The translations under genes were made by a program, and so were the position numbers. Shown in pieces: positions 1 to 64,000 of a stretch of DNA of 64,000 nt. Positions within the stretch are counted from its first letter, which is position 1. Every line of letters starts with the position of its first letter. The notes beneath the pieces were generated by a model. That model ran no database searches. It worked only from the letters and a program-made list of their open reading frames with translations, and was not told the origin of the DNA. This DNA comes from a virus. Location: positions 32,001-96,000 of the IMG/VR virus record IMGVR_UViG_3300035681_000001; one strand, given 5' to 3'.

Positions 1-780
1 ATAGATATGGAAAGAACCTTAGACCCAGACCAAGTAAACAGAACGGGTATTGATAACGAGTTGTTCCACCGAGCTTTTCCTAACTACGGAGAAGAAGCTA
101 TTGATCTAGGTCTAGAAGCAGCTACTGCAGGCTCTAAGTTAATCATTATTGATTCTGTACCAGGCTTAACCCCTAAGTCCACAGAAGAAAAAGTCGAAAA
201 AGACTCGGAAGCTAGGTCTATGGGAGCCGTAGCCGGGCTGCTTACTAGACTAATGGGAAAAATCATCAAAGGTGTTGAAACCTCAGAATGCTCTTGGATA
301 TTCCTAAACCAAGTTAGAGACAAAATGAACTCTCCTTATGGAGGGGTCCACACACCAGGTGGTCACGCTAAAGATCATATGTGTTCTTGGCGTTTACAAA
401 TCACACACGCTATTCAAGAAAAAGATAAAGAAGGCGTAATTACCTCGTACATCAAAGGCCTAAAAAACAAGACTGCCCCAGCAGGTCTTACTGGGGAACT
501 AGTAATAGAAAAAGGTATCGTAAACGCAGCGGCTTCCTTAGTAGATGGTGCTATTCGAGCTGGGCTCTTAGAAAAGGCGGGCAGTTGGATCAAGTTCTCT
601 AATGAAGTAGTAGAAGAATTCAGCCTACCCAAAGCCAACCTAGCTCAAGGTAGTGTAAAGGCCGGCGCTGAACTGCTAGCTAACCCTGAGTTGTACAAGA
701 TCCTATACAACCGCTCTTTGATAGCTAGCGGTGTACTGCCTGACCGAATTCCTAATTATTGGAAACTGACTAATGAGTGA
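1..780 (+). CDS. recA: RecA-family recombinase, 5'-truncated by the window edge
   Basis: Frame is open from base 1 (IDMERTLDP, cf. RecA IDAEHALDP). Contains LIIIDSV (Walker B), IFLNQVRDK and TPGGHA, matching the RecA NQ.R.K and TPGG.A motifs. Confidence 0.9.
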   Translation: MDMERTLDPDQVNRTGIDNELFHRAFPNYGEEAIDLGLEAATAGSKLIIIDSVPGLTPKSTEEKVEKDSEARSMGAVAGLLTRLMGKIIKGVETSECSWIFLNQVRDKMNSPYGGVHTPGGHAKDHMCSWRLQITHAIQEKDKEGVITSYIKGLKNKTAPAGLTGELVIEKGIVNAAASLVDGAIRAGLLEKAGSWIKFSNEVVEEFSLPKANLAQGSVKAGAELLANPELYKILYNRSLIASGVLPDRIPNYWKLTNE

Positions 781-1027
781 CTATAGCTCGCTAGAAACAC
801 CAAAACTAGAACCAGCCGACCAGCAGTTTTTCACTTACGCAGCCCGAGAAGCTGACCTAGCCACAGCTGAATGTCGACAAGCTAAAGCGCTATTTGAGGA
901 AGCAGCTGAAAAGCAAAGAACCAAAGTAAACGCTATACAAGAATTTTCTACTTACTTAACTAAAAAATACCAACTAACAGACGATCAAGACATCGACCTA
1001 GACGGCAACATCATTAATCGAACTTAA
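773..1027 (+). CDS. hypothetical protein
   Basis: 84-aa ORF coupled to both neighbours. Confidence 0.7.
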   Translation: MSDYSSLETPKLEPADQQFFTYAAREADLATAECRQAKALFEEAAEKQRTKVNAIQEFSTYLTKKYQLTDDQDIDLDGNIINRT

Positions 1028-2380
1028 GTGGACTTTCTGTATTGTAACGACCTCGGTACTTATCGTACTGGGGTTTTATCTTTGGGGTGTGAGCCTTTAG
1101 CGTTAGACACAGAAACTATGGTCCGACCTGAATATGAAGGTCGAGGCGGCAGTGCTCTGGACCCTCATACCGGTAGGATATCTCTAGTTATAGTCCAGCA
1201 CTTAAATCAAATACCGATCATCTTTGATCTGGTTTGTTTAGAAGCTCTAGGTTATGACCCAGAACCGCTAGTTAAAGCTTTAGACACAGCCGAGTACTTA
1301 CTAGGAGCCAACATCAAGTTTGATGCCAAACAACTCCGAGGAACTTTAGGTTACACACCTAAGAAACTTAGAGATGTGATGCTGCTAGGTAAACTAATCA
1401 GCAACGCTACTGGATCTAAAGCTGGTAAAGCAGTAGGGCACTCGCTAGGAGACCTAACGCGTGAATACCTAAACGTCCACTTGGCAGGTAAAGGCACTTT
1501 ACAAAAGTCTACCTGGGCTACCGGAGTAGAATCTCGTACGTTAACTAACGAGTGGTGGTTAGAAAAACTAACTTACGCAGCCAACGACGTAGCTTACCTA
1601 TTTCCCTTACAAGCTGTAATGCTACCGATACTACAAACACCACTACCCGATTCTCCACTTACTCAAACAGGTAACACTGGAGCATGGGGGTTTGGTATGA
1701 CCATAGCAGTACAACGAGAGTTTAGGTTGTTACCAGTAACAGCCGAGATGGAATACAACGGGCTGCCTGTTTCTAAAGACTTTATGACTGCTTTTCAAGA
1801 AGCAGTCAAAGACTCTCTGGATTCTTTAGGGGTATATCTGTCCATAGAACTAAAACTAGACACTCCTCAAAAAGACTGGTCCGGGCGGTTAGTGCCTTCT
1901 TTAAAAGCCTTAAAAGTACTGCGCTCAGCTAGTGGGTTACTAGACCTCATACGTAAAGCTCTAGACTTCCAGAAAATAGACAACGTTCAAGCAGCCGTGC
2001 TGCAACGTATGCTGTCCATCCTAGACGCACTGGCTGCCGCTAGCACTGCAGACGATAGCACACCCACTACAGGTGAGCTGTTTATTAACGAAGACGAAGA
2101 AACCTTATACTCAGAATTAACCGAACTAGAACACTGTAAGTTAATAGCAGCCTCTCCTATAGTCCAGGCTATTTTGGACTTTAAACGGCTGACTAAACAA
2201 GATGGAATGGATTTGCGTAAATACATAAACCCAGCTACTGGTAGGATCCATCCTAGTTACAGTCAAATAGGTGCTGCTACCGGACGGTTTGCTAGTTCCG
2301 GGCCTAATGCCCAACAAATCTCCAACAAAACCAAGGTATTACTAGATGGGTTCCAAACCCTTGGATTGGCCTCTACGTAA
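1028..2380 (+). CDS. polA: family A DNA polymerase, N-terminal part (3'-5' exonuclease + thumb)
   Basis: Exo motifs ALDTET, GANIKFD and YAANDV; EMEYNGLPV; GRIHPSYSQIGAATGRFASSGPNAQQI (PolA TGRLSS..PNLQNI). Stops before motif A. Confidence 0.9.
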   Translation: MDFLYCNDLGTYRTGVLSLGCEPLALDTETMVRPEYEGRGGSALDPHTGRISLVIVQHLNQIPIIFDLVCLEALGYDPEPLVKALDTAEYLLGANIKFDAKQLRGTLGYTPKKLRDVMLLGKLISNATGSKAGKAVGHSLGDLTREYLNVHLAGKGTLQKSTWATGVESRTLTNEWWLEKLTYAANDVAYLFPLQAVMLPILQTPLPDSPLTQTGNTGAWGFGMTIAVQREFRLLPVTAEMEYNGLPVSKDFMTAFQEAVKDSLDSLGVYLSIELKLDTPQKDWSGRLVPSLKALKVLRSASGLLDLIRKALDFQKIDNVQAAVLQRMLSILDALAAASTADDSTPTTGELFINEDEETLYSELTELEHCKLIAASPIVQAILDFKRLTKQDGMDLRKYINPATGRIHPSYSQIGAATGRFASSGPNAQQISNKTKVLLDGFQTLGLAST

Positions 2381-2702
2381 AAGGTCAATAGGCTTTGAAA
2401 ACAACCTCATATTAAAAGAGCTGCTACTGCTAGGGGCCTTTAAAGAAAAAAACGCTATAGCTTGGCCCTCAGACACTGGCTTGACAGAATCAGAAACTAA
2501 AACACTACTAGAGTCCTTACGTAAGAAGAACCTTATTCGCGGCCGAGCACCTTATAAGCTAACCACTAAAGGAAAGAAAATAGTAGCCGATCACTACCAC
2601 CGTTTGTTAGCTGAGTATGAATCTAGTAGAACCCAACTACCAGTTTCTGGCAACACCCAGACAATCATTCGTAACGAAGGGGAAAGTTTGGATTTCAGTT
2701 GA
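2346..2702 (+). CDS. small winged-helix-like protein nested between the two polymerase ORFs
   Basis: TGLTESETKTLLESLRKKNLI...YKLTTKGKKIV resembles the MarR/PadR-type wHTH recognition helix plus the Y.LT.KG wing. Confidence 0.55.
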   Translation: MGSKPLDWPLRKRSIGFENNLILKELLLLGAFKEKNAIAWPSDTGLTESETKTLLESLRKKNLIRGRAPYKLTTKGKKIVADHYHRLLAEYESSRTQLPVSGNTQTIIRNEGESLDFS

Positions 2703-3300
2703 CTTTTCAGGTCAAGAGCTAATGGTAGCTACAGCCTGGTCAAAAGATCCGGCTATGGAGCGAGCTTTTACAGAACCTGAAGTCTTAACCTTACCTGATG
2801 GTACTACTTACAAAAACCCATACGCTGACCTGCACACACTAACGGCAGTTAAGTGCTGTGCCCCAGCATTATTCCAGGGAGTCCCAGAACACGAGTGGGT
2901 AAGTAACGCTAAAGAAAACGGATCTAGACACAACGGTAAAACTACAAACTTTGGGATTATCTTTGATCAAACAGCAGAATCTCTATCACTACTCAACCAC
3001 GTTAAACTGACTGAAACTGAGCAATGGGTAAAAGGCCACAAGCAAACCTACGCAGGTTATCACCACTGGGCTGAAGAATACGGAGCTATAGCTGCCGCTC
3101 GCGGCTTTGCTGTTAGCCCGGTGTCTAAAGCTATTCGCTGGGTAGATGAAGAAAACTCCAAAGGTGGTGGGGAATCGCCAGCTAGAGCTGCGGTTAATTA
3201 TGCCATCCAAGGGGAATCTAGTATGATAACCAAGGAATGTTTGATCAGGTTATATGAAACTTTGCCACCAGAAATAAGAATACTAAATACAGTCCACGAT
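2617..3300 (+). CDS. polA: family A DNA polymerase, C-terminal part, exon 1
   Basis: Motif A VDFSGQEL, motif B RHNGKTTNFG, VNYAIQG, and motif C first half LNTVHD ending at 3300. Confidence 0.9.
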
Positions 3301-3413
3301 AGATTTTGTCGTGGTTAAATAACTTTAATTGCTGGAAACTCCTTAGAGCTTAACTCACCACAACGTAGTCGGCAACGACAAGCGTGACGGTTCAAAAAGA
3401 GTTATGATTGGGT

Positions 3414-4004
3414 CTAGTACTTTGTCTGACTAGCAGTGTAAGACTGAAAGCTCCACTTGTATTGGTAACAGCTAATGGGACAGGGACCAATCCACTCAAG
3501 AAAAGCAGGAATGCTCTTTTTAGAGAGGAATATTTTACCTTTACCGTCAGTTCGTGAGCGAAAACCCAACGACTTGAGTTGAATCACAAGTCGTTGTCGT
3601 TCAGCCAATGTAAAAGAATGGGCTGCAAATGCAATTTGTCTTAGGTATCCGTTGCAGGAGTCAAAGCCTCCATCACCGATGTACCACATAGATGCAGCTA
3701 AAGGGGTTAGTTGTAAATCCCGAGGAAGAATCTTTTTCTTCTCCGGATACCAGCGATGCCAAAAAGGTATGAGAAAATCCGATCTCAATGAGTCTACTTG
3801 GTAGGTTACACCTGTTGAGTAACCATTAGGTTTAGACTGGAGGTTAGGAGAAAAAGGAACGGATTTGCCTAGCTGGGCTCTAACCCAAATAGAAAAGTCC
3901 TTTTCTTTACAGTTATAACCAAATCTCGGGCGCCCTAAAGGTGTTTTCGAGTAGTTGGTTAAATAACCATCTCCTAACAGCAGACCATCCAGTAAGCTTC
4001 TCAT
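3414..4004 (-). CDS. LAGLIDADG (double-motif, LAGLIDADG_2-type) homing endonuclease, antisense within the intron
   Basis: Motifs LDGLLLGDGYL and LAASMWYIGDGG; 196 aa. Confidence 0.88.
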   Translation of the reverse strand: MRSLLDGLLLGDGYLTNYSKTPLGRPRFGYNCKEKDFSIWVRAQLGKSVPFSPNLQSKPNGYSTGVTYQVDSLRSDFLIPFWHRWYPEKKKILPRDLQLTPLAASMWYIGDGGFDSCNGYLRQIAFAAHSFTLAERQRLVIQLKSLGFRSRTDGKGKIFLSKKSIPAFLEWIGPCPISCYQYKWSFQSYTASQTKY

Positions 4005-4040
4005 TAAGCTAGCAACATTTGCTTAAGTTTAGCACTATCG

Positions 4041-4070
4041 GTTATACAGAAGAAAAATCCTGATGGACAA
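4041..4070 (-). promoter_or_regulatory. candidate sigma70-like promoter for the antisense endonuclease
   Basis: Minus strand TTGTCC-N18-TATAAC, about 37 nt upstream of the ATG at 4004. Confidence 0.4.
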
Positions 4071-4248
4071 TCAGCAGCCAAGGGTCTAGGCTGTAACCAG
4101 CTTAGATCAAGGTTCATCGGCTATCGCGGAAGCGAGTAGGACTCAAGAGAGTTCGAAACGGGTTACTAGTGAAAACTAGAAGATATAGTCAGAACTTTTG
4201 CGAAAGCAAAAGAAGCCTTACGGAATCGGTAAGGCTGCAACACTAACG

Positions 4249-4476
4249 GAGATCAATTTTGAGGCGCCAGGCCGATGTTGGCTAGACTTAGATCGCTCTA
4301 AATTTGATAATAACTTACTAATAAACCCTGTGTTTGCTTACGATGAACAAGCTCTAGCTACAGCAGAACGCATTACGCAATTAATGGTAAACACTGAAAC
4401 CGAGTTCTTTCAGGCTGCCGGCTCACCTATTCAAGGTCGAGCCGAATACGCTATAGCCCCTTATTGGAAACACTAG
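4249..4476 (+). CDS. polA: family A DNA polymerase, C-terminal part, exon 2
   Basis: EINFEAP completes motif C (VHD-E); ends at TAG 4476. Confidence 0.88.
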   Translation, partial: EINFEAPGRCWLDLDRSKFDNNLLINPVFAYDEQALATAERITQLMVNTETEFFQAAGSPIQGRAEYAIAPYWKH

Positions 4477-4494
4477 TACTCACGCACCTAAGCA

Positions 4495-4830
4495 ATGGTA
4501 GAAATCCAATTCAAAGCTCTAACCACCGTAACAGTGGCCATTACGGAACCTGTTTACTCTAAAATAAGCAGTGTACGCTCTAAATATAACAAACTAGAAT
4601 CGTTCCGTAGGTGGGATGGTGAGCAGTTTTTAATAATAGAAAAGAAAACCACTTCTAAAGGAGTGGTGTCTGTAACCCTTACAAAAGAGATTTATAAAGC
4701 CTCACTAATAAAAAGCGAAGAAGCCTCAGAGCAAATTCTAGGTAAAGGTAAGTACGCACTCACTAAAGAAGAATTCTATACAGAACTAAAGGCAGCCATC
4801 GGACCTTTCTTAGCTACTATGGAAGGCTAA
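4495..4830 (+). CDS. hypothetical protein
   Basis: 111-aa ORF in tandem array. Confidence 0.75.
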   Translation: MVEIQFKALTTVTVAITEPVYSKISSVRSKYNKLESFRRWDGEQFLIIEKKTTSKGVVSVTLTKEIYKASLIKSEEASEQILGKGKYALTKEEFYTELKAAIGPFLATMEG

Positions 4831-5030
4831 TGCCGCTACACCTGGTAACCTATGAACTTACCGATACTACAATAAGTTATTATCCGAAGACTAAATTAGT
4901 GTTAGTTGATTGTGCTGACGAAGAAGAAGCGCTGGCCTTACTAGAAACCAAACACCCTATTACTTATTGTGGCGTTGAAATTCTAGAGTTCGAGCCAGTA
5001 TTAAGTAACCAAAACACAAAGAAAACCTAA
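4830..5030 (+). CDS. hypothetical protein
   Basis: 66-aa ORF with TAATG coupling. Confidence 0.65.
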   Translation: MPLHLVTYELTDTTISYYPKTKLVLVDCADEEEALALLETKHPITYCGVEILEFEPVLSNQNTKKT

Positions 5031-5066
5031 AAATATATAAAACCAAAATCCAAAAAACCAAAACCA

Positions 5067-6401
5067 ATGAGTGCCTCACGAATTGATTTAGCTCAAGTTA
5101 CAGACTTAACTGAAGCTACTAGGTGGGTGTATGACCCCGACAAAGAACTATCTGTAGGTGCTGCTTTAAGGCATGTACACCTAGAGCAAGTTAGTAATGA
5201 AAAAGTAGCCCTGACGGCTTACGCTACAGGTCAAGCTTGGTTGCGCCGGCTAGCACCAGCTAGTGGTGTAATAGGTACCCAGTACCTCTATGATGGAGAA
5301 GACTTGATCTCCCGAGTAGCAAACCAACAGATCTGGCGTAAGTCTTCTTTACGTATAAGTCAGAACCGTAACGGATCACTAAAACTAGAATGCGTACAAC
5401 GTATTGAAGCTGACGGAACTGTAGTTTCTGCAGGAAATATCAACCTCAATACGTACTCAGGTGACTTAGATGATTTCTCAATACCCGACGCCAGTGATTA
5501 CGTATTAGTAGCTCACACTGATTTAGGGTACGACTTTAAGAGTCTAGCTAGGGTAGCTGGAGAATATTCCGCTCTAAGGGGAGATTCAGCTAACCGAGCA
5601 GTATGGTTGTGCCTAGAACAAAACCTACGTCTAAGCGTAACCGAGCGGGCTTCTGACCGAGGTATTGGGCTGTTAACTCACACCTTACCTACTACTGTCG
5701 TACACCCTATACGTCTAGGCTTTCAAGGCCGGCACCTTAATAAAATAGCAGACGTAGTAGAAGAAAGCCCAGTACTTACTATCCACGTTGATTCTTTAGA
5801 CAACCCTACACGAGTAAGGTTTAGTGGTTTTGGTGGGTGGGTAGACCTACCGGTAGTAGCCGAATACCACTGTAGAGCTCTTTCTAGGGGAGCTATGGGT
5901 GTGTTTCTAGGTGAAAACTACACACGTACTGAATCTGAATCCGTAATTTTCAACGTAGAAGACCTACAAGACGGCATAGCTATCCAAGCTCCTAAGAAAG
6001 GAGCCACTCGCAATGACGTAGTATTAGAACTACAAGACCAAAAACTGTTGGTATCAAAGCGTTCTGACATACGTAGGTCTGAGCTTTCTACCATCCCGTT
6101 ACATGAAGCTAGCACCGTAGAGTGGACAGACGTAGTAGTAGATCACACTTACTTAACAGATGGTGTAACTGCTTTAGATTCTTTCTTAAAAGCAGCTGAC
6201 AAAAGAGCACGGTTACCTGAACTAACTGACGAACCTACTACACCTATAAACGTAAGGTTGGTCTCAGTAACACAATCAGTGTCTAGTAGTAACGTGCATT
6301 TGTTGCTAATCCGACCCGCTATCGACCAAGACTACGAGTGTCAAGTAGCACTTATAGTAAACACCAAAGCCCAAACTAATGACTACAACGAAGCGGACTA
6401 A
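5067..6401 (+). CDS. putative DNA sliding clamp (DnaN/beta-clamp-like)
   Basis: Three-fold repeating helix/strand pattern reminiscent of DnaN (LRHVHLE..VALTA; RAVWLCLEQNLRLSVT; VIFNVEDLQDGI..NDVVLELQDQKLLVS; VVVDHTYLTD). Lies near a DnaX-like gene. Confidence 0.45.
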   Translation: MSASRIDLAQVTDLTEATRWVYDPDKELSVGAALRHVHLEQVSNEKVALTAYATGQAWLRRLAPASGVIGTQYLYDGEDLISRVANQQIWRKSSLRISQNRNGSLKLECVQRIEADGTVVSAGNINLNTYSGDLDDFSIPDASDYVLVAHTDLGYDFKSLARVAGEYSALRGDSANRAVWLCLEQNLRLSVTERASDRGIGLLTHTLPTTVVHPIRLGFQGRHLNKIADVVEESPVLTIHVDSLDNPTRVRFSGFGGWVDLPVVAEYHCRALSRGAMGVFLGENYTRTESESVIFNVEDLQDGIAIQAPKKGATRNDVVLELQDQKLLVSKRSDIRRSELSTIPLHEASTVEWTDVVVDHTYLTDGVTALDSFLKAADKRARLPELTDEPTTPINVRLVSVTQSVSSSNVHLLLIRPAIDQDYECQVALIVNTKAQTNDYNEAD

Positions 6402-6756
6402 AGAGCGTACTGCATATCAATGCCAGTACCCATCAGTACTACCTTGGTCCAAAAGGCTGTGGGTACTGCAACCCGGAGATCTAGTACAACGAGAAAACGT
6501 AGTTTACCGAGTGTCTCAAGTTATTCGCTCTCAAATACCAGGAGCAAAACCACGAATAGTCTTAGTACCCAATGAAGACCCCCTACGGGACACAAACGAC
6601 TCTGATAAATCAAGACTACAACTGCCAGCTTTGCGCACTGGGCAAAGCACGAGCACACGCAAACACTCAACTGAAAGCGGGACAACCACTCAAACAGTGC
6701 ATACCTGGGGCGGGACCTCGGGACCTCAAGACCTTAAAACTGATAGTGATTTCTGA
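6379..6756 (+). CDS. hypothetical protein
   Basis: ORF overlapping both neighbours; the last ~60 aa overlap the UDG gene. Confidence 0.5.
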   Translation: MTTTKRTKERTAYQCQYPSVLPWSKRLWVLQPGDLVQRENVVYRVSQVIRSQIPGAKPRIVLVPNEDPLRDTNDSDKSRLQLPALRTGQSTSTRKHSTESGTTTQTVHTWGGTSGPQDLKTDSDF

Positions 6757-7360
6757 TTACCCAGGACACTATGAAGAACTCTACGGGTGGCCACAAGTTG
6801 ACATCAATTCCATAAAAGGAGAGCGTAAAAACGGGGTGCTGCTACCTAGAAACTCAGGAGCGTTCTTACGAATGGTCATAAGTGGATTGTTAGGGTTGGA
6901 CTCCTACAAAGACGTTTGGATGACTAACGCAGTAAAATGCAACCCTACAAAAACTAAAGTCATAGAATCTGCACACCTTAAACCTTGTGTGCGGCAGTGG
7001 TTAGGACCTGAGTTACTAATACTAGATCAAGAGTGCCCTAAAGTACCTTTACTGGTGGCTGGTTTACAAGCATTCCGAGCAGTTAAAATGCTGTACCGGC
7101 AGCACACTACTCAACTAGAAACTTTAGGGTTCAATGGGTGTCGGCGTCGGAATGACCTTACGCTAAACGGCAGGCCGGTAGTGTTTGCACCTAACCCAGC
7201 CAGATCAGCTAGGTCTGAACCCCGCATAGAATCAACCGTGCTATTTAATGGTGGGAAGTGGGTAGTAGGTGAAAACGAGTGGTTATATCCACCACCACTA
7301 GGCTCACCAGTACGCAGTTTTATTGAAGACCTAAAGTTCTTGGCTCCGCTTTTAAGATGA
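6572..7360 (+). CDS. uracil-DNA glycosylase family 4-like protein
   Basis: CQLC, G.GP..LKLIVISDYPG..E, WMTNAVKCNP and LKPC..WL..EL; four putative Fe-S cysteines. Confidence 0.8.
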   Translation: MKTPYGTQTTLINQDYNCQLCALGKARAHANTQLKAGQPLKQCIPGAGPRDLKTLKLIVISDYPGHYEELYGWPQVDINSIKGERKNGVLLPRNSGAFLRMVISGLLGLDSYKDVWMTNAVKCNPTKTKVIESAHLKPCVRQWLGPELLILDQECPKVPLLVAGLQAFRAVKMLYRQHTTQLETLGFNGCRRRNDLTLNGRPVVFAPNPARSARSEPRIESTVLFNGGKWVVGENEWLYPPPLGSPVRSFIEDLKFLAPLLR

Positions 7361-9054
7361 CTGAAACCCTAGTCTTTGAATCCTATGAATCCTTAGAGCC
7401 CTTCAGTCCAGTAGAACCTAAACTACTTTCTGAGAAAATCAGCGGGTACCCTCAAGCACTAGCTAAGGCCCAAAAAGCCTACCGCAGCTACCGCAGCAGT
7501 TTTACAGGAGCTGACAACCGACCTTACCAAGCTGAATATGCAGCTTTGATGGCCCTGCGGCGATACAACATAATGGGGTACTCAATGGGTGTGGGTAAAA
7601 CCAGTATTACTCTGCTCACTATCCAGACCCTATACGAGCGGCTGAGTAAAGAAGCAACACCTTACCGAGCAGGTCTAGTACACATCTGTGTACCTTCGTT
7701 GTTAGCTGTAGCTAGGTGGGTAGAAGAACTAGAACGTATGCCGGCACTAAGGCATAAATATCGTGTGATTACTAAAGAAAAAGACCTACTAACTGCACCA
7801 CCTCAAGGTAAAAGCAGTGAAATCTTGTTGTATACACACGACTTTCCTAAAGGGAAAAGCAAAAGACTAACTCGTGGTACCAAAAACAGCCTGGCTCATT
7901 ACTTAAGTAAGTACTACCGACCTGCTTTCTTAATCATTGATGAAGTACACGGTCTACGAGGTGGCACGCAGCGTACTGGAGCCTTAAGTTACTTACGTGG
8001 CAGAGCGCGTAGGGTATTGGTGTTGTCTGGTACTCTTTCAGACGGCAACCTAGCTCAGATACATTCGTTGTGTAAATTCGTTTACCGTGAGCACTGGCCT
8101 TACCGCTCACCTCAGGCTTTTTCTGCACTGTTCGGGCAAAAACAACGCCTGGACACTAACTACCTCTACGGATCAGCTAGGCACACTGAAGTCCCAGAAA
8201 AGTACTTACAAAAACTAGATCCTAGTAAACTAGGGACCTACTACGCATTAATGCGTCACTTTATACATCGAGTAAAAATAGATGAACCTCAAGTAGCTCC
8301 TTATCTAACGCTGCCTGCTCAAACAGTAGAACTACATGAAATAGAACCTACTACAGAACAAAAAGCTGCCACTGCAACCTTCATTACTACACACCGGTCC
8401 GCTTTAGCTGCAGCGGCTCAAGCAGTCACCGTTACACAAAAAGCCGCAGTGCTGCGGCTCATACACCCTTTAATTGAACTAGCTAACTTTCCTACAATTC
8501 CCAGTAATAAACCTAGCCGCTTACTAGAAATAGTCCAAGCAGCCACAGGTAAAGTAGTAGTGTTTTGCAGCTACGTAGGGTCAGCTCGTTACGTGCACGA
8601 GTTTTTGATAAACCAACTGGGTACGGGCACTGCAGTTAGACTTTACGCTAATGACCCTGAACTAACACCTAGTACTTTAACCACTAAAGCTAGACAAGAA
8701 GTGCTCGACTCTTTTCGTTACAACGATCAAGTTCGAGTAGCAGTGCTGTCTATCAACCTAGCGTCTGAGGCCATTGAATTCCCTACAGCATCAGACACTG
8801 TTTTTTATTGTATGCCTTGGTCCAGCTACAAATTAGAACAATCAGTGCACCGAGTTGTTAGACCGGGAAACCGTCATACACAGGTCGGTACCCACTACTT
8901 ATACCAAAAAGGCATGATAGATGAGCATCAGGTAGCTTTAGCTATAGAGAAGATTAAAGCTAGTCGACTCTTACTAGACTATGAGCTAGACGCTAATGTG
9001 GAAGAAGTAGACCTAAGTCCTGCTGAAGCCCTCAGGCAACTACTAGCTGGTTAA
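7357..9054 (+). CDS. SNF2-family helicase/ATPase
   Basis: MGVGKT, LIIDEVH, LSGT, ASEAIEF, EQSVHRVVRPG. Confidence 0.85.
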   Translation: MTETLVFESYESLEPFSPVEPKLLSEKISGYPQALAKAQKAYRSYRSSFTGADNRPYQAEYAALMALRRYNIMGYSMGVGKTSITLLTIQTLYERLSKEATPYRAGLVHICVPSLLAVARWVEELERMPALRHKYRVITKEKDLLTAPPQGKSSEILLYTHDFPKGKSKRLTRGTKNSLAHYLSKYYRPAFLIIDEVHGLRGGTQRTGALSYLRGRARRVLVLSGTLSDGNLAQIHSLCKFVYREHWPYRSPQAFSALFGQKQRLDTNYLYGSARHTEVPEKYLQKLDPSKLGTYYALMRHFIHRVKIDEPQVAPYLTLPAQTVELHEIEPTTEQKAATATFITTHRSALAAAAQAVTVTQKAAVLRLIHPLIELANFPTIPSNKPSRLLEIVQAATGKVVVFCSYVGSARYVHEFLINQLGTGTAVRLYANDPELTPSTLTTKARQEVLDSFRYNDQVRVAVLSINLASEAIEFPTASDTVFYCMPWSSYKLEQSVHRVVRPGNRHTQVGTHYLYQKGMIDEHQVALAIEKIKASRLLLDYELDANVEEVDLSPAEALRQLLAG

Positions 9055-9070
9055 CCTCGCACTTACCTTA

Positions 9071-9352
9071 ATGTTTAACGTTAGTCCTGAAATTGCCAAG
9101 TTTATTAAGGAACGTCGTCCTTACGGTTCGTTATACAACGACGTAGGTCTCAAACTGGAGACCATAACCACCTACCAAAAAAACGCACTTAGTCTGCTGT
9201 GTTCAGCAGAAGACTGTTCTGACCTTAGGGGTGTAGTGGAACAACTCCAAAGAGCTCGTGACAAGTCCACCGTAATGATTCAAGCCATCTTAGAAAAAAT
9301 CAATCAAGAAGAGAACAAAGAAAACCACGAGGACGAGCTGCACCAATTTTAG
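9071..9352 (+). CDS. hypothetical protein
   Basis: 93-aa ORF. Confidence 0.7.
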   Translation: MFNVSPEIAKFIKERRPYGSLYNDVGLKLETITTYQKNALSLLCSAEDCSDLRGVVEQLQRARDKSTVMIQAILEKINQEENKENHEDELHQF

Positions 9353-10450
9353 ATGCATAATTTTGCATACGCTTCAGCTCCTAAAGTGTGGGGTGACTAC
9401 TTTGGGCATGTAGAAGCTACTGCCCTTTGTAAAAAATACGTGTTGAACGGGGCTAGGTCACTACCCCGTTCTCTTTTTGTTTCTGGGCCATCAGGAGTCG
9501 GCAAGACAGCTTTAATTAGGCTGCTAATTCGTTCTTTTAGGTGTCAAGGTCGATTACCTACCGACCCAGATCCTTGCGGGCAATGTCCAGCTTGTTTAGA
9601 TCAAGATGAACGTCTAGGAGACAAAACCTTCACGGACGTATATTGGAACCAACCTGGTGGCGGCGAAGACGAAACGTTGTACGCCCAAGTAAAAGCTTCT
9701 TTGCAGTCAGCAGCTCGGGGTCAACTACGTACTAACCGTCCGGAACTAGACGTAAAGTGGGTAGTATTTGATGAATGGCAAGCTTTTCCTAGTAACATTC
9801 AATCCGAAGTGCTACTACGCACAGAACTTGAAGTACCAGGAAACAACGTTTGCTATGTCTTTTTGACTATGCAGGAAGACCGTTTATCAGAGCAAAACAA
9901 AATTGCTCTGATGCGCCGGGGTTCTTTTTTCAGGCTACTGCCTTTTAGTAACGTAGAAATCCAAAGGTTTATAGCTGAACGGTGGCCTGAAGTCTCACCT
10001 GAAGTAGGAGCCATGATAGCCAATAAGTCCCGTGGTTCAACCGGACTAGCTGTGGCTTACTACGATAACATTCGTCAACTAGACCTTAATCTAGGTCTGG
10101 AAGTAGCTGCTTACACTCTAGGTCAAGCTCGCAACGACCATCGGTGGGCATTGTGGCAAATCTTGGCTAATCGAGAGCGAATCACCAAACTACAAGAAGG
10201 TCTGGAGTTCTTGCAAAAAAGGGTAGAGCCTTTAGAGCTCTCTAGGCAACTACATCAAGACCTACTAAGAGCTATGGTCGTACCTACTGAACAGCAACTG
10301 TACGCTTCCAGTATGCTGCTGCAGTACCAAGCTCACTACCACAACACTTCGTTGTTAACCTATTTGGTAGCTTTGATGGGTATGGAACTAGTAAACGAAG
10401 CTGCGGTCTTTGCTACCTCAGGGGGTTCACTTGGATATACCTCTATCTAA
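9353..10450 (+). CDS. clamp loader AAA+ ATPase, DnaX (gamma/tau)-like
   Basis: WGDYFGH; FVSGPSGVGKT; C...PCGQCPAC zinc motif; VFDE; SRGSTG. Follows the DnaX N-terminal layout. Confidence 0.85.
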   Translation: MHNFAYASAPKVWGDYFGHVEATALCKKYVLNGARSLPRSLFVSGPSGVGKTALIRLLIRSFRCQGRLPTDPDPCGQCPACLDQDERLGDKTFTDVYWNQPGGGEDETLYAQVKASLQSAARGQLRTNRPELDVKWVVFDEWQAFPSNIQSEVLLRTELEVPGNNVCYVFLTMQEDRLSEQNKIALMRRGSFFRLLPFSNVEIQRFIAERWPEVSPEVGAMIANKSRGSTGLAVAYYDNIRQLDLNLGLEVAAYTLGQARNDHRWALWQILANRERITKLQEGLEFLQKRVEPLELSRQLHQDLLRAMVVPTEQQLYASSMLLQYQAHYHNTSLLTYLVALMGMELVNEAAVFATSGGSLGYTSI

Positions 10451-11393
10451 AGTTTACCTAACTCTAGGAAACGTTGAGCAGCTCTACTACACACTACAAA
10501 AACCCATCCGGTGTAAATACCACCCTACAACCTTAGAACTAGCTAAAGAAATAGAAACCCCAGTGTTGTTTGAAGACCCAGATGTTTTAATCTGGCCTTT
10601 GAGCCAAACTGGTAGCGGTCTGATAAAAACTAAAGCTAGTAGCACACCTAAAGGTGCTATTCCTAGCGACCAATTTGTAAAAGTAGCTAAAGGTAAAAGG
10701 GTCTTTATTATGTTCTGTGGGGTAGACGGTATAGTCAGCAAAAGTGACGTTACAGCAGCCAAAAAACTAGCTGGCGGTTGTTTTGAAATACTAGACCTGC
10801 GAGGGCAGTCTTTTAAGACTCACCAACCAGAACTAGATTCCGTACTAAGTAACTACCCCCTAACAGCTAAACACGCTGCCGCACAATTAACTAAACTGCA
10901 GGCACCACTGCAGTACCTAGTAGGTGAACTCTACCCTAAAGTAGAACACTCACTAATACAAGACCTAGCAACTCCTGAGGGGTTAGTTAGATGGGGTTCT
11001 TTTAACAGCACTGAGATCTATAAGTACTTTTTGCTACCTAACTACAAGCTGCCTCCTATTTTAGCTACAGCTAGGGCATGGGGGTTAGAACCTTACCTGA
11101 CACCTTTTGTAACACTAGTAAAACAGGACTTAACCGTAGCCTCACCAGGAGCACATTTAGCCAACTTTGCAGCTTGGGTTTACTACGCTACAAATTATTG
11201 GGCCACCGCTAACGCCACTGGTTTAAGCTACTACGAACCACCTAAAGGCTTAGGGTATTTTAGGTTCACGCCTTCATTGACAGCTAAGCGGTATTGGCAC
11301 GCTATAATAAAAGGGGATCTTACCTGCCCCAAACAAAGTACAACGTCAGGTAATACAGTAAACACTTCACTATTACCACTCAAAAATGTCTGA
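10410..11393 (+). CDS. hypothetical protein, possibly clamp-loader delta (HolA)-like
   Basis: ~327 aa directly after the DnaX-like gene; VYLTLG and ETPVLFED resemble HolA N-terminal motifs. Confidence 0.35.
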   Translation: MLPQGVHLDIPLSKVYLTLGNVEQLYYTLQKPIRCKYHPTTLELAKEIETPVLFEDPDVLIWPLSQTGSGLIKTKASSTPKGAIPSDQFVKVAKGKRVFIMFCGVDGIVSKSDVTAAKKLAGGCFEILDLRGQSFKTHQPELDSVLSNYPLTAKHAAAQLTKLQAPLQYLVGELYPKVEHSLIQDLATPEGLVRWGSFNSTEIYKYFLLPNYKLPPILATARAWGLEPYLTPFVTLVKQDLTVASPGAHLANFAAWVYYATNYWATANATGLSYYEPPKGLGYFRFTPSLTAKRYWHAIIKGDLTCPKQSTTSGNTVNTSLLPLKNV

Positions 11394-12768
11394 CTTGACC
11401 GTAACTACCGAACCACAATTCCAAGGTCTGTACGACCTCAACTTACAAAATACAGAAGACCTATTCGTAGACAACACACCTGGATATATCCCACTTGCAC
11501 AGCAAGCAGTACCTAAGGCTTACGATCAAACTTGGAAAGCTCACCGTATCGTAAAATTCAACTCCGAAAAACTTGAATGGCGTCTGCCCGTTAGTGCAGC
11601 AGAACGAGCTGAAGGAAAAAAAGCACCTCAAGAAATTCTCCCTACTCCTGATCACCAATTTGTAGCAGTGCGTGGTATCCCGTTGGGGTTCCATTATGGA
11701 TTTAGTCTGACTGAAGGTAGCGGCACTGACTTTAAAGTACATTGCACTACTACACGAGTTGATGAACTCTTGGGACAAAATTCTCGTACCATTGAAGATC
11801 GCCACCCTCTGGAATTCCCTTTGGGTCGAGTAAACCAAAAAAGAACAGAGCCGCACACACCTAATAGGTGGTTTGCTAATAACCCTCACGTAAAACTTTA
11901 CGGTTCTAGGGGACCGGTAGGTCAACCTGCAGATGCACCTTTTGCGCTGCCTAGGTTGTGTGAAGATTGCGTAAAAGCTGGAGAGCACTACATTGGTAGT
12001 GAAGAAGCGTTCAAAGATCCTAAACAACAAATCCCCAGCTGCCGCATGTCTGGGTACTTGTTGTTTGCCGTATTCGAACTGGGTATCCAAGATCCTACAG
12101 ATCTTATGGAAGATCCAATCAACGGAACGGTCAAGGTCAAGTGGCGTAGTGTGGCCGAAGCTAAACTTCATACTGAAGTCAACGGTCAACGTGTACCTCT
12201 AGATCGACCGTTCATCTTGAAAATTGAAGGTCTAGGTAGCTCCCAGCAGTCTTCTATTGGTAAGGGGGAGTACGACTGGAAGGTCGAAACCCAAGCTGAT
12301 AGCAATACTTCTATCCTGCCTGCAGGTAAAAAACTGCTGTCAGCTGGAGATTTCTTTAACTACATCAATGACCGCAACTTTACTGGAATTCGTAACCGAA
12401 AACTAAAAGGCGGGAATATCGCCTATCCAGTAGTAACTGAGGTCTACACTGGTAAGCTGGCTGTAGCTAAAATGAACTCCACTTACATTCCGGTGTTCCT
12501 CCCAGTAACTGATCCAGAAGTAATTGCAGCTAACGAAGACTGGAAGCCACAAGATTGGCTGCTGGCTGCTCTAGCAGCTTTGCAATACGAGCGTTCGCTG
12601 GTATCTCCTAATGGAGCTGTGGCCGCACCTGCTCTCCCAACACCAGTCGCAACAGCAGCTTTGCCTGCTAAAACCACTCCAGCCAAAGCAACCAAAGCCA
12701 AAACCCCTGAAAGCTATCTAGCAGAACAAGGTTTTGAAGTATTTGGTATACCAACCACCGCAAACTAA
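11386..12768 (+). CDS. hypothetical protein with Ala/Pro/Lys-rich C-terminal tail (possible ssDNA-binding/recombination protein)
   Basis: 460-aa ORF in the replication cluster, followed by a terminator. Function is only a guess. Confidence 0.75.
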   Translation: MSDLTVTTEPQFQGLYDLNLQNTEDLFVDNTPGYIPLAQQAVPKAYDQTWKAHRIVKFNSEKLEWRLPVSAAERAEGKKAPQEILPTPDHQFVAVRGIPLGFHYGFSLTEGSGTDFKVHCTTTRVDELLGQNSRTIEDRHPLEFPLGRVNQKRTEPHTPNRWFANNPHVKLYGSRGPVGQPADAPFALPRLCEDCVKAGEHYIGSEEAFKDPKQQIPSCRMSGYLLFAVFELGIQDPTDLMEDPINGTVKVKWRSVAEAKLHTEVNGQRVPLDRPFILKIEGLGSSQQSSIGKGEYDWKVETQADSNTSILPAGKKLLSAGDFFNYINDRNFTGIRNRKLKGGNIAYPVVTEVYTGKLAVAKMNSTYIPVFLPVTDPEVIAANEDWKPQDWLLAALAALQYERSLVSPNGAVAAPALPTPVATAALPAKTTPAKATKAKTPESYLAEQGFEVFGIPTTAN

Positions 12769-12773
12769 TCTCT

Positions 12774-12796
12774 AGGGGGCTTCGGCCCCCTTTTTT
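12774..12796 (+). terminator. intrinsic terminator
   Basis: AGGGGGC-TTCG-GCCCCCT followed by a T run. Confidence 0.85.
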
Positions 12797-12797
12797 A

Positions 12798-14270
12798 ATG
12801 AAACCCACCGTTACTTTTGATGGAGCCACAGCTACACTAACTGACGTGCCCACGTGGGTACACCAAAACCTCTATGAATTACTGTCTTGGCAAGACAGTA
12901 GTATAAGTCACCAAAACTACAGAAATAGAAACTCCAGGTGGTTTGAACCTCAAGACGCTACGCGCAGTGTCTATGACCTGAGGACTTACCGATTTCCTAC
13001 TGGACTAGTCCCTAGGGTTGTTGCTCGTTTACGAACACTTAAAATAGAACCTGAACAAATAAGGGACTACAAACCCACTACGGTAACCGAACCTGAAATC
13101 CCAGATTGGGCTTTTGATCACCAACGTGAAGCTGTAGCCACCGCACTAACTACTAAAAGGTGCTTAATACAAGCACCAGCAGGTTCTGGTAAAACTTACA
13201 CTTTAGCTTTTCTAGCTTCAGCTTTTCCTCAGGCACAAATCTTAGTAACGATTCACTCTTCTAGTATCTTCAAAGGGCTCTATCAAACTTTTAGTGAATA
13301 CTTTCAAGAGCCCATAGGTCGAATAGGCGGGAGTAAAAAAGAGTGGCAGCGCATCACTATAGGAATGCAAAAGTCACTGGCGTTGTATGCACACACTGAC
13401 TTTAAGGAAAGGCTGCAAAACATAAACGTACTGCTTACTGACGAGTGTCATCATTTCGGTTGTAGTGAGGGGTTGAAGATCTCACTAGCCTGCCCTAAAA
13501 CTTCTTATCGAGTGGGAGTAAGTGCTACTGTCAAGAGAACTGACGGGGCTGATTTTTTAGTAGAAGGAGCTTTTGGTCCTTTAGCGTTAGTAATACCAGA
13601 AAGCAAGATGGTGGCTTTAGGGGTCATACACGCACCTAAAGCATGTTTTGTACACGTAGCTGCTTTAGACCTAAAAACAACAGCTGATATAGAAAAAGTC
13701 TGGGGTTCTAATCCTAGGGAAGGATTCTACCAAGAAGGTATCGTACGTAACCTGCAGCGCAACCAACTAGTAATCGAGTTGTTGTTAGCTTTTTTAAGCT
13801 CCCCTACACGAGGTGGAAACGCTTTAGTACTAGTAGAAAGGATAGAACACGGCCAAGAACTTCAAAGGTTATTAGCTGCACGTGGGAAAAAAGTGGAGTT
13901 TATTGAAGGCACTAACACTAAGGACGCCGTACGCGATAAGTGGTTGGAAGCGCTTAAACGCCAAGAAATAGATGCTTTGATCTCCAGTGCTATCTTAGAT
14001 GAAGGAGTTGACATCCCTGGCTTAGAGATAATATTTAACGCTGCAGGTGGTAGCTGCGAGCGGGCTGTAGTACAACGAGCAGGTAGACCTGGAAGAATAG
14101 ATCGAGTAGGTAGTAAAACGCGGTGTTTGTATGTAGACTTTGATGACCAAGAACCTGCCTTCCTGAACAAAAACTCTAGGTTTAGGCAACTGCATATCAA
14201 TGCCCGTTTTCCAGATTGTGTACAAAAAGTTAGTGCGACTACCCTAAAGAAAATATTCAATGAACCCTGA
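12798..14270 (+). CDS. superfamily II (UvsW/ResIII-like) helicase
   Basis: APAGSGKT, DECHH, SAT, LDEGVDIP, QRAGRPGR. Confidence 0.9.
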   Translation: MKPTVTFDGATATLTDVPTWVHQNLYELLSWQDSSISHQNYRNRNSRWFEPQDATRSVYDLRTYRFPTGLVPRVVARLRTLKIEPEQIRDYKPTTVTEPEIPDWAFDHQREAVATALTTKRCLIQAPAGSGKTYTLAFLASAFPQAQILVTIHSSSIFKGLYQTFSEYFQEPIGRIGGSKKEWQRITIGMQKSLALYAHTDFKERLQNINVLLTDECHHFGCSEGLKISLACPKTSYRVGVSATVKRTDGADFLVEGAFGPLALVIPESKMVALGVIHAPKACFVHVAALDLKTTADIEKVWGSNPREGFYQEGIVRNLQRNQLVIELLLAFLSSPTRGGNALVLVERIEHGQELQRLLAARGKKVEFIEGTNTKDAVRDKWLEALKRQEIDALISSAILDEGVDIPGLEIIFNAAGGSCERAVVQRAGRPGRIDRVGSKTRCLYVDFDDQEPAFLNKNSRFRQLHINARFPDCVQKVSATTLKKIFNEP

Positions 14271-14415
14271 TAAATTCCCAGGAGCTCTAGACACTCAAGC
14301 TGAAGTCCTAGCACTAGTAGGTAAACACGCTGTATCAGTAGGGTTACTAGATAACCCTACTGACTTAGAAACAGTACCTGCACCAGACTTAGTCTTACCT
14401 AAAGACATTCGGTAA
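14260..14415 (+). CDS. small hypothetical protein (51 aa, not in the ORF track)
   Basis: MNPDKFPGALD...KDIR*, overlapping the helicase stop. Confidence 0.45.
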   Translation: MNPDKFPGALDTQAEVLALVGKHAVSVGLLDNPTDLETVPAPDLVLPKDIR

Positions 14416-14480
14416 CTAGGTCCCTAACTAACAACAACCTAAAAACAGTTAGTATTAGGTAGTATTTCTCCGTTAGTACT

Positions 14481-14735
14481 ATGTGGTTACCTAAGAAGCC
14501 TTATAACGGCAAAGACCCACAACAAGTAGCAGCTACTGCAGCTTCTGTTTGTGCCGGTCAAGTGCTACTAGCTTCATTGGTGCCACCCTTTCCACTACTA
14601 GTAATACCTACTAGTTTGTTGTTGGTTTTATGGTTAACTTATATGCCAGCTAAGAAAAAGAGTTTATCTACCACTTTAGTGGAACCTACGCCAACTATAA
14701 GATACGTTAATTCCTCCAGTAAGTTTCTTTTTTGA
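14481..14735 (+). CDS. small membrane protein
   Basis: Two hydrophobic stretches. Confidence 0.6.
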   Translation: MWLPKKPYNGKDPQQVAATAASVCAGQVLLASLVPPFPLLVIPTSLLLVLWLTYMPAKKKSLSTTLVEPTPTIRYVNSSSKFLF

Positions 14736-14789
14736 TTTAACTACTGTAGTACCACACCCACCAGTTAATTTTCAATTCCTTACGATCCA

Positions 14790-15410
14790 ATGCTTACTTA
14801 TTCAGGTTTAATTGACAAAGCTACTTTTGTAGCAGGAATGGAAGCTCACCGAGCAGCTAATCGTTTAGTTCAAGGGCAATATTGGGGGCCCGATCAACGA
14901 GGGTGTGCGGTTGGTTGTGGTCTACAAACTATCAATGAGAAGCTAGGTCGTAACGAATGGCGCGGTAACGAAAGAGTTTTAAGTACATACTTAGGGTGGC
15001 CAGTATGGTCCGTATACCTACAAGAAGAAATCTTTGAAACACTACCTAAAAGTGCTGCACTCGATTGGCCAGTTAAGTTAGCTGCAGCCATACCTACCGG
15101 AGTAGAGCTACAACCTGCAGCACGTAGAATTACATTGCGTGTGCTAGTAGAAATCTTAAAGACTAAAAACTGCCAAACAGGTTGGAGTTATGTAAAGTCT
15201 GCCCACGACGTTATTCACTGTTTTATTGACGCAATGATCGACCGGCACTTCTGGCGATCTAGTGATTATGCGTGGTATCCATTGATACACAACATGGTAG
15301 AAGTATTACACAAACCAAAACTAAAAGAAGAAGATTGGAATAAACTAAAACAAGAAGTTTGGGCTAAAATTGCCGAGATCACCCTTCAAGAAGTTTCCAA
15401 ATGTCGCTGA
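14790..15410 (+). CDS. hypothetical phage protein
   Basis: QG.YW...GCAVGC and IFETLP...WP motifs; 206 aa. Confidence 0.75.
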   Translation: MLTYSGLIDKATFVAGMEAHRAANRLVQGQYWGPDQRGCAVGCGLQTINEKLGRNEWRGNERVLSTYLGWPVWSVYLQEEIFETLPKSAALDWPVKLAAAIPTGVELQPAARRITLRVLVEILKTKNCQTGWSYVKSAHDVIHCFIDAMIDRHFWRSSDYAWYPLIHNMVEVLHKPKLKEEDWNKLKQEVWAKIAEITLQEVSKCR

Positions 15411-16141
15411 CCACAGACCCCTTGTTTAGAGTTGAGCTGCTTACGTGTACGCCCAACCCACAAACTGCCTTCTACCAAGCACTGCATCAAGATTACAGTT
15501 CCAGTTTTGTTGCGGATGCAACCCCACCTTCAGAGTCTGAAGCGGGGGAAATTTGTGTAAAAAGGTTACTAAATGGTAAGCGTAATCATTGGGGGCCTCT
15601 AGAACATGCTATGATTACACTTAATGCAGGCTGGTTCCCGCATAGCGTAATGGTTCAAGCCCGTACTCATCGCATCGGGACCTCTATGGATTGTCAGTCG
15701 ATGAGATATACATCTGGTTCCATTATTAAGGCAGCAAATGCAGAATCACCCTACTTAGAAGTAGAACAAGCCTTTTACTTAAGGCAACCTGGAGATTATA
15801 CAGATCGTCAAGGAGCTAGGTATACTTATACTGCAGAACAACGAGCTGAAGACCTGCAGTATTGTTGGTTAGCAGCAAAACGTTATGCTTCTAAGATCAA
15901 CCAAGGTTGGGCAGAAGAACACGCTCGTGGGCTGTTACCTTCAGACTACCGTCAGCACTTTGTATTCAGTTTTAGCTTGCGAGCCATATTACACTTCTTT
16001 GATATGCGCTCAAAACTAGATGCACAATCAGAGATTAGGCAGCTGTGTGATTTAATGTGGCCTCACGTTGAATTATGGGTACCAGAGATTGCAGCTTTCT
16101 ACAGAAAAAACAATTGGGGCAAAGCCTTGTTGTCTCCTTAA
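15401..16141 (+). CDS. thyX: flavin-dependent thymidylate synthase
   Basis: HWGPLEH, QARTHR..S...QSMRY, EHARGLLP, FFDMRSK.DAQ.EIR. Confidence 0.95.
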   Translation: MSLTTDPLFRVELLTCTPNPQTAFYQALHQDYSSSFVADATPPSESEAGEICVKRLLNGKRNHWGPLEHAMITLNAGWFPHSVMVQARTHRIGTSMDCQSMRYTSGSIIKAANAESPYLEVEQAFYLRQPGDYTDRQGARYTYTAEQRAEDLQYCWLAAKRYASKINQGWAEEHARGLLPSDYRQHFVFSFSLRAILHFFDMRSKLDAQSEIRQLCDLMWPHVELWVPEIAAFYRKNNWGKALLSP

Positions 16142-16282
16142 GCCACAAATCCTACGCACTTGCATGTTAGGTTTAAACATTGCGCTTACTAGCCAAGTTT
16201 ACGACCTTGCGATACAAGAGGACAGGGCGTAAATTACTTAAAGCCTGACCAATCCAACCCCTGTTCTTTTCCGCTCATTCAA

Positions 16283-16591
16283 ATGGAGTCTGACGACTTC
16301 CTCAAGCAGTACCAGCAGGAATGCCGGCCAACCGAGCAGGAGTTCAAAGCCGTTGAACTGGCCGAACGCTACGACCGCAAAACAGAAGCCTATGACCGCA
16401 CGATATGCACGGGCCCGATTCGTTACGGCTCGGTGATGCCGAGTTGCCTACACGAAATGGCGATGTCGAACCGCAACGCCATCGAGGTGCGCAGGTAGAT
16501 CATGAGAAAGGCGGCGCAGCACGGCATTAGCCAGCAGGACATGACGCACGCCATCAAACGCCAGGATTTAGCTAATGGCGCAGCAAGTTAA
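16283..16591 (+). pseudogene. hypothetical gene interrupted by an in-frame TAG (16496-16498)
   Basis: The frame continues past TAG with the same GC-rich codon style (IMRKAAQHGISQQDMTHAIKR) to TAA 16591. Confidence 0.45.
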
Positions 16592-17054
16592 AACGCCACC
16601 AATTGCCGCCTGTGCAAGGTGTGGTGCAAAAGCAATGTGTATTGACTGGGATTTTGACGGTAAGCATCGAGTTTGGTGTGACAATAATCATGTATCAACC
16701 AAGGAATGCGGTTCACGGCATCGCGCAATATGTCTCTGGAATAACGCTCAGATAAAGCTTCAACCCTCCACTTCTGCTCACTCAAAAATGACCGACCCCA
16801 CCCCCAACGACCTCCCAGTGTCTACGCCGCTATCACCCGATGCTCAGTTCGTGCTAGATGCCGTCTTTGACCAATGGCCAGGTGGGCACAACCACCCCGG
16901 AAAGCCGCGATGCGTTGCCGCCGCCCTTCGTGCTGCCTCTGCTCGAATGATGCGCTTAGGTTACGACAGTGTTAATTCAAAGTACCTAGAAGGTATTGAA
17001 GCATCTTCAGATTTACTAGATCAAATCGCCACCGAACTGGAGAACCAACCATGA
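16575..17054 (+). CDS. hypothetical protein, N-terminal CxxC zinc-ribbon (Lar-like)
   Basis: CARCGAKA...VWC; GC-rich block. Confidence 0.6.
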   Translation: MAQQVKTPPIAACARCGAKAMCIDWDFDGKHRVWCDNNHVSTKECGSRHRAICLWNNAQIKLQPSTSAHSKMTDPTPNDLPVSTPLSPDAQFVLDAVFDQWPGGHNHPGKPRCVAAALRAASARMMRLGYDSVNSKYLEGIEASSDLLDQIATELENQP

Positions 17055-17278
17055 CCCCCACCTTCCGCGAATTGTGCGCTGTTGTGGGCTGCACCGAAGA
17101 GCTTCGCGCCGCCCTGGCTCAGCCCGAGCCGGTGGCACCTACGGATCAGGAGATCATTGCCTTTTGGTCTGAGCACTGTGCAGGCGATGGAGACGCAGGC
17201 ATCCTGCGCCTTGCCCGTAGGGCACACCCGCCAACAATACTACAGGAACACACTAATGACCAAACAAGACATCATTGA
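17051..17278 (+). CDS. hypothetical protein
   Basis: ATGA coupling; FRELCA...RAALAQPEP..PTDQE pattern typical of small cyanophage ORFs. Confidence 0.55.
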   Translation: MTPTFRELCAVVGCTEELRAALAQPEPVAPTDQEIIAFWSEHCAGDGDAGILRLARRAHPPTILQEHTNDQTRHH

Positions 17279-17483
17279 AAAGCTGCAGAACGGTTGGGAC
17301 TTGGCTAATCGTGGCCGTGGCTGGTGGATCAGCGCTCCTCATATTGCTTACAAACACACAGAAACCTACGAGATCGAAGAGTCCATAGTGAAAGCCATGA
17401 AAAATGAAGGGATCATTGAGCTTGAATTGCCCTACACAACTTTGTGGGCACGACTTGTAAACCCCACTAGAGAGGAGAGCTAA
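17256..17483 (+). CDS. hypothetical protein
   Basis: Likely start MTKQDII at 17256 within track ORF 17082..17483. Confidence 0.6.
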   Translation: MTKQDIIEKLQNGWDLANRGRGWWISAPHIAYKHTETYEIEESIVKAMKNEGIIELELPYTTLWARLVNPTREES

Positions 17484-17486
17484 TTA

Positions 17487-17852
17487 ATGGCTGATTTATC
17501 TTTCGCCGCTCAGAAAGAGCGGCGAGCAGCTAATGACCTAAAAATGACTAAATCAACAACAGATAACCTACTTGGATCAGACGGCCCTTATGAAGAAGGA
17601 AGTATGTTTTTTGCATACCATCATTACGCAAGTCAAAAAACTAAAATGACCACAGATGCCCTAGGTAACACTCTAAGTGTTGGAGATACTGTAGTTCTGG
17701 TAGAACCCAAAGTCTACGGTAAGTACCACGGCCTCACTACAGGAATAATCAAAAAGATTACCAGCTGCTATTTTTTCGTAGAAATCACAGCCGATCACCC
17801 TCATAAAGGTCGCGTAGTACCTAAAAAGGGTGATCAGCTTGCTACATACTGA
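17487..17852 (+). CDS. hypothetical protein (C-terminal SH3/KOW-like)
   Basis: DALGNTLSVGDTVV motif. Confidence 0.65.
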   Translation: MADLSFAAQKERRAANDLKMTKSTTDNLLGSDGPYEEGSMFFAYHHYASQKTKMTTDALGNTLSVGDTVVLVEPKVYGKYHGLTTGIIKKITSCYFFVEITADHPHKGRVVPKKGDQLATY

Positions 17853-18318
17853 AAGCTTTAGCACACTCAAATCAGACAAAATTACTTCCAACAGTACTAT
17901 GACATCCGACAGATACAACTCAATAACTCGTGCATCACAAGCAACTTATAAAACTCAACTAACAAAAGTCAAGATCAAAGCTGGACCTGATCCAGTTTAC
18001 CTAGTAGCCATAGTGGTAAACGACAATGACTACTACTTTACTTTCTATAACCTACTAGAAACTGTTGTTCGAGTTCTTAAGTGGAGACCTAAGGCCTCAA
18101 AGGAACACATAGAATACCTAATAAAACAAGGTATCAAATATCACTACCTAGCTTTTCAAGCTACTGAAGAATCCAATCTTGAAGCGCAGGAGAGTTACTT
18201 ACTGAAAAAAGTTCAAATACTTTTTAATGAAGAAGCTCAAAAAGATATTGAAACAAAAGATCATGACCACGGGGCATGGTACTTAGTGACACATTCAAGT
18301 CTAATCAACAGCTATTAA
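17830..18318 (+). CDS. hypothetical protein (start uncertain)
   Basis: 162-aa ORF. Confidence 0.6.
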   Translation: MISLLHTESFSTLKSDKITSNSTMTSDRYNSITRASQATYKTQLTKVKIKAGPDPVYLVAIVVNDNDYYFTFYNLLETVVRVLKWRPKASKEHIEYLIKQGIKYHYLAFQATEESNLEAQESYLLKKVQILFNEEAQKDIETKDHDHGAWYLVTHSSLINSY

Positions 18319-18347
18319 CTCACACTTTTAGCTCCTTACAACCATAA

Positions 18348-18818
18348 ATGACAAACCCTCACACAACTCAACCTAAATCCTCACTAAAAAATACCAGAGG
18401 TTACGCAGCTGTAGGACTGTATAAACCTAAGACTCCTGAAAATGTAGGAGCTGCTATACGTGCAGCTTATTGTTATGGAGCTGTATTTGTAGCTCAAAGT
18501 GGTGTCCGTTATGAAGGTAGTGCTCTAGATACTGCCAAAGGTCACAGACACCTACCCCTACTTACAGTAGACAGTCTAATTAACACCATACCTCATGATT
18601 GTGTGGGGGTGGCCGTAGACCTACTGCCTAACGCTCGGAGCCTAGTAGACTACACACACCCAGAACGAGCTCTTTACGTGTTCGGTCCTGAAGACGGAAC
18701 GCTACCTGCAGAGCTCGTAGAACACTGCAAAGACGTAGTATACGTACCTACTAGGTACTGTATGAACCTGGCAGCTACGGTAAATGTTGTTTTGTACGAT
18801 CGTTTAGCCAAAACATGA
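18348..18818 (+). CDS. SPOUT (SpoU/TrmH-family) RNA methyltransferase
   Basis: PKTPENVGAAIRAA, YVFGPEDG, VYVP...CMNLAATVNVVLYDR. Confidence 0.9.
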   Translation: MTNPHTTQPKSSLKNTRGYAAVGLYKPKTPENVGAAIRAAYCYGAVFVAQSGVRYEGSALDTAKGHRHLPLLTVDSLINTIPHDCVGVAVDLLPNARSLVDYTHPERALYVFGPEDGTLPAELVEHCKDVVYVPTRYCMNLAATVNVVLYDRLAKT

Positions 18819-19276
18819 TTCAGTTGCAAAAACTGTTTAAAAGAACTCGTAAAACTACACTTGACCTGCAGCACCCAACACCAAACCTACAACACGTCGG
18901 TTTAGCCACTGAAGAAGAACTTAAAAAGTTTGCTCTAAAACACGGTGGGGGCTACTACAACTGTGATTGTCAAGAAGAAGCTGATGCATTAACTAGAACA
19001 CACGTGGATTTTGCTAAAAAACTACTAGAGCAGTACGGTAGCTGCGTGGAAAATAATGAAGTGTCAGTGGAACGTGAGGTTTACCCTTTTATCATCAGCT
19101 TTGGTGAAAGTTACACTATCACCCTTCCTAACGGAGGTCAATATAACTTTAGTGTTGACAACCAAGGAACAATACGTGTTGCTTGTGTAGAAGGTGATTC
19201 ACATGCACTTTTCTACATACCTAAAAACTGCGTACAGTACTTCATAGACGGACTGCTGAAACTCAAACAAGATTGA
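18815..19276 (+). CDS. hypothetical protein
   Basis: 153-aa ORF with ATGA coupling. Confidence 0.65.
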   Translation: MIQLQKLFKRTRKTTLDLQHPTPNLQHVGLATEEELKKFALKHGGGYYNCDCQEEADALTRTHVDFAKKLLEQYGSCVENNEVSVEREVYPFIISFGESYTITLPNGGQYNFSVDNQGTIRVACVEGDSHALFYIPKNCVQYFIDGLLKLKQD

Positions 19277-19298
19277 AGCAACTGACTTGACCAATTCA

Positions 19299-19473
19299 AT
19301 GAAAAAACTAAAAGGTCTAGTGACCAGTAGCCGCAGTTCTAATTTTGTCAGGCTGGGGTACAGGAATTATCTTAGCCGGCGGATTCTGGAATACAGTAGG
19401 AGCTACTGTATTCTTTCCTTATGGAGTTGCAGTAGCAACTCGTGTAGTACTCAAGCACTTTAACGTATTATGA
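19299..19473 (+). pseudogene. small membrane-protein gene apparently broken by a +1 frameshift
   Basis: ATG 19299 gives MKKLKGLVT. The +1 frame from 19327 gives VAAVLILSGWGTGIILAGGFWNTVGATVFFPYGV..., ending in an ATGA overlap with the next gene. Confidence 0.45.
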
Positions 19474-19679
19474 CTGCCGAGCCTTTGATAACAGCTCAAA
19501 AAATGACTGCCAAGGACGGTACCACCTTAGGCTGGTACTTTTGTCATCCAGAATTTTACTGTGACTTTGAGCTAGAAAACGGAGTTTGGAGCGTGTACTT
19601 CAGAGATAGAACAAATCAGGCTAAAAACAGCGAGGTTTATGCTGAGACAACAAGCAACAGAAAGGCTGCTCCTCCTTAA
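19470..19679 (+). CDS. hypothetical protein
   Basis: 69-aa ORF. Confidence 0.6.
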   Translation: MTAEPLITAQKMTAKDGTTLGWYFCHPEFYCDFELENGVWSVYFRDRTNQAKNSEVYAETTSNRKAAPP

Positions 19680-19692
19680 GGCAGTACTACCT

Positions 19693-19914
19693 ATGAAGGT
19701 AAACTTACGTTTACACGACGGTGTAACTAACCAAGAAATAAAACTCTTCCCAACCCCAAGTAGGATTACGTTCCAATGTTTAGCTGAAGCCGAGCCTGCT
19801 AAGATACGTGAACGTTATTTAAAATGGCTGGCCACTAAACTACCTGCAGAAATAGTAAGCCCACACGTATCAGAAGTGCTAGCTGTTAAAAAACCTAAGT
19901 TCTCAAAAGACTAA
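19693..19914 (+). CDS. hypothetical protein
   Basis: Likely start MKVNL at 19693. Confidence 0.6.
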   Translation: MKVNLRLHDGVTNQEIKLFPTPSRITFQCLAEAEPAKIRERYLKWLATKLPAEIVSPHVSEVLAVKKPKFSKD

Positions 19915-19938
19915 AAAAAGTAAAGCGTAAGAAAACCA

Positions 19939-20763
19939 ATGCTAACTACACACAGCCTAATTCTACAAAAACTAGAAACAGTAGCTACAGAACAAGCAAT
20001 AAGCATTATATATGCTACAGAATCTGGTTCTAGAGCTTGGGGATTTGAGTCTCCAGATTCAGACTGGGACGTAAGGTTTTTCTACTTGCGTCCTACTGAT
20101 TACTATTTACTTAACTTTGAGTCTGCAAAAAGAGACTGTATTGATGCAGTAGAGTATCCTGTTCAGTCAGACAACATAGACCTTTCAGGATGGGACTTAC
20201 ATAAAACGTGCAGGTTACTACTAAAATCAAATCCAGCGGCTTTAGAGTGGTTGAATTCTCCACTAGTCTACGTTAACCAGTGTCAACTACAGCAACAATT
20301 AAAAGCCCTAATACCTTTAGTGTACAACCGCCGGTCGGCAATGTACCACTACCAACACATGGCTCAAGTAAATTGGAGAAAGTACATATCAAAGAAGAAT
20401 CCGCTGTTACTCAAAAAGTACCTATACGTACTGAGACCTATATTTGCAATGCAGTGGATAGAAGCCTACGAGAGTCCAGTACCTATGCTGTTCGATGAAT
20501 TAGTAAGTGCTGTAAATTTACCCACAGCAGTAAAAACAGAACTGGACGATCTGCTAGCACTTAAACGAGCAAGCTCAGAAAAAGAATATGGTGCACCTCT
20601 GCCAGCTATACATTCTTACATAGCTGATCACATAGACTCACCCTCACGTATAGTGGCCACTCGTACGCCGCAAGCTACTGAAGCTGCTAAAGCAGCAATA
20701 AGACAAGTTTTCTTTGAAACCTTAAGACTAATAAATGGTAGGTACCTGCCACTACCTAACTAA
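19939..20763 (+). CDS. Pol-beta superfamily nucleotidyltransferase, RlaP/YcgL family
   Basis: YATESGSRAWGFESPDSDWDVRF, DLSGWDL, LKSNP..LEWL.SP, KKYLYVLRP. Confidence 0.92.
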   Translation: MLTTHSLILQKLETVATEQAISIIYATESGSRAWGFESPDSDWDVRFFYLRPTDYYLLNFESAKRDCIDAVEYPVQSDNIDLSGWDLHKTCRLLLKSNPAALEWLNSPLVYVNQCQLQQQLKALIPLVYNRRSAMYHYQHMAQVNWRKYISKKNPLLLKKYLYVLRPIFAMQWIEAYESPVPMLFDELVSAVNLPTAVKTELDDLLALKRASSEKEYGAPLPAIHSYIADHIDSPSRIVATRTPQATEAAKAAIRQVFFETLRLINGRYLPLPN

Positions 20764-20777
20764 CTAAAATAAACCCA

Positions 20778-20846
20778 GGGTCGTTAGCTCAGTAGATTAG
20801 AGCTGCCCTAAAACATTAGCCATTGGTTCGAATCCAATACGACCCG
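20778..20846 (+). ncRNA. tRNA-like RNA lacking a canonical anticodon arm
   Basis: Acceptor stem GGGTCGT/ACGACCC, D stem GCTC/GAGC and T arm ATTGG-TTCGAAT-CCAAT are perfect. Only 18 nt lie between the D and T arms, with no 5-bp/7-nt anticodon hairpin. Confidence 0.7.
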
Positions 20847-20880
20847 TTAACCCAAGTTAAACCACCTAGTCTCAGTCCTA

Positions 20881-22071
20881 ATGAATGCCGCTGCACTTCA
20901 AGAAATTCTGACTCTGAGTCAAGTAGCTAAAAGTTACGGTATCGAACTAGGTGGTAATGAGTCTCAGACCTGCCCTTTTTGTGGCGGTGCTCGACAACTA
21001 CGTACTACCCGAAACCGTTGGTATAAGTGCTACAAATGCAACCGTAAAGGAGACATATACCAACTGCTACAAGACCTAAAAGTTACTAATAGCTTTAAAG
21101 AATCTTTCAACATACTAAAACGTCAAGCTGTTAATTCCCCTGAATACAAAGCTTATCGCTTTAGAGTTGACGTACTAACCAGAGCTTTTGAAGCTTACCG
21201 ACAGCGAGTTGTAGTAAAACCAGATGCCCCGCTAGGGTATTATGCTGGCCGGGGTTGGACTTTTAGGCACGGAGAAATAGGTTACGCAGATTCACACCAT
21301 ACCTTACGTAACGCAGGGTTCAGCGTGGAAGAACTAACTGCGGTAAGCTTAATAGCCTACGGTACTGAAGTATACTCAAACCACTTAATATTCCCCATAC
21401 ACAACTACGAAGGTGAAGTGGTTCACTTTTCAGCTCGTGCTCTAGACCCTACTGATGAGCTTAGATGGAAACATACTTCTGGTACACCACGTATTAACAA
21501 CTTTTTGTACGCAGCTAACAACTTAAAAGAGTCCAGCTACGCTGTAATATGCGAGGGTATTTCAGACACTCGCTCGCTAATAGAACTCGGTGAGCCTGCT
21601 GTAGGTGTACTCGGTGTCACTATACCCCTAGTACAACATGCTAACTTGTTTCGACATTGCAAGTGCCTAGTGGCTTTCTTTGATCGAGACCGTTACGCCA
21701 AAGGAACTGAAAAAGAAGGTCAATACAAATCCTGGTCTCAGGTCACACCACACCTAATAGATCTAGCTGTAGAACTCAAGATCCCAGTGTTGTGTTTGAT
21801 GACACCAGATTGGTCTGGCGTCAAAGATGCTAACGAATACCTCAGTGCTATAGACTATGACCTAAGCACTTATCAAAAGTGGGCATCCAAGTCTTACCAG
21901 CACTTACACGTACTAGCTGCAGAAATACACACTAACGACTTAAGTCAGCACCCTAATTTGTGGAGACTGCACGCTGCAGTACCTAACGCACCAGCCTTAG
22001 AACAATTACAAAACACGATACTACAACAGCACACCAGTTGGGCAGACTACCTTTTAGCACTACATGCCTAA
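20881..22071 (+). CDS. DNA primase (DnaG-type, Zn finger + TOPRIM)
   Basis: CPFC...CYKC; IFPI; VICEGISD; FFDRD; KDANEY. Confidence 0.9.
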   Translation: MNAAALQEILTLSQVAKSYGIELGGNESQTCPFCGGARQLRTTRNRWYKCYKCNRKGDIYQLLQDLKVTNSFKESFNILKRQAVNSPEYKAYRFRVDVLTRAFEAYRQRVVVKPDAPLGYYAGRGWTFRHGEIGYADSHHTLRNAGFSVEELTAVSLIAYGTEVYSNHLIFPIHNYEGEVVHFSARALDPTDELRWKHTSGTPRINNFLYAANNLKESSYAVICEGISDTRSLIELGEPAVGVLGVTIPLVQHANLFRHCKCLVAFFDRDRYAKGTEKEGQYKSWSQVTPHLIDLAVELKIPVLCLMTPDWSGVKDANEYLSAIDYDLSTYQKWASKSYQHLHVLAAEIHTNDLSQHPNLWRLHAAVPNAPALEQLQNTILQQHTSWADYLLALHA

Positions 22072-22864
22072 ATACTATTTGTATGTAGAGCCACAAACTC
22101 GCATACTAGCCGGCCCGGTGTCAGTATGCGGGTTGTACGCACCTGAGCTACTACCTACCACTCACCCTAAAAAGTGGGTAGACGAGGCTTTGGCTGATCA
22201 TAAGCTCTACTTTGTTCATTATTACGTATGGCCCGACGAGTTAAACTTTGATACCTTACAACGCAGAACAGAAGCTGTGTGCGCTCGGTTGTTCTTTCAG
22301 TCTCAAACCAGAGCCACATATCACCGTTTAGTTAAAGACGTACCATACTCCTACAACTACGCTATTTATTACGAGCACTGCCCGGCACACTACCGTGTAG
22401 CCGCTTATTTATGCCACCGGTACCGGGTAAACTTAGTCACCACACACTACGCACTAGTTTACCCAGAGTACTCTCTAACCAAACACTGGGGCTATCGCAG
22501 TAGCCTGCACCTAGAAGAAATACTGGTCCACGGACCTCGAACAGACTTTCACCACTTAGGGTTAAAAGAAACCCTAACTGAATATTGGTTAGGTCAAATA
22601 CTAAGCGGTAATCCTAAGTATTTAGCAAAACCATACCCACCTAAGTGGTGGGGATCCGAACCCTTTGGGGATACTGTAAGTCACTTAATGCAGCTTAGCG
22701 GTACTCCAGAACATCAAGCTTGGGTAAGGGACGAGACCACCCTACTTAAAAACAACAAAGCAAAGCTTAACGAAAAGAAAATCCGTCGTAGGTTGTTACT
22801 GCACCAATGGCAAAGTATTCAGAAAAACTTAATAGTTTGTGGGCCGCCCAACCTGCCTCACTAA
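22064..22864 (+). CDS. RNase HII-like protein, degenerate active site
   Basis: LAGPVSVCG and RVAAY...YPEYSLTKHWGY...HL..I..HGP match RNase HII GPLAGPV and IAAAS...YP.YGF..HKGY..HG. The DE-GRG catalytic motif is replaced by EPQTRI. Confidence 0.6.
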   Translation: MPKYYLYVEPQTRILAGPVSVCGLYAPELLPTTHPKKWVDEALADHKLYFVHYYVWPDELNFDTLQRRTEAVCARLFFQSQTRATYHRLVKDVPYSYNYAIYYEHCPAHYRVAAYLCHRYRVNLVTTHYALVYPEYSLTKHWGYRSSLHLEEILVHGPRTDFHHLGLKETLTEYWLGQILSGNPKYLAKPYPPKWWGSEPFGDTVSHLMQLSGTPEHQAWVRDETTLLKNNKAKLNEKKIRRRLLLHQWQSIQKNLIVCGPPNLPH

Positions 22865-23253
22865 ACACCCTACAAAAACTATTAAGGATAGACCGATTAG
22901 CCTGTCTAGAACTAGAAGACGACGTAGCGTTTAATCACAACTTTAACGCTAACTGGTTTTTCGTCTTAATGATCCACTTGCTAGACACCTACTTAACACT
23001 AGGTTTAGATCCTACTGAACCACTAGTTAAAGAAATAACCACACACCACGTTTACCGTTTCCAGCGTGCGACAATCTTAAACACAGATCCTGAAGGTAAG
23101 TACCAACGTCTACTACACTATACTGTTCTCAGAGCAAAGCTTAGAGGACTAGTTGACAATTTACTTGGGTCTGGATCAGTCTCTAAACAACACCGGAATA
23201 GCAGTGAGCAACGGGAAGCAGACTGTAGTAACCCTGCAGAAATCTCCTGTTAA
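22807..23253 (+). CDS. hypothetical protein
   Basis: 148-aa ORF. Confidence 0.6.
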   Translation: MAKYSEKLNSLWAAQPASLNTLQKLLRIDRLACLELEDDVAFNHNFNANWFFVLMIHLLDTYLTLGLDPTEPLVKEITTHHVYRFQRATILNTDPEGKYQRLLHYTVLRAKLRGLVDNLLGSGSVSKQHRNSSEQREADCSNPAEISC

Positions 23254-23716
23254 ATTGACTGAACTGGAAAAGCTATATGAACTAGAGCTCCTACTGCAGA
23301 ACTTGATCCAAGTACTAAAGCCTAAAAGGATCTACTTAGAACAAGTCTATTACGTGCGCTTCAGGATCAAGTCAGCACTTTCTTTGCTACGGGTAGAGAC
23401 TACCTTGAAACTAGTGTGCTTACGAGAAAACGTGGAATGCACCAGTCTGTCAGCCAACCCCAAAGAAGCTGACTCATGGCCCAAGCTCATAGGAGCTACT
23501 AGCACTAAAGAAGCCACCGCAAAACTGTTCCTACCTAAGCTGAACGACGATTCCACCACAGACCACGAAACTGATGCTTTAGGTATCCTTTATGCAGGCA
23601 TAATAAAAGACACTACACGCACTAAAACTGGTATGATGAGGGCGCCAATCATAAGGATCAATGCCCGAGACTTTAGAAAAGACCCCGGATCAGTCACAAA
23701 CTGTTTCCTACAGTAG
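23153..23716 (+). CDS. RuvC-like Holliday junction resolvase
   Basis: YLGLDQSLNNTGIAV, IYLEQ, DHETDALGI. Confidence 0.85.
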   Translation: MTIYLGLDQSLNNTGIAVSNGKQTVVTLQKSPVKLTELEKLYELELLLQNLIQVLKPKRIYLEQVYYVRFRIKSALSLLRVETTLKLVCLRENVECTSLSANPKEADSWPKLIGATSTKEATAKLFLPKLNDDSTTDHETDALGILYAGIIKDTTRTKTGMMRAPIIRINARDFRKDPGSVTNCFLQ

Positions 23717-24818
23717 ATTGTCTGCTTACCTAGAATGCCCTCAAAAATACCGTAACAAATACGTTGATCGACTGCCCGTCACACAACCTCTAGAAGACTA
23801 CTTTCTTAAGGGCACCTTAAGTCACCGGATCCTAGAAGAGTACCTACAAGGCGCCACTATCGAAGACGCTACTAATCTAATCCTCCCTGATTGGGTGGTA
23901 AATAACTGCCTGATCCCTTTGGGTGCAACTAACGATACTGAAGACCTATATGAGCTAGCTGACTCCAGCGGGTTAGATTTTGACTTACTGGAACGTTACG
24001 TACATCCCACAGCTGAACTGTTGTACAGGTGCTCAGCTAACTACTCAGGTGATGAGCCCATTCGGAAAAATGATGGTTCAGTACCAGCAGACCCACTAGC
24101 GTATCCACCTTCACAATTCAAAAGAGAGTACGAACGACAGCACCTACACTTACTAAAAGCAGAACTAGACACCCAAGCAGCTCAAGCTTCTGTTGCTTTC
24201 AGGCGCTTTTCACTGGCAGATACTGCAGCTATTGCACTGTCTTACGTAGTAGGCTTCAAAGTGCCTGAATACGTAGATCATACCGTAGCAGTAGAATTTG
24301 ATCTGTCAAAAGCCAAAACCGTTTGGGATGTAGACGAATACTGGAACGGGGCTATTGACTGGGTGTTTAAGATGAAAAACGGAGCTACGGTGATTTGTGA
24401 TCACAAATCAGAAAAAAGAAAACCGTTAGGAATCGAAGTACTATTCCACTCACAACTTAATCTTTACGCTCACCTTTACTACGAACAAACAGGAATACTA
24501 GCCGATTACCTAGCAATCAATCATCTGCCGTCAGGAGAACTCGTACTAGCCAAAGTAGACATAGACGTAGTTCAGCAGAACTATTTGTATTGGCTGTCAG
24601 TACGAGACAAAATCAAAAGCGACCGTAATAGCAACCAATGGACAAAGCAACTGCCTACCAAATACAACTCCCCATGTGTACGTAGACACTGGAAAAGCAA
24701 CGCCTTAACACAAGTTTGTCCTCACCTTACTAGCTGCTGGCCTCAGTATGCAGAATACCTAGGGGTAGAACTGGAGCCTTTCTTAAACGAACAATCCTTG
24801 CAAAATGCCGGTATCTAG
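23661..24818 (+). CDS. PD-(D/E)XK (RecB/Cas4-like) exonuclease
   Basis: SYSRL..YLECP, GTLSH..LE, GAIDW, ICDHKS, QLNLYA, C-terminal Cys. Confidence 0.88.
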   Translation: MPETLEKTPDQSQTVSYSRLSAYLECPQKYRNKYVDRLPVTQPLEDYFLKGTLSHRILEEYLQGATIEDATNLILPDWVVNNCLIPLGATNDTEDLYELADSSGLDFDLLERYVHPTAELLYRCSANYSGDEPIRKNDGSVPADPLAYPPSQFKREYERQHLHLLKAELDTQAAQASVAFRRFSLADTAAIALSYVVGFKVPEYVDHTVAVEFDLSKAKTVWDVDEYWNGAIDWVFKMKNGATVICDHKSEKRKPLGIEVLFHSQLNLYAHLYYEQTGILADYLAINHLPSGELVLAKVDIDVVQQNYLYWLSVRDKIKSDRNSNQWTKQLPTKYNSPCVRRHWKSNALTQVCPHLTSCWPQYAEYLGVELEPFLNEQSLQNAGI

Positions 24819-25635
24819 AGGCGAGTTATATCAATACTTATCAAAGCGAGTGGGCATATCCAAAGCCACAGCTAAAGACTGCCTAACCGCTTTGAGTGAG
24901 TACACTGCTATCCAACTAGGTGAAGGCTTAAAAGTCACGTTACCTGGTATCGGTGTACTCAGCCGAACAAAAGTAAACCAGCGAGCCCGATTAAAAATAA
25001 CCACGGGCTCAGTGTTGTCTAAATACCTAAGCCTAGCTCGTCCGTTAAAACGAGAATACTTCTTAAAACACGGGTTAAAGCCACCTACCAGACTTACTCA
25101 ATTTGATCGCTGGATAAACCAAGCAGGTACTGCTTACTTAGCTCAGGTTTCTAAAAACCCCTTAAGTACGAAGTGGTTTAATACCGTCCACTTTAGTCTG
25201 TTGGCTTACTTGCAGTCCTCATTTATTTGGGGGCACGTTTGGGTGCACCCTATAAGCCATGAAACGTTTAGTGCGGACTTAATAAAAACCAAACTAGTAG
25301 CCTACCAACACATCGACTTAGACTCCTACCAAAAACTGTTCCTAGTATGGATTAACTTAAACGATCGGCACCGCACAGCTGAGTCTTTCGGCTGGTCTGA
25401 GCAGGTGTTGTACGAAGGGTGGAAAAAAGCTCTTAACGGCCTGTTACTACTGTTACTGTTCCCAGAGCTAGATCCTATACTTGGAGAAATCCTAATTCAA
25501 GATGTACGACCTAGACCAAGAGAAAGTGGCCCTGGAACGCGCTCAAAGCGCCATGGCCTTTATCGAACAACTGGAATTTATAACTCATTCTTTAGAAGCA
25601 ATCAAGAACAGCGCTCCACTGACACTACATGCTGA
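24805..25635 (+). CDS. HU/IHF-like N-terminal domain fused to a C-terminal HTH-like region
   Basis: SRGELYQYLSKRVGISKATAKDCL...GLKVTLPGIGVL is HU-like; TAESFGWSEQVLYEGWKKAL is sigma-region-4-like. Confidence 0.6.
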   Translation: MPVSRGELYQYLSKRVGISKATAKDCLTALSEYTAIQLGEGLKVTLPGIGVLSRTKVNQRARLKITTGSVLSKYLSLARPLKREYFLKHGLKPPTRLTQFDRWINQAGTAYLAQVSKNPLSTKWFNTVHFSLLAYLQSSFIWGHVWVHPISHETFSADLIKTKLVAYQHIDLDSYQKLFLVWINLNDRHRTAESFGWSEQVLYEGWKKALNGLLLLLLFPELDPILGEILIQDVRPRPRESGPGTRSKRHGLYRTTGIYNSFFRSNQEQRSTDTTC

Positions 25636-26221
25636 GCTAGAAGCAGTAATAACTAGAAGCCGAGCGGTTTACGCTATGGTAAACGATTCAGAAGTAGAGT
25701 TCGATATAGTGGCTGAGCGTCGGAATTTATCAACTCAGTCTTTATCCAAGATAGAACGGCTCGGTCTAGGTAAAGAGATCGTACGTTTAAGACTGGAAAA
25801 CCGACTGAACATAAAAGAAATAGCCGAGAAGTTCAGCTTATCTACAGCTACCATCAGTCAGTTCCTGAAGGTCTACGATCAAGCTAAACCTGACGAACAA
25901 GCTAAAATGCGCCGTACTAGTATCTTTGATACAGGCGAGCAATACGAGCGGCTGGGTGTTAAGTTGGACCTTTTGTTCGCACAAGTCCAAAGCTCAGATC
26001 AGCAAGTTAGCGTACAAGTATTAGGAGAGATGCGTAAAACCATCGAGTCAGCCGAACGGTTCATGACTAAATACTCAGAAAGGGAAAAAATGGAGCGTGT
26101 GCTGTTGATTATTCAAGAAATACTACAAACAGAACTCCCAGAACGTAGGGTAGAAGTCATGAAAAGGTTCGCAGCTTTAGGTCTGAAAGGAGCCACACCA
26201 GCTTCTTCTTTAGCCGTTTAA
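25502..26221 (+). CDS. HTH DNA-binding protein with coiled coils
   Basis: LNIKEIAEKFSLSTATISQFLK. Confidence 0.7.
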   Translation: MYDLDQEKVALERAQSAMAFIEQLEFITHSLEAIKNSAPLTLHAELEAVITRSRAVYAMVNDSEVEFDIVAERRNLSTQSLSKIERLGLGKEIVRLRLENRLNIKEIAEKFSLSTATISQFLKVYDQAKPDEQAKMRRTSIFDTGEQYERLGVKLDLLFAQVQSSDQQVSVQVLGEMRKTIESAERFMTKYSEREKMERVLLIIQEILQTELPERRVEVMKRFAALGLKGATPASSLAV

Positions 26222-26290
26222 AACGATAAATACAAGATTTTTGTTGCTGTGCAAAGCACGGTAGTCTATTCTTACGTCAAGGTTCAGCAG

Positions 26291-27922
26291 ATGCCCAGCA
26301 AGTTGATTGCAATGACAGGTCGTGTTTCTTCTTGGTTAGAAGACCCACGTTTTACTCTACCTGTTAGCTGCACAGTATTTAAAGTAGAAGACAAAATGGC
26401 GGGTCGAGACGGCATTCGAGATTCGTGGGACTTTGCTTCTTACGCAATCGGTAACGCCGCTGGAGCAGCAATACACCTGAGTAGTATTAGGGAAAAAGGC
26501 AACGTAAATGCAGCTGGGTTAGTAGCCTCCGGCCCTATGTCTTTTGGAGAGATTTTCTCTACTATCAATAAAATCATTCGTAGGGGTGGTATCTACAAAA
26601 ACGGTGCTATCGTACTGCACCTAGACCTAACACACCCAGATCACCTACATTTCATTAAAGGTTACGATGAAACAGATGAAACCTTAAAGCAACTATCTAA
26701 GTCTCGTAAAGAATGTGATGAAATAAGCGCCATCCTTGAAAGCGTTCAAGGAGAAGAAGTAGAAATTGAGGGAGAAGTCTATACTCTAGAAGAAGCTCAA
26801 GAAGCATTTAAACTTCTTAAGGAAAATCTCAAACAACTAGAAAACCAAGCTCTGTCTGAATCACGCCGTACTTACGCTTGGGTTAAACGCTGTTTGAACG
26901 TAGAGCCTAATTGGTTGGAAACCACACCACCTGACACTATTACAGAAATCCTTAAAGCTATCGCTCGTGGTGACTTATGGCTTAATAAGATTCGTTATGA
27001 CGAATCAGGTGAGCGTCTTTACGCTAATGTTTGCCTAGAAGTGTACCTGAAGCACCGAGGTACTTGTTTGCTGATGCACGGTAACTTAGGTCAAGCTGAA
27101 GTAGGTGCACCTGATTCTCAAGGTAAGTTTGATCATAACCTAGTAGCTATGTATCGTGAAGGAGCCACGTTGCTGTGCGACTTGCACGCTAAAACTGGAG
27201 TGGGTAATTCTGGTTATTACCTGCCTGCTGAGACAGATCGTCAAGTAGGCTTCGGGCTCATTGGTTTGGCTAATTTTCTGAGCTATCATGAAGTCAGCTA
27301 TAAGGATTTCGGCCGGGCTCTCAAGAGAGTCAATGACGGCGAAACCGTGGACGTAGACTCAACAGCTAACAGACTTGCACTAGCCCTTAAGCAAGGTGTG
27401 GAAGCAGGTGCTGAAATCTTCCGAGCCAACCGTATGGAGCGTGGCTTTGCTATTGCTCCTACTGCTACTTGTTCTTACCGTTACCGAGACCTCAAAGGGT
27501 TTACTACTACACCTGAAATTGCTCCTCCAATCAACCGTCTAGTTGATCGAGATTCAGGTACTTTTGGTGTGGAAACTTATGATTACGGTAGCGTTGAAAC
27601 TGCGGCAGAAGTAGGCTGGGAAGATTATTTTGCTGTTGCTAATGAAGTAGTACGCTTACACCAAGCTACTGGACTATTCCACGGATACTCTTTCAACAGC
27701 TGGTCAGACGTAGTTACGTATGACCTGGATTTCTTAAAAGCCTGGAACGACTCACCACAAACGAGTTTGTACTATGCCCTACAAGTAAGCCCAGACACCT
27801 TACGTAAAGACGACGCCTTGGTCTCATTAGACGAAGACTTCCGGTCTCTGTTTGGCTTTGATGAAGAACCCGCCGCCTGCAGCCTAACTCCTGGTAGTAT
27901 TTGTAGTTCCTGCGGAGAATGA
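26291..27922 (+). CDS. nrdA: ribonucleotide reductase class I alpha subunit (compact cyanophage 'Cyano SP' type)
   Basis: TGRVSSW..LPVSCTVF, LVASGPMSF, RRGGIYKNGA, YANVCLE, AIAPTATCS, SPQTSLYY. Likely start MPSKL at 26291. Confidence 0.93.
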   Translation: MPSKLIAMTGRVSSWLEDPRFTLPVSCTVFKVEDKMAGRDGIRDSWDFASYAIGNAAGAAIHLSSIREKGNVNAAGLVASGPMSFGEIFSTINKIIRRGGIYKNGAIVLHLDLTHPDHLHFIKGYDETDETLKQLSKSRKECDEISAILESVQGEEVEIEGEVYTLEEAQEAFKLLKENLKQLENQALSESRRTYAWVKRCLNVEPNWLETTPPDTITEILKAIARGDLWLNKIRYDESGERLYANVCLEVYLKHRGTCLLMHGNLGQAEVGAPDSQGKFDHNLVAMYREGATLLCDLHAKTGVGNSGYYLPAETDRQVGFGLIGLANFLSYHEVSYKDFGRALKRVNDGETVDVDSTANRLALALKQGVEAGAEIFRANRMERGFAIAPTATCSYRYRDLKGFTTTPEIAPPINRLVDRDSGTFGVETYDYGSVETAAEVGWEDYFAVANEVVRLHQATGLFHGYSFNSWSDVVTYDLDFLKAWNDSPQTSLYYALQVSPDTLRKDDALVSLDEDFRSLFGFDEEPAACSLTPGSICSSCGE

Positions 27923-28653
27923 TGTCTAACTCTAAGTCGCCTTATTTCCAAGTTCTGTCCCGCAAAAGGTCGTGGGCCCCCGTGGCTATCCAACGACAAG
28001 CACTCAAACCAGGTGCTGAAGAATCTATCTACCGAGCTCTGGCGCTAAGGTGCCTGGAGCTGCCGGTAAAAGAATTCTTAGCCCAAGGTCTTAAAGGTGA
28101 ATTGCCCAAAACACCAGGAGTAATAGAAATCCTAGAGTCCAATCAAGCCGATGAAGATCGGCACGACTTGGCTTTTGAGTACGCTATCCAAGCACATGGC
28201 ACAGACTTTAAGTCTGAAAAAGAAGCACAACACATCCTTAAGACTATGCTTGAGGATCCTTCACACCCAATCCTTAAGGCAGCTATTTTAGAGCGTTCAG
28301 TGTTCTTTGTGTTGCTGCCCTTTTACCGCTATAACGGTGACAAAGGATTACGCACTATTGCTAATGACATTTCTAGGGACGAACAAACACACGTAACCTC
28401 ACACCACATGATCTGTAAAGAACTAGGTGTGAAGCCATCCGCGTCTCTAAACCGTCTACGCCGTGCAATCGTAGCGTGGGTTATGGAACCTCTAGAATCC
28501 ACTGACAACAAGTGGCAGTCTAAAGACTTCTGGCTTAAGCAATCAGATGAGCTTTATTCTAAAGGTGTAGCTTCTGGCCTAGCAGCTACTAACGCCTCTG
28601 CAATGCCGGCGTTCTTTGAATCGTCAAATACTAATCTACCAAGCTACGCTTGA
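27919..28653 (+). CDS. nrdB: ribonucleotide reductase class I beta subunit
   Basis: LELPV, DEDRH, LERSVFF, DISRDEQTHV di-metal motifs; ATGA-coupled to nrdA. Confidence 0.9.
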   Translation: MMSNSKSPYFQVLSRKRSWAPVAIQRQALKPGAEESIYRALALRCLELPVKEFLAQGLKGELPKTPGVIEILESNQADEDRHDLAFEYAIQAHGTDFKSEKEAQHILKTMLEDPSHPILKAAILERSVFFVLLPFYRYNGDKGLRTIANDISRDEQTHVTSHHMICKELGVKPSASLNRLRRAIVAWVMEPLESTDNKWQSKDFWLKQSDELYSKGVASGLAATNASAMPAFFESSNTNLPSYA

Positions 28654-28657
28654 CAAC

Positions 28658-28685
28658 ACCCCCTGGGTAGCCCCAGGGGTTTTTT
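28658..28685 (+). terminator. intrinsic terminator after the nrd genes
   Basis: CCCCTGGG-TAGC-CCCAGGGG followed by T6. Confidence 0.85.
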
Positions 28686-28697
28686 AATGCTCGAACC

Positions 28698-29225
28698 ATG
28701 CAAGTCAAAGTCTTAAACGACGCCCAACTGGCTACACAAGTCTTTACCGAAGACTCACTAGTAATTTGTATAGTAGATCCAGAAGAAGCAATCCCTGATG
28801 CTATAGGGTCAGACGACTCTACTGCAACTAACGTACTGTTTTTAGACTTTAAAGATCAAAATCCAGAAACCCAAGAACAGTTTGATGACTACGAGTCACA
28901 CTTTAATTTAGAAGAAGTTACTGAAGTCCTACAAAGTCTAGAGGACCCTTCAATAGATGTAACTTACGTCTATTCCACGCAAACTACAGCTAGGGCTCTA
29001 GCAGTAGCTGCCGGGTTACTAAGTGCTACAGAAAAAGACTGTAAAGAAGTAATGTACCAGATCGTCAGTCAAGATCCTACTACTCATCCTAACTACTGGG
29101 TAGTAGCAATGTTTGACTACATGCTAGGGTTATCCGGTAAACTCACCACCGCTGCTGATGACTACCTAGCTACTGGACAAGTAATCAGTAAAACTGGACA
29201 AGTCATTAGTGGTGTAAGTCAGTAG
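28698..29225 (+). CDS. protein-tyrosine-phosphatase-like protein with catalytic Cys replaced by Ser
   Basis: ICIVDP...LFLDFKD...YVYSTQTTARALAVA...HPNYWVV..FD.MLG follows the small bacterial/phage PTP (COG5350-like) layout; CX5R appears as SX5R. Confidence 0.65.
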   Translation: MQVKVLNDAQLATQVFTEDSLVICIVDPEEAIPDAIGSDDSTATNVLFLDFKDQNPETQEQFDDYESHFNLEEVTEVLQSLEDPSIDVTYVYSTQTTARALAVAAGLLSATEKDCKEVMYQIVSQDPTTHPNYWVVAMFDYMLGLSGKLTTAADDYLATGQVISKTGQVISGVSQ

Positions 29226-29401
29226 TGTACTCACTAAATCGGTACGCTTACACGTGCCACCACTGGTTAGCTCACCAACTAGGTACCAACCAAGGTGAAG
29301 TAGTTACTTGGTGGGTCAACGACCATTTAATGGTAGGGTTTAAGTGTGAATGCGGTAAAGTATTGGGTACCCACGAATGCACTTCAGTCCCTAAACCTTA
29401 A
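29225..29401 (+). CDS. small hypothetical protein (58 aa, not in track)
   Basis: TAGTG coupling; ...HWLAHQLGTNQGEVVTWW...GFKCECG. Confidence 0.55.
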   Translation: MYSLNRYAYTCHHWLAHQLGTNQGEVVTWWVNDHLMVGFKCECGKVLGTHECTSVPKP

Positions 29402-29562
29402 TGAGATTCCGTACCCCCACCAAACTAGAACTTTTCATTGATGGGTTTCATTACATTTGTTCAGCTCTAGAGCATCGTAACCAAACCAACAACTGGAGCC
29501 GTAACGTGGCTTTTTGGCAAGACTTAAATGTCGGGTGGTACGATATGTATATTTTAGATTAA
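29401..29562 (+). CDS. small hypothetical protein (53 aa, not in track)
   Basis: TAATG coupling; MRFRTPTKLELF... Confidence 0.5.
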   Translation: MRFRTPTKLELFIDGFHYICSALEHRNQTNNWSRNVAFWQDLNVGWYDMYILD

Positions 29563-29595
29563 CGGACACACTACGTAGTAACCTTTGGGATTTGT

Positions 29596-30075
29596 ATGAC
29601 TAACAGCTCAGTTGATGGCCAGTATTCAGACCCTCTTTTTTCAGTTCCTTTTGTTACTCTAGGACTAGTACAAGACGTAAGTGAATTGCGAGTTATTGTA
29701 CATAGTAAGACTGGGTTCAAATATACCTACACAGCTGAATATAACTTCAAAGTAGGAAGAGAGCTGGTTATAGCTAGTGTGAATCTAAGGTCTAAAAGTC
29801 CATTTACCGGATCGCAACAGTTTTTGGCAGAGCGGCGCATTAGTGAGTCTCGTGCGAACCTACTAAACGCAGTAAAAGCATACCAAAACCCTAAAGTAAC
29901 ACCTCAAGATAGCTTTGATGAGATGGTAAGTAGGCTTGCAGTGAAAACTCAACTTAGTAGGACCGAAGTTCTCCAGAGTGCTGTAAATTTGTACTCCTCA
30001 TGGAGCACTAAAAGGTGGGATCAATGGTGTGCAGAAAATCCAGGTGCTCAAGAATGTAAAATGTATGACGTATGA
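29596..30075 (+). CDS. hypothetical protein
   Basis: 159-aa ORF. Confidence 0.65.
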   Translation: MTNSSVDGQYSDPLFSVPFVTLGLVQDVSELRVIVHSKTGFKYTYTAEYNFKVGRELVIASVNLRSKSPFTGSQQFLAERRISESRANLLNAVKAYQNPKVTPQDSFDEMVSRLAVKTQLSRTEVLQSAVNLYSSWSTKRWDQWCAENPGAQECKMYDV

Positions 30076-30268
30076 TACTGGTTACCTAAAAGAACGTATA
30101 GGCGGTGGAAATCCTTACTGCCGCTGTGCATACTGTAAAGTATCAGATCCACAAATTAACGGAGAACTAGAAAACCATGCTGATTGGTGTGAATATAAAC
30201 AACGAAAGCTACTTGAGCAAAAAGTAGAACTCCTAAAACTTGATTACCAAGTAGAAAGAAAAAAGTAG
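30065..30268 (+). CDS. small Cys/His-rich hypothetical protein
   Basis: YCRCAYC...H..WC; likely start at 30065. Confidence 0.6.
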   Translation: MTYDTGYLKERIGGGNPYCRCAYCKVSDPQINGELENHADWCEYKQRKLLEQKVELLKLDYQVERKK

Positions 30269-30325
30269 TAAAGAATAATATAAAGTACACATAGTAGAAA
30301 AACTAGTTACCCAAACCCAAACCTC

Positions 30326-30724
30326 ATGCATCTAGATGGTATTGCCTCAGTTCCTAAAACCCCTACAAACCTTGATTTAACAGCTAATAACAGATTTACT
30401 GTTCCTGTAACAGTAGTACTGTCGGCTGTTGACGAGCTGAAATTACACAAGTTCTTAAACCTACACTACTTAGGTGATGAAGAAGCAAATGAGCTGATAA
30501 CCTGCGATAACCAACCATATGGTTTGTACCCTAAATACCCTGAAAAAGAGACAGACGACTTTAAAGCCGCCGTTAACCGTATTTGCCAGGAGCACACAGT
30601 TAACCTAGTAGTAACGTATGACGTACTAGGAAAGGCCACTTTTGAACTTGAAAACCCTAACCTAAAGGAGTATCACACGAAATGCTCACTAAAAGAAATC
30701 AAACCCGCTACAAAAAAAGTGTAA
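30326..30724 (+). CDS. hypothetical protein
   Basis: 132-aa ORF. Confidence 0.65.
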   Translation: MHLDGIASVPKTPTNLDLTANNRFTVPVTVVLSAVDELKLHKFLNLHYLGDEEANELITCDNQPYGLYPKYPEKETDDFKAAVNRICQEHTVNLVVTYDVLGKATFELENPNLKEYHTKCSLKEIKPATKKV

Positions 30725-30750
30725 ACTACCACTAGTTTGTACTTACCTCT

Positions 30751-30945
30751 ATGACCTCAGAGTTCCCCGGCGTCTACGAGTTGCTAATCCGCGAGCCTAA
30801 AGGTTCCGCACCTAAAACACTAGTAATAACCTACGTCAATAACTCCAATCCTGGTTCAGTAATTACCTACAAAGGAATAGATTACACAGTAATAAACCGT
30901 TCTGGTTTGCCGCCTACTGGTCAGCTGCTGTTGCGCCGGATTTAA
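30751..30945 (+). CDS. hypothetical protein
   Basis: 64-aa ORF. Confidence 0.55.
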   Translation: MTSEFPGVYELLIREPKGSAPKTLVITYVNNSNPGSVITYKGIDYTVINRSGLPPTGQLLLRRI

Positions 30946-30986
30946 TCCGTAGGTTACCTTAGACAACCTAACTATTTACCACCCTA

Positions 30987-31232
30987 ATGTTAAACTACTG
31001 TCTAAGCTACTTAGTGCTTACGTGGGCTGTAGCTTATGGTTTTTGGATCGCTATAGGCCGCACTAGTTTAGTATATGCAAACGACAGAAAAGCACTACGG
31101 GCATTAATATGCTTGGTTGGAAGTTTAATGTGGCCACTAGGTGCTTTGTGGGCTACAACATACGGAACAACTAAAGTCTTAAGCTGCGGATGTGATAAAT
31201 TATTTGAGTTAACAGTCAAACTCTTAGACTAA
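30987..31232 (+). CDS. small membrane protein
   Basis: Two hydrophobic helices. Confidence 0.6.
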   Translation: MLNYCLSYLVLTWAVAYGFWIAIGRTSLVYANDRKALRALICLVGSLMWPLGALWATTYGTTKVLSCGCDKLFELTVKLLD

Positions 31233-31237
31233 AGCTA

Positions 31238-31309
31238 AGCCCCCTACGAGGAATCGAACCCGCAACGGTATCTTACAAGGATACTGTTTTACCTTTAAAC
31301 TAAGAGGGC
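31238..31309 (-). tRNA. tRNA-Thr (UGU)
   Basis: GCCCTCT/AGGGGGC acceptor stem; GTATC-CTTGTAA-GATAC anticodon arm; GGG-TTCGATT-CC T loop with one bulged base in the T stem; no encoded CCA. Confidence 0.9.
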
Positions 31310-31327
31310 AGCTTTATATTATACCAG

Positions 31328-34300
31328 CTACCCTAGTTGATTGCCCATACGCGGGCCAGTAGGCGTCCAATGCCCTGAGCCCCGATGACCTAAAGGCATA
31401 GGTTCGTGTGCAGCTGCTGCAGATTGTCGGTGGCTACCAGCAGGGTCATGCCCTATGCTTTCCACTAGAGTAGTGTATTTCTGAACCAAGCTGATACGTG
31501 CCACTTCTCCCTTTACTTCAGTTTCTTTAGTAGCTACTAGCTGCTTATCATCCCGAACTACCTTAAGCATGGGCTCTGCGTGTTGACTTGCTTTAGGATT
31601 TTGGTTTTCTACCACCACTTGGTGGTTTACTGGTGCTTTAGGTGTAGTTACTAAAGCTGCTGCACCTGCAGCCACTAAAGCTAATACCGCTGCCTGGCGT
31701 TCAGGAGCTACAGCTGAAGCTATCTCAACCTGAGTTTGTCTGATACTAGACTCGTAACTAACTTCAGGTAAGACAACACGTTGTACTGGATGTCTGGTCT
31801 TAACAGGATTTATGGGTATAACTACAGCAGGTTTAGGTACTAAACCACCACCTTTAGCACCTACACCTCGAAGTGCATTTTGAGGCGTAGGTAATACTGG
31901 AGCTTTAGGTAAGGTAGTGTTAATTACATCTCTAGCATGTACTACAGAAACACCGGATTGAGTTTCAAAATAACCAGACAAGCCTGTCCCACCCTGCTTA
32001 ACTGTAACTTTACCTGCAGAAGGAGCAATAAATTTCTTTAGGGTGTCGAAGTTAATATCAATAGCATATTTAGGATCATGGTGACCCATAACACCTCTAG
32101 CTATAGCAGACTTTATCTCAGCATCAGAAGACTTACGAGTCAACCAAATAGATCCACCGCGAGAACCTTGCAAACCGTGTATTTCAATACGCTGCTCTCC
32201 CTGCCTAAAGCCTTCTTTAATAAAAGAAAAAGCATAAGTTTGCAGCAAACTAGCTTCTTGAGCTGTTTGTTGGCCTCGCAAAACATGTGAGCCACCGCGT
32301 TGATTAAGACCTAGGTGAGCATGTATAAAAGAACCGCCCCTAGAGTCCCTATCATTAGTTACGTAAACGGGCCGATCTCCACCAGTACCTGACCTAAATA
32401 GACCCCCTATAATATCAACTGGTGTAGTAGGACGTATAGCATCTGGACTTGCCAAGTACCTACGTCGTGTCTCCCACATCAATTCAGGACTCATAGTAAT
32501 AGTTGCTCGGTTACGACCGACATGGTTATATTGACCACGACCAGAAGCATTTTTAACAGAAGCCCACTCACCGGCTAAAGCATCAATAGCAGCTCTTACA
32601 TTATTGGACTTACCCCTTAAAAAAGCTGCCAGTGCAGGCTGCTTACTACCTATCATTAAAGCAATAGCAGCTCTATCTTGGTTATAGGGACTAAAAACAT
32701 CAGTAGTCTTAAGACCCGCATCACGCATAGCTATTTTGAGGGTACTAGGTATAAACTGAGGAGCACCAACAGCATGGAGTCCGGCAGCTTGCCGCCTCAT
32801 TACTTCTCCAAAAGTCATAGAGCTAAGGCCAGGTAAGCCTCCAGGAGTATCACCAGCATTACCTCGGTTTACTGAGTTATAGCCACCTTCGCCAGCATAA
32901 ATAACTCGTAATAAAGGAGTAAAAGCACTTACTGAAGCTACATAAGCACTACCAGTAAGCTCACCTAAAGCACTACCTAAACCATCAGTAGCACCTTGAG
33001 CAAAAGATCCCACACGCCTAAAAGTTTCAGTAGCTAAACCAGTTAAGTCTTTAACACGGTCAGCAGCCCACTGAAAAAGATCCCAAGACTTTTGCTCGTT
33101 AGTCTGCCTAAAAGTTTGCTCACTAACCCACCGTTGTTGTTTACGTGTTTTTTGATAAGCGGTTTTTTGAGCAGCTATTTTACGCTTTTGAGCAGCTATG
33201 TAGTCATACATAACTTGTTCAGTAGGCTGCAGCGTTAAGTTAGAAAACTTACCTGGAGTAGCTGCCGCTGCTGAACCACCACCAAAGACAGAAGAAAACC
33301 CCCAAAGAGCTAAACCAGCAATCGCTGTACCTAGCCAAGCTGCAGCATCACCAGCTCGGGTGATCATGTTACCCGCAAATCGACTTACCAACTCAAAGTC
33401 ACGCTTACCAGCTTGAGCTTCAGGCGTATTAGCTAAAGACTCACCTTTAAGTAGTTTGTCACGGAAAGATTCATCAGCTTGAACAGCTGCTCTGACTTTA
33501 TTTCCGTAAGGTGTATCAGAAGCTATCAAACCAGCTTGTAGTACTTCTAAGCCAATAATGGCTAGATTCCCGCGTCCTACTGCACCTTCCCCTACTAACC
33601 TACGTAAACCCCTAAAACCCCCACGAGTGCTAGTAGTTGGACTGCTACTAGGACTAGCACCAGCACCACCTCCGGCATTACCACCACCCGTACCACCCCG
33701 AGGGCCGCCACCACCCTTAAAGAAATTCAACAACGCAATACCACCAGCAGCAGCACCAATCGTATTAGACACAGTACCAATATTATCGTCATCCATAGAT
33801 TCATAACCAGGTAGCTTATAAGTGCGCCAGGTTCTCATAGCTATGGAGCTAAGTTGTTTAGCTATAAGTGCCGGAGCAGCCACACGAGCTACAGAACTAA
33901 ACAACCCACCTACGCGAGCAGCAGAAAATAAAGACTGTAAACCAGTAAACAGAATAGTAGAAGTTACAGCTGCACCTAAAGCAGACACACCTGCATCCAC
34001 TAGACTTTTACCAGAATTAACCGCTTCGTCTATTACGTTGAGTACAGTTAAACCAGTACCTAATTTGCCACCTATCAACGTCTTGGCCCAACCTAAGGGG
34101 CTGGCTAGTAAGTTAACCCCTTTTTGCCATAAATTAGGAGAACCAAAACCTTTAGTAGGTCTAGCATACTGAGCTCTGAAATAATCAAAGAAGCGACCTT
34201 TAAAAGTAGACCTGGTACTATCCTGTATTATGGAGTCCCTAAAACCAGCGTCTTGGTAATTAGCCAAACTAACAGCTGCCGCCTCCCAAGGTCTTGATCT

Positions 34301-37300
34301 AGGGTCGTTCTGCATTAAGTAAACTTGAGTACCTGCAATAGCACCTAAACTCTGACTAACGTTAAAAGCAATCAATAGTGTATTAGCTACTGCTAGAGAA
34401 TTACTACGAAATGGAGAACGAATAAGACGAGCAGCTAAAGGCGCTAACAAAGAAGCAGCTATTAGTCCACCTGCACGTTGATATAAACCCAACTCAGCAT
34501 AACCTTGGGGGTTATATTTACCTGCAGCTTGCATACTCTGAGCAATCTGGGATGTCCTGAAAGAACGGACCGGATCCCAACTTAAAGCAGCTCCAGCTAC
34601 CGTGGACCAAATAGCCGTGCTAACACTACCCCTTAAAATAGAACCAAACAATGCATTTTGCAAAGGCTGAAACTCTTGGTCAACAGCCTCTGAACTTAGT
34701 TGCCACGCTGTACGATTTGGTTTCAGTAAACTACCGCTTAGCAAATTAGCAAGCGAAGAAGTTGCTAGTGTTAGGGTTCCAGCTATTCCAGAAAGCCTAG
34801 ACAACGCAGTTTTTGACAACCGTCTAATACCTAGGTTTAAACCTATTACCGCAGCTGCACCCAACCCAACGCGTGTGATATTCCTACGATTAGCACCTGC
34901 AGGATCTAGTTGGTCTTCTTGGTAAAACTGATCAGTAACAGCGTCAGCTAACGGGTTATCTTTGACTAAATCCTGCATTAAGAAAAACGTACCAAAAACT
35001 TGTCGGCTACGACCACCGGCAGCAGTAACAGCCAAACCCGCTGCGTTCTGAAAAAACTCAGAATAAGCAGTTTGGTACTGAACCCTACGTGAGTCACCGT
35101 TTAGTTGACTAACACCCAAACCAGAAGATATTAGGCCCCCATAAACAGCAGCAAAACGACCTAGTTTACCTGCTAATCCACCTACTAACTTACGTGCTGC
35201 AATAAACTTCTCATTTTGTAAAACCTTAGTTTTAAACTCCCTAAGAGCAGGGCGTATGTTTAGTACCCCAAGAAACTGTTGGACATTTTGGAAAAACTTA
35301 TCTATACCGCTGCCTACAGCACCTATACGAGTGCCTTTAAAAGCACCAAATACTCGTTTAATACCCGTTGTTCCTAAGGCACCATAAACACCATAACCTA
35401 CAAGTGCTAGAAAACCAGCCAAAGCGGGTAGTTTAAACACCCCTAAAGAATTAAGGTTGTGAACCGGGAGCAAAGGCAGCAACGCTAACAGACCTAAACC
35501 CATACCGGTGTATCTATTCTTAAGAATTCTTCTCCAAGTAGGAAGAATTCCTAAACGTTGGCTACCAACGTAACTCTTAAAACTTAAGGGTGTATCAGCT
35601 GCAGGCGTGGGCTCAGGTAAAGCTGTTGCTACAGTTGCAGTAGTTATAGGTCCCATACCAGGAGAACCAGGTCCTCGGGGACCACTAAAACCTTTAGGTC
35701 CAGGTAAGCGCACACTAGAGTCTCTAGTTACTGTTGTTACTTCAGGCTCTATATTGACACCTTCCAAATACGTCGCGTAGCCTTTTTGTAGATGCCTGAA
35801 GTACGCATACGAACCTGCACCCACAACAGTACCTGCCGCAGTAGACAAATGGTAGTCTTCTCCATAATCAAAACCCCAGTTTTTACTAGTATTGTCACCT
35901 AGGTAGTTAAAAAGACTAGTAAAAGCAAACGCACCTACACCAGCCGCTAAACCATAACGACCTACACGTGAAACTTGACTCTTACCGTAAACGTAAGCGC
36001 TTTCTTGGGGGTTCCACCTACGAGCACTATCAATACCCAACATAATCTCAAAAGTAGAAGCCGAAGCTAGCCCCAGCCCAAACTTAAGGCGGTTACGGTC
36101 CTGTTCATTTAAGTTGGCAGCAGTAGCGTAATAGTCACCTACAGCATCTCCTAATAACCACACACCTAAACCACCTAAAGCAGCACTAGGTGCTAGAGCG
36201 CCCAAAAACTTGCTGTTCTTAGAAAAACCTTTACCTAAAGCCCTAAAAGTAATGCGGTTACTAAGACCTGCAAACCTAAGACCCCCCACAGTAAACCGCC
36301 GGGTTTGGTTAGCTAACCAACTAATAGCGGGCTCAGTAGTACGGTTGGCTACTCTACCTATACCACTACCTAAAGCCTTTAGATCAGTTGTGAACTCTGA
36401 TTGACTTACTTTGTCACCTAGGGTCTTAAAGTCCCGGTATACAGTACTCGCACCGGTTAAAAACGTACCCCAATAACCTTTGTTGCTAGCTTTAGAACTA
36501 CGCCACGCCAAACCAGCAGCAGTTTGTAGTAAAGAATAGTCATAATTAGCTGGTTGGGGGCGAGTGTAATAAAAGTTAGCAGCTGTGGTGTCTACCATAA
36601 ACTGGCGCTGTCTCATAGCTGAAAGCATCAAGTTACTTACTAGAGACTGCGACCTAAAACCACCCTGGGTAAGTACTCTTTCTGCATAACCCGAGCTACC
36701 AAAATAACGAGCATCAAATTCTGGTTCTGGGTCGTATACTGACCTACCCATTAAGGCTGGGCTGAACAATGCATCGTCTAGCTCATTAGGTAAACTAGTA
36801 GCCCTAAACAACCGGCGTTTTTGCATCGTTTCTGCACGCGTATTAGCATCTTCTCCGTATTCTTCCATACGTGGTCCTTGCCAACTACTAGCTGTAGGTA
36901 GCAAGCCGGTTTGCTCTTCCATAAAAGACCTAACCGTTTCTGGCAGCAGAAAACGAGCTATAATACCAAAACCAGGTACGTTTAAGGCTTTCTTACGAAT
37001 TGCATACAGCGCAGGATCTAAGATCCGAGCGACGGTATTCAACCCACTTAAAGCAGTCTTTACCAAAGGAGCTTGACCTACCGCCGCTAGGCCAGAAGCT
37101 AAAAAGGCAGTAGTAGGCTTGATAAAGTTTTCGTTTACTGTGTCTGAAACACCTGACAAAAAGTTTTGAACACCGTTGTTGGTAATTCGATTTAGCCCTA
37201 CGTAAGTACCTACGGCTGCCAAACCAGCAAACGTAGCAAAAGTGGGGCTGGTAGACCATGCTTTACGTAACAGAGCAAAAATACCTAAACCAGCCGCTAG

Positions 37301-40300
37301 CTCCCCGCTCTTAGCAACTACAAAATATCCAGCTCGTGTTCGTACTGATTCACTAGTAGAGCCTAGGTAAGAACCAGCAGACAGCAGCTCATAAGCTTGG
37401 ACTAAATTAAAGTAGTCTATCAGCGTACTAGTACTGCCGGTTATACCTTCACGAACTAAACCAGAGTAACCTCTTTGCCTAAAGGTTTCATTGATAGCCT
37501 TTACTATAGTATCCGTTGGAATACTATCTGATGCCCAACGTTGAGTGCCTTTACCAGTATAACGACCCGCTAGTGACCTATCAGTTTCTTCAGTATTTTC
37601 CAAGAAACTTTCGTGTACTAGCAGAGCAGCATTAACGTAGTGGTTTAGAGCGTGCAGGCGTTTTGACTCAGCATCAAGTATCCGTGAGCCCCTCACGTTT
37701 CTTTCTAAACCGTATTGTTCAATGATGTTATTTGTACGACGCGGATCATATTCTTTGCCGTAAATCTGTTGGGCAAAGTTTTGTTGGTCCGTAGCACCAC
37801 CGTACATACGAGCCATGTCGTCTAGCAAGGTTTGTTTAATATTTTGAGGTGATAGCTGCTCGTCAGTTAAACTAAACATGCTATTTCGAGCAGTGTTATA
37901 AGCGTCAGCTACTTGAGAGCTAGCACTAGCACTAGGAACACTTACTTTTATCTGAGGATTAGTAGTACCCCCACCACTACGAAGACTAAACTCGTATGCC
38001 TCACCTTTAGCAACTACGTTAAAGGTAGCTGTAGCTCGACTCCTAATGTCTGTTTCTGCAGGTACATAAGGCTTAACTTTAGAAGAAGCAGCAAAAGTAA
38101 TACCAGCTAAACTAATAGCGCCTAAAGAAGCCAAACTTGCAAAAGCAAGTGTAGAAAACAACGCACCACCAAAAACGGCAGAAGGCAAAGAGCCTTCTTG
38201 AAAAGACTGAGCCGTAGCTTTTAAGGTACTAGTAAAGTAAGAGAAAAACGGGGTACGACCTAAGATTTGTTCTTGGTAGTAACCTGTGTAGTTCCCTAAT
38301 TCATCACCTGAAGATTTACCAGTAGCGTAGTCCAAAAAGTCATAGAACCCTTTCTTAAAAAGGTCTACTGAAGCTTCACCGCCTACTCGCGCAGAAAAGT
38401 TATCTATGTTAGGAAAGTAAACTTTGCCCTTTTTAGATAGAGCCTGAGCTACGTTGGTCTCATGAAGCAGACCCATCAAGATTTCTACCGGTCTTTGGTT
38501 AGAAATTCGGATTAGTTCTTGCTGCCTTACACGAATAGCAGCAGATAAACCTTGACTGGTACCTAGTTGGTTGTATTCTTCAGGTCGCGCGGCTTTTTGA
38601 ATAGTTGCAGGTTGTTGCCTAGGTACAGCACTAAAGATTGAGTAAAGAGCTGAGGTTGAATTACGACTGGTTTTATACAAAGACTGCAGTAAGTAAACCT
38701 GATCCTTAGTAACCGACAACCCCTTTATCATTGCTAGTTCTGAACCTGAAATATCTGTGTAAGCACTAGTAGCTTGCACGTAACCTCTAAAACCATTTTT
38801 AGACTCTGACAGACCTAAAGGTCCTATCAAAGAAGCAAACATATTAGGGTTGTCTTGATAAGCTCCGGTTAGCTTTTGAATATTCCAGGCACCTGTAATG
38901 GTACTGCCAGCTTGTTCCAGTAACCCCAAAATGCCTGGGTTCTGTTTAGGGACATTAGCGTATCTAGCCCGTCGAGCTAAAGCTAATTGAGCCTGCGTAT
39001 AGTTATTTTGACCACCAAAGTGAAAAATCAGCATGGCGTTTTGCAGCCAGCTCATCTCTCCTTTGGGACCTATAGTAAGCTGATTACCAGCTGCTAAAAC
39101 AGCTGCAGCTAAGCTGTAAACCGCTGCGTATTTAACACCCTTACGAGCTGCCAGGTTAAAGCGTAAACCAGCAGTCTCTACCAAAGCAGGTCTTAAAGAC
39201 TGTAGGTGTAATAAAGCATCACTTTTACCTTTAGCAGCACCCAACGCTGCTGCCAGAGTTTTTACTGATTCGTCTCCTAAACCTAAACCTCTTAAAACCC
39301 CTTTATCACTTGCGTTAAACTTACGCTCATACGCATCCCAAATACCTTTTTGGTATCGAGCTGTAGTCCCAACAAATTCAAAATTAGGGTCACCAAAACG
39401 ACTGAACTTCTCAGCCCCAGCAAACACGCCGGCCCTAGCTAAAGCTGTACCGTAGTAAGCACCAAAAAACCCACCTATGTACAACTGCCTAAAGAAATTA
39501 TCCCGCGCTACGTTACCTGCAGACCAATTAGGGTCTTGAGCTTGTGTAGCTTGAGACTCATAGATCAAAGCTAACGGATTAAAAACCGAAGAATTAGGAG
39601 AAACTAAAGAACTATACGCTAAATAAGGCAGCAAATAAGGGGCTAGTGCTCTCAACGCGCTGCCTCTACGCATAGCACCTACAGTAGGTGAGGTATCAAG
39701 TAGAGTCCCAAAGGCACCTTTTATTAAGTTAGGTGCTACCAAAGTAGGAACTTGAGCCCAAGTAATAACTCGCTTAGTCATACGACCAGCAAAACCAATC
39801 AAGTCACGGGAAACAGAACCCTTTGGGTCTGCTGCACCGACAACGTTTTGGTTTCTGACAGCACGATAAACAGAACCCAAATAGCTAAGGGCACCTACTG
39901 TTCCTAGTGCAGCGTAAGTTTGTGATTCAGGAAAGAAAGTTACTACTGAGGCTAAGTCAGCAGCTTTACCCCAAAACAGTGCTGATTGTTCATCGTCATA
40001 AAACCTAGAGTCACTAACTAAACCAGCTCTTTTTTCCAGTAACCGCTGCATACGGGTTTTAGTTGCCCCGAAACTAAAACCAAAAGGTGCCATTGGTGTA
40101 GAACCAGCACCTAAAACAGGCATAAATTGGAAGCCAGCTCCTAGAGCCGTAACACCAGTTCTAGGATCTGAACGACCTACTACAGCAAACTGGAAGATAG
40201 GTGTAGGTATTTGTGCAGCAAAACTATAAGTGATGTCTTGTCGAGTAATGTCAGGAACACTCAACCGTTTTGCTAAATCACTTAAAGTTTGAGCACGAGC

Positions 40301-43300
40301 TGCATAAATAGGATTTTTCCAGCGCTGAGGGTCATTATTGATAATGTCTACCAAGATACCCTTAGCTATTGCATTTTCAGGATCTATCTCAAAAGAGCTG
40401 CTTTTGTCTTTACGGTAAATAGCGTTAAACAGGTTAGCAACAAACGAGGTTGAAGCTTGAGCTATAAGTATGCCGGCTACGGCACCTACCATAGCTCCTG
40501 TTTTGGAAAACCTTACACCCTTACGTGTAGTAGTTAGAATCTTACCTTTTTCGTAACCAATTTGCTGGTATTGAAGCTCACCATCAACTAGACCCTCAAA
40601 AACACTTACCAAGCTCCCACGCGATTTACCGGTACCTGATTTACCGCCTATAACTTTCTTAGAATAAACCAACTGACCTGGTTCAGTAACCTGAGATTTA
40701 TTAAGTATAGTTTCGTCTTTTAAGTTGTACTCAAACCTATCAGTAGTACGTTTGTGCATAACGTGACCACCCAACCAACTACCACCCAGCAAAGCTAACG
40801 TAGCTATAGGTTTAGGTACCGTACCTGTAAAGTAAGTCTCATTCCATCGTGTCCATTCTGAATCTTTATTCTGAGTCCGGTAACCAAAAATCTCACCTCC
40901 TATTTGGCTGAGTAAGTCAGCGCCTTGAGGTTGCATATAGTAGTTGTCAAAAATACGGTCTAAGACCAACAATGATCCTAATTTAAAGAAACCGGAGCGA
41001 AACTTACCAAACGAGCTAACGTCCTTAAAGCCACTAGCACCTAACACACTAGAAAAGCCACCAGCTCTAATCAGGTCTTTTTCAGCTGCTTTTAAGCCAA
41101 GTAACTGCTCACCTAGGGTCCCGGTAGCGGCATTAGCTCGGTTGGTTACTCTGGCCTGACGTAAGAATATATCTCGATGTATCTGTAGCATCTCACGTAC
41201 AGAACCTTTGCTAGCAAAGTTTCCTATTAAGTGACCCATACGAGTCACCGATTTAGTCAAACTGGTAAAACCCGGACTTACCAAAGAACTAGCTGAACGA
41301 TCAGACCCCGGTATTACACTCGTACCACCTTGAGATATAGTACGAGTGCTGGTATTACCAAAAGCCTCTCTAACCTCAGGAATCCACAACCACGGACTAG
41401 CAAAGATAAAACGCCCTATTTGATCAGCTGAAGCAGCAAGTGCTCTAACACGATCAGCCCCAATACCTTTGAGAGTTAACTGATAAGAGTAACCTTTAGA
41501 CTCATCTAAAAGGTTTATTTGAGGTAGCTCATGAGCCAAATCCCTAGCTGTTATTTTAGCCTCTTGCATCTTACCGGTTTCAGCAGAGCCAGCTGTCATT
41601 ACATAGTTTAAGAACGGCTCTAAAAAGTTATTCCAAACACTAGAATCAATACGCCTAAACACACCTATAGTGCCTATAGGGCCTGATACAAGCCCTTTAG
41701 GCTTTACTTCTAAGCTGTTTATATCAGACAAAAAGCCTACTTGGCTGCGTTCTAACTCAACTAATTCTGAAGCTGTAATACCTGAGTGTATTTTGCCTCC
41801 AAAGCCTCTTAAGCCTGCCTGATCCAGTTCTTTCCAGACTTCACTACTAATAGGATCAAAACCGTAGCTGTTAACTTTCTGTAGCTTACTGTCTATTAAA
41901 TCGCCAAGTTGTGTTTTACCTTCACTTTGAGCTACTTGAAGAGACCTTAAAGTATTAGACTGCAGCACGTGCAGCATTCTTTTAGAAGTTTCTCCTGGTT
42001 TATCACTAACAGAAACCTCATACAACTTGTTGTACCAGCCATCTAAAAAACCACCTTTTAAGCCGTACTGAGCCATAGTATCCGCCGCACGTTGCTCAAT
42101 ATGAGCTCGTAGCAGAGTAACACCGTGGCTAAACACAAAATAACTACCAATTGCTTGAGCAGTTTGTATTACAGTTTCTTGAGCAAAACCCAAAATACGT
42201 TCTACAGGGCCTACTTCGTTTTGGGTCTTATAGGCAGAACGGTAGAGCTTTTTAAGGCTGCCATAGTCCCTACCAGCTTTAGCATCTTCTAGGTCCTTAA
42301 GCCAGTAGTAACCTGACATAGTGTCCGTGGCTCGACCTATGCCCGCACCTAACAACCCTAAGAAACCCAACCCAGGTTTGTAGACATCGGTGTTAAAAGT
42401 ACTATTTACCCAAGCACCTACACCTGGATCTGAGAGCTGACGATCTAGCTGCCTTAACCAAAACCCAGGTTGGGAGTTACTTACTAAAGAATGAAAGTTC
42501 TCATAGACACTAACTTTAGTATTAGGGTGGTTAGTAAAAAACGACTGCGGCATTCGGGTAGGTAACCGCTGTAGCATACGCCGCTCACCGGCATCTGCAC
42601 CCAGCTCCCTAGATACTGTAGTAACATCTACAAACAATAAGTCCCTGACGTTCTTAGGGAAACTACGATACGCTTTTTCAACGGCGGATTCTTTTACGTA
42701 ACTCGGAGCTACGTCTACAAACTTAGTAGGGTTATCAGAAACTTTGATAAAACCATATTTACTAAAACCTTGAAGCTCGCGGGCTAAAGCATCAGCCAAT
42801 CTACGGTCGTTCAAGTACCGAACTTTTTCTAAAGTTTTGTTAGCGCTGCGGGATGAGATATTATAGGAACCAGAAAACAACTTACTGTCAATAACTCCTG
42901 CTTTAGCGTGCTGCAAGAGTTGTTTAGCGTAGTCAGCGGGTTGTAAATAGACTTCAACCCCAGCAGCACTCAACCCAGCTAGTAGTTTACTAGTAGATTC
43001 TTGATTACCACCACCTTTTGCACCTTTAGGATTTTGACCATATACTCTAACGTCTAGACCTCGTTGTTGAGCTTGCACTAAAGCTTCAGCTACTACAGGG
43101 TCGGTCATGTAAGCTTCAGCAATATATACACGTTGCTGAGCTTTGTTTATATCTCTAACTAGTTTGTCTACAAATTGAGGTCCGGCGCCAGGACCAGTAA
43201 CAAACACTGAACCACTCTTCAAACTAGCCTGCAAACCACCTACGTTACTATTACGATTTAGACCACGCCCTATAAAATCAGCAATACGTGCATCGTCAGC

Positions 43301-43774
43301 CAACACCTTAGGATCAGTGCTACGTACAGCAAAGTTAAGCTGCTGTAGACGCCCCCGCTTAGAATTCAGTATAGTGTTTAAGTTACCTGTTGAGGTAAAG
43401 CTTTCTGCGCCAGGCCTAAAAACCTGTTTAAGGTGTATATTCACCAAATTAGGACTCACGCCTGGCTTATACGGACCTACGTCGTCTAACACCAAAGTAC
43501 TGCTACGAGATATAGCTTGATCTGCTCTAGCTCTTACAAACTCACGTTCACGCCGTGCACCTTTATAAGTATCAGCACCTGCATTAACGTATAGCTCTCT
43601 AAACTTATCTAAATACTGACTTAGACCGGGCTGGCTTTTAACATCATAAAAAGCACCCCTTAAAGACCTAGCAGGTGCTCGCTGGAAAAAGGCACGAGTT
43701 TGTTCACCTATGGCCTCGGGCCCATAAAGAGACTCCGTCCCTGAAGTATAAGTTCCAGACAGAGTGTCAGCCAT
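31328..43774 (-). CDS. giant virion protein (tape-measure/ejection-like), N-terminal tandem PLD domains and C-terminal lysozyme-like domain
   Basis: 4148 aa. HLK...STGN and HAKAGVID...GSYN PLD motifs; long Gly/Ala hydrophobic-helix region; EGGYNSVN...MTFGEV...AVGAPQF...NQD muramidase/transglycosylase-like motif. Confidence 0.8.
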   Translation of the reverse strand: MADTLSGTYTSGTESLYGPEAIGEQTRAFFQRAPARSLRGAFYDVKSQPGLSQYLDKFRELYVNAGADTYKGARREREFVRARADQAISRSSTLVLDDVGPYKPGVSPNLVNIHLKQVFRPGAESFTSTGNLNTILNSKRGRLQQLNFAVRSTDPKVLADDARIADFIGRGLNRNSNVGGLQASLKSGSVFVTGPGAGPQFVDKLVRDINKAQQRVYIAEAYMTDPVVAEALVQAQQRGLDVRVYGQNPKGAKGGGNQESTSKLLAGLSAAGVEVYLQPADYAKQLLQHAKAGVIDSKLFSGSYNISSRSANKTLEKVRYLNDRRLADALARELQGFSKYGFIKVSDNPTKFVDVAPSYVKESAVEKAYRSFPKNVRDLLFVDVTTVSRELGADAGERRMLQRLPTRMPQSFFTNHPNTKVSVYENFHSLVSNSQPGFWLRQLDRQLSDPGVGAWVNSTFNTDVYKPGLGFLGLLGAGIGRATDTMSGYYWLKDLEDAKAGRDYGSLKKLYRSAYKTQNEVGPVERILGFAQETVIQTAQAIGSYFVFSHGVTLLRAHIEQRAADTMAQYGLKGGFLDGWYNKLYEVSVSDKPGETSKRMLHVLQSNTLRSLQVAQSEGKTQLGDLIDSKLQKVNSYGFDPISSEVWKELDQAGLRGFGGKIHSGITASELVELERSQVGFLSDINSLEVKPKGLVSGPIGTIGVFRRIDSSVWNNFLEPFLNYVMTAGSAETGKMQEAKITARDLAHELPQINLLDESKGYSYQLTLKGIGADRVRALAASADQIGRFIFASPWLWIPEVREAFGNTSTRTISQGGTSVIPGSDRSASSLVSPGFTSLTKSVTRMGHLIGNFASKGSVREMLQIHRDIFLRQARVTNRANAATGTLGEQLLGLKAAEKDLIRAGGFSSVLGASGFKDVSSFGKFRSGFFKLGSLLVLDRIFDNYYMQPQGADLLSQIGGEIFGYRTQNKDSEWTRWNETYFTGTVPKPIATLALLGGSWLGGHVMHKRTTDRFEYNLKDETILNKSQVTEPGQLVYSKKVIGGKSGTGKSRGSLVSVFEGLVDGELQYQQIGYEKGKILTTTRKGVRFSKTGAMVGAVAGILIAQASTSFVANLFNAIYRKDKSSSFEIDPENAIAKGILVDIINNDPQRWKNPIYAARAQTLSDLAKRLSVPDITRQDITYSFAAQIPTPIFQFAVVGRSDPRTGVTALGAGFQFMPVLGAGSTPMAPFGFSFGATKTRMQRLLEKRAGLVSDSRFYDDEQSALFWGKAADLASVVTFFPESQTYAALGTVGALSYLGSVYRAVRNQNVVGAADPKGSVSRDLIGFAGRMTKRVITWAQVPTLVAPNLIKGAFGTLLDTSPTVGAMRRGSALRALAPYLLPYLAYSSLVSPNSSVFNPLALIYESQATQAQDPNWSAGNVARDNFFRQLYIGGFFGAYYGTALARAGVFAGAEKFSRFGDPNFEFVGTTARYQKGIWDAYERKFNASDKGVLRGLGLGDESVKTLAAALGAAKGKSDALLHLQSLRPALVETAGLRFNLAARKGVKYAAVYSLAAAVLAAGNQLTIGPKGEMSWLQNAMLIFHFGGQNNYTQAQLALARRARYANVPKQNPGILGLLEQAGSTITGAWNIQKLTGAYQDNPNMFASLIGPLGLSESKNGFRGYVQATSAYTDISGSELAMIKGLSVTKDQVYLLQSLYKTSRNSTSALYSIFSAVPRQQPATIQKAARPEEYNQLGTSQGLSAAIRVRQQELIRISNQRPVEILMGLLHETNVAQALSKKGKVYFPNIDNFSARVGGEASVDLFKKGFYDFLDYATGKSSGDELGNYTGYYQEQILGRTPFFSYFTSTLKATAQSFQEGSLPSAVFGGALFSTLAFASLASLGAISLAGITFAASSKVKPYVPAETDIRSRATATFNVVAKGEAYEFSLRSGGGTTNPQIKVSVPSASASSQVADAYNTARNSMFSLTDEQLSPQNIKQTLLDDMARMYGGATDQQNFAQQIYGKEYDPRRTNNIIEQYGLERNVRGSRILDAESKRLHALNHYVNAALLVHESFLENTEETDRSLAGRYTGKGTQRWASDSIPTDTIVKAINETFRQRGYSGLVREGITGSTSTLIDYFNLVQAYELLSAGSYLGSTSESVRTRAGYFVVAKSGELAAGLGIFALLRKAWSTSPTFATFAGLAAVGTYVGLNRITNNGVQNFLSGVSDTVNENFIKPTTAFLASGLAAVGQAPLVKTALSGLNTVARILDPALYAIRKKALNVPGFGIIARFLLPETVRSFMEEQTGLLPTASSWQGPRMEEYGEDANTRAETMQKRRLFRATSLPNELDDALFSPALMGRSVYDPEPEFDARYFGSSGYAERVLTQGGFRSQSLVSNLMLSAMRQRQFMVDTTAANFYYTRPQPANYDYSLLQTAAGLAWRSSKASNKGYWGTFLTGASTVYRDFKTLGDKVSQSEFTTDLKALGSGIGRVANRTTEPAISWLANQTRRFTVGGLRFAGLSNRITFRALGKGFSKNSKFLGALAPSAALGGLGVWLLGDAVGDYYATAANLNEQDRNRLKFGLGLASASTFEIMLGIDSARRWNPQESAYVYGKSQVSRVGRYGLAAGVGAFAFTSLFNYLGDNTSKNWGFDYGEDYHLSTAAGTVVGAGSYAYFRHLQKGYATYLEGVNIEPEVTTVTRDSSVRLPGPKGFSGPRGPGSPGMGPITTATVATALPEPTPAADTPLSFKSYVGSQRLGILPTWRRILKNRYTGMGLGLLALLPLLPVHNLNSLGVFKLPALAGFLALVGYGVYGALGTTGIKRVFGAFKGTRIGAVGSGIDKFFQNVQQFLGVLNIRPALREFKTKVLQNEKFIAARKLVGGLAGKLGRFAAVYGGLISSGLGVSQLNGDSRRVQYQTAYSEFFQNAAGLAVTAAGGRSRQVFGTFFLMQDLVKDNPLADAVTDQFYQEDQLDPAGANRRNITRVGLGAAAVIGLNLGIRRLSKTALSRLSGIAGTLTLATSSLANLLSGSLLKPNRTAWQLSSEAVDQEFQPLQNALFGSILRGSVSTAIWSTVAGAALSWDPVRSFRTSQIAQSMQAAGKYNPQGYAELGLYQRAGGLIAASLLAPLAARLIRSPFRSNSLAVANTLLIAFNVSQSLGAIAGTQVYLMQNDPRSRPWEAAAVSLANYQDAGFRDSIIQDSTRSTFKGRFFDYFRAQYARPTKGFGSPNLWQKGVNLLASPLGWAKTLIGGKLGTGLTVLNVIDEAVNSGKSLVDAGVSALGAAVTSTILFTGLQSLFSAARVGGLFSSVARVAAPALIAKQLSSIAMRTWRTYKLPGYESMDDDNIGTVSNTIGAAAGGIALLNFFKGGGGPRGGTGGGNAGGGAGASPSSSPTTSTRGGFRGLRRLVGEGAVGRGNLAIIGLEVLQAGLIASDTPYGNKVRAAVQADESFRDKLLKGESLANTPEAQAGKRDFELVSRFAGNMITRAGDAAAWLGTAIAGLALWGFSSVFGGGSAAAATPGKFSNLTLQPTEQVMYDYIAAQKRKIAAQKTAYQKTRKQQRWVSEQTFRQTNEQKSWDLFQWAADRVKDLTGLATETFRRVGSFAQGATDGLGSALGELTGSAYVASVSAFTPLLRVIYAGEGGYNSVNRGNAGDTPGGLPGLSSMTFGEVMRRQAAGLHAVGAPQFIPSTLKIAMRDAGLKTTDVFSPYNQDRAAIALMIGSKQPALAAFLRGKSNNVRAAIDALAGEWASVKNASGRGQYNHVGRNRATITMSPELMWETRRRYLASPDAIRPTTPVDIIGGLFRSGTGGDRPVYVTNDRDSRGGSFIHAHLGLNQRGGSHVLRGQQTAQEASLLQTYAFSFIKEGFRQGEQRIEIHGLQGSRGGSIWLTRKSSDAEIKSAIARGVMGHHDPKYAIDINFDTLKKFIAPSAGKVTVKQGGTGLSGYFETQSGVSVVHARDVINTTLPKAPVLPTPQNALRGVGAKGGGLVPKPAVVIPINPVKTRHPVQRVVLPEVSYESSIRQTQVEIASAVAPERQAAVLALVAAGAAALVTTPKAPVNHQVVVENQNPKASQHAEPMLKVVRDDKQLVATKETEVKGEVARISLVQKYTTLVESIGHDPAGSHRQSAAAAHEPMPLGHRGSGHWTPTGPRMGNQLG

Positions 43775-44358
43775 TAGGTGCGCACGCGCTCTACGTTACC
43801 TAAAGCACCTACTTTATACTCTTGAAGCATGTCTAAAGTAGCAGCAGGTTCGTAGTTAACAGTCAAGTTCGTACCTACTGCCGGGCGGTCAAAACGCCAA
43901 GCCAAAGCGTTATATTCAGCTACCCAATTATCTCCACTAGAAACAGACACTACACGCCATACCTTAAGGGGCAAGGTAGGGTCTTGATCCCCTAAAGCAA
44001 AAAAGTATTGGTTTAATAAGGGCACAGAAGGCACAATCCAAGTCTGAATGTCTAGCGGCGTCCGATTGCCAACCCGAAAGAATTCAGCTTGGTAACGACC
44101 TATAGGTAAGTATTTATCTGAGGGTAACAACTGAAAGCGCAACAGCCCATCAGGAGGTACATCTAACACTAGCGAATCAGGTATGTACTGATCAGGTCCT
44201 CTACGATTAGACCTAGGTGAGGTAATGCGTAAACGGTACTTAACGTCTGTTGGATTAAGAGCTGAATCGTCAGGGTTTAAAGCCCAGGGCTTAAATTGTA
44301 TGACTATAGGGGTGTAAATCTGACTACCTGCTTGGATTAAAGTATCTGACATTATCAA
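43774..44358 (-). CDS. hypothetical virion-block protein
   Basis: 194-aa ORF coupled to the giant gene. Confidence 0.75.
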   Translation of the reverse strand: MIMSDTLIQAGSQIYTPIVIQFKPWALNPDDSALNPTDVKYRLRITSPRSNRRGPDQYIPDSLVLDVPPDGLLRFQLLPSDKYLPIGRYQAEFFRVGNRTPLDIQTWIVPSVPLLNQYFFALGDQDPTLPLKVWRVVSVSSGDNWVAEYNALAWRFDRPAVGTNLTVNYEPAATLDMLQEYKVGALGNVERVRT

Positions 44359-44386
44359 TACGGTGCTAGTTCCAGCTTAGAGCAAA

Positions 44387-47300
44387 CTACCAAGTGTCTA
44401 AAGAAAACCTAGAACCACCACCTGAACCACTAAAACTACCCCATCGCTGGCGGGTACCTAAAACTTCCCTTTTGAAGTTTCCTCTAGTAGAACTAAAGTC
44501 ATCTTCTACTGTAGGAGAAAATATAGCCGCAGGTTTTGGTACCGCTAATTTCCTAGAACTAGACCAATCAGCATGGGTGTTGCCTACTAGTTGCCAGCAA
44601 ATGGCGGCGACACAATCAGCCAAATCTTTGCTGTTATGGACTATAACTCCTGCTCCGACAGCAAAGTTATCCCAAAGATCCACTGACAAATCATAAACAG
44701 GAACTGGTTCTGATAATACAACCTTAGTAGTAGAAACTAGCTTTACTAGTTTTGTCAAACACATCAACTCAGCTTTACAGGTTTCTAGGTCTTTGGCTTG
44801 TATATACTCACCGCTGCTAAGCATAAATGGATGATCTGGGGTACACCTAATAACAGAACCATTATCTAAGCCTACATCTAGCAGTTCTGTTACCTCCATG
44901 GTTTTACGACCTCTAGCTCGACCAGGTACCAAAGTACCATCTGACTTAGCACTATATAACCAAACTTCTTTTCCTACCAACTCTGAAATCATTGGTGTAG
45001 TACCATCTAATAATGGTATTCGAGTTTCCCCGACTAAACATTTATCTGGCTTATGGTCAATTTTGTTAGCATTAATCAGCTGTAAGTGTATGAGTTCATC
45101 TTTTAGTAAAGATGTAAACTCTGACATCCTAGGGAAAATAATCCGATTCTCGTGTAGCAGCTTCCTCAAACAGTCATACATATCAAGTTGTATACCTCTA
45201 CTAAAGAAAATAGTTTCAGCTCGTAAGCCGTTAGCCTTAAGACGCTGAATAGTCTCTGGAGAGTGAGCGTGATCACTGGTAACTTTAGCTAGCGGCCGTT
45301 TACGGTTAATCTCATAAATAACAGACTGTACATTAGTGATACTGACTTGAATGCCGGGCTCAGGCTCCCAAGCTACTAGACCGTCTATAACCACTAAAGT
45401 TTCACCTTGTGAGTCGCGTTCTTTATGACCAAAAGCTAAACCGTAAGCATCACGTTTAACTGCTGGATCTAGGTGTAAGTAAGTAACTATACCGTCAGCT
45501 TCAGCTACTGTTGCTTGCATCCTCACTAGACCATCACCACCACTAGTGTCTTTCACTACTTTGATCTTTGAGCTGCCCCTAAAAGCTCTTACTACTTCTT
45601 CTTTGTCCAAGAACGAATACTGCCCTGAATGGCGTATACCTTCAAACTCCAAAGCAGCTTTAATAGGATCTTCTGCATACTCGATCTTAATGACTGGTTG
45701 TTGACGACCTGCTCGTTTAGGGTTAAGGTCCCAAGATCTTAACCTAAAGCCTACCATTGAGTCGGCTACTTCAGGATCTTTACACGTCCGATAAAGCTTT
45801 TGTATAGCATCTTCGTCTTCCCAAGCAGAAGAAATAGCTACCCTCAAAGCATCTAGCCCAAAAGTAACACCTGAAACACCAATGTTAGACCAAAGCTCTA
45901 AAGCGTTAGACTCACCGTTTTCAGATTTAAAGCGAGCTACTTCATCCATTACCAGCAAGATCACACTAGATCCTACCTGAGAAGAAGACTTAGAATTACC
46001 CGCGTAGATATATAGTAATTTTTCCGGATACTTGATTTCTTGTTCACCTACTATTATTCTTTTTTGGTCTATCAACCTGCGGATTACAGGTACGTAATAC
46101 AACAACGCTCGGGCTTGACCGTAAATAGTACGTTTAGTTTGTTCTGCAGCGGTAGCCATACAAAATATGGCTATAGGAGTAGAAGCTGCTATACCGTAGT
46201 GCAACTGGGGCGAAGACTGTAAGCACAACTTGTAGAACTCATAAGCAACTATCAAAGAGCCAACCATCGTGTTGTGGTTGGTGAAGCCCTGTGCAACGTA
46301 TTGCTCACACCCAGGTACTGAGAGGTCTACACAAAAAGCTTCAGAGTCTTCAACAGACTCCACGAGATCATAAAAGTAGTCGCAATCTCGTAAGTACTTA
46401 AAGTGCTCGACGGCTTCTAGATCACTACAATGTTCCTCAGCAAACTCAATCAAAGCCGGCAAACGGTAAGCACTGAATTCTTCAGTGGAGTTTTCTTTAA
46501 TAGAATTACCTACGATAGCTCGAAACTCTAGCTTTAAGTTTCGGGTTTTAGGTCGGTCTGCATAACCAGAACCTAGTAGTTTACCGGCGGCGTGAGCTGA
46601 ACCTGGCTGCTTGCCTCTATTAGAGGGTAAAGAATCACGCAGCCTCTTCAGCCACACTTTTTGGTTAGGTATACGTTCGGTATCACCTCCGTCTCTACTA
46701 GCAGCAGCTAAATAGTCAACTAACGGTTGCTGTTTTCTTGGCAAGCCAAAACCTATTTCAACAGCAAATCTCTTAACGCTGCGTTGCCCTCTTAGGATCA
46801 ACACGTAATAATCAGTTCCTTTGACATCTTTAGTTCTTACACGACTGACTACACCAAAGTTTAAGAGCATCAGCTGTACTTCTTCGGCTAACTGCTTTGA
46901 AGCAGTAGACAAAGTAACTTCTCGACCACCTTTCTCGCAGCTACCGTCAGCAGCAAAAAGACCGGACAAAAAAGCAGCTTGTACGTCTTTAGGGCTACGG
47001 CGTATAGACCAGGGTACTTTTTTAGTAGTAACGTGAGACTCAATAACAAAACCTAAAGAGTCAAAGTAACTACGCAGCACTTTACAGCCAATTGACAACC
47101 TGGCCCCAAATTGAGACCTCTTATCTTTAGTCTCCTTGGGGTACTCAAGTCCCGTTTTAGTAACTACGTCTGTATACCAAGGAATGTCTTGTAAGTGCGT
47201 AGTAAGCTGTATTTGGCAATTACTGGTCCAACTGCCGTCACCTACCAATAAACCTAAAAGCCTGCCTAAATCAGCATCTAAGAACTCAGGGTACTGCCGC

Positions 47301-48097
47301 TGCTTAACTGACATCCCATTGCTGTACTTAGTAAGGCTAGGGGCAAAGTGTTTTATTGATACGTATTCTGTAGGAAAAAGGTTGGTAGCTCTGTGTATAC
47401 AAGCCCACTCTCCCGCCTGAATGTCCCTAAAGTATCTCCACTCAATATTGCCGTGCGTATTTAATACTTTGATTCTATGTTCAGGGGTGGCTTCCAAGTT
47501 GTAGCTACATTCTGTTAGTACCTTTTTGGTTTTGGTTTGACCTTTTACGTAAAAGTTTTCAGCAGTAGCTCTTTTATTAGTTCCCTCAGTAGCTACGGTG
47601 TGGCTTAAAGGCAAAGCCACGTCTTTTAGTTGCTGCATACCTTGTTCAAGGGTAAGCATGTTCAGGTTCTGAGAAACAGACATAGCTTCTTTAAGCAGCT
47701 CGTGTCCATAAATCATACCATACTTTTGAGAGCCTAGGAGGGTATACAGACTGTGGCATTTGCCCCCCCTACGACCACATTCTAAAATCAGAGCTTGTTT
47801 CTTACCAATCTCCATTTCTAAGGAGAAACAGAGATCAAAAGTAGTACGATCTAGTTCATACCAAGTTTGTATAATTGCTCGCTCTTCATCATTAAAAACG
47901 TAATGCCCGTAAAAGATCTTTAAAATAAGCATCTGGCGGACATCTAACTCGATGCCCCAGTCTGGGTGTATTTCTTGCTCAATAAAGTCAACTATATTAG
48001 TTACTGCTGTATCAGTAGCAAACTTGGTTTGGAGATCTGTGACTAGATCATCAAAAAAACCATCAAAATTAAAATCCAGCCCGGCCGATTTGCTCAT
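44387..48097 (-). CDS. terL: terminase large subunit containing two inteins
   Basis: Walker A CGRRGGK|T, Walker B LLVMDEVA, nuclease YLHLDPA, KD.AD motif; ~604 aa after intein removal. Confidence 0.92.
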   Translation of the reverse strand: MSKSAGLDFNFDGFFDDLVTDLQTKFATDTAVTNIVDFIEQEIHPDWGIELDVRQMLILKIFYGHYVFNDEERAIIQTWYELDRTTFDLCFSLEMEIGKKQALILECGRRGGKCHSLYTLLGSQKYGMIYGHELLKEAMSVSQNLNMLTLEQGMQQLKDVALPLSHTVATEGTNKRATAENFYVKGQTKTKKVLTECSYNLEATPEHRIKVLNTHGNIEWRYFRDIQAGEWACIHRATNLFPTEYVSIKHFAPSLTKYSNGMSVKQRQYPEFLDADLGRLLGLLVGDGSWTSNCQIQLTTHLQDIPWYTDVVTKTGLEYPKETKDKRSQFGARLSIGCKVLRSYFDSLGFVIESHVTTKKVPWSIRRSPKDVQAAFLSGLFAADGSCEKGGREVTLSTASKQLAEEVQLMLLNFGVVSRVRTKDVKGTDYYVLILRGQRSVKRFAVEIGFGLPRKQQPLVDYLAAASRDGGDTERIPNQKVWLKRLRDSLPSNRGKQPGSAHAAGKLLGSGYADRPKTRNLKLEFRAIVGNSIKENSTEEFSAYRLPALIEFAEEHCSDLEAVEHFKYLRDCDYFYDLVESVEDSEAFCVDLSVPGCEQYVAQGFTNHNTMVGSLIVAYEFYKLCLQSSPQLHYGIAASTPIAIFCMATAAEQTKRTIYGQARALLYYVPVIRRLIDQKRIIVGEQEIKYPEKLLYIYAGNSKSSSQVGSSVILLVMDEVARFKSENGESNALELWSNIGVSGVTFGLDALRVAISSAWEDEDAIQKLYRTCKDPEVADSMVGFRLRSWDLNPKRAGRQQPVIKIEYAEDPIKAALEFEGIRHSGQYSFLDKEEVVRAFRGSSKIKVVKDTSGGDGLVRMQATVAEADGIVTYLHLDPAVKRDAYGLAFGHKERDSQGETLVVIDGLVAWEPEPGIQVSITNVQSVIYEINRKRPLAKVTSDHAHSPETIQRLKANGLRAETIFFSRGIQLDMYDCLRKLLHENRIIFPRMSEFTSLLKDELIHLQLINANKIDHKPDKCLVGETRIPLLDGTTPMISELVGKEVWLYSAKSDGTLVPGRARGRKTMEVTELLDVGLDNGSVIRCTPDHPFMLSSGEYIQAKDLETCKAELMCLTKLVKLVSTTKVVLSEPVPVYDLSVDLWDNFAVGAGVIVHNSKDLADCVAAICWQLVGNTHADWSSSRKLAVPKPAAIFSPTVEDDFSSTRGNFKREVLGTRQRWGSFSGSGGGSRFSLDTW
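44633..45040 (-). mobile_element. intein 2, mini-intein (136 aa), in the TerL nuclease domain
   Basis: Starts CLVGET; CTPDHPF; PVYDLSV; ends VHN before S; no endonuclease. Confidence 0.93.
46271..47758 (-). mobile_element. intein 1 (496 aa) with LAGLIDADG endonuclease, inserted in TerL Walker A
   Basis: Starts C(HSLYT); block B ATPEHR; motifs LLGLLVGDGS and LSGLFAADGS; ends HN before T. Confidence 0.93.
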
Positions 48098-48909
48098 ACC
48101 ACTACTAGTTTCAACACCAACTGATAGTAAAGTTTACCAGTCCCAGTATTAGTTACTATTTCTAGATCTAACCCAGTACCTGCAGCCAACGGGCCGGTTA
48201 GGTAACTACTAGGATAACTACTAAGCAGCGCCCCGCTGGATTGAGAATAGATCCTATTGGTTAGTACGTTACTAGTAGTGGGAGTAGTAGCTCCTACTAC
48301 GGTAGCCCCAGCCCGCAAGCGAACACTACTAGCAAAACCTACAGACTTCAAATAGAGGTCTTGTATCCAAGAACTATTAGGTAAAGACAAAACTACCGGG
48401 CAGATCACAGGTGCAGTAACGTCTAATACACCACTAAAAGAATAAGTAGAAACCCGAGCCCAATCAGCTGGTCTAACAAACCCTGCCAAACCAGCACCGT
48501 CAAGCTGCTGGAAGTCTTGTGTAGCTGCTGAGGTGTAGAACGTTACTAAATTACTGCCTGAACTGAGGTTAATACCATGTATGCAATATACGGTCGCACT
48601 AGTTTGTGGGTTCCTGACATAAAGCGTACCGTTAACCACAGTTTCAACAGCTGAAACCGTAAGCCTTAAGGTACTAGCAGCTATATAAGTAATAGTGGCC
48701 GGTACTACAGTAGCTAAGATTTCTTCAGCTGCATCGTTATATACGTAAACCGCATCTCCTATATTAACGTTGTAGCACCTAAAGTCAGGAGGAGTTACGC
48801 GATCGTGGGTGTGTACGTTGTACTTACCATAAGCTAGTGTAGGGTCTTCTGTTTGTAGCCCCCCAACACCGCCAACTCTAATTTGAGGATAAGCAGCGCT
48901 ATAGGTCAT
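48094..48909 (-). CDS. hypothetical structural protein
   Basis: 271-aa beta-rich ORF. Confidence 0.7.
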   Translation of the reverse strand: MTYSAAYPQIRVGGVGGLQTEDPTLAYGKYNVHTHDRVTPPDFRCYNVNIGDAVYVYNDAAEEILATVVPATITYIAASTLRLTVSAVETVVNGTLYVRNPQTSATVYCIHGINLSSGSNLVTFYTSAATQDFQQLDGAGLAGFVRPADWARVSTYSFSGVLDVTAPVICPVVLSLPNSSWIQDLYLKSVGFASSVRLRAGATVVGATTPTTSNVLTNRIYSQSSGALLSSYPSSYLTGPLAAGTGLDLEIVTNTGTGKLYYQLVLKLVVV

Positions 48910-51371
48910 TCGTCAACCTCTTTAGGAGCTGTTAGGTGGAGCTTAATACCAGCAGTTTGAGTCTGACTTATGGCTTGAATCAAACTACTGGTAGCCGGTA
49001 AGTCAAGACTAACATACCTAGTAGCTACATAATTAGCCAGAGGGTCTATAAATACCGGGCCGTCTACTACGTAAACCTCTGGGTTTCTCGGGTCATAATC
49101 TTTAGCTAAAACCCGAGGGCGGTCTCTTAAAGCTGCATTAGCAGGCAGCGGGATTTGATCAGAAGATTGTATTTGAATTCCTCCTAAGGGTAAGTGTTGG
49201 TAACGATAACCTACTGGAGGGCCAGGCTCTAAATCTAAATTAGTACTTACAGGTCTAGAATCCGAGCATAAAACCTCAGCGCCTATTAACGCTAAATCTC
49301 GATAGGGAAAACCAGCTACTGATCTAGGCTCTAGACCTAATTTGGTATTTATAGGTCTGGAATCAGAACACAAAAGTTTTGCAGAAAGCTTAAACCCTCT
49401 ACTAGGACGATACACCAAATTAAAATAGTCTTCAGCTGGAGTGTCAGGTTTAAAGGCTTGATTAGGCACAGTATAAGAATCGTAATTATCCCCTACAGCA
49501 CCTGGCAGACGAGCTGAGTAAGGTTTAGGTGTTGGGTTAGTATAAGTAGGTGTATAACCCCAAGCGTTCAGCAAAGTAGCTAAGTCTTTGGAGCCTAAGG
49601 TTGCTACTAGCAAACGTCTCAAAAAAATATCAGAAACTAAAGACCGCTGCGGTAACATCAAGGTAACCCAATCTCTCAAAGCACGTCCGGTAGCGGTAGT
49701 AGGAGCTAAGCTGGCTTGTTTGATCAAGTAACCCAAATACCAAGGGTAAGAAACTTCGGCCTCTGCTTTTAACAGAGCCCCTAAAACGCTTTGGGGGTCT
49801 TCATCAACTGAATACCCTGACCAGTTAGACCCATAAGGCCACAACCTACGTATTTCTTGAGCTGCATTTTCTACTAAAGTAGACGCAGCTTGCGACCTAT
49901 AATCAAAAGCTGTGCTCAACACAACAAAGTAAAGCACTGACCTAAGGTATAAAGCCGCTAAGCAGTCTAAAGAATAACTAGTCGCATTATTAGTTAATTC
50001 GGCACTTTCAGCTGCCAGGTTACTAACCCAACTAGGTGCTTGTGGTTGTGTCAAGTACAACCACATAACTAGGTAATCGGGCTTAGAACTCGTAAGACCA
50101 GTATGAGTATTAAAAGCTGCGCGGGTTGTTTCGTAACGATTAAAAGCTGAAGCAGCCGCAGTAGGTCGGAACTGTAAAAACCACCAAACCTGATAAGCAG
50201 CAGCGTTTAGTTGTGTGTACTTAATCCCAGCCTGAGGATCTGACCTAACTATTGTAGGATCTTGCGGGTCTGGTTGACCTACGTAATCACGACCTACAAA
50301 TCCAGAGTAGTCGGCAGACGTAACGTCTTTATTAGAATCCACCAGCACTTGGTGTAAACGAGAAGCACGTACGTGTATATCAAAATCGTAGTCTATGGAC
50401 AAATACTGGCTGAGAAATAGGTCTACTAAATAAGAACCTGCTAACGTAGGAGTCTCATAAGTAAAAAATCCGGCCTCACTACAATAAGCTGCGTATCCAC
50501 TAATAGGTGAAATCGAAAAACTACAAAACGTAGCTAAAGCCTTTACAGAAACTAAAAGCTCTTCTTGGAATTTATCTCTAGCACCATACAACGGTAAAGC
50601 ACCTACTGGATAGGTTTCTTGTAAAGCCTTAATAGCTAACACTAGAGCTAACCCCAGCAGCGCGTTAGGTGCTACTTCTTTAACTACATATTCACTAACA
50701 GGTGGATTCAAAGGAACTGGAAAGCGCTCAAAACCCCACGTAGGTTCAGTATTAACGTTTAGGGTATCAGTGCCCACAAACCAAGCTCTAGAACGAGCTT
50801 GGTATATGAATTCCTTGATAATAGATAACACTAAAGAAACTTCTTTAGCTGCTACGGCAGCCAGCAGTCCCCAAGCTACAGTCTCAGGAGGAGACTCCAA
50901 CATTGAACTACCTAGATAAGGACTTGGAAAAAAACCTCGCTCAACCCAGGGTAATAACAGTTTGTCTTCTACACCAGAAGTATCTACCGTCAGCACACCC
51001 TGCACAGACGGAAGTCTTTTGAGGTACAAACGATCACTTAGGTAGCTACCTAGTTGAGGAACCTCGATGTTGCTAGTACTACTAGGGTAAGTAATCTGTC
51101 TATATTGACGACCATCTAGCAAGGTAGTTACTTCATACGTATTTATAGGTACACTTGCACTCAACTTACGCCGCTGACTTAACTTACCTGCGCTAGAAAG
51201 TTTTAAAGCAGTGCGGTAATTATGATAAGTGGCAGTTACTACCGAGTCATTGGGGACTTTTACCGCCACTACGTTTGCTGGCCCAGTACCATGAGTAAAA
51301 TTAGGATCCAAAACAGATCCATTAAGGTCTAACCCCAAGGAGGTATAAAAAGGCAGCAAACTAAAGGTCAC
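48906..51371 (-). CDS. hypothetical baseplate-associated protein
   Basis: 821 aa, directly after baseplate J. Confidence 0.7.
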   Translation of the reverse strand: MTFSLLPFYTSLGLDLNGSVLDPNFTHGTGPANVVAVKVPNDSVVTATYHNYRTALKLSSAGKLSQRRKLSASVPINTYEVTTLLDGRQYRQITYPSSTSNIEVPQLGSYLSDRLYLKRLPSVQGVLTVDTSGVEDKLLLPWVERGFFPSPYLGSSMLESPPETVAWGLLAAVAAKEVSLVLSIIKEFIYQARSRAWFVGTDTLNVNTEPTWGFERFPVPLNPPVSEYVVKEVAPNALLGLALVLAIKALQETYPVGALPLYGARDKFQEELLVSVKALATFCSFSISPISGYAAYCSEAGFFTYETPTLAGSYLVDLFLSQYLSIDYDFDIHVRASRLHQVLVDSNKDVTSADYSGFVGRDYVGQPDPQDPTIVRSDPQAGIKYTQLNAAAYQVWWFLQFRPTAAASAFNRYETTRAAFNTHTGLTSSKPDYLVMWLYLTQPQAPSWVSNLAAESAELTNNATSYSLDCLAALYLRSVLYFVVLSTAFDYRSQAASTLVENAAQEIRRLWPYGSNWSGYSVDEDPQSVLGALLKAEAEVSYPWYLGYLIKQASLAPTTATGRALRDWVTLMLPQRSLVSDIFLRRLLVATLGSKDLATLLNAWGYTPTYTNPTPKPYSARLPGAVGDNYDSYTVPNQAFKPDTPAEDYFNLVYRPSRGFKLSAKLLCSDSRPINTKLGLEPRSVAGFPYRDLALIGAEVLCSDSRPVSTNLDLEPGPPVGYRYQHLPLGGIQIQSSDQIPLPANAALRDRPRVLAKDYDPRNPEVYVVDGPVFIDPLANYVATRYVSLDLPATSSLIQAISQTQTAGIKLHLTAPKEVDE

Positions 51372-52456
51372 TAGCTGTTCACCGGATAGGTTACTTTAAT
51401 ATCACCTGGGACTAATAATTCTCCTACACCAGCTGCTACTGAACTACCTACACCAGTAACCACTACAGACCTAACAAAAGGACGCACGGCGTTAACTATA
51501 GCTTCAGTGTAAAAGGTCTCCCCTACCGACAACGCTCCTATAATGGTACCTACCAGAGTGTTAATGTTTTCTGTTAAAACACTCAAGTCAGCGTTCAACC
51601 CCCTAAAGGGTTCTACTATTAAGGTCAGGTTCAAGCGGCGTTGTGTTACCTGACCTAAAATAGGTACTACTCCGGCGGCCACAAAAGGACTGATGTAAGT
51701 CTTGAGTTCTTGTAGCTGACTAGGAGTTAGTAAATCTAAAGAATCAACCCATAACTCCACATACCCTCCAGCTACCGTTTTTACAAAAGCTTTAGTAACC
51801 AACGGGTACTGCTGCAGTTTTAAGGTAAGCTCTTGTTTAGAGCCAGTATTAGTTGACGCTAAATATTGACCCACACGCTGTCGATAAGTACTGTCAGATT
51901 CTGTGTCTCGACCGCCGGTTAAGTCTCCTAGATAACCACTAAGGTGGGTACTACCTACCACAAACTGAATCTCGGGTCGCTCTAAACAAAACAGCTTAGT
52001 GCCTGCTGGAACATTGCTAGCCGAACCGGACAACAGAGCCTTAACCAGCAAACGGACTTCAGTGTTGCTGTATACAGTAGCATCAGAAACTACCACTACG
52101 TATTGGTTGCCGTTAGAAAAGTCAACCAACGTAGTCTTACCTGTTAAGGTATAACTAGTCAAATTAGACTCGGCACTGATTATAGCTAATACGTAACCTT
52201 GAGCGTAGGTTTCTTGCAACCGGCTAACACCAAAGGATTCACCTATAGCATCTAGCTGTGTACCTACTGCAGTAGTAAGTGAAGCGTTTAGTTGCTGTAG
52301 TTTTAAGTCTTGACTGACAGCTACAGCAGCTACACCACGAGCAAGGGTATACACCACTGAACCAGGGTCAGTATCTAACACTAAAGAGCTACCTGACTTA
52401 GCTACAGCAATCAGGTAGTCTTGTTGTATTTCTTCAGTGGTTCTTACTTCAGGCAT
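51371..52456 (-). CDS. baseplate J-like wedge protein
   Basis: GTQLDAIGE.FGV.R...A.G, GSASNVPAG, GGRDTESDSTYRQR. Confidence 0.9.
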   Translation of the reverse strand: MPEVRTTEEIQQDYLIAVAKSGSSLVLDTDPGSVVYTLARGVAAVAVSQDLKLQQLNASLTTAVGTQLDAIGESFGVSRLQETYAQGYVLAIISAESNLTSYTLTGKTTLVDFSNGNQYVVVVSDATVYSNTEVRLLVKALLSGSASNVPAGTKLFCLERPEIQFVVGSTHLSGYLGDLTGGRDTESDSTYRQRVGQYLASTNTGSKQELTLKLQQYPLVTKAFVKTVAGGYVELWVDSLDLLTPSQLQELKTYISPFVAAGVVPILGQVTQRRLNLTLIVEPFRGLNADLSVLTENINTLVGTIIGALSVGETFYTEAIVNAVRPFVRSVVVTGVGSSVAAGVGELLVPGDIKVTYPVNS

Positions 52457-52836
52457 TAGGTAGCTACCATATTAACAGTGTTATCTAACAAATCTAAATA
52501 GGTCAAATCTACAGCTACTGAACTAGACCCTAGTGTTTTGTTAACAGACAATACTTCTATTGTAGGGTCTGCTGCCAAAGACTCTGAAACAACTTCTTCT
52601 AAAATAGACAGATCAACTTCAGTAGCCGGCAAAGAAACTAGTTCTGGTAGCTTGCTGAAATAATTAGTATCCAAGTCAACCCAACCGGCAGCTTCCTTAA
52701 CAGCTCTGGTATAACCACCTACAGGTGTAGTCAAGCGGCGCTTGATAGCTGGCGCACGATTACTTTCAACAGCTAACTTTCCACTAGCAGTCAGCTGCAG
52801 ATCCCCTGAAGGTTTAATAACTAGGTCTACCTTCAC
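52456..52836 (-). CDS. gp25/GPW-like baseplate protein
   Basis: GDLQL...AIKRRLTTPVG..., SLAADPTIEV; located next to J. Confidence 0.7.
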   Translation of the reverse strand: MKVDLVIKPSGDLQLTASGKLAVESNRAPAIKRRLTTPVGGYTRAVKEAAGWVDLDTNYFSKLPELVSLPATEVDLSILEEVVSESLAADPTIEVLSVNKTLGSSSVAVDLTYLDLLDNTVNMVAT

Positions 52837-53474
52837 TGCAAGCTAAGAGGAGTAGTACTGTCATTGTAGTTTCCATAACTGAGCAAGGCCAACCCCGGAC
52901 TACCTACAGTCCAAATAACCTCCGCACTACCTAAAGGCTGGGGTCCTTTAAAAGCCTGAACACAAAATAAGTATTCACCTGCCGGCCACAAACCAAAACC
53001 GGTTAAGGAACATTCTGTAGAACTAGCAGTTCCTACAGCTATAAACTCAGAGTCCTTAAAAAGTGACCAGCCTAAAGAAACACCTACGTAAGACTCTGGG
53101 ATGGACAACCTAACCTGCAAACTCCCACCAGCCAAGTTGGTCAGCGGTTCAGGTATAGGTAGATTAGGTACTAGCAACTTAGTACCGTATTTAACCGTTG
53201 CCGGCAAAGACAACACCACTTCAGCAGTACCTGCTAATGATTCAACCACTAGCCCACGTAGGTCCTGCCCAAACAGCAAGATATTACCTGGCACTAATTG
53301 GTTATCAGAATCCCTAACCACCACTTTTCTTGCTGTTTGTTCTAAGACTACAAAAACATTAGGGCGGATCTCGGGAGAGTAGTTGCTAGTAGCGGGTAAA
53401 TTAATGTCCATTAAATTAAAAAAGAACGGCTTAAGCGTAAAACTCACCTTAAAGGTCCCACTAACGAGCGTCAC
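52833..53474 (-). CDS. hypothetical protein
   Basis: 213-aa ORF. Confidence 0.65.
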   Translation of the reverse strand: MTLVSGTFKVSFTLKPFFFNLMDINLPATSNYSPEIRPNVFVVLEQTARKVVVRDSDNQLVPGNILLFGQDLRGLVVESLAGTAEVVLSLPATVKYGTKLLVPNLPIPEPLTNLAGGSLQVRLSIPESYVGVSLGWSLFKDSEFIAVGTASSTECSLTGFGLWPAGEYLFCVQAFKGPQPLGSAEVIWTVGSPGLALLSYGNYNDSTTPLSLQ

Positions 53475-54993
53475 CTAAGGCAGTCTTTTCAGCACGAGCT
53501 GACTTACCTTCAGGTTGCTGCAAGTAAGTAGGAGGAGTCTCTACATTAGAGTAAGGTTTTGTAGGTAAAGCAACAGGAGGTGGTGGAAGCCCACCTTCTT
53601 CACCTTCTTCACTTAAATCACCTTCTTCACTTAAATCAGCAGTTGAATCAGCTGCAGTAGTTGAATCAGCTGCAGCACTACCAAAGTCTCCAACAGCTGA
53701 TTCTACAAAAGGAGCCCCTGTAGCAATATAGTTATCTGCAGCAGTAGCTAACGCCTCTTCACCAGCTGGGGATTGTACTGAAACTACCGTATTTTGTGGC
53801 GTACTAGTAACACCTGCATAACTAGCCCAACTAGAAACTGCTGCAGCAGTTGGCCCTAAAGAACTTTTTTGTAGCATTTGAGTTACGACAGCTCTTCCTG
53901 GTCCGTCTAAAGTCTCACCTACAAAATCAGCTAATTTAGTAGGCAGAACGTCACCTAGTAAGTCTTTAACCTGACCTAAACCTAAATCAACAACAGCACC
54001 AAAAGGATCTGCAGCAAACTCAGCTACATCTTCTAGTACTTTAAGTGAATTTCCCACACCGGGCAAAGAACCAGCTATTCCTACCGTAGACACCAAAGCC
54101 CCAATAACATTTCCGTCTTTTATCTGAGTAGCTAAAGTAGCAATAGTAGCTGCGTTAGCTAATACGTCAGTAATGCCTAAAGAAGAAAGCTTGTCTAAAG
54201 CATCTAAATTCAAAGGACTGCGAGCTGCCACACCCGCAGCTCCCATATTGATGTGTACTAAGCTGCCATCTAAAGAAAGTATTCCTAGTGCAGAAACTTT
54301 AGCTATTCCCAGCGAACTTATGTTAGTAACAGCACCTGAAAGGCTCAAAGCACCGGTAGCAGACACCTGCCCCACTGCCCCAGCAGACACAGAAAAGTTT
54401 TTCTGAGCAGACATTTTTACAGCATCACCCGTAAAAACCACATCTTTAGTAGCTCGACCTACTAAGTAACCCTCAGCTTGCATATTAATAGACTCTTCTG
54501 CTTTAAGGTCATACCTACCGGCAACACCTTCTAGATCACCTGCTTCAAAAACAGATTTGGTAACTTGCAGCTTTTGGTAACCAGTAGCCTGAACAGCAGC
54601 AGCAGACTGCCTAAAATAATCTTTAGCATAGCAATAATCTTGACCTAACACAGCTCGGTGGTGTGATCCAGACTGTAAAGAAATCAGTTTACTAGCTTGT
54701 ACCCAAAAATGCTCCGTAATATTGGTACACGTAGTTAGCACTTGTTTTAATGATTTACCTTGAAAACTAATCACAGCCGAATTAACAGACAACACCGGTG
54801 TGCGGATGTCAAATTGGCTAGTAATATCAAACCTAGCTAAAGGTTGTAAAACAAACCCAATAGCAGTCGTGTTTTGGTGACTAATTCCAGTACCATAATC
54901 TTTAGCTAACACGCCAGCAGCTTTAGCCAGATCAGCTTTAAGCTCTTGCATCAAGTCAGAATAAGTGTTGAGATCTTCTTTAAGGGTGCTCAT
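53461..54993 (-). CDS. central spike-like protein (gp5/VgrG beta-helix) with C-terminal extension
   Basis: ~8-residue beta-strand repeats ending LDGSLVHIN, followed by ~260 further residues. Confidence 0.55.
   Translation of the reverse strand: MSTLKEDLNTYSDLMQELKADLAKAAGVLAKDYGTGISHQNTTAIGFVLQPLARFDITSQFDIRTPVLSVNSAVISFQGKSLKQVLTTCTNITEHFWVQASKLISLQSGSHHRAVLGQDYCYAKDYFRQSAAAVQATGYQKLQVTKSVFEAGDLEGVAGRYDLKAEESINMQAEGYLVGRATKDVVFTGDAVKMSAQKNFSVSAGAVGQVSATGALSLSGAVTNISSLGIAKVSALGILSLDGSLVHINMGAAGVAARSPLNLDALDKLSSLGITDVLANAATIATLATQIKDGNVIGALVSTVGIAGSLPGVGNSLKVLEDVAEFAADPFGAVVDLGLGQVKDLLGDVLPTKLADFVGETLDGPGRAVVTQMLQKSSLGPTAAAVSSWASYAGVTSTPQNTVVSVQSPAGEEALATAADNYIATGAPFVESAVGDFGSAAADSTTAADSTADLSEEGDLSEEGEEGGLPPPPVALPTKPYSNVETPPTYLQQPEGKSARAEKTALGDAR
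53592..53676. repeat. two adjacent 18-bp tandem duplications (AADSTT/AADSTA and DLSEEG x2)
   Basis: TCACCTTCTTCACTTAAA x2 and AGTTGAATCAGCTGCAG(T/C) x2. Confidence 0.9.
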
Positions 54994-56912
54994 GCTATAC
55001 CTTCACTAGTAGGTACTAACGGGCCGCCTGACAAAGTATTGTCTGCAGCAGTAGTATCAACACCATCTTTGCTGGCCGTAGTCGGTTGGTCAGCAGTAGT
55101 TTCAGCAGCGGGTTTACTAGGCAGCCAGTCTAAAACAGACTTAATAGCACTGCTTAAGTGCACGGAATCCAACAGACTAACTAAGCCTAAAGTCCGAGCA
55201 CTACTTTCTTGGCGGTAACCATATATGTCATCACGCATAGCCCGCAGTTGCATCTGGTAGTCTTGTAAACCAGGTTCAGGTAAGCCGTTAGCTAAATACA
55301 AATCGTTGTTAGATCCCCTGGGGTTAGTAGTACTTTGCAGACCAAACAACAAGTCATACGTACTCAACACATCCTGAAAACCCGTTTCTATAGTAGTAGT
55401 ACTAGTATCTGCTGGTTGAGGGAAAACAGGAACCACATTACTGTAAGACTGCTCGGTTGAGTAACTCTCAGTAGCTAAGTAAGTATCTAAATCCACTGCA
55501 GTACCTTGAGGGTCAGTAGCTACAAAAGCAACCGGGTTACTAGAACTTAACGTAACGCTGTAACTACCAACACCTCCAGTAGGAGTTAAGGTACCGGTGG
55601 CATCCGGGCCGTACAACGGAAAAACCTTACCTTCTACAGGGTTACCTAAAACATCAGTAACCTGCAAGTTAATCCGATTACCAAATTGTTTGTCTGCTTT
55701 TAATAGACGAGTAGTACCTTTAGGAGGTTGTTGTTGTAAGGATAAAAACTGCGGATCTGCAGTTTCAGCAATTTCTGTCAAACGCAGGTCCTCAGCTTGA
55801 TACCACCCGACAACATTTATACGTGTGTTGCCAGTAGCTAGAATAGAATCTCTATCAGAACCAGACAGCCAATACAACGCTAGCTGCTTTGCATTTCGTG
55901 CACTTTGAGAAGCTGTAAGTATAGAATCCCAAGTTGACTGTATGGAGTAAGCGTCATAGCTAAGAGCTAAGCTACAAGCTAGTTGGTACTTTAAATCAAA
56001 ATAAGCTGTAGAAGCATAAAAAGTATCCAACGGTAAGCGTAACACCGTTTCAGGTTGTGCATTCAAGAGTTCGACCGCTTTTAGGTAACCTTCTACAGCT
56101 GAAGCCTGTAAAATTAACAATCCACCGCTGGGTTTAGCCAAGCTCAAGCAGTTACTTAAAGCTCTAGTAATAGACTCCCTATGAGCCTCAGTTAACAAAG
56201 GAAAGCACAAGTAAAAAACAGAATCCTCATATTCACCTAAAAAGACCCTCAATGCCAGCTGATTAGTCTCTAGTGGTAGTTGCTGTCTACGTAACTGGTA
56301 GAGCTGTGTTAACGCTGCTCCACTAGTGGCTTGATTTATGGTAGTTAAAGTTGCAGGGATAACCGCTAAACCCGAAAGGTCTAACGCTGAATAAAGCTGA
56401 GTCAGCCGATCAGTAGCATTACCTACAAAGCCCAAGTCCTGCCAAACTACACCTACCAAAGAACTCAGTAGCTCAGTAGGCGTAACATTAGGGTTTAGTT
56501 GAGTTGCATAATAACCTAATGAACCCAGCACGTCAGCATACTTATAGTCTGGAGGGTGCTGAGGGTTAGGGCTACGGTAGGGCCAAATATCATCATAAGA
56601 ATAAGCAGCCCATGCTTTAGTAGAGTGCCTAGTAAGGGTACTCTTAGCAGCATCACGATACTGACAATTAACTAAACACTCAAACAACCCCTTACCTAGC
56701 AAATAATCTCGATAGTGTAAAACTGTAGGGTTAGCAGCTTTAGACCAGCTAGCTAAATACTGGCTAGCTAGACGAAATAAAGCAGAACGCCCCTTCAATA
56801 AAGCCAGCAAATACTCTCGGTTAGACTCCCACCTAGAATTCACCTCAAATCCAAGCTTGAGGTTACCTGAAGCAAAAGGAAACTCAGCTAGAGGCTTGGA
56901 TCTGAGAGACAT
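54990..56912 (-). CDS. hypothetical protein
   Basis: 640-aa ORF in the baseplate cluster. Confidence 0.75.
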   Translation of the reverse strand: MSLRSKPLAEFPFASGNLKLGFEVNSRWESNREYLLALLKGRSALFRLASQYLASWSKAANPTVLHYRDYLLGKGLFECLVNCQYRDAAKSTLTRHSTKAWAAYSYDDIWPYRSPNPQHPPDYKYADVLGSLGYYATQLNPNVTPTELLSSLVGVVWQDLGFVGNATDRLTQLYSALDLSGLAVIPATLTTINQATSGAALTQLYQLRRQQLPLETNQLALRVFLGEYEDSVFYLCFPLLTEAHRESITRALSNCLSLAKPSGGLLILQASAVEGYLKAVELLNAQPETVLRLPLDTFYASTAYFDLKYQLACSLALSYDAYSIQSTWDSILTASQSARNAKQLALYWLSGSDRDSILATGNTRINVVGWYQAEDLRLTEIAETADPQFLSLQQQPPKGTTRLLKADKQFGNRINLQVTDVLGNPVEGKVFPLYGPDATGTLTPTGGVGSYSVTLSSSNPVAFVATDPQGTAVDLDTYLATESYSTEQSYSNVVPVFPQPADTSTTTIETGFQDVLSTYDLLFGLQSTTNPRGSNNDLYLANGLPEPGLQDYQMQLRAMRDDIYGYRQESSARTLGLVSLLDSVHLSSAIKSVLDWLPSKPAAETTADQPTTASKDGVDTTAADNTLSGGPLVPTSEGIA

Positions 56913-57471
56913 AAGGAAAATAAAACTGCTGGGTTGGTAAATGACCTAAAGCTACTGGAGCATATGCCTGACCTAACAAACCAGCTAAAGAGGCAGTAGC
57001 AGAACCTAAATCTAGTATAGTGGTGTGTGTAATCCTTTGAACAGAAACTGTCAAGAAAGACAGCAAGTCTCCTGTGAGCAAACTCAAAAGCTCTGTCTTG
57101 AGAATAGGTTGTTGCTCACTAAACCAACGGACTAGATAAATAGGATCAAGCTGCTGGCTAGCATCAAACTCCGCATAACCTAGATACTCAGTTACTGCAG
57201 TAAGATCTTCACGTTGCCCTGACCATAATTCTCGCAAAGGCTCTTCAAGCTGAGCTAGACCGGGGTCTACTAAAGCTACTAGTTTTACCAAACCATAAAC
57301 ACTGTGGTTTACCCACTGCTCTAAAGCTACTACCCACTCATCTGCTTTAAGTAAACCATAACTAGTTAAAAGGCTTTCTAGTGCTAGCTGCGGGTTTCCA
57401 TTAAAGTCACCCTGACCAGGAAAAACATAGTAAAACGGAGTAGTAACACGACTAGACAAAGAAATATTCAT
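56884..57471 (-). CDS. hypothetical protein
   Basis: 195-aa ORF. Confidence 0.7.
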   Translation of the reverse strand: MNISLSSRVTTPFYYVFPGQGDFNGNPQLALESLLTSYGLLKADEWVVALEQWVNHSVYGLVKLVALVDPGLAQLEEPLRELWSGQREDLTAVTEYLGYAEFDASQQLDPIYLVRWFSEQQPILKTELLSLLTGDLLSFLTVSVQRITHTTILDLGSATASLAGLLGQAYAPVALGHLPTQQFYFPYVSQIQASS

Positions 57472-58808
57472 CAGGCCACACCTGCATCTAACCTAGGAAA
57501 TAGTTCAGGATGCACAGGAGGTAATTCTTTAGTATCTACATAAGGAGGCAATACTTGAGGAGTAGCAGGTGTGTACTTACGAGTACAAGCTTCTAGTAAA
57601 GCTGCACGACTGGTCTTTTTAGCTCCTTTAGGAGCAGTACCTAAAATCTGTTTAAGCAAACGACTAAACAAGTTCAAAGGGTCCACAGCATTCCACAATA
57701 GTAACCCTAAAGAATCCTTAGGAGCTAAAGCACTTAAATACTGACCACCTAGCCCTAATAAGGTGCTTTCAGCCGCACTAGCTGACAACGCCACTTTACC
57801 AGTTTTAGGGTCATAACTAACAGGCCCTAAACTCAAACCTGATTGATCATTACGCAGTTGTAAAAAGTCAGGAAGCTGGGCATTGGCAGTACTCAAACCA
57901 TAATCAAAAGCTTGAGCCGCCAAAGAGTTACCTACTACTTTTAGTTTCCCTACATCGAAAAAACTAGTACCTTTTTCTACGTAAATCTTACCTGTACTGT
58001 CTGTACGTACATACATACCAGGACCTAAAGCCTGCTTGTCTAAAGGTTTTATAGTACCATCTTCAGCTTTAGCTAAGTCTTTAAAAGAAACGGTTAGTCC
58101 ACCAACCCACAAGCCCTCAACACTAGACCTAACTTGTGCAAACCCAGGTTGGGTTTGATTTAAGCCCGACAACCCTGAGTCCACTAAGGTACTAAAAACC
58201 TGACTGCCTACATAAACTTCTGACTTGGAAGGATTATAACTAACACCACCTACGCCTATACTTTCAATACCCTTGCCGTCTGCAGTGCGAGAAACATTCA
58301 GCTGAGCATAACCAGGTAAGTATTTATTAATCTCACCTAAAGCTAGATCTAAACCTCTAGACAACAACGTGCCCAACAAGTCAAAGTTTTTCTTACTAGT
58401 CCCTTTTATAGCCTCTAGGTTTTGCTTAACACAAATATTTATCTGAGAGTTTCGGGCCATTTCGGCCTCAGCTGCCCACCATTCATCTTCAGCTCGCTTT
58501 AGTACTGCTTGTTGGAATTCTTTATTTTTAGGTAAAGTTTGCTCACCCCACAAACAGAATTGCGGAGGCTCTGGTCTAGGTACAGTAGGGTTTGAATCTG
58601 AAGGTATAGGTGCTACTAAGTCTTTAGACTGCTGAAGCAGTAAAGAAAACTTACGGCGGGTTTCTTGAGCTTCTGCTGAGAGCCCATTAGCGTTAGCTTT
58701 AGCAGTACGTTGTGTTATTGATCCATTAGTAACTACTTTGCAATCAACTTTTTCTACTACCGTCCCTAATGGAGTAACAAAAGTATGAGCACCAGCGTGT
58801 CTACTCAT
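57471..58808 (-). CDS. hypothetical protein with imperfect internal repeats
   Basis: N..LP.(Y/F).Q...G...G(G/P)(V/L)(S/T) unit occurs three times. Confidence 0.75.
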   Translation of the reverse strand: MSRHAGAHTFVTPLGTVVEKVDCKVVTNGSITQRTAKANANGLSAEAQETRRKFSLLLQQSKDLVAPIPSDSNPTVPRPEPPQFCLWGEQTLPKNKEFQQAVLKRAEDEWWAAEAEMARNSQINICVKQNLEAIKGTSKKNFDLLGTLLSRGLDLALGEINKYLPGYAQLNVSRTADGKGIESIGVGGVSYNPSKSEVYVGSQVFSTLVDSGLSGLNQTQPGFAQVRSSVEGLWVGGLTVSFKDLAKAEDGTIKPLDKQALGPGMYVRTDSTGKIYVEKGTSFFDVGKLKVVGNSLAAQAFDYGLSTANAQLPDFLQLRNDQSGLSLGPVSYDPKTGKVALSASAAESTLLGLGGQYLSALAPKDSLGLLLWNAVDPLNLFSRLLKQILGTAPKGAKKTSRAALLEACTRKYTPATPQVLPPYVDTKELPPVHPELFPRLDAGVA

Positions 58809-59278
58809 TCTACTAAAAAGGCTGCGTGTACTTGAGCATAACCTGAATAACCAAAACGAACAGCTTCAAGAGGTACGGTAATAGGTAAAGGCTGTAAAGT
58901 AACACCTTCTGAAACCATACCTGCAGCTGGAGCTAAAGACCGTTTAACGTAATTAGGTAAGCGCCCTAAGTGTGGCCTAAAGCTAGTTATATAAGGCCTA
59001 CCTGAATCACCACTTTCAAAAGCTACGGTTACTGCGTCTCCATAAGACAACGTAGTTTGAGTACCTATACCGTTAGTAGAAGCGTGGCTAGTGGCGTTGT
59101 TAGTGACTGTATAAGTGTAACCTAAAGCTGGAATAAAAACTTGAGCGGTGCCCGCTAAGTGATCTATAGGCGTTATTGCACACACTACACCATAATGCGT
59201 GGCATTACGTTTACCATCATAATAATCACGCTGCTCTAAATACCTAGGGCGCGAGTTTAGGTCTAGGTGTGCGCTCAT
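58805..59278 (-). CDS. gpV/gp5 N-terminal OB-fold-like baseplate protein
   Basis: GVVCAI...GTAQVFIP...GDAVTVAFESGDSGRPYI. Confidence 0.7.
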   Translation of the reverse strand: MSAHLDLNSRPRYLEQRDYYDGKRNATHYGVVCAITPIDHLAGTAQVFIPALGYTYTVTNNATSHASTNGIGTQTTLSYGDAVTVAFESGDSGRPYITSFRPHLGRLPNYVKRSLAPAAGMVSEGVTLQPLPITVPLEAVRFGYSGYAQVHAAFLVE

Positions 59279-61209
59279 CAGAAAGGACTTAACAGTGCTA
59301 ATTCAGTGTAATAACCTTCTTCTGCGTCGTTATATAGGTGAGTAATACCCTCTACACGCCACACGTTTTCGGGAGCTGGTACAAACTGCAAAAGGTTGGC
59401 TTCATCCTTAGGCTCTTGTCTGCTAAACGATAAATTACAAAGCTGCTTAGCACCCGTGGTGTTGCCATCCACTTTAACCTCTAGCGGTTTTTTTAAAACT
59501 TCAGGGCCTTCTATAGCTATATTTCCTTTACCATCGGTGTCCTTTATTTGTTGGTCGATGCTGCTATCTATAGCCACAAAAGCATTTACTTGATTCACTA
59601 ACAGCCGACGCTCTTCTTTTAGTCGTTCAGGCTTTTGCGGATCAAACGGTACCCAAGTAGAGCCAGCAATTTGTATGGCTTCACCTGGGGCAAAAGAAGG
59701 GTCACCTACCAACTTACAACTAGCTGCTCTTAAATCCTTAGCTAGCTGCCGAGCGTACTTAATAGCTAAAGCCCCTACAGAAACCGCATCAGTAGCTGAA
59801 GGGTCTACTACTGTATAGTAAGTAGCTGGGTGGGGAATAGGGTTACCTTGATCTTGCAGCACCGGTGGTACTGAGAGTAAATGAGTAGCTAGGGTATTAC
59901 TCGAAGTGCCGTCTTTTTGGTTAGTAACGATAATATTAGTCCTTAAGCCAATAGCAGACCGTTCTTCACGGTAGCTTAAACACATCTGCCTAAGATCAGG
60001 CACTACACCATTAGGGTACATCCGGTAGTAGTAAACCCGATTGAACCTCAAAGGATCGTCAAAACCAGTAACGTCCGTACCTCTATTTACATACCAATAT
60101 TCACCTGACCGGTGATCAGCAAACATTTCTGTAGGCCAAGGCTCTTGGTTAGACAAGTACTTAATAAACTCAATAGGCACTCGCTCAGAAACCTGAAAAT
60201 TAGAAGTTATAGATCCGGGTTCATATGCTTTACGCCCACTCAAGATATTAAACTTCAGTCCAGGATAAGGTAACCGGCCGTTCTTAGTACTAGCACCTAA
60301 CAACCCCACCCACTCAGACTTAGAATCATACTTAGAATAAGCTTTCAAAGAATCATCAGGATCAGTTTGATTACGTTCAGCAGTTGACTTTAAATTACCT
60401 TCAATACCTACTCCTCGTACAAAGCTGCAAGGCCCACTTATTTCCTTATCATTAACTACAGCAGTAGAATCACGTAAGTCTCCTACAGCCCGTCGAGCTA
60501 TAGCCAGAATCACAGCTGATCTAGTAAGAGGGCCGGTGGTCTGAACACCTTCTTTTGAACCAAATGTTTCTGCTAAACCAGATGAAGTACTACCAGCAAC
60601 ACGGGTATTATCATCAGAATTGTAAGTACCTAATGAATCCATCAAGTACTTCATTCGGTCCCTAACCTGAATAAGCAGGTTTGTACCGTTACGGTTAGTA
60701 CCAGTAACAGTAATAGTATCCACGCCACCTACAAAAACCCTTAGCAGTCGGTTTTGTTCTATATCTTTTTCTGTAACAGGCCGTAAAGTATCAATGTAAC
60801 CTAAGTAAATGCAGATTTCTACAGTAGGCCTTAATGGTATTTGGTAGTTTACAGCAGCAGGCGCTTGAGCCGTACTAGCAACCGCACCTTTAGCCGTAAC
60901 TACACTTCGGTTAGCAAAACCCGCTATACCCTTAGCTGCTCGGATCGAAGGGAAACCACTCCCTAAATCGTCAGCATTAATGGTGCACTGCACTATAGCA
61001 GTACTAGAGCTCCAAAAACGATTAACGGTAACTTTGGCTTTGGTAACCAACCACTTAGTAACCCCTACAGGTTCCATATTCCTGATAAGGATCTTGCCTG
61101 CTATATCCGTAATTACACAAACAGGTATATAACCGTTGCCCTTCATGTGGCAGTTATCTCCCAACTTAGCGTCATAAGCCGGAGCCATTAAGCGTTGGGT
61201 AGCGACCAC
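59278..61209 (-). CDS. baseplate hub-like protein (gp27/gpD-like)
   Basis: VEICIYLGY, RVFVGGVDTI, QVRDRMKYL, VGDPSF.PGEAIQI, WRVEGITH. Confidence 0.7.
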   Translation of the reverse strand: MVATQRLMAPAYDAKLGDNCHMKGNGYIPVCVITDIAGKILIRNMEPVGVTKWLVTKAKVTVNRFWSSSTAIVQCTINADDLGSGFPSIRAAKGIAGFANRSVVTAKGAVASTAQAPAAVNYQIPLRPTVEICIYLGYIDTLRPVTEKDIEQNRLLRVFVGGVDTITVTGTNRNGTNLLIQVRDRMKYLMDSLGTYNSDDNTRVAGSTSSGLAETFGSKEGVQTTGPLTRSAVILAIARRAVGDLRDSTAVVNDKEISGPCSFVRGVGIEGNLKSTAERNQTDPDDSLKAYSKYDSKSEWVGLLGASTKNGRLPYPGLKFNILSGRKAYEPGSITSNFQVSERVPIEFIKYLSNQEPWPTEMFADHRSGEYWYVNRGTDVTGFDDPLRFNRVYYYRMYPNGVVPDLRQMCLSYREERSAIGLRTNIIVTNQKDGTSSNTLATHLLSVPPVLQDQGNPIPHPATYYTVVDPSATDAVSVGALAIKYARQLAKDLRAASCKLVGDPSFAPGEAIQIAGSTWVPFDPQKPERLKEERRLLVNQVNAFVAIDSSIDQQIKDTDGKGNIAIEGPEVLKKPLEVKVDGNTTGAKQLCNLSFSRQEPKDEANLLQFVPAPENVWRVEGITHLYNDAEEGYYTELALLSPF

Positions 61210-61238
61210 AAAAAAAGCTGCAGGGTTAACTGCAGCTT
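61210..61238 (-). terminator. intrinsic terminator after the tail tube gene
   Basis: Minus strand AAGCTGCAG-TTAACC-CTGCAGCTT followed by a T run. Confidence 0.8.
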
Positions 61239-61265
61239 AGCTTATTTCACTTACCTAAGTGGTAA

Positions 61266-61988
61266 CTAGTTAGTAAAATAGCTAGACCAATCAACCAAAG
61301 CGTTACTGTTTGAGGTAACACCTAAAGAAGGAATGTTTGCGTAAGTTCGGTTGGGATCAGCCGTAACACCAGGAGTAGCACCGGCCCTGGAAAAATTATT
61401 ACCAGTGTTTAGGATGTTCTCATAGTGGTAACCTTCACACAACCCCTCAATACGAGTAGCAATAACTGACCTACCAGCCATTACACCAATAGTAACTGAG
61501 TCAGGCTTACAATTTTGCAGGTGGTACCGACCGGTTGTTTCCCGAGTGGAATGCAGCGGACGATTAGCTCCTGTTAGGTATTCACCAGTACGAGTGGCAT
61601 TAGAATTAGAGATCCCGTTAGCTTGTTCAGTACTCAGGTTAGGAGCGTAGACTTCAAAAGTAAGTTGAAGTCTAGGGCTGCGATCAGGCCGCATCTCACG
61701 ACCCATACTAGAAAAACCAAAGACATCCTGCATGATTGCAGTGTCAACCATGCCTCGTTCCAGAACCCAACCAAACTGGAATTCACCGTCTAGTAAACGG
61801 GGAATACGTTGGTTCATTTCCATATACGGTTCGGTAGCATTCCGAATTGTTAGCTGAAAACTAGCAAAACGGCCTACCAGCACTTGTCGACCAGTAGCTT
61901 GATCTAACGCGAATACGTCAGCATCAAAACCCTGCATCGGGTCAAGAATAGCGTTATTCGTAACAGTCCTATTTAAGGGTTGTGTCAT
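61266..61988 (-). CDS. tail tube protein
   Basis: Directly follows the sheath and precedes a terminator; VGRFASFQL..., LERGMVD; myovirus gene order. Confidence 0.7.
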   Translation of the reverse strand: MTQPLNRTVTNNAILDPMQGFDADVFALDQATGRQVLVGRFASFQLTIRNATEPYMEMNQRIPRLLDGEFQFGWVLERGMVDTAIMQDVFGFSSMGREMRPDRSPRLQLTFEVYAPNLSTEQANGISNSNATRTGEYLTGANRPLHSTRETTGRYHLQNCKPDSVTIGVMAGRSVIATRIEGLCEGYHYENILNTGNNFSRAGATPGVTADPNRTYANIPSLGVTSNSNALVDWSSYFTN

Positions 61989-61998
61989 CTAAAGTACC

Positions 61999-64000
61999 TC
62001 AGAAACCTATAGTGGAACCTACATCTACCGAGAAGGTTTCTGAAAGGTCTCTGATAACGTTGACCTTAAAGAAATCTGCAGGGAAAACGGGTGTTACTCT
62101 AATGGTAATGTAAACCTTACCTGAAATCATATCAGACTCAGAGTTGTTCTCTGGTCCACAAATAGTAGGAGCAACTCGAATAAAATCACCATCTCGCAGG
62201 CCAGTAGCTAACCGAGCATTTACAGCTGCAGAAATACGGCGCTGCAGTTCACGAGTATTAGGCTCTGATCTTACCCACTGAAGAGCAAAGTAAAGATCAG
62301 CCATCAGTTGGTCCATAATGCGACGAACTGAACCATACCGCTTGTTGGTATCACTAGAAGTAGTAACACCATTCAGGAACTTAAAGGCCCGAATACCTGA
62401 GTCATAAATCAAAGCTTCTGCATGTCCGGCAGAAATAGTTTCCAGGTACTCACTAGTAGACTTAGTGTCTACTGAAACCACGTTAGGAACTACTACTGAA
62501 CCAGAAGTAGAAGCCAGAGAAATACGGGGCGGTCGGATAGCCATCAAAGCAGCCGCCTTGAGAGAAGAACCTACCCGAGGGTAAAGGTTACCATCTAGTG
62601 CCCTAGAAGTAGCATGACCTACTGTTAGTAGAACACGCTCAGAATCTAAACCAGTAGCCAACGCAGCAGCTTGACGAGCAGGCAAACCTGGAGCTGGTTC
62701 AAAAATACCTAACCGCAAACCTAACTGAACAGTAGCTGATTCGATGTCTGCTTTTATCCGAGTAAAAACTTCATCAAAATAACCATCTCCGTAGGTCAAA
62801 CCAGGTAGCGTTACAAAAGCTACGTCTTCGTTAGCCAGCTGCTCTGCAGCAGCCAAAAAGCCTCGCTTACGTGCTTCTACAGAAGAAAAAGTAGTAGGGA
62901 AATAGTCACTAGCTCCAGTAAGAGGAACTGAGCGAATAAAAGCCCCAGCCTGAGCAGAAACTGAAGTAGTACCAGTATTAAAAATAGAAGACTGCTGTCC
63001 CAACGGTGGTGCTTGACGCAGCGGCTGCAGCAGATAAGTATCAGCAGTGGGACTAGTACCTACAGCAGCCTCCAAAACAGGAATAAAATAAGCCCTGATC
63101 AATGAGGAATTAGCAGTAGCTAAGTAAACACCATTGCTGTCTAGATCACTGTTTGACAACCGATAGCTTTCAGGAGCACTACCGTTAACGTTGCTATCTA
63201 CTACTGAAAGATCAAACTGAGCGGCAGTAGCTGAAGTGGTCCCAGGCGTAATGGTAACCTGAATAGAATTACCATAAACACCAGGGCTAAGAGCTTGAAC
63301 TCTTAGCAAAGGACGCCCGTTAAGAGCGTAGAAATCCCGATAAGCAAAAGTAGGACCTTCAAAACCGTTTTGAAAAGCCGAGTAGACTCCATAGCTAGCA
63401 ACACCAAAAGCGGTGTCTGTAGCACCTTTAAACAAAATGTCTAGTGCAGAACTGGCAGTACCTACCGCGTAGCGTACTACTCGGTAGTAAATCCGGTTAG
63501 CTTCTATACCAATTAGCTTAGAAGTAAGTGTGAAAGAATAAGGAGGAACCAGCAGGTTGGATTCTGCATCAGCTACTAGAGAATTAAAAACAGCGTTGCT
63601 GTTAATAGCTGTTTCTAAGGAGCGCAAGATAGTAGCTGCCGAAGTACCAGCAGTAAAAGCACCTGCACCACTAGCAGTAGTAGAACCTACCGTAAGAGCT
63701 GAACGGGCAAAAGAAACAGAAAAGTGTCCGCCTTTAATCAAGGCAATAGAAGATTGAGAATCAGCACCAAACTGAATCTGCAAACCTTCATCAGTACCTG
63801 TACCAAAGTTCTCCAGCGGCAACACCGTCGCGGCTAATAACCCAGCAGAAGGAGCTGTTAGATACCCAAATCGACGGTAAGTGCCACCACCATCAACAGG
63901 TAACACTACATAAGCATCAATCGGATAAGTACTGACCGTGTCGGTGTAGCTAACACCCGAAATCGAATAGTAAGTGTTGCCAGCTGTATAAGCAGTAATT
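61999..64000 (-). CDS. contractile tail sheath protein, 5'-truncated by the window edge
   Basis: LRVQALSPGVYGNSIQV; SVRRIMDQL..., EPNTRELQRRI...L...G; YITIRVTPVFPADF. Frame is open to base 64000. Confidence 0.9.
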   Translation of the reverse strand, partial: ITAYTAGNTYYSISGVSYTDTVSTYPIDAYVVLPVDGGGTYRRFGYLTAPSAGLLAATVLPLENFGTGTDEGLQIQFGADSQSSIALIKGGHFSVSFARSALTVGSTTASGAGAFTAGTSAATILRSLETAINSNAVFNSLVADAESNLLVPPYSFTLTSKLIGIEANRIYYRVVRYAVGTASSALDILFKGATDTAFGVASYGVYSAFQNGFEGPTFAYRDFYALNGRPLLRVQALSPGVYGNSIQVTITPGTTSATAAQFDLSVVDSNVNGSAPESYRLSNSDLDSNGVYLATANSSLIRAYFIPVLEAAVGTSPTADTYLLQPLRQAPPLGQQSSIFNTGTTSVSAQAGAFIRSVPLTGASDYFPTTFSSVEARKRGFLAAAEQLANEDVAFVTLPGLTYGDGYFDEVFTRIKADIESATVQLGLRLGIFEPAPGLPARQAAALATGLDSERVLLTVGHATSRALDGNLYPRVGSSLKAAALMAIRPPRISLASTSGSVVVPNVVSVDTKSTSEYLETISAGHAEALIYDSGIRAFKFLNGVTTSSDTNKRYGSVRRIMDQLMADLYFALQWVRSEPNTRELQRRISAAVNARLATGLRDGDFIRVAPTICGPENNSESDMISGKVYITIRVTPVFPADFFKVNVIRDLSETFSVDVGSTIGF

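Follow-up and report, generated by a model that had tools for sequence, protein, structure and literature searches.

A family A DNA polymerase divided within its polymerase domain between two genes, with a winged-helix gene in the break, in the genome of a freshwater phage

The 64,000-nt stretch of viral DNA analysed here (the window) carries a family A DNA polymerase (PolA) locus made of three open reading frames, each in its own frame and overlapping its neighbour (Table 1), an arrangement first described in a sequence-only reading of this DNA and confirmed by the ORF listing of the window. The N-half frame stops 19 residues past PNAQQI, the middle frame starts at the first ATG downstream of an in-frame TAG, and the C-half frame is closed upstream by a TAG at 2608-2610 and opens at 2617; the middle gene overlaps the N-half gene by 35 nt and the C-half gene by 86 nt. 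A promoter and terminator scan of positions 1-5200 gave counts no higher than expected by chance.

Table 1. Features of the split polymerase locus (window coordinates)
Feature	Position	Strand	Description
PolA N-half	1028..2380	+	450 aa; 3'-5' exonuclease, thumb and first part of the palm to PNAQQIS, followed by an 18-aa tail
Winged-helix gene	2346..2702	+	118 aa; conserved core at about residues 15-85
PolA C-half, exon 1	2617..3300	+	13-aa head, motif A (DFSGQEL), fingers with motif B, motif C to HD
Group I intron	3301..4248	+	948 nt, between HD and E of motif C
LAGLIDADG homing endonuclease gene	3414..4004	-	antisense strand of the group I intron
PolA C-half, exon 2	4249..4476	+	75 aa; E of motif C to the C-terminus

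Family A polymerases belong to the most thoroughly studied enzymes and are regarded as single-chain proteins. In the window the polymerase domain does not lie on a single polypeptide, being divided between two genes that are in different frames here and unlinked in relatives. The N-half matches PF01612 (E 5.7e-11) and, above the cut-off, profile positions 69-136 of PF00476 (DNA_pol_A), and the C-half matches positions 142-336 of the latter profile, also above the cut-off, which leaves about 5 profile positions at the break. Alignment of the N-half to residues 522-588 of Taq polymerase puts the equivalent of the cut at about T588 to R595, past PNLQNIP (579-585) and ahead of RRAF and the motif A aspartate D610; the residue beside the cut is equivalent to Taq R587, which we take to contact the primer strand. 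The 3'-5' exonuclease motifs ExoI-III are present in the N-half (DTE, NxKFD and YAANDV), motifs A (DFSGQEL) and B (GKTTNFG) of the C-half are intact, and motif C (HD|E) is restored once the intron is removed. The family A polymerase of this phage is therefore encoded by an N-half gene and a C-half gene, with the cut inside the polymerase domain, and the earlier proposal of a two-chain enzyme is supported by the Pfam boundaries, the Taq mapping and the separate halves of relatives. Additionally, no other PolA, PolB or DnaE was detectable in the 96%-complete genome, and from the intact exonuclease and polymerase motifs, the co-variation of the halves described below and the position as sole polymerase we infer that the split PolA is a functional enzyme.

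Apart from its unusual layout, nothing suggests that the break arose from sequencing or assembly errors in one ORF or from a decaying pseudogene, and this explanation has a negligible probability. Contigs from four independent lake-water metagenome runs contain 0 indels in 1900-4500, and two of them bridge the junction without gaps (2029-2819 in run X4 and 1900-3277 in run X6), which excludes the two single-base insertion errors considered in the sequence-only reading. The same layout recurs in many independent assemblies, and all catalytic motifs are intact in what is the sole polymerase of the genome; an error-made split is refuted by the indel-free contigs together with the relatives.

The C-half is itself interrupted by a group I intron at 3301-4248. 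A DNA contig of run X6 joins 3300 directly to 4249 and represents an intron-less allele in which exactly 948 nt are skipped; the boundary signs are in place (T3300 at the end of the 5' exon and G4248 at the end of the intron), exon 2 aligns to the uninterrupted C-half of the relative L004, and Rfam RF00028 matches 3895-4212, although its 28 bits (E 4.8e-4) fall short of the gathering score of 50. The intron boundaries and the joining contig also agree with the predicted 303 aa of the spliced C-half. The antisense ORF within the intron matches Pfam LAGLIDADG_2 (E 4.1e-17), and in contig variants the segment from about 3349/3363 to 4064 is replaced by 32-45 nt, indicating that the endonuclease gene is a separable insert. 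A stretch of the intron (3317-3412) shows 76-82% identity to stretches located at broken or interrupted genes and in unannotated gaps of many phage genomes, which are probably introns as well.

The presence of a real group I intron 600 nt downstream in the same gene, and an interval of about 320 nt, plausible for a small intron, might suggest that the region of about 2336-2659 is likewise an ORF-carrying intron (group I or II) whose splicing restores a single polymerase mRNA. Removal of the interval at the RNA level had also been considered in the sequence-only reading; the indirect evidence speaks against it, and the intron reading is very unlikely and close to refuted. For this interval, a search of Rfam at E<=1 gave no hits in the window, nor did one at E<=0.01 for the junctions in seven relatives, whereas the true introns of the same genes were detected; its folding z-score of -0.29 indicates no excess of RNA structure and its substitutions follow a coding pattern. 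Moreover, the four runs together contain an intron-less allele for 3301-4248 but none for about 2336-2659, and the halves of relatives are parted by opposite-strand genes or by 46 kb.

Comparison of related polA loci revealed the same split throughout the clade, with the halves parted in some relatives. The 83%-identical relative L002 has the same three-frame layout. The closest relatives of the N-half (n = 50, E<1e-10) are all of 364-482 aa or 582-803 aa, the longer ones containing intein domains in all but one case, and the relatives of the C-half (n = 13) measure 202-356 aa. In L004 the C-half is located 1.6 kb downstream of the N-half, past two opposite-strand genes, and in G002 about 46 kb separate the two; L015, L019 and L023 carry other genes between the winged-helix gene and the C-half, and the spacing in linked relatives with parted halves is 0.5-1.6 kb. 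The identities of the N-half and C-half co-vary (r 0.97 over 7 lineages). The halves are separate genes, and the sequence comparisons indicate that the split is old and clade-wide.

A single chain could also be made from such a locus through recoding (frameshifting or ribosome bypass) or through protein trans-splicing by a split intein: T4 gene 60 bypasses 50 nt, and a split intein joins cyanobacterial DnaE (PMC2677866). Both mechanisms are rejected here, and the probability left to them is minimal. The gap exceeds 230 nt and is itself a conserved gene, and the halves are unlinked in relatives. With a split intein, the first half would carry an N-intein of about 100 aa and the second a C-intein of about 35 aa, whereas the 18-aa tail and 13-aa head fall well short of the length of intein halves and do not have their terminal residues; the inteins of the clade, as found by Pfam in the N-halves of relatives, are contiguous and located elsewhere.

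The gene in the break, overlapping both halves, had been described as winged-helix-like, and its codon pattern, its homologues and a model of the L004 homologue agree with that description. In the part of the gene that overlaps neither half, the substitutions with respect to L002 number 45, 21 and 6 at codon positions 3, 1 and 2, showing that it is under purifying selection. It is present as a single copy in this genome, and its product shares 42% identity with the L004 homologue. Homologues are present in L004 and G002, and a search of 1.84 billion representatives gave 41 cluster representatives, nearly all of 62-108 aa, the longer forms being one 239-aa protein with an uncharacterised extension and two repeat artefacts; the median pI of the family is 9.5. 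The gene abuts a polymerase half on all nine long contigs examined; in 7 lineages it follows the end of the N-half closely, at a distance of -59 to +12 nt, the order N-half, winged-helix gene, C-half is repeated on the contig of P0013, and in G002 the gene overlaps the C-half by 4 nt. Distant members on short contigs (L016, L018, L022 and L024) have no polymerase half within the available sequence of about 1 kb, and the ORF that follows the N-half of L003 shows no similarity to the winged-helix protein by BLASTP. The gene thus encodes a member of a real, basic protein family of about 75 aa linked to polymerase halves.

The AF2 model of the L004 homologue (39-row alignment) has a pLDDT of 83 and best matches the Rio2 N-terminal, MarR and TubR winged helices (Z 9.6-10.1, rmsd 1.7-2.5 Å, 72-75 of 75 residues), with Z 10.1, rmsd 2.0 Å and 75 of 75 residues for those of MarR type. 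The predicted topology is that of a MarR-like core (a helix, a helix-turn-helix and a beta-hairpin wing). The model of the window protein, built from a 7-row alignment, has a pLDDT of 66 and gave weak MarR/LysR rows (E about 0.03) in Foldseek against the PDB. HTH_45 and wHTH-PRTase_assc match 19 and 18 of the 39 members respectively, and in the window and L004 proteins their scores (14.5-16 bits) are below the cut-offs of 25.5 and 27. The family profile found weak generic winged-helix matches alone among PDB sequences (S19e, Sso10a, eS10 and PadR), the ESM Atlas feature search returned only unnamed clusters, and no PHROGs family was found for the winged-helix proteins or for Ma-LMM01 gp179.

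The winged-helix gene could be no more than what a decayed homing endonuclease or other selfish cassette has left of its DNA-binding part, retained through linkage or as an autorepressor, with no part in replication. It occupies the very point of the break, at a PolA motif that is among the most strongly conserved, and the polymerase gene is a frequent target of mobile elements: L003 and many relatives have an intein 6 residues upstream of PNLQQ, and introns interrupt motifs A, B and C. There are also precedents in mobE within nrdA and in a GIY-YIG gene within a split gp43 (PMC2677866, PMC3045599). Against this, none of 39 members has a Pfam match to a nuclease domain (GIY-YIG, HNH, LAGLIDADG, Vsr-like or others), no NUMOD or IENR-type match exists in the family and none of its 41 representatives is fused to a nuclease. 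The family does not have the make-up of a free-standing homing endonuclease and, with neither a nuclease domain nor a known endonuclease DNA-binding module, its proposed origin from a mobile element is an argument from position. The purifying selection on the gene also speaks against a remnant, as does its retention across lineages whose polymerases are 30-45% identical, despite rearrangements on either side. Such an origin without a present role in replication is considered unlikely.

It has also to be considered whether the winged-helix protein is an obligatory third subunit, positioned at the new termini next to the primer-template duplex, that tethers the halves to each other or increases processivity, making PolA heterotrimeric. 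The gene adjoins a polymerase half on the nine long contigs whichever half is retained, coupled synthesis is suggested by the overlap of the frames, its rate of divergence is similar to that of the polymerase, its product is basic and the cut is beside the Taq R587 equivalent, a primer-strand contact. However, phages of the Ma-LMM01 type are split alike and lack the gene (no match at E<=1 in the whole Ma-LMM01 genome), so that its product is probably not an obligatory bridge between the halves; furthermore, the adjacent tails and heads are not conserved and the distant members on short contigs have no polymerase half nearby. A third subunit of this kind is a possible but rather doubtful reading. 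A three-protein PolA holoenzyme, in which the winged-helix protein is needed for assembly or processivity of a replicative PolA working with a beta-type clamp, is improbable as well; if true, it would be a subunit architecture undescribed for family A. Complex prediction with the L004 N-half, C-half and winged-helix protein (alignments A3-A5) scored 0.00 in two runs and carries no weight either way.

The suggestion that the QTLGL sequence in the tail of the N-half echoes a clamp-binding motif found no support. QTLGL is present in the window and in the 83%-identical L002 alone, the tails of L003, L004, L015, L019 and Ma-LMM01 differing in sequence and length; the tail past PNxQQ(I/Q)(S/P) is not conserved and no conserved beta-clamp-binding motif (QL[SD]LF or QLxLxL) is found at the C-terminus of the N-half. 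In Ma-LMM01 the PolA is accompanied by a clamp loader and a homologue of the beta clamp (PMC3201878). In the window, the 444-aa ORF at 5067-6401 matched neither the Ma-LMM01 clamp homologue gp176 (BLASTP) nor the PDB (phmmer).

A PolA split into two genes, rebuilt non-covalently and accompanied by a winged-helix accessory factor or regulator is probably the best explanation of the locus. The family A polymerase was split long ago in the loop that links the PNLQNIP-type motif to motif A, probably by a small cassette that inserted at this highly conserved site with a winged-helix gene. The cassette would have given the N-half its stop codon and a short new C-terminal tail, and the C-half its start codon and a short new head. 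Since the Ma-LMM01-type phages share the cut and have no homologue of the winged-helix gene, this gene may not have arrived with the original insertion. The separate chains would be translated from overlapping reading frames, whose arrangement is compatible with coupled translation, and would re-associate without covalent bonds to form one active site, to which the N-half would supply the exonuclease, the thumb and the TGR/PNxQQ part of the palm, and the C-half motifs A, B and C. The winged-helix protein, inherited with the halves, would most likely act as a nucleic-acid-binding accessory factor or as a regulator of the replication module.

A clade of large freshwater phages including Ma-LMM01 would thus build its sole replicase from two chains cut in the palm, with half of the active-site surroundings on each. 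Such a system would offer a natural case of polymerase fragment complementation, in which an essential enzyme is rebuilt from pieces, and would illustrate how essential genes survive invasion by mobile DNA. A further question is which role this small and so far uncharacterised family of winged-helix proteins has at a replisome.

The closest phage in GenBank is the Microcystis phage Ma-LMM01 (27-30% identity), whose genes gp180, gp179 and gp178 show the same cut: gp180 ends 17 aa past FNAQQIS, gp178 starts just before motif A, and a small ORF overlaps both polymerase genes with all three frames in use, as in the window. The middle ORF (gp179) encodes 51 aa and, unlike the gene of the window, is unrelated to the winged-helix family. 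The three genes are annotated as '3'-5' exonuclease' (gp180), 'hypothetical protein' (gp179) and 'DNA polymerase' (gp178), which hides the first part of the polymerase domain carried by the 'exonuclease' gene; the present analysis corrects this misleading annotation for Ma-LMM01-like phages. A literature search of limited coverage found no description of the Ma-LMM01 split. In the available part of the 2023 family reclassification, a single kind of natural split is described, at the boundary of the exonuclease domain with the polymerase domain (PMC10201439). It concerns T7-like cyanophages (S-SBP1-like, clade B), whose PolA is encoded by two genes and predicted to re-associate, and the available text on them does not mention an intervening gene (Czernecki et al., 2023, PMC10201439; PMC12695635). 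Unlike this domain-boundary cut, the cut of the window PolA falls within the palm, with the TGR/PNLQNIP region on one side and motif A on the other. In a Zobellviridae-related phage group, different from that of the window phage and likened to it by gene layout alone, PolA is also encoded by two genes with a small uncharacterised ORF between them, for which the available portion of the authors' text offers no explanation.

Broken replicative polymerases, sometimes with an intervening gene, are also found in family B, where gp43 of some T4-like phages is split and carries GIY-YIG or Vsr-like endonuclease inserts; many such 'fractured genes' are rejoined by split inteins, and a model predicts the eventual uncoupling of their halves (Dassa et al., 2009, PMC2677866). 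The window PolA differs in having no intein halves and no nuclease, and the uncoupling predicted for fractured genes is seen in G002.

The closest analogue is nrdA of Aeromonas phage Aeh1, split by mobE, for which Friedrich et al. reportedly described the order nrdA-a, mobE, nrdA-b in 2007. In both cases an essential replication-related enzyme is cut in a conserved region, in Aeh1 by an inserted gene. The insert of Aeh1 is an HNH homing endonuclease and the split is found in one phage only, whereas the insert of the window PolA is without a nuclease, the split is clade-wide and the halves have drifted apart in some genomes. The separate chains of Aeh1 NrdA reassemble without splicing, and activity requires the tails that they gained from the insert (Crona et al., 2010, PMC3045599); a similar reassembly of separate chains with insert-derived tails is proposed for the window PolA.

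The plus strand of the window holds three overlapping ORFs between 1028 and 4476, each in its own frame (see table); two encode the N-half and C-half of a family A DNA polymerase (PolA), and the third, placed between them, a predicted winged-helix protein. The N-half ends 19 residues past PNAQQI, the C-half frame is blocked upstream by a TAG (2608–2610), and only about five positions of the DNA_pol_A profile are missing between the two matches. In an alignment with Taq polymerase, the N-half covers residues 522–588 and the C-half of a relative begins at R595, which places the cut in a short loop that follows PNLQNIP and precedes RRAF and D610. The three-frame arrangement with a cut inside the polymerase domain, as described in the sequence-only reading, is therefore borne out by the ORFs, the Pfam profile and the Taq alignment. 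The N-half end and middle ORF start (2316–2380) are nearly invariant with respect to the related locus L002, with three differences in the 35-nt overlap (2346–2380) compared to roughly 15–30% differences in the regions beside this stretch; this near-invariance is consistent with dual coding or with a signal for coupled translation. Additionally, motif B of the window (~3010–3030) reads NFGIIF, with a Phe where L002 and another related locus, L004, keep a conserved Tyr (the Taq Y671 position, by reading).

Features of the split polymerase locus and mobile-element sites in related polymerase genes (window coordinates unless a related locus is named)
Feature	Location	Strand	Description
PolA N-half ORF	1028–2380	+	450 aa; 3'-5' exonuclease domain and first third of DNA_pol_A profile (positions 69–136)
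Middle ORF (winged-helix gene)	2346–2702	+	118 aa; starts at first ATG past an in-frame TAG
C-half ORF	2617–3318	+	DNA_pol_A positions 142–336; starts 13 residues ahead of PRQSF and motif A (DFSGQEL)
Group I intron in C-half	3301–4248		948 nt; splits motif C between HD and E
LAGLIDADG_2 gene inside intron	3414–4004	minus	E 4.1e-17
Mobile-element site	L003 5001–6749		Clade polymerase gene
Mobile-element site	L014 300–1292		Clade polymerase gene
Mobile-element sites	L002 6925–7675 and 8045–8828		Clade polymerase gene

The source virus record comprises 189,763 bases (96% complete), and the window stretch is present in 24 lake-water metagenome runs. A sequencing or assembly artefact is ruled out by the contigs of four runs, none flagged as a possible source, which over 1900–4500 showed base substitutions only and no inserted or deleted letters (contigs without gaps span 2029–2819 and 1900–3277), so the split stands. 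Nor is the interval 2336–2659 an intron: an Rfam search gave no match at E ≤ 1, its folding is no better than that of shuffled sequence (z = -0.29), and at seven related loci Rfam detected group I introns inside the C-halves only and none at the half junctions. Moreover, between the window and L002 (83% identical), the part covered by the middle ORF alone carries 45, 21 and 6 substitutions at codon positions 3, 1 and 2, which reads as a clear coding signature, and the polymerase sequences on either side are biased likewise in their own frames. No contig of the four runs skips the interval, although the allele lacking 3301–4248 is present. Recoding was also rejected, as was a split intein, whose halves would need much more length than the 18 aa of the N-half tail and the 13 aa of the C-half head.

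The same layout as in the window was found in L002. In L004 (47% identical), the N-half overlaps a middle-ORF homologue of 75 aa, and an uninterrupted C-half lies 1.6 kb downstream, past two opposite-strand genes. In G002 (the contig of locus L003), the N-half carries an intein, ~46 kb separate the halves and the middle-ORF homologue immediately precedes the C-half, overlapping it by 4 nt. Further contigs, located through winged-helix homologues, showed the orders N-w-C (twice), N-w-thymidylate kinase-two ORFs-C, N-w-HTH_7 protein-C and N-w-three ORFs-C (N, N-half; w, winged-helix gene; C, C-half). The 50 closest N-half relatives (E < 1e-10) measure 364–482 aa or 582–803 aa, the longer ones harboring intein domains in all but one case, and no uninterrupted full-length enzyme was found among them; 13 C-half relatives measure 202–356 aa. 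The related polA loci, with the same or an unlinked split, agree with the earlier claim and, together with the half-length genes, show that the split is ancient, runs through the whole clade and has made two genuinely separate genes.

The group I intron of the C-half matches Rfam RF00028 under the gathering score (28 bits, E 4.8e-4), with T3300 and G4248 in place at its borders. These borders are fixed because a lake-metagenome DNA contig fuses 3300 directly to 4249; with the intron removed the C-half measures 303 aa, as previously calculated. In further contigs, ~3349/3363–4064 is swapped for 32–45 nt, so that lake metagenomes contain three DNA alleles side by side: intron with LAGLIDADG gene, intron without endonuclease gene and precise intron-less. 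The endonuclease gene is antisense to both its host intron and host gene, an orientation that is probably unusual for phage introns. The 5' part of the intron shares 76–82% identity with short stretches of many phage genomes; these fall in unannotated gaps or beneath genes marked as disrupted and are themselves probably introns. The clade polymerase is a hot spot for mobile elements: a mini-intein past the TGR motif, six residues ahead of PNLQQ, in G002 and likewise in many N-half relatives (PF14890, PF07591 or PF13392), and group I introns, which interrupt motif C in the window, L002 and G002, motif B in L002, and motif A in G002, where the intron comes with a 261-aa ORF.

Sequence comparison indicates that the middle ORF is a real gene, 42% identical to its L004 homologue over 60 residues, a divergence about equal to that of the polymerase. 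A profile search of 1.84 billion representatives gave 41 matches, nearly all of 62–108 aa and none fused to a nuclease or polymerase; the window phage genome has a single copy. The family is assigned in neither Pfam nor PHROG, and winged-helix matches with a listed score are sub-threshold. The structure model of the L004 member (pLDDT 83) superposes full-length on MarR-type, Rio2 N-terminal and TubR winged helices (Z ~10, rmsd ~2 Å), and this modelling indicates a winged-helix fold for the middle protein. Family members are basic (median pI 9.5; >8 in 34/39), and the best-conserved residues lie in an N-terminal GF(G) motif and in the putative recognition helix and wing (L..LK.K.LI.G..PY.LTKKG). 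The last ~30 residues of the window version overlap the C-half and are not conserved, being probably a by-product of the overlap. Two contigs carry unusual forms: in L017 (1150–1869), member P0032 (239 aa) has a ~160-aa C-terminal extension of unknown kind, and the 1.2-kb contig L022 carries a second, partial domain (723–836; profile positions 37–72, E 6.5e-12) ~240 nt downstream of the full gene.

Each of the nine contigs that measure at least 8 kb has the winged-helix gene next to a polymerase half, the N-half in eight and the C-half in G002. The gap to the N-half ranges from -59 to +12 nt in the seven lineages measured, and the two annotated genes overlap on the contig of member P0013. No polymerase half was found near distant family members on five short contigs (~1 kb available each); on one of them, L017, a weak match to the motif A region of the C-half (E 0.006, 1850–1960) begins where the P0032 gene ends.

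Between them, the two chains preserve the exonuclease motifs and polymerase motifs A, B and C, N-half and C-half identities co-vary in seven lineages (r 0.97, the pairs not being phylogenetically independent), and no second family A, B or C polymerase was detectable in the window phage genome; the split enzyme should work. Downstream of the C-half, a 444-aa ORF (5067–6401) has no Pfam or PDB sequence match, and relatives carry ORFs of 453–462 aa without Pfam match at the same spot. For the Microcystis phage Ma-LMM01, the literature points to a beta-type clamp and clamp loader nearby (PMC3201878); BLASTP of the window ORF against its clamp homologue gp176 gave no match.

Regarding the origin of the split, a cassette with the winged-helix gene probably inserted at a conserved PolA site. 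The N-half would then have been translated into the insert as far as the first stop, which would explain why the tails vary in sequence and length by lineage and overlap the winged-helix start, while the opposite end of the insert would have supplied the new C-half start. The chains would re-associate non-covalently as in Aeh1 NrdA, split by mobE, where such reassembly was shown experimentally and the insert-derived tails are essential for activity (PMC3045599). Alternating hydrophobic residues form a short run in every tail, and also in every head just ahead of the (N/T)PR motif; these runs might pair as strands. The sequence-only reading also took QTLGL in the tail for a possible clamp-binding motif, which is not conserved among N-half tails and is abandoned, while its two-chain polymerase and real winged-helix gene in the break are retained. 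A nucleic-acid-binding accessory or regulator is favored for the winged-helix protein; an obligatory bridge between the halves is less likely, as the gene is missing from Ma-LMM01-type phages, whose polymerase is split in the same way. Taken alone, two chains are very probable; the full account, with origin and winged-helix role, is likely.

Ma-LMM01 and its kin, the nearest GenBank phages (27–30% identical), have the same cut as the window: gp180 (annotated "3'-5' exonuclease") ends 17 residues past FNAQQIS, gp178 begins just ahead of motif A, and a 51-aa ORF unrelated to the winged-helix gene overlaps both. Elsewhere, split replication enzymes whose parts flank another gene include family B gp43 of T4-like phages, nrdA/mobE and fractured genes with split inteins (PMC2677866, PMC3045599). 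A T7-like cyanophage PolA is split between the exonuclease and polymerase domains and is reported as the first split of the family (PMC10201439), and in OM43 phages PolA is likewise split, with a small ORF of unknown nature that was left unexplained (PMC10580990). Split phage enzymes are already known; unlike these, the window clade has a cut inside the palm, conserved clade-wide, with halves unlinked in some members and a winged-helix partner without nuclease, four features that set it apart.

Follow-up and report, generated by a model that had tools for sequence, protein, structure and literature searches.

The window analyzed here, a 64,000-nt stretch of an uncultured virus genome (source record of 189.8 kb, approximately 96% complete), encompasses a family A DNA polymerase gene (polA) that is encoded in pieces on the plus strand, between positions 1028 and 4476. 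Motif C of the polymerase is split between its D and E residues by a 948-nt insertion that contains, on the opposite strand, an intact gene for a LAGLIDADG homing endonuclease (Table 1). The length of the insertion is a multiple of 3, and upon its removal, the spliced exons would read ...ILNTVHD|EINFEAPG... in one frame, restoring both the host reading frame and the conserved motif; the intronless junction sequence in the DNA is GTCCACGAT|GAGATCAAT. An in-frame stop early in the intron, such as the one found here, is usual for introns of bacterial and phage protein-coding genes (PMC3984707).

An uninterrupted homolog of the polymerase, gp178 of the Microcystis phage Ma-LMM01, reads IINATHDEINLLVPG...HRYWSH, with THDEIN spanning the junction (THDEINLLVPG), and therefore, both the HD|EIN junction and the C-terminus of the polymerase fit. 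Ma-LMM01 is also the phage to which the polymerase is most similar, at 30% identity. A tblastn search of phages with the 75-aa last exon as the query produced no match. The initial annotation of this locus had placed a group I intron at the HD|E boundary of motif C, and this assignment is upheld by the core elements at the coordinates given in Table 1 together with the THDEIN sequence in gp178. The segment is confidently predicted to be a mobile group I intron, of the IA2-type subgroup, in an essential polymerase gene of a phage with a genome of approximately 190 kb.

Table 1. Features of the split polA gene, its intron and the enclosed endonuclease gene (positions in the window)
Feature	Position	Strand	Details	Basis
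polA exon	2617..3300	+	palm with motifs A, B and the first half of C; ends ...ILNTVHD	Pfam DNA_pol_A, 1.4e-23; alignable with Ma-LMM01 gp178
P1	3294..3314	+	CCACGAU 3294-3300 with guide GUCGUGG 3308-3314; 5' splice site U3300.G3308	read in the sequence; same in L007
Group I intron, predicted	3301..4248	+	IA2-type, 948 nt	core 97% identical to the L007 intron at the same site
In-frame TAA stop	3316..3318	+	six codons inside the intron	ORF 2617..3318
5' strands of P3, P4 and P5	3320..3342	+	P3 3320-3325, P4 3330-3335, P5 3340-3342; partners 4160-4165, 4071-4076, 4065-4067	sequence
P element	3327-3339	+	AAUUGCUGGAAAC	read in the sequence
P5a and P5b	3349..3406	+	P5a 3349-3356 with 3399-3406; P5b 3363-3371 with 3376-3385, GCAA tetraloop	MFE fold; compensatory changes in 13 related introns
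5' arm of P5c, closing the endonuclease loop	3407..3413	+	pairs with 4057/4059-4064	own-arm versus swapped-arm pairing energies
Predicted I-SceI-like two-motif LAGLIDADG homing endonuclease gene	3414..4004	-	intact, 196 aa	Pfam LAGLIDADG_2
Leader of the antisense gene	4005..4070	-	-10-like TATAAC 4046-4041; -35-like TTGTCC 4070-4065	homology to the L015, L062, L009 and L018 leaders, which carry promoter-like boxes
P5c 3' arm, P5', J5/4, P4' and start of P6	4057..4079	+	P5c 3' arm 4057/4059-4064, P5' 4065-4067, P4' 4071-4076	CCUGAUGGRCAAUCAGCAGCC block
Q element	4069-4079	+	AAUCAGCAGCC	read in the sequence
P6 and compact P6a	4078..4112	+	P6 4078-4079 with 4111-4112; P6a 4083-4093 with 4098-4108	MFE fold; L007 comparison
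R element	4112-4123	+	GUUCAUCGGCUA	read in the sequence
P7 to J8/7	4119..4192	+	P7 4119-4123 with 4186-4190; P7.1 4124-4135, GGAA loop; P7.2 4139-4154; P3' 4160-4165; P8 4166-4179, GAAA loop	Rfam alignment and sequence
S element	4181-4190	+	AGAUAUAGUC	read in the sequence
P9, P9.1 and omega-G	4195..4248	+	P9 4195-4212, GAAA loop; P9.1 4214-4236; omega-G 4248	Rfam alignment and sequence
Last polA exon	4249..4476	+	EINFEAPGR...APYWKH*	comparison with Ma-LMM01 gp178

The intron core

The helices were placed by hand from the sequence and the Rfam alignment. The P1 helix of 7 bp and the P10 helix, in which 3302-3307 (GAUUUU) of the P1 loop pairs with 4249-4254 (GAGAUC) to form 6 bp including 2 G.U pairs, were found as originally described, and the P, Q, R and S elements and the terminal omega-G, the latter at the position first assigned to it, are likewise present. 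A closely similar intron interrupts the same codon boundary in a related viral contig (L007) that encodes a polymerase with 88% identity: 106 of the 109 nt in the 5' core and 143 of the 149 nt in the 3' core are identical in the two introns. The U.G pair at the 5' splice site, omega-G and P10 are all conserved in L007. Exon 2 of L007 starts with GAA rather than GAG (GAAAUC), resulting in stronger P10 pairing than in the window, and the substitution at position 3324 (U in the window, C in L007) leaves P3 paired there, as U.G and C-G, respectively. Across 13 related introns, compensatory changes were detected in P5a, P5b and P7. The trinucleotide GUA (4136-4138) joins P7.1 to P7.2, in accord with the definition of IA2 introns, in which P7.1 and P7.2 lie between P7 and P3' and are linked by G-U-A (PMC3428280).

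A blastn search with the 5' core (3317-3412) retrieved matches in 30 phage records (best E-value of 5e-14), and this part of the intron is approximately 80% identical across many phage introns. The introns in two of these records scored 80.1 bits (Staphylococcus phage DW2) and 54.0 bits (Pseudomonas phage KIL1) with the Rfam model RF00028. An Rfam scan had been suggested as a check on the intron in the window. No intron there was matched at the gathering threshold (50 bits), but in the E-value mode, RF00028 matched the 3' half of the intron with 28.1 bits (E = 1.3e-4). The score falls below the gathering threshold because the loop insert of approximately 650 nt breaks the model. Over its whole length, the intron of another relative (L015), in which the endonuclease gene is likewise antisense and identically placed, reaches 52.6 bits with RF00028. 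An alternative P3 formed by AACUUU and AGAGUU was considered and rejected: comparison with KIL1, L063 and L007 identifies GGACUC-AAGA-GAGUUC as the P7.2 hairpin and 4160-4165 as P3'.

The antisense endonuclease gene and its enclosing hairpin

The minus-strand ORF is located wholly inside the intron, in agreement with the initial annotation, and its product matches the LAGLIDADG_2 family (PF03161) with 63.1 bits (cut-off of 25; E = 4.1e-17). The protein contains two motifs, LLLGD12G and WYIGD111GG, whose acidic residues, D12 and D111, do not vary among 9 family members, and 56 invariant columns of the family are kept in the 196-codon frame. The closest endonuclease from a cultured phage, orf197b of the Bacillus phage phiNIT1, is 46% identical to the window protein over the full length. 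In a PDB profile search with the endonuclease family, the nearest solved structure was that of I-SceI (5e-11), a monomeric two-motif LAGLIDADG_2 enzyme from the omega intron of the yeast mitochondrial 21S rRNA gene (PDB 1R7M); the sequence relation to the window protein is distant, and the I-SceI gene, unlike the gene in the window, is sense-oriented in its rRNA intron. The window protein can be predicted with confidence to be a homing endonuclease of the I-SceI-type, LAGLIDADG_2 variety.

The same arrangement is present in an independent ENA assembly (L008; 99.8% nucleotide identity over 1891 nt) and is therefore not an assembly artefact. The strand opposite the endonuclease gene is free of stops in two relatives with antisense genes (L014 and L062) and contains 4-9 stops per frame in L015; a stop-free mirror frame was rejected for the window, where 11-12 stops per frame are found opposite the gene.

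The gene had been assigned to the P5 region between P and Q, and it does lie between these elements, but the location can be refined to the terminal loop of a separate hairpin. This hairpin, P5c, is an extra element at the P5/P5a junction that is closed by 3407-3412 and 4059-4064, and its terminal loop of approximately 650 nt is nearly filled by the endonuclease gene and its 62-nt leader. In the ORF-less relatives (L007, DW2 and KIL1), the sequence GAUUGG(G/A)CAAUCAGCAG is unbroken. In all relatives that carry the ORF, the upstream copy of the repeat (AUUGGGnnn) is base-paired with nnnCCUGAU located just ahead of the downstream copy, the GGR that follows the 3' arm of P5c is the 3' strand of P5, and the conserved block that includes this arm (Table 1) is kept. 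Because the repeat copy closes P5c in these relatives, the gene is placed in a terminal loop, which is the usual location of intron ORFs. We considered the possibility that the UGAUUGG...UGAUGG repeat is a target-site duplication inside a core strand (the 3' strand of P5) that would threaten splicing; this was rejected given that the first copy pairs with CCUGAU and closes a hairpin.

The distal part of the P5c stem covaries among the relatives, with GGGCAGUU/AACUGUCC in L015, GGAUAC/GUAUCC in L018, GGGUUU/AAACCC in L019 and GGGUGU/ACACCC in L062. The pairing energy of the introns' own arms is -9.5 kcal/mol compared to -5.8 kcal/mol when the arms are swapped between introns (permutation p of 0.00025, nine introns). 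With 6 bp and -3.6 kcal/mol, the window has the least stable stem among these nine introns. When the entire 948-nt intron is folded, the MFE structure contains P5a, P5b and P6a and lacks the long-range P5c stem, as expected given the length of the intron.

One cassette in two orientations

The endonuclease family has few members. The survey of gene orientation is complete for the close family (at least 40% identity), and simple core-motif patterns alone were applied to the more distant LAGLIDADG_2 loci (L022-L061 and L064-L072). Genes in the sense orientation occupy the P5c loop in the phiNIT1 polymerase intron (SSRDP|NLQQIP), in flagellin gene fliC (L009, L010 and L018), in nrdB (L013) and in other introns. 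The antisense orientation in this loop was found in four lineages, namely, the window together with L008, and L014, L015 and L062. The host genes of L014 and L062 show weak matches to the Gp23 capsid protein and to an HK97-type capsid protein, respectively, and in the L062 intron, P9 is also followed by an HNH gene in the sense orientation. A common insertion point is used in the introns of polA (two sites), fliC, nrdB and the capsid-like genes.

The three closest relatives of the window endonuclease (50-55% amino acid identity) are all antisense and intact. In the protein tree, the four antisense proteins form a single clade (support of 100/99) that is nested among the sense proteins. All antisense proteins end with ...KY; the frames of the sense proteins are slightly longer, by a few codons that overlap the 3' arm of the hairpin. 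The leaders are homologous in both orientations and align as TATATTGGnTAAAGCGAAAC...AGGAG..ATG. Because the leader with its promoter-like box is shared by the two forms, the simplest reading suggested by these comparisons is that the cassette was inverted as a whole, once, and that the flipped form kept spreading.

The initial annotation held that an antisense gene in this position needs a transcript of its own. Promoter-like boxes were called in the antisense relatives L015 (TTGCCC-17-TATATT) and L062 (TTGACT-17-TAGTAT), both of which also have Shine-Dalgarno sites at the homologous leader position, and in the sense fliC cassette of L009 (TTGACA-16-TATATT, 11/12). In the window, P5'/J5-4 read on the opposite strand gives the -35-like box TTGTCC, and a sigma-70 scan detected no minus-strand promoter; TTGTCC-18-TATAAC, which is missing the final T, was not called, and the sigma-70 consensus might be the wrong yardstick. 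There is no clear Shine-Dalgarno site ahead of the endonuclease ATG, as is also the case for other genes in the window including the neighbors. A minus-strand transcript specific to the endonuclease gene is, then, likely and in part supported: the leaders of the relatives speak for it, but the box in the window failed the sigma-70 scan.

The intron of L007 lacks the P5c cassette and instead carries, in P6, a degenerate LAGLIDADG-like ORF in two pieces, which show no Pfam match and no relationship to the window endonuclease; the P6 region in the window, unlike that of L007, contains no ORF. Given that the cassette is present in one and absent from the other of two near-identical introns, endonuclease genes come and go within one intron backbone. 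In the tree of the 5' cores, the window intron is the sister of the L007 intron (99/97), and a topology that forces the four antisense introns into one clade is rejected (p-AU of 0.0065).

Precedents, proposed mechanism and alternatives

The arrangement had originally been framed as a rarity, and this framing is not supported by the published record. In the mycobacteriophage LittleE, the major capsid gene contains an efficiently spliced intron with a LAGLIDADG gene on the bottom strand (Pope et al. 2013, PMC3706429), as demonstrated by RT-PCR and N-terminal sequencing (PMC3706429), and introns at the motif C site 881 of polA have been described in PhiI and W31 (PMC3428280). The GenBank entry JF937101 confirms the bottom-strand location of the LittleE gene, gp14. 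In both LittleE and the window, the endonuclease gene is entirely contained in the intron and runs opposite to the gene that the intron interrupts. However, gp14, which has been described as I-CreI-like (PMC3706429), matches LAGLIDADG_3 whereas the window protein matches LAGLIDADG_2, with no detectable similarity between the two (BLASTP E-value of 0.62); gp14 is located 3' of a compact ribozyme core (L074: Rfam match at 2859-3062, gene at 3065-3598) and not in P5c; and the host genes differ (capsid versus polA). The two loci share a layout and represent separate lineages.

The phiNIT1 gene orf197b, which encodes the closest endonuclease in a cultured phage, provides a further comparison. Like the window gene, it resides in an IA2-type intron of a family A polymerase gene, where it occupies the same loop, flanked by GAUUGGG and CUGAUGGAUAAUCCGCAGCC. 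It differs in being sense-oriented, with the stop codon within the 3' arm of the closing stem, and its intron, which also carries an HNH gene, is inserted at SSRDP|NLQQIP rather than in motif C. By motif comparison, this site probably corresponds to the SPO1-type site 674. Site 881, in turn, presumably falls within H881-D882-E883 of E. coli Pol I, the motif that is split in the window, so that the likeness holds at the motif level. The polA IA2 introns compared previously are located at sites 674 (SPO1, SP82, Bastille and Pf-WMP3), 676 (phiL7) and 881 (PhiI and W31) in E. coli numbering (PMC3428280). Similarly to the window intron, they contain P7.1 and P7.2 and interrupt conserved catalytic motifs of family A polymerases, but the genes they carry are sense-strand HNH genes and not an antisense LAGLIDADG gene.

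Outside phages, reviews cite I-DirII as an example of an antisense gene: this His-Cys box endonuclease is encoded antisense, with its own promoter, in a nuclear rDNA intron of Didymium iridis (PMC3073962). The orientation relative to the host intron is the same as in the window. The Didymium gene, however, belongs to a eukaryote and has a Pol II promoter, a poly(A) tail and a spliceosomal intron; it encodes an endonuclease of another family, and its host gene specifies rRNA. A 2014 review of bacterial group I introns (PMC3984707) is silent on endonuclease genes in the antisense orientation or on the opposite strand.

The layout itself was known, even if rarely described, with LittleE as the single published phage case; the window adds to it an unrelated second lineage of group I introns in phages with a backwards homing endonuclease gene. 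Here, the host gene functions in replication and is split where it encodes the active site of the polymerase. What the present comparison contributes is the record of a cassette that occupies the same RNA loop in either orientation. Unlike LittleE, the relatives of the window hold the same gene in the same loop both ways, a natural matched pair that is suited to address the effect of orientation on splicing, the dosage and timing of endonuclease production, and the choice between exon and intron DNA as the target. For genome annotation, a minus-strand ORF inside a split phage gene should not be counted against the presence of an intron.

The reading that we favor, with a probability of roughly 0.78, is that a mobile, self-splicing IA2 intron carries in its P5c loop an antisense endonuclease cassette that has its own transcript and was inverted once. 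Ribosomes translating polA would halt at the TAA codon within the intron, and the pre-mRNA would then self-splice, with the P5c loop kept outside the catalytic core. The endonuclease would be produced from its own minus-strand transcript that starts at the promoter-like box in the leader, and would cut endonuclease-free polA alleles of co-infecting relatives, with the ensuing repair transferring the cassette to the cut alleles, either alone or together with the intron. By parsimony, such a self-contained expression unit could have been inverted once via recombination between the two P5c arms, an inverted repeat at the DNA level, and the flipped cassette would subsequently have colonized introns elsewhere, in no fewer than three contexts including two capsid-like genes.

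A different target is conceivable, although we consider this rather unlikely: the cassette might home into the intron and not into the gene. The endonuclease would then recognize the P5 DNA of ORF-less introns, GATTGG(G/A)CAATC, a near-palindrome (GATTGGACAATC in the hairpin DNA of the L007 type), and the cassette would copy itself between IA2 introns, with the conserved core serving as the repair homology. Such targeting would account for the use of the same loop in unrelated host genes and for the occurrence of either orientation, and is compatible with the identical insertion point, the contiguous site in the ORF-less relatives, the nearly unchanged backbone with and without the cassette (97% between the window and L007) and the similarity of the 5' cores across phage introns, which is sufficient for recombination. 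The shared position, however, equally fits common descent of an intron-plus-gene unit that moves between genes, and L007 could have lost the cassette through a deletion between the GAUUGG/GAUGG repeats. Moreover, I-SceI, the nearest relative of known structure, combines both motifs in a monomer, so that a symmetric site is not required; indeed, the natural I-SceI site is asymmetric. We would, similarly, entertain only tentatively the extension of this view whereby the promoter-like leader and the gene jointly make up an autonomous, orientation-independent element that targets the DNA of one IA2 hairpin rather than a host gene, hops between polA, capsid, flagellin and nrdB introns and can be flipped across the enclosing stem. 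If so, the intron would be the habitat of the cassette and not its partner.

The favored reading, a mobile intron with an active antisense cassette, also has to be weighed against the improbable case of a stranded, immobile passenger, that is, an inactive or unexpressed relic that is tolerated by the intron. The weak promoter-like box and closing stem in the window and the lack of a Shine-Dalgarno site at the gene are in line with decay, and endonuclease genes in this intron do decay, as illustrated by the fragmented P6 ORF of L007 that has no Pfam match. Nevertheless, the 196-codon frame is intact, with both LAGLIDADG acidic residues and the 56 invariant columns kept; all four antisense members remain intact despite their divergence to 50-55% identity; and the difference in cassette presence between introns that are 97% identical implies recent movement.

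An antisense RNA reportedly links the intron-containing psbA gene to an endonuclease gene in cyanophage S-PM2. A comparable regulatory role at the present locus, raised in the initial annotation as a modulation of splicing, whereby the minus-strand transcript would pair with approximately 650 nt of the polA pre-mRNA intron and either prevent its folding or expose it to cleavage as double-stranded RNA, so that the supply of polymerase would be tied to the expression of the endonuclease, is a conjecture to which we give little credence: it draws on geometry alone, namely, the perfect complementarity of a transcript of 3414-4004 to the loop and the extension of a read-through transcript over P1-P5, whereas the complementary region is a peripheral loop and not the catalytic core, and the LittleE capsid intron splices efficiently with a bottom-strand LAGLIDADG gene of its own (PMC3706429).

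Interruptions of the polymerase gene

Upstream of motif C, the family A DNA polymerase gene (polA) has a second break in the window, at 2321-2702 between PNAQQIS and PRQSF, which involves a change of frame and an overlapping ORF, and the Rfam scan detected no group I signal at this break. The polA gene of the sister phage locus L007 has an identical break layout, with a conserved ORF of 120 aa, and the homologue in the Microcystis phage Ma-LMM01 is annotated as three genes as well (gp180/gp179/gp178). The polymerase looks like a gene in pieces throughout this lineage.

A further group I intron was identified in L007 at 4271-5010 (Rfam, 34.5 bits), after ...KITNFG in motif B, with an internal zinc-ribbon/HNH-like ORF; the window polA is uninterrupted at this position (GKTTNFGIIFDQ).

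Endonuclease genes of related loci

The motif C intron of L007 carries, in P6, a sense-strand LAGLIDADG-like ORF (5464-6127) that contains the motifs LIGDGT and YLDDGS, is broken across two frames and showed no match in a Pfam search. This ORF, which is unrelated to the 196-aa endonuclease of the window, is probably an endonuclease gene in decay.

The intron of L062, one of the relatives with a capsid-like host gene, encompasses an HNH-type ORF in the sense orientation and a LAGLIDADG gene in the antisense orientation, and thus harbors two oppositely oriented endonuclease genes. In L012, on a 1.2-Mb metagenome contig, a second LAGLIDADG_2 gene (309 aa, 4292-5221) is located approximately 600 nt downstream of the sense-oriented family member P0007, on the opposite strand.

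Coordinates of ORFs and antisense endonuclease genes
Feature	Locus	Positions	Remark
Winged-helix-like ORF, 118 aa	window	2346-2702	overlaps polA break
Antisense endonuclease gene in capsid-like intron	L014	68-664	
Antisense endonuclease gene in capsid-like intron	L062	1510-2112	
HNH-type ORF in sense orientation, downstream of P9	L062	730-1300 (minus strand of locus)	same intron as antisense LAGLIDADG gene

Frames and signals around the antisense genes

The codons TTA, CTA and TCA do not occur among the approximately 200 codons of the antisense endonuclease genes of L014 and L062, and therefore the mirror frame in the intron sense is fully open in both; in L062, it continues into the HNH ORF downstream. 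The antisense genes of the window and of L015 contain 12 and 4 such codons, respectively, and neither mirror frame is fully open.

On the minus strand, the P9.1 hairpin (window 4214-4236) and the ensuing TCTTTTGCTT score together as intrinsic-terminator-like. This predicted site, just upstream of the leader of the antisense gene, could insulate the cassette against minus-strand read-through.

Elsewhere in the window, Rfam matched a tRNA with a shortened anticodon region at 20778-20846 (44 bits), which ARAGORN did not report. Outside the window, the same phage possesses a second group I intron (G000:C1:25496-25769, that is, L005 1501-1774; RF00028, 83 bits), whose core overlaps a sense-strand ORF of 301 aa that is located immediately upstream and contains LAGLIDADG-like motifs.
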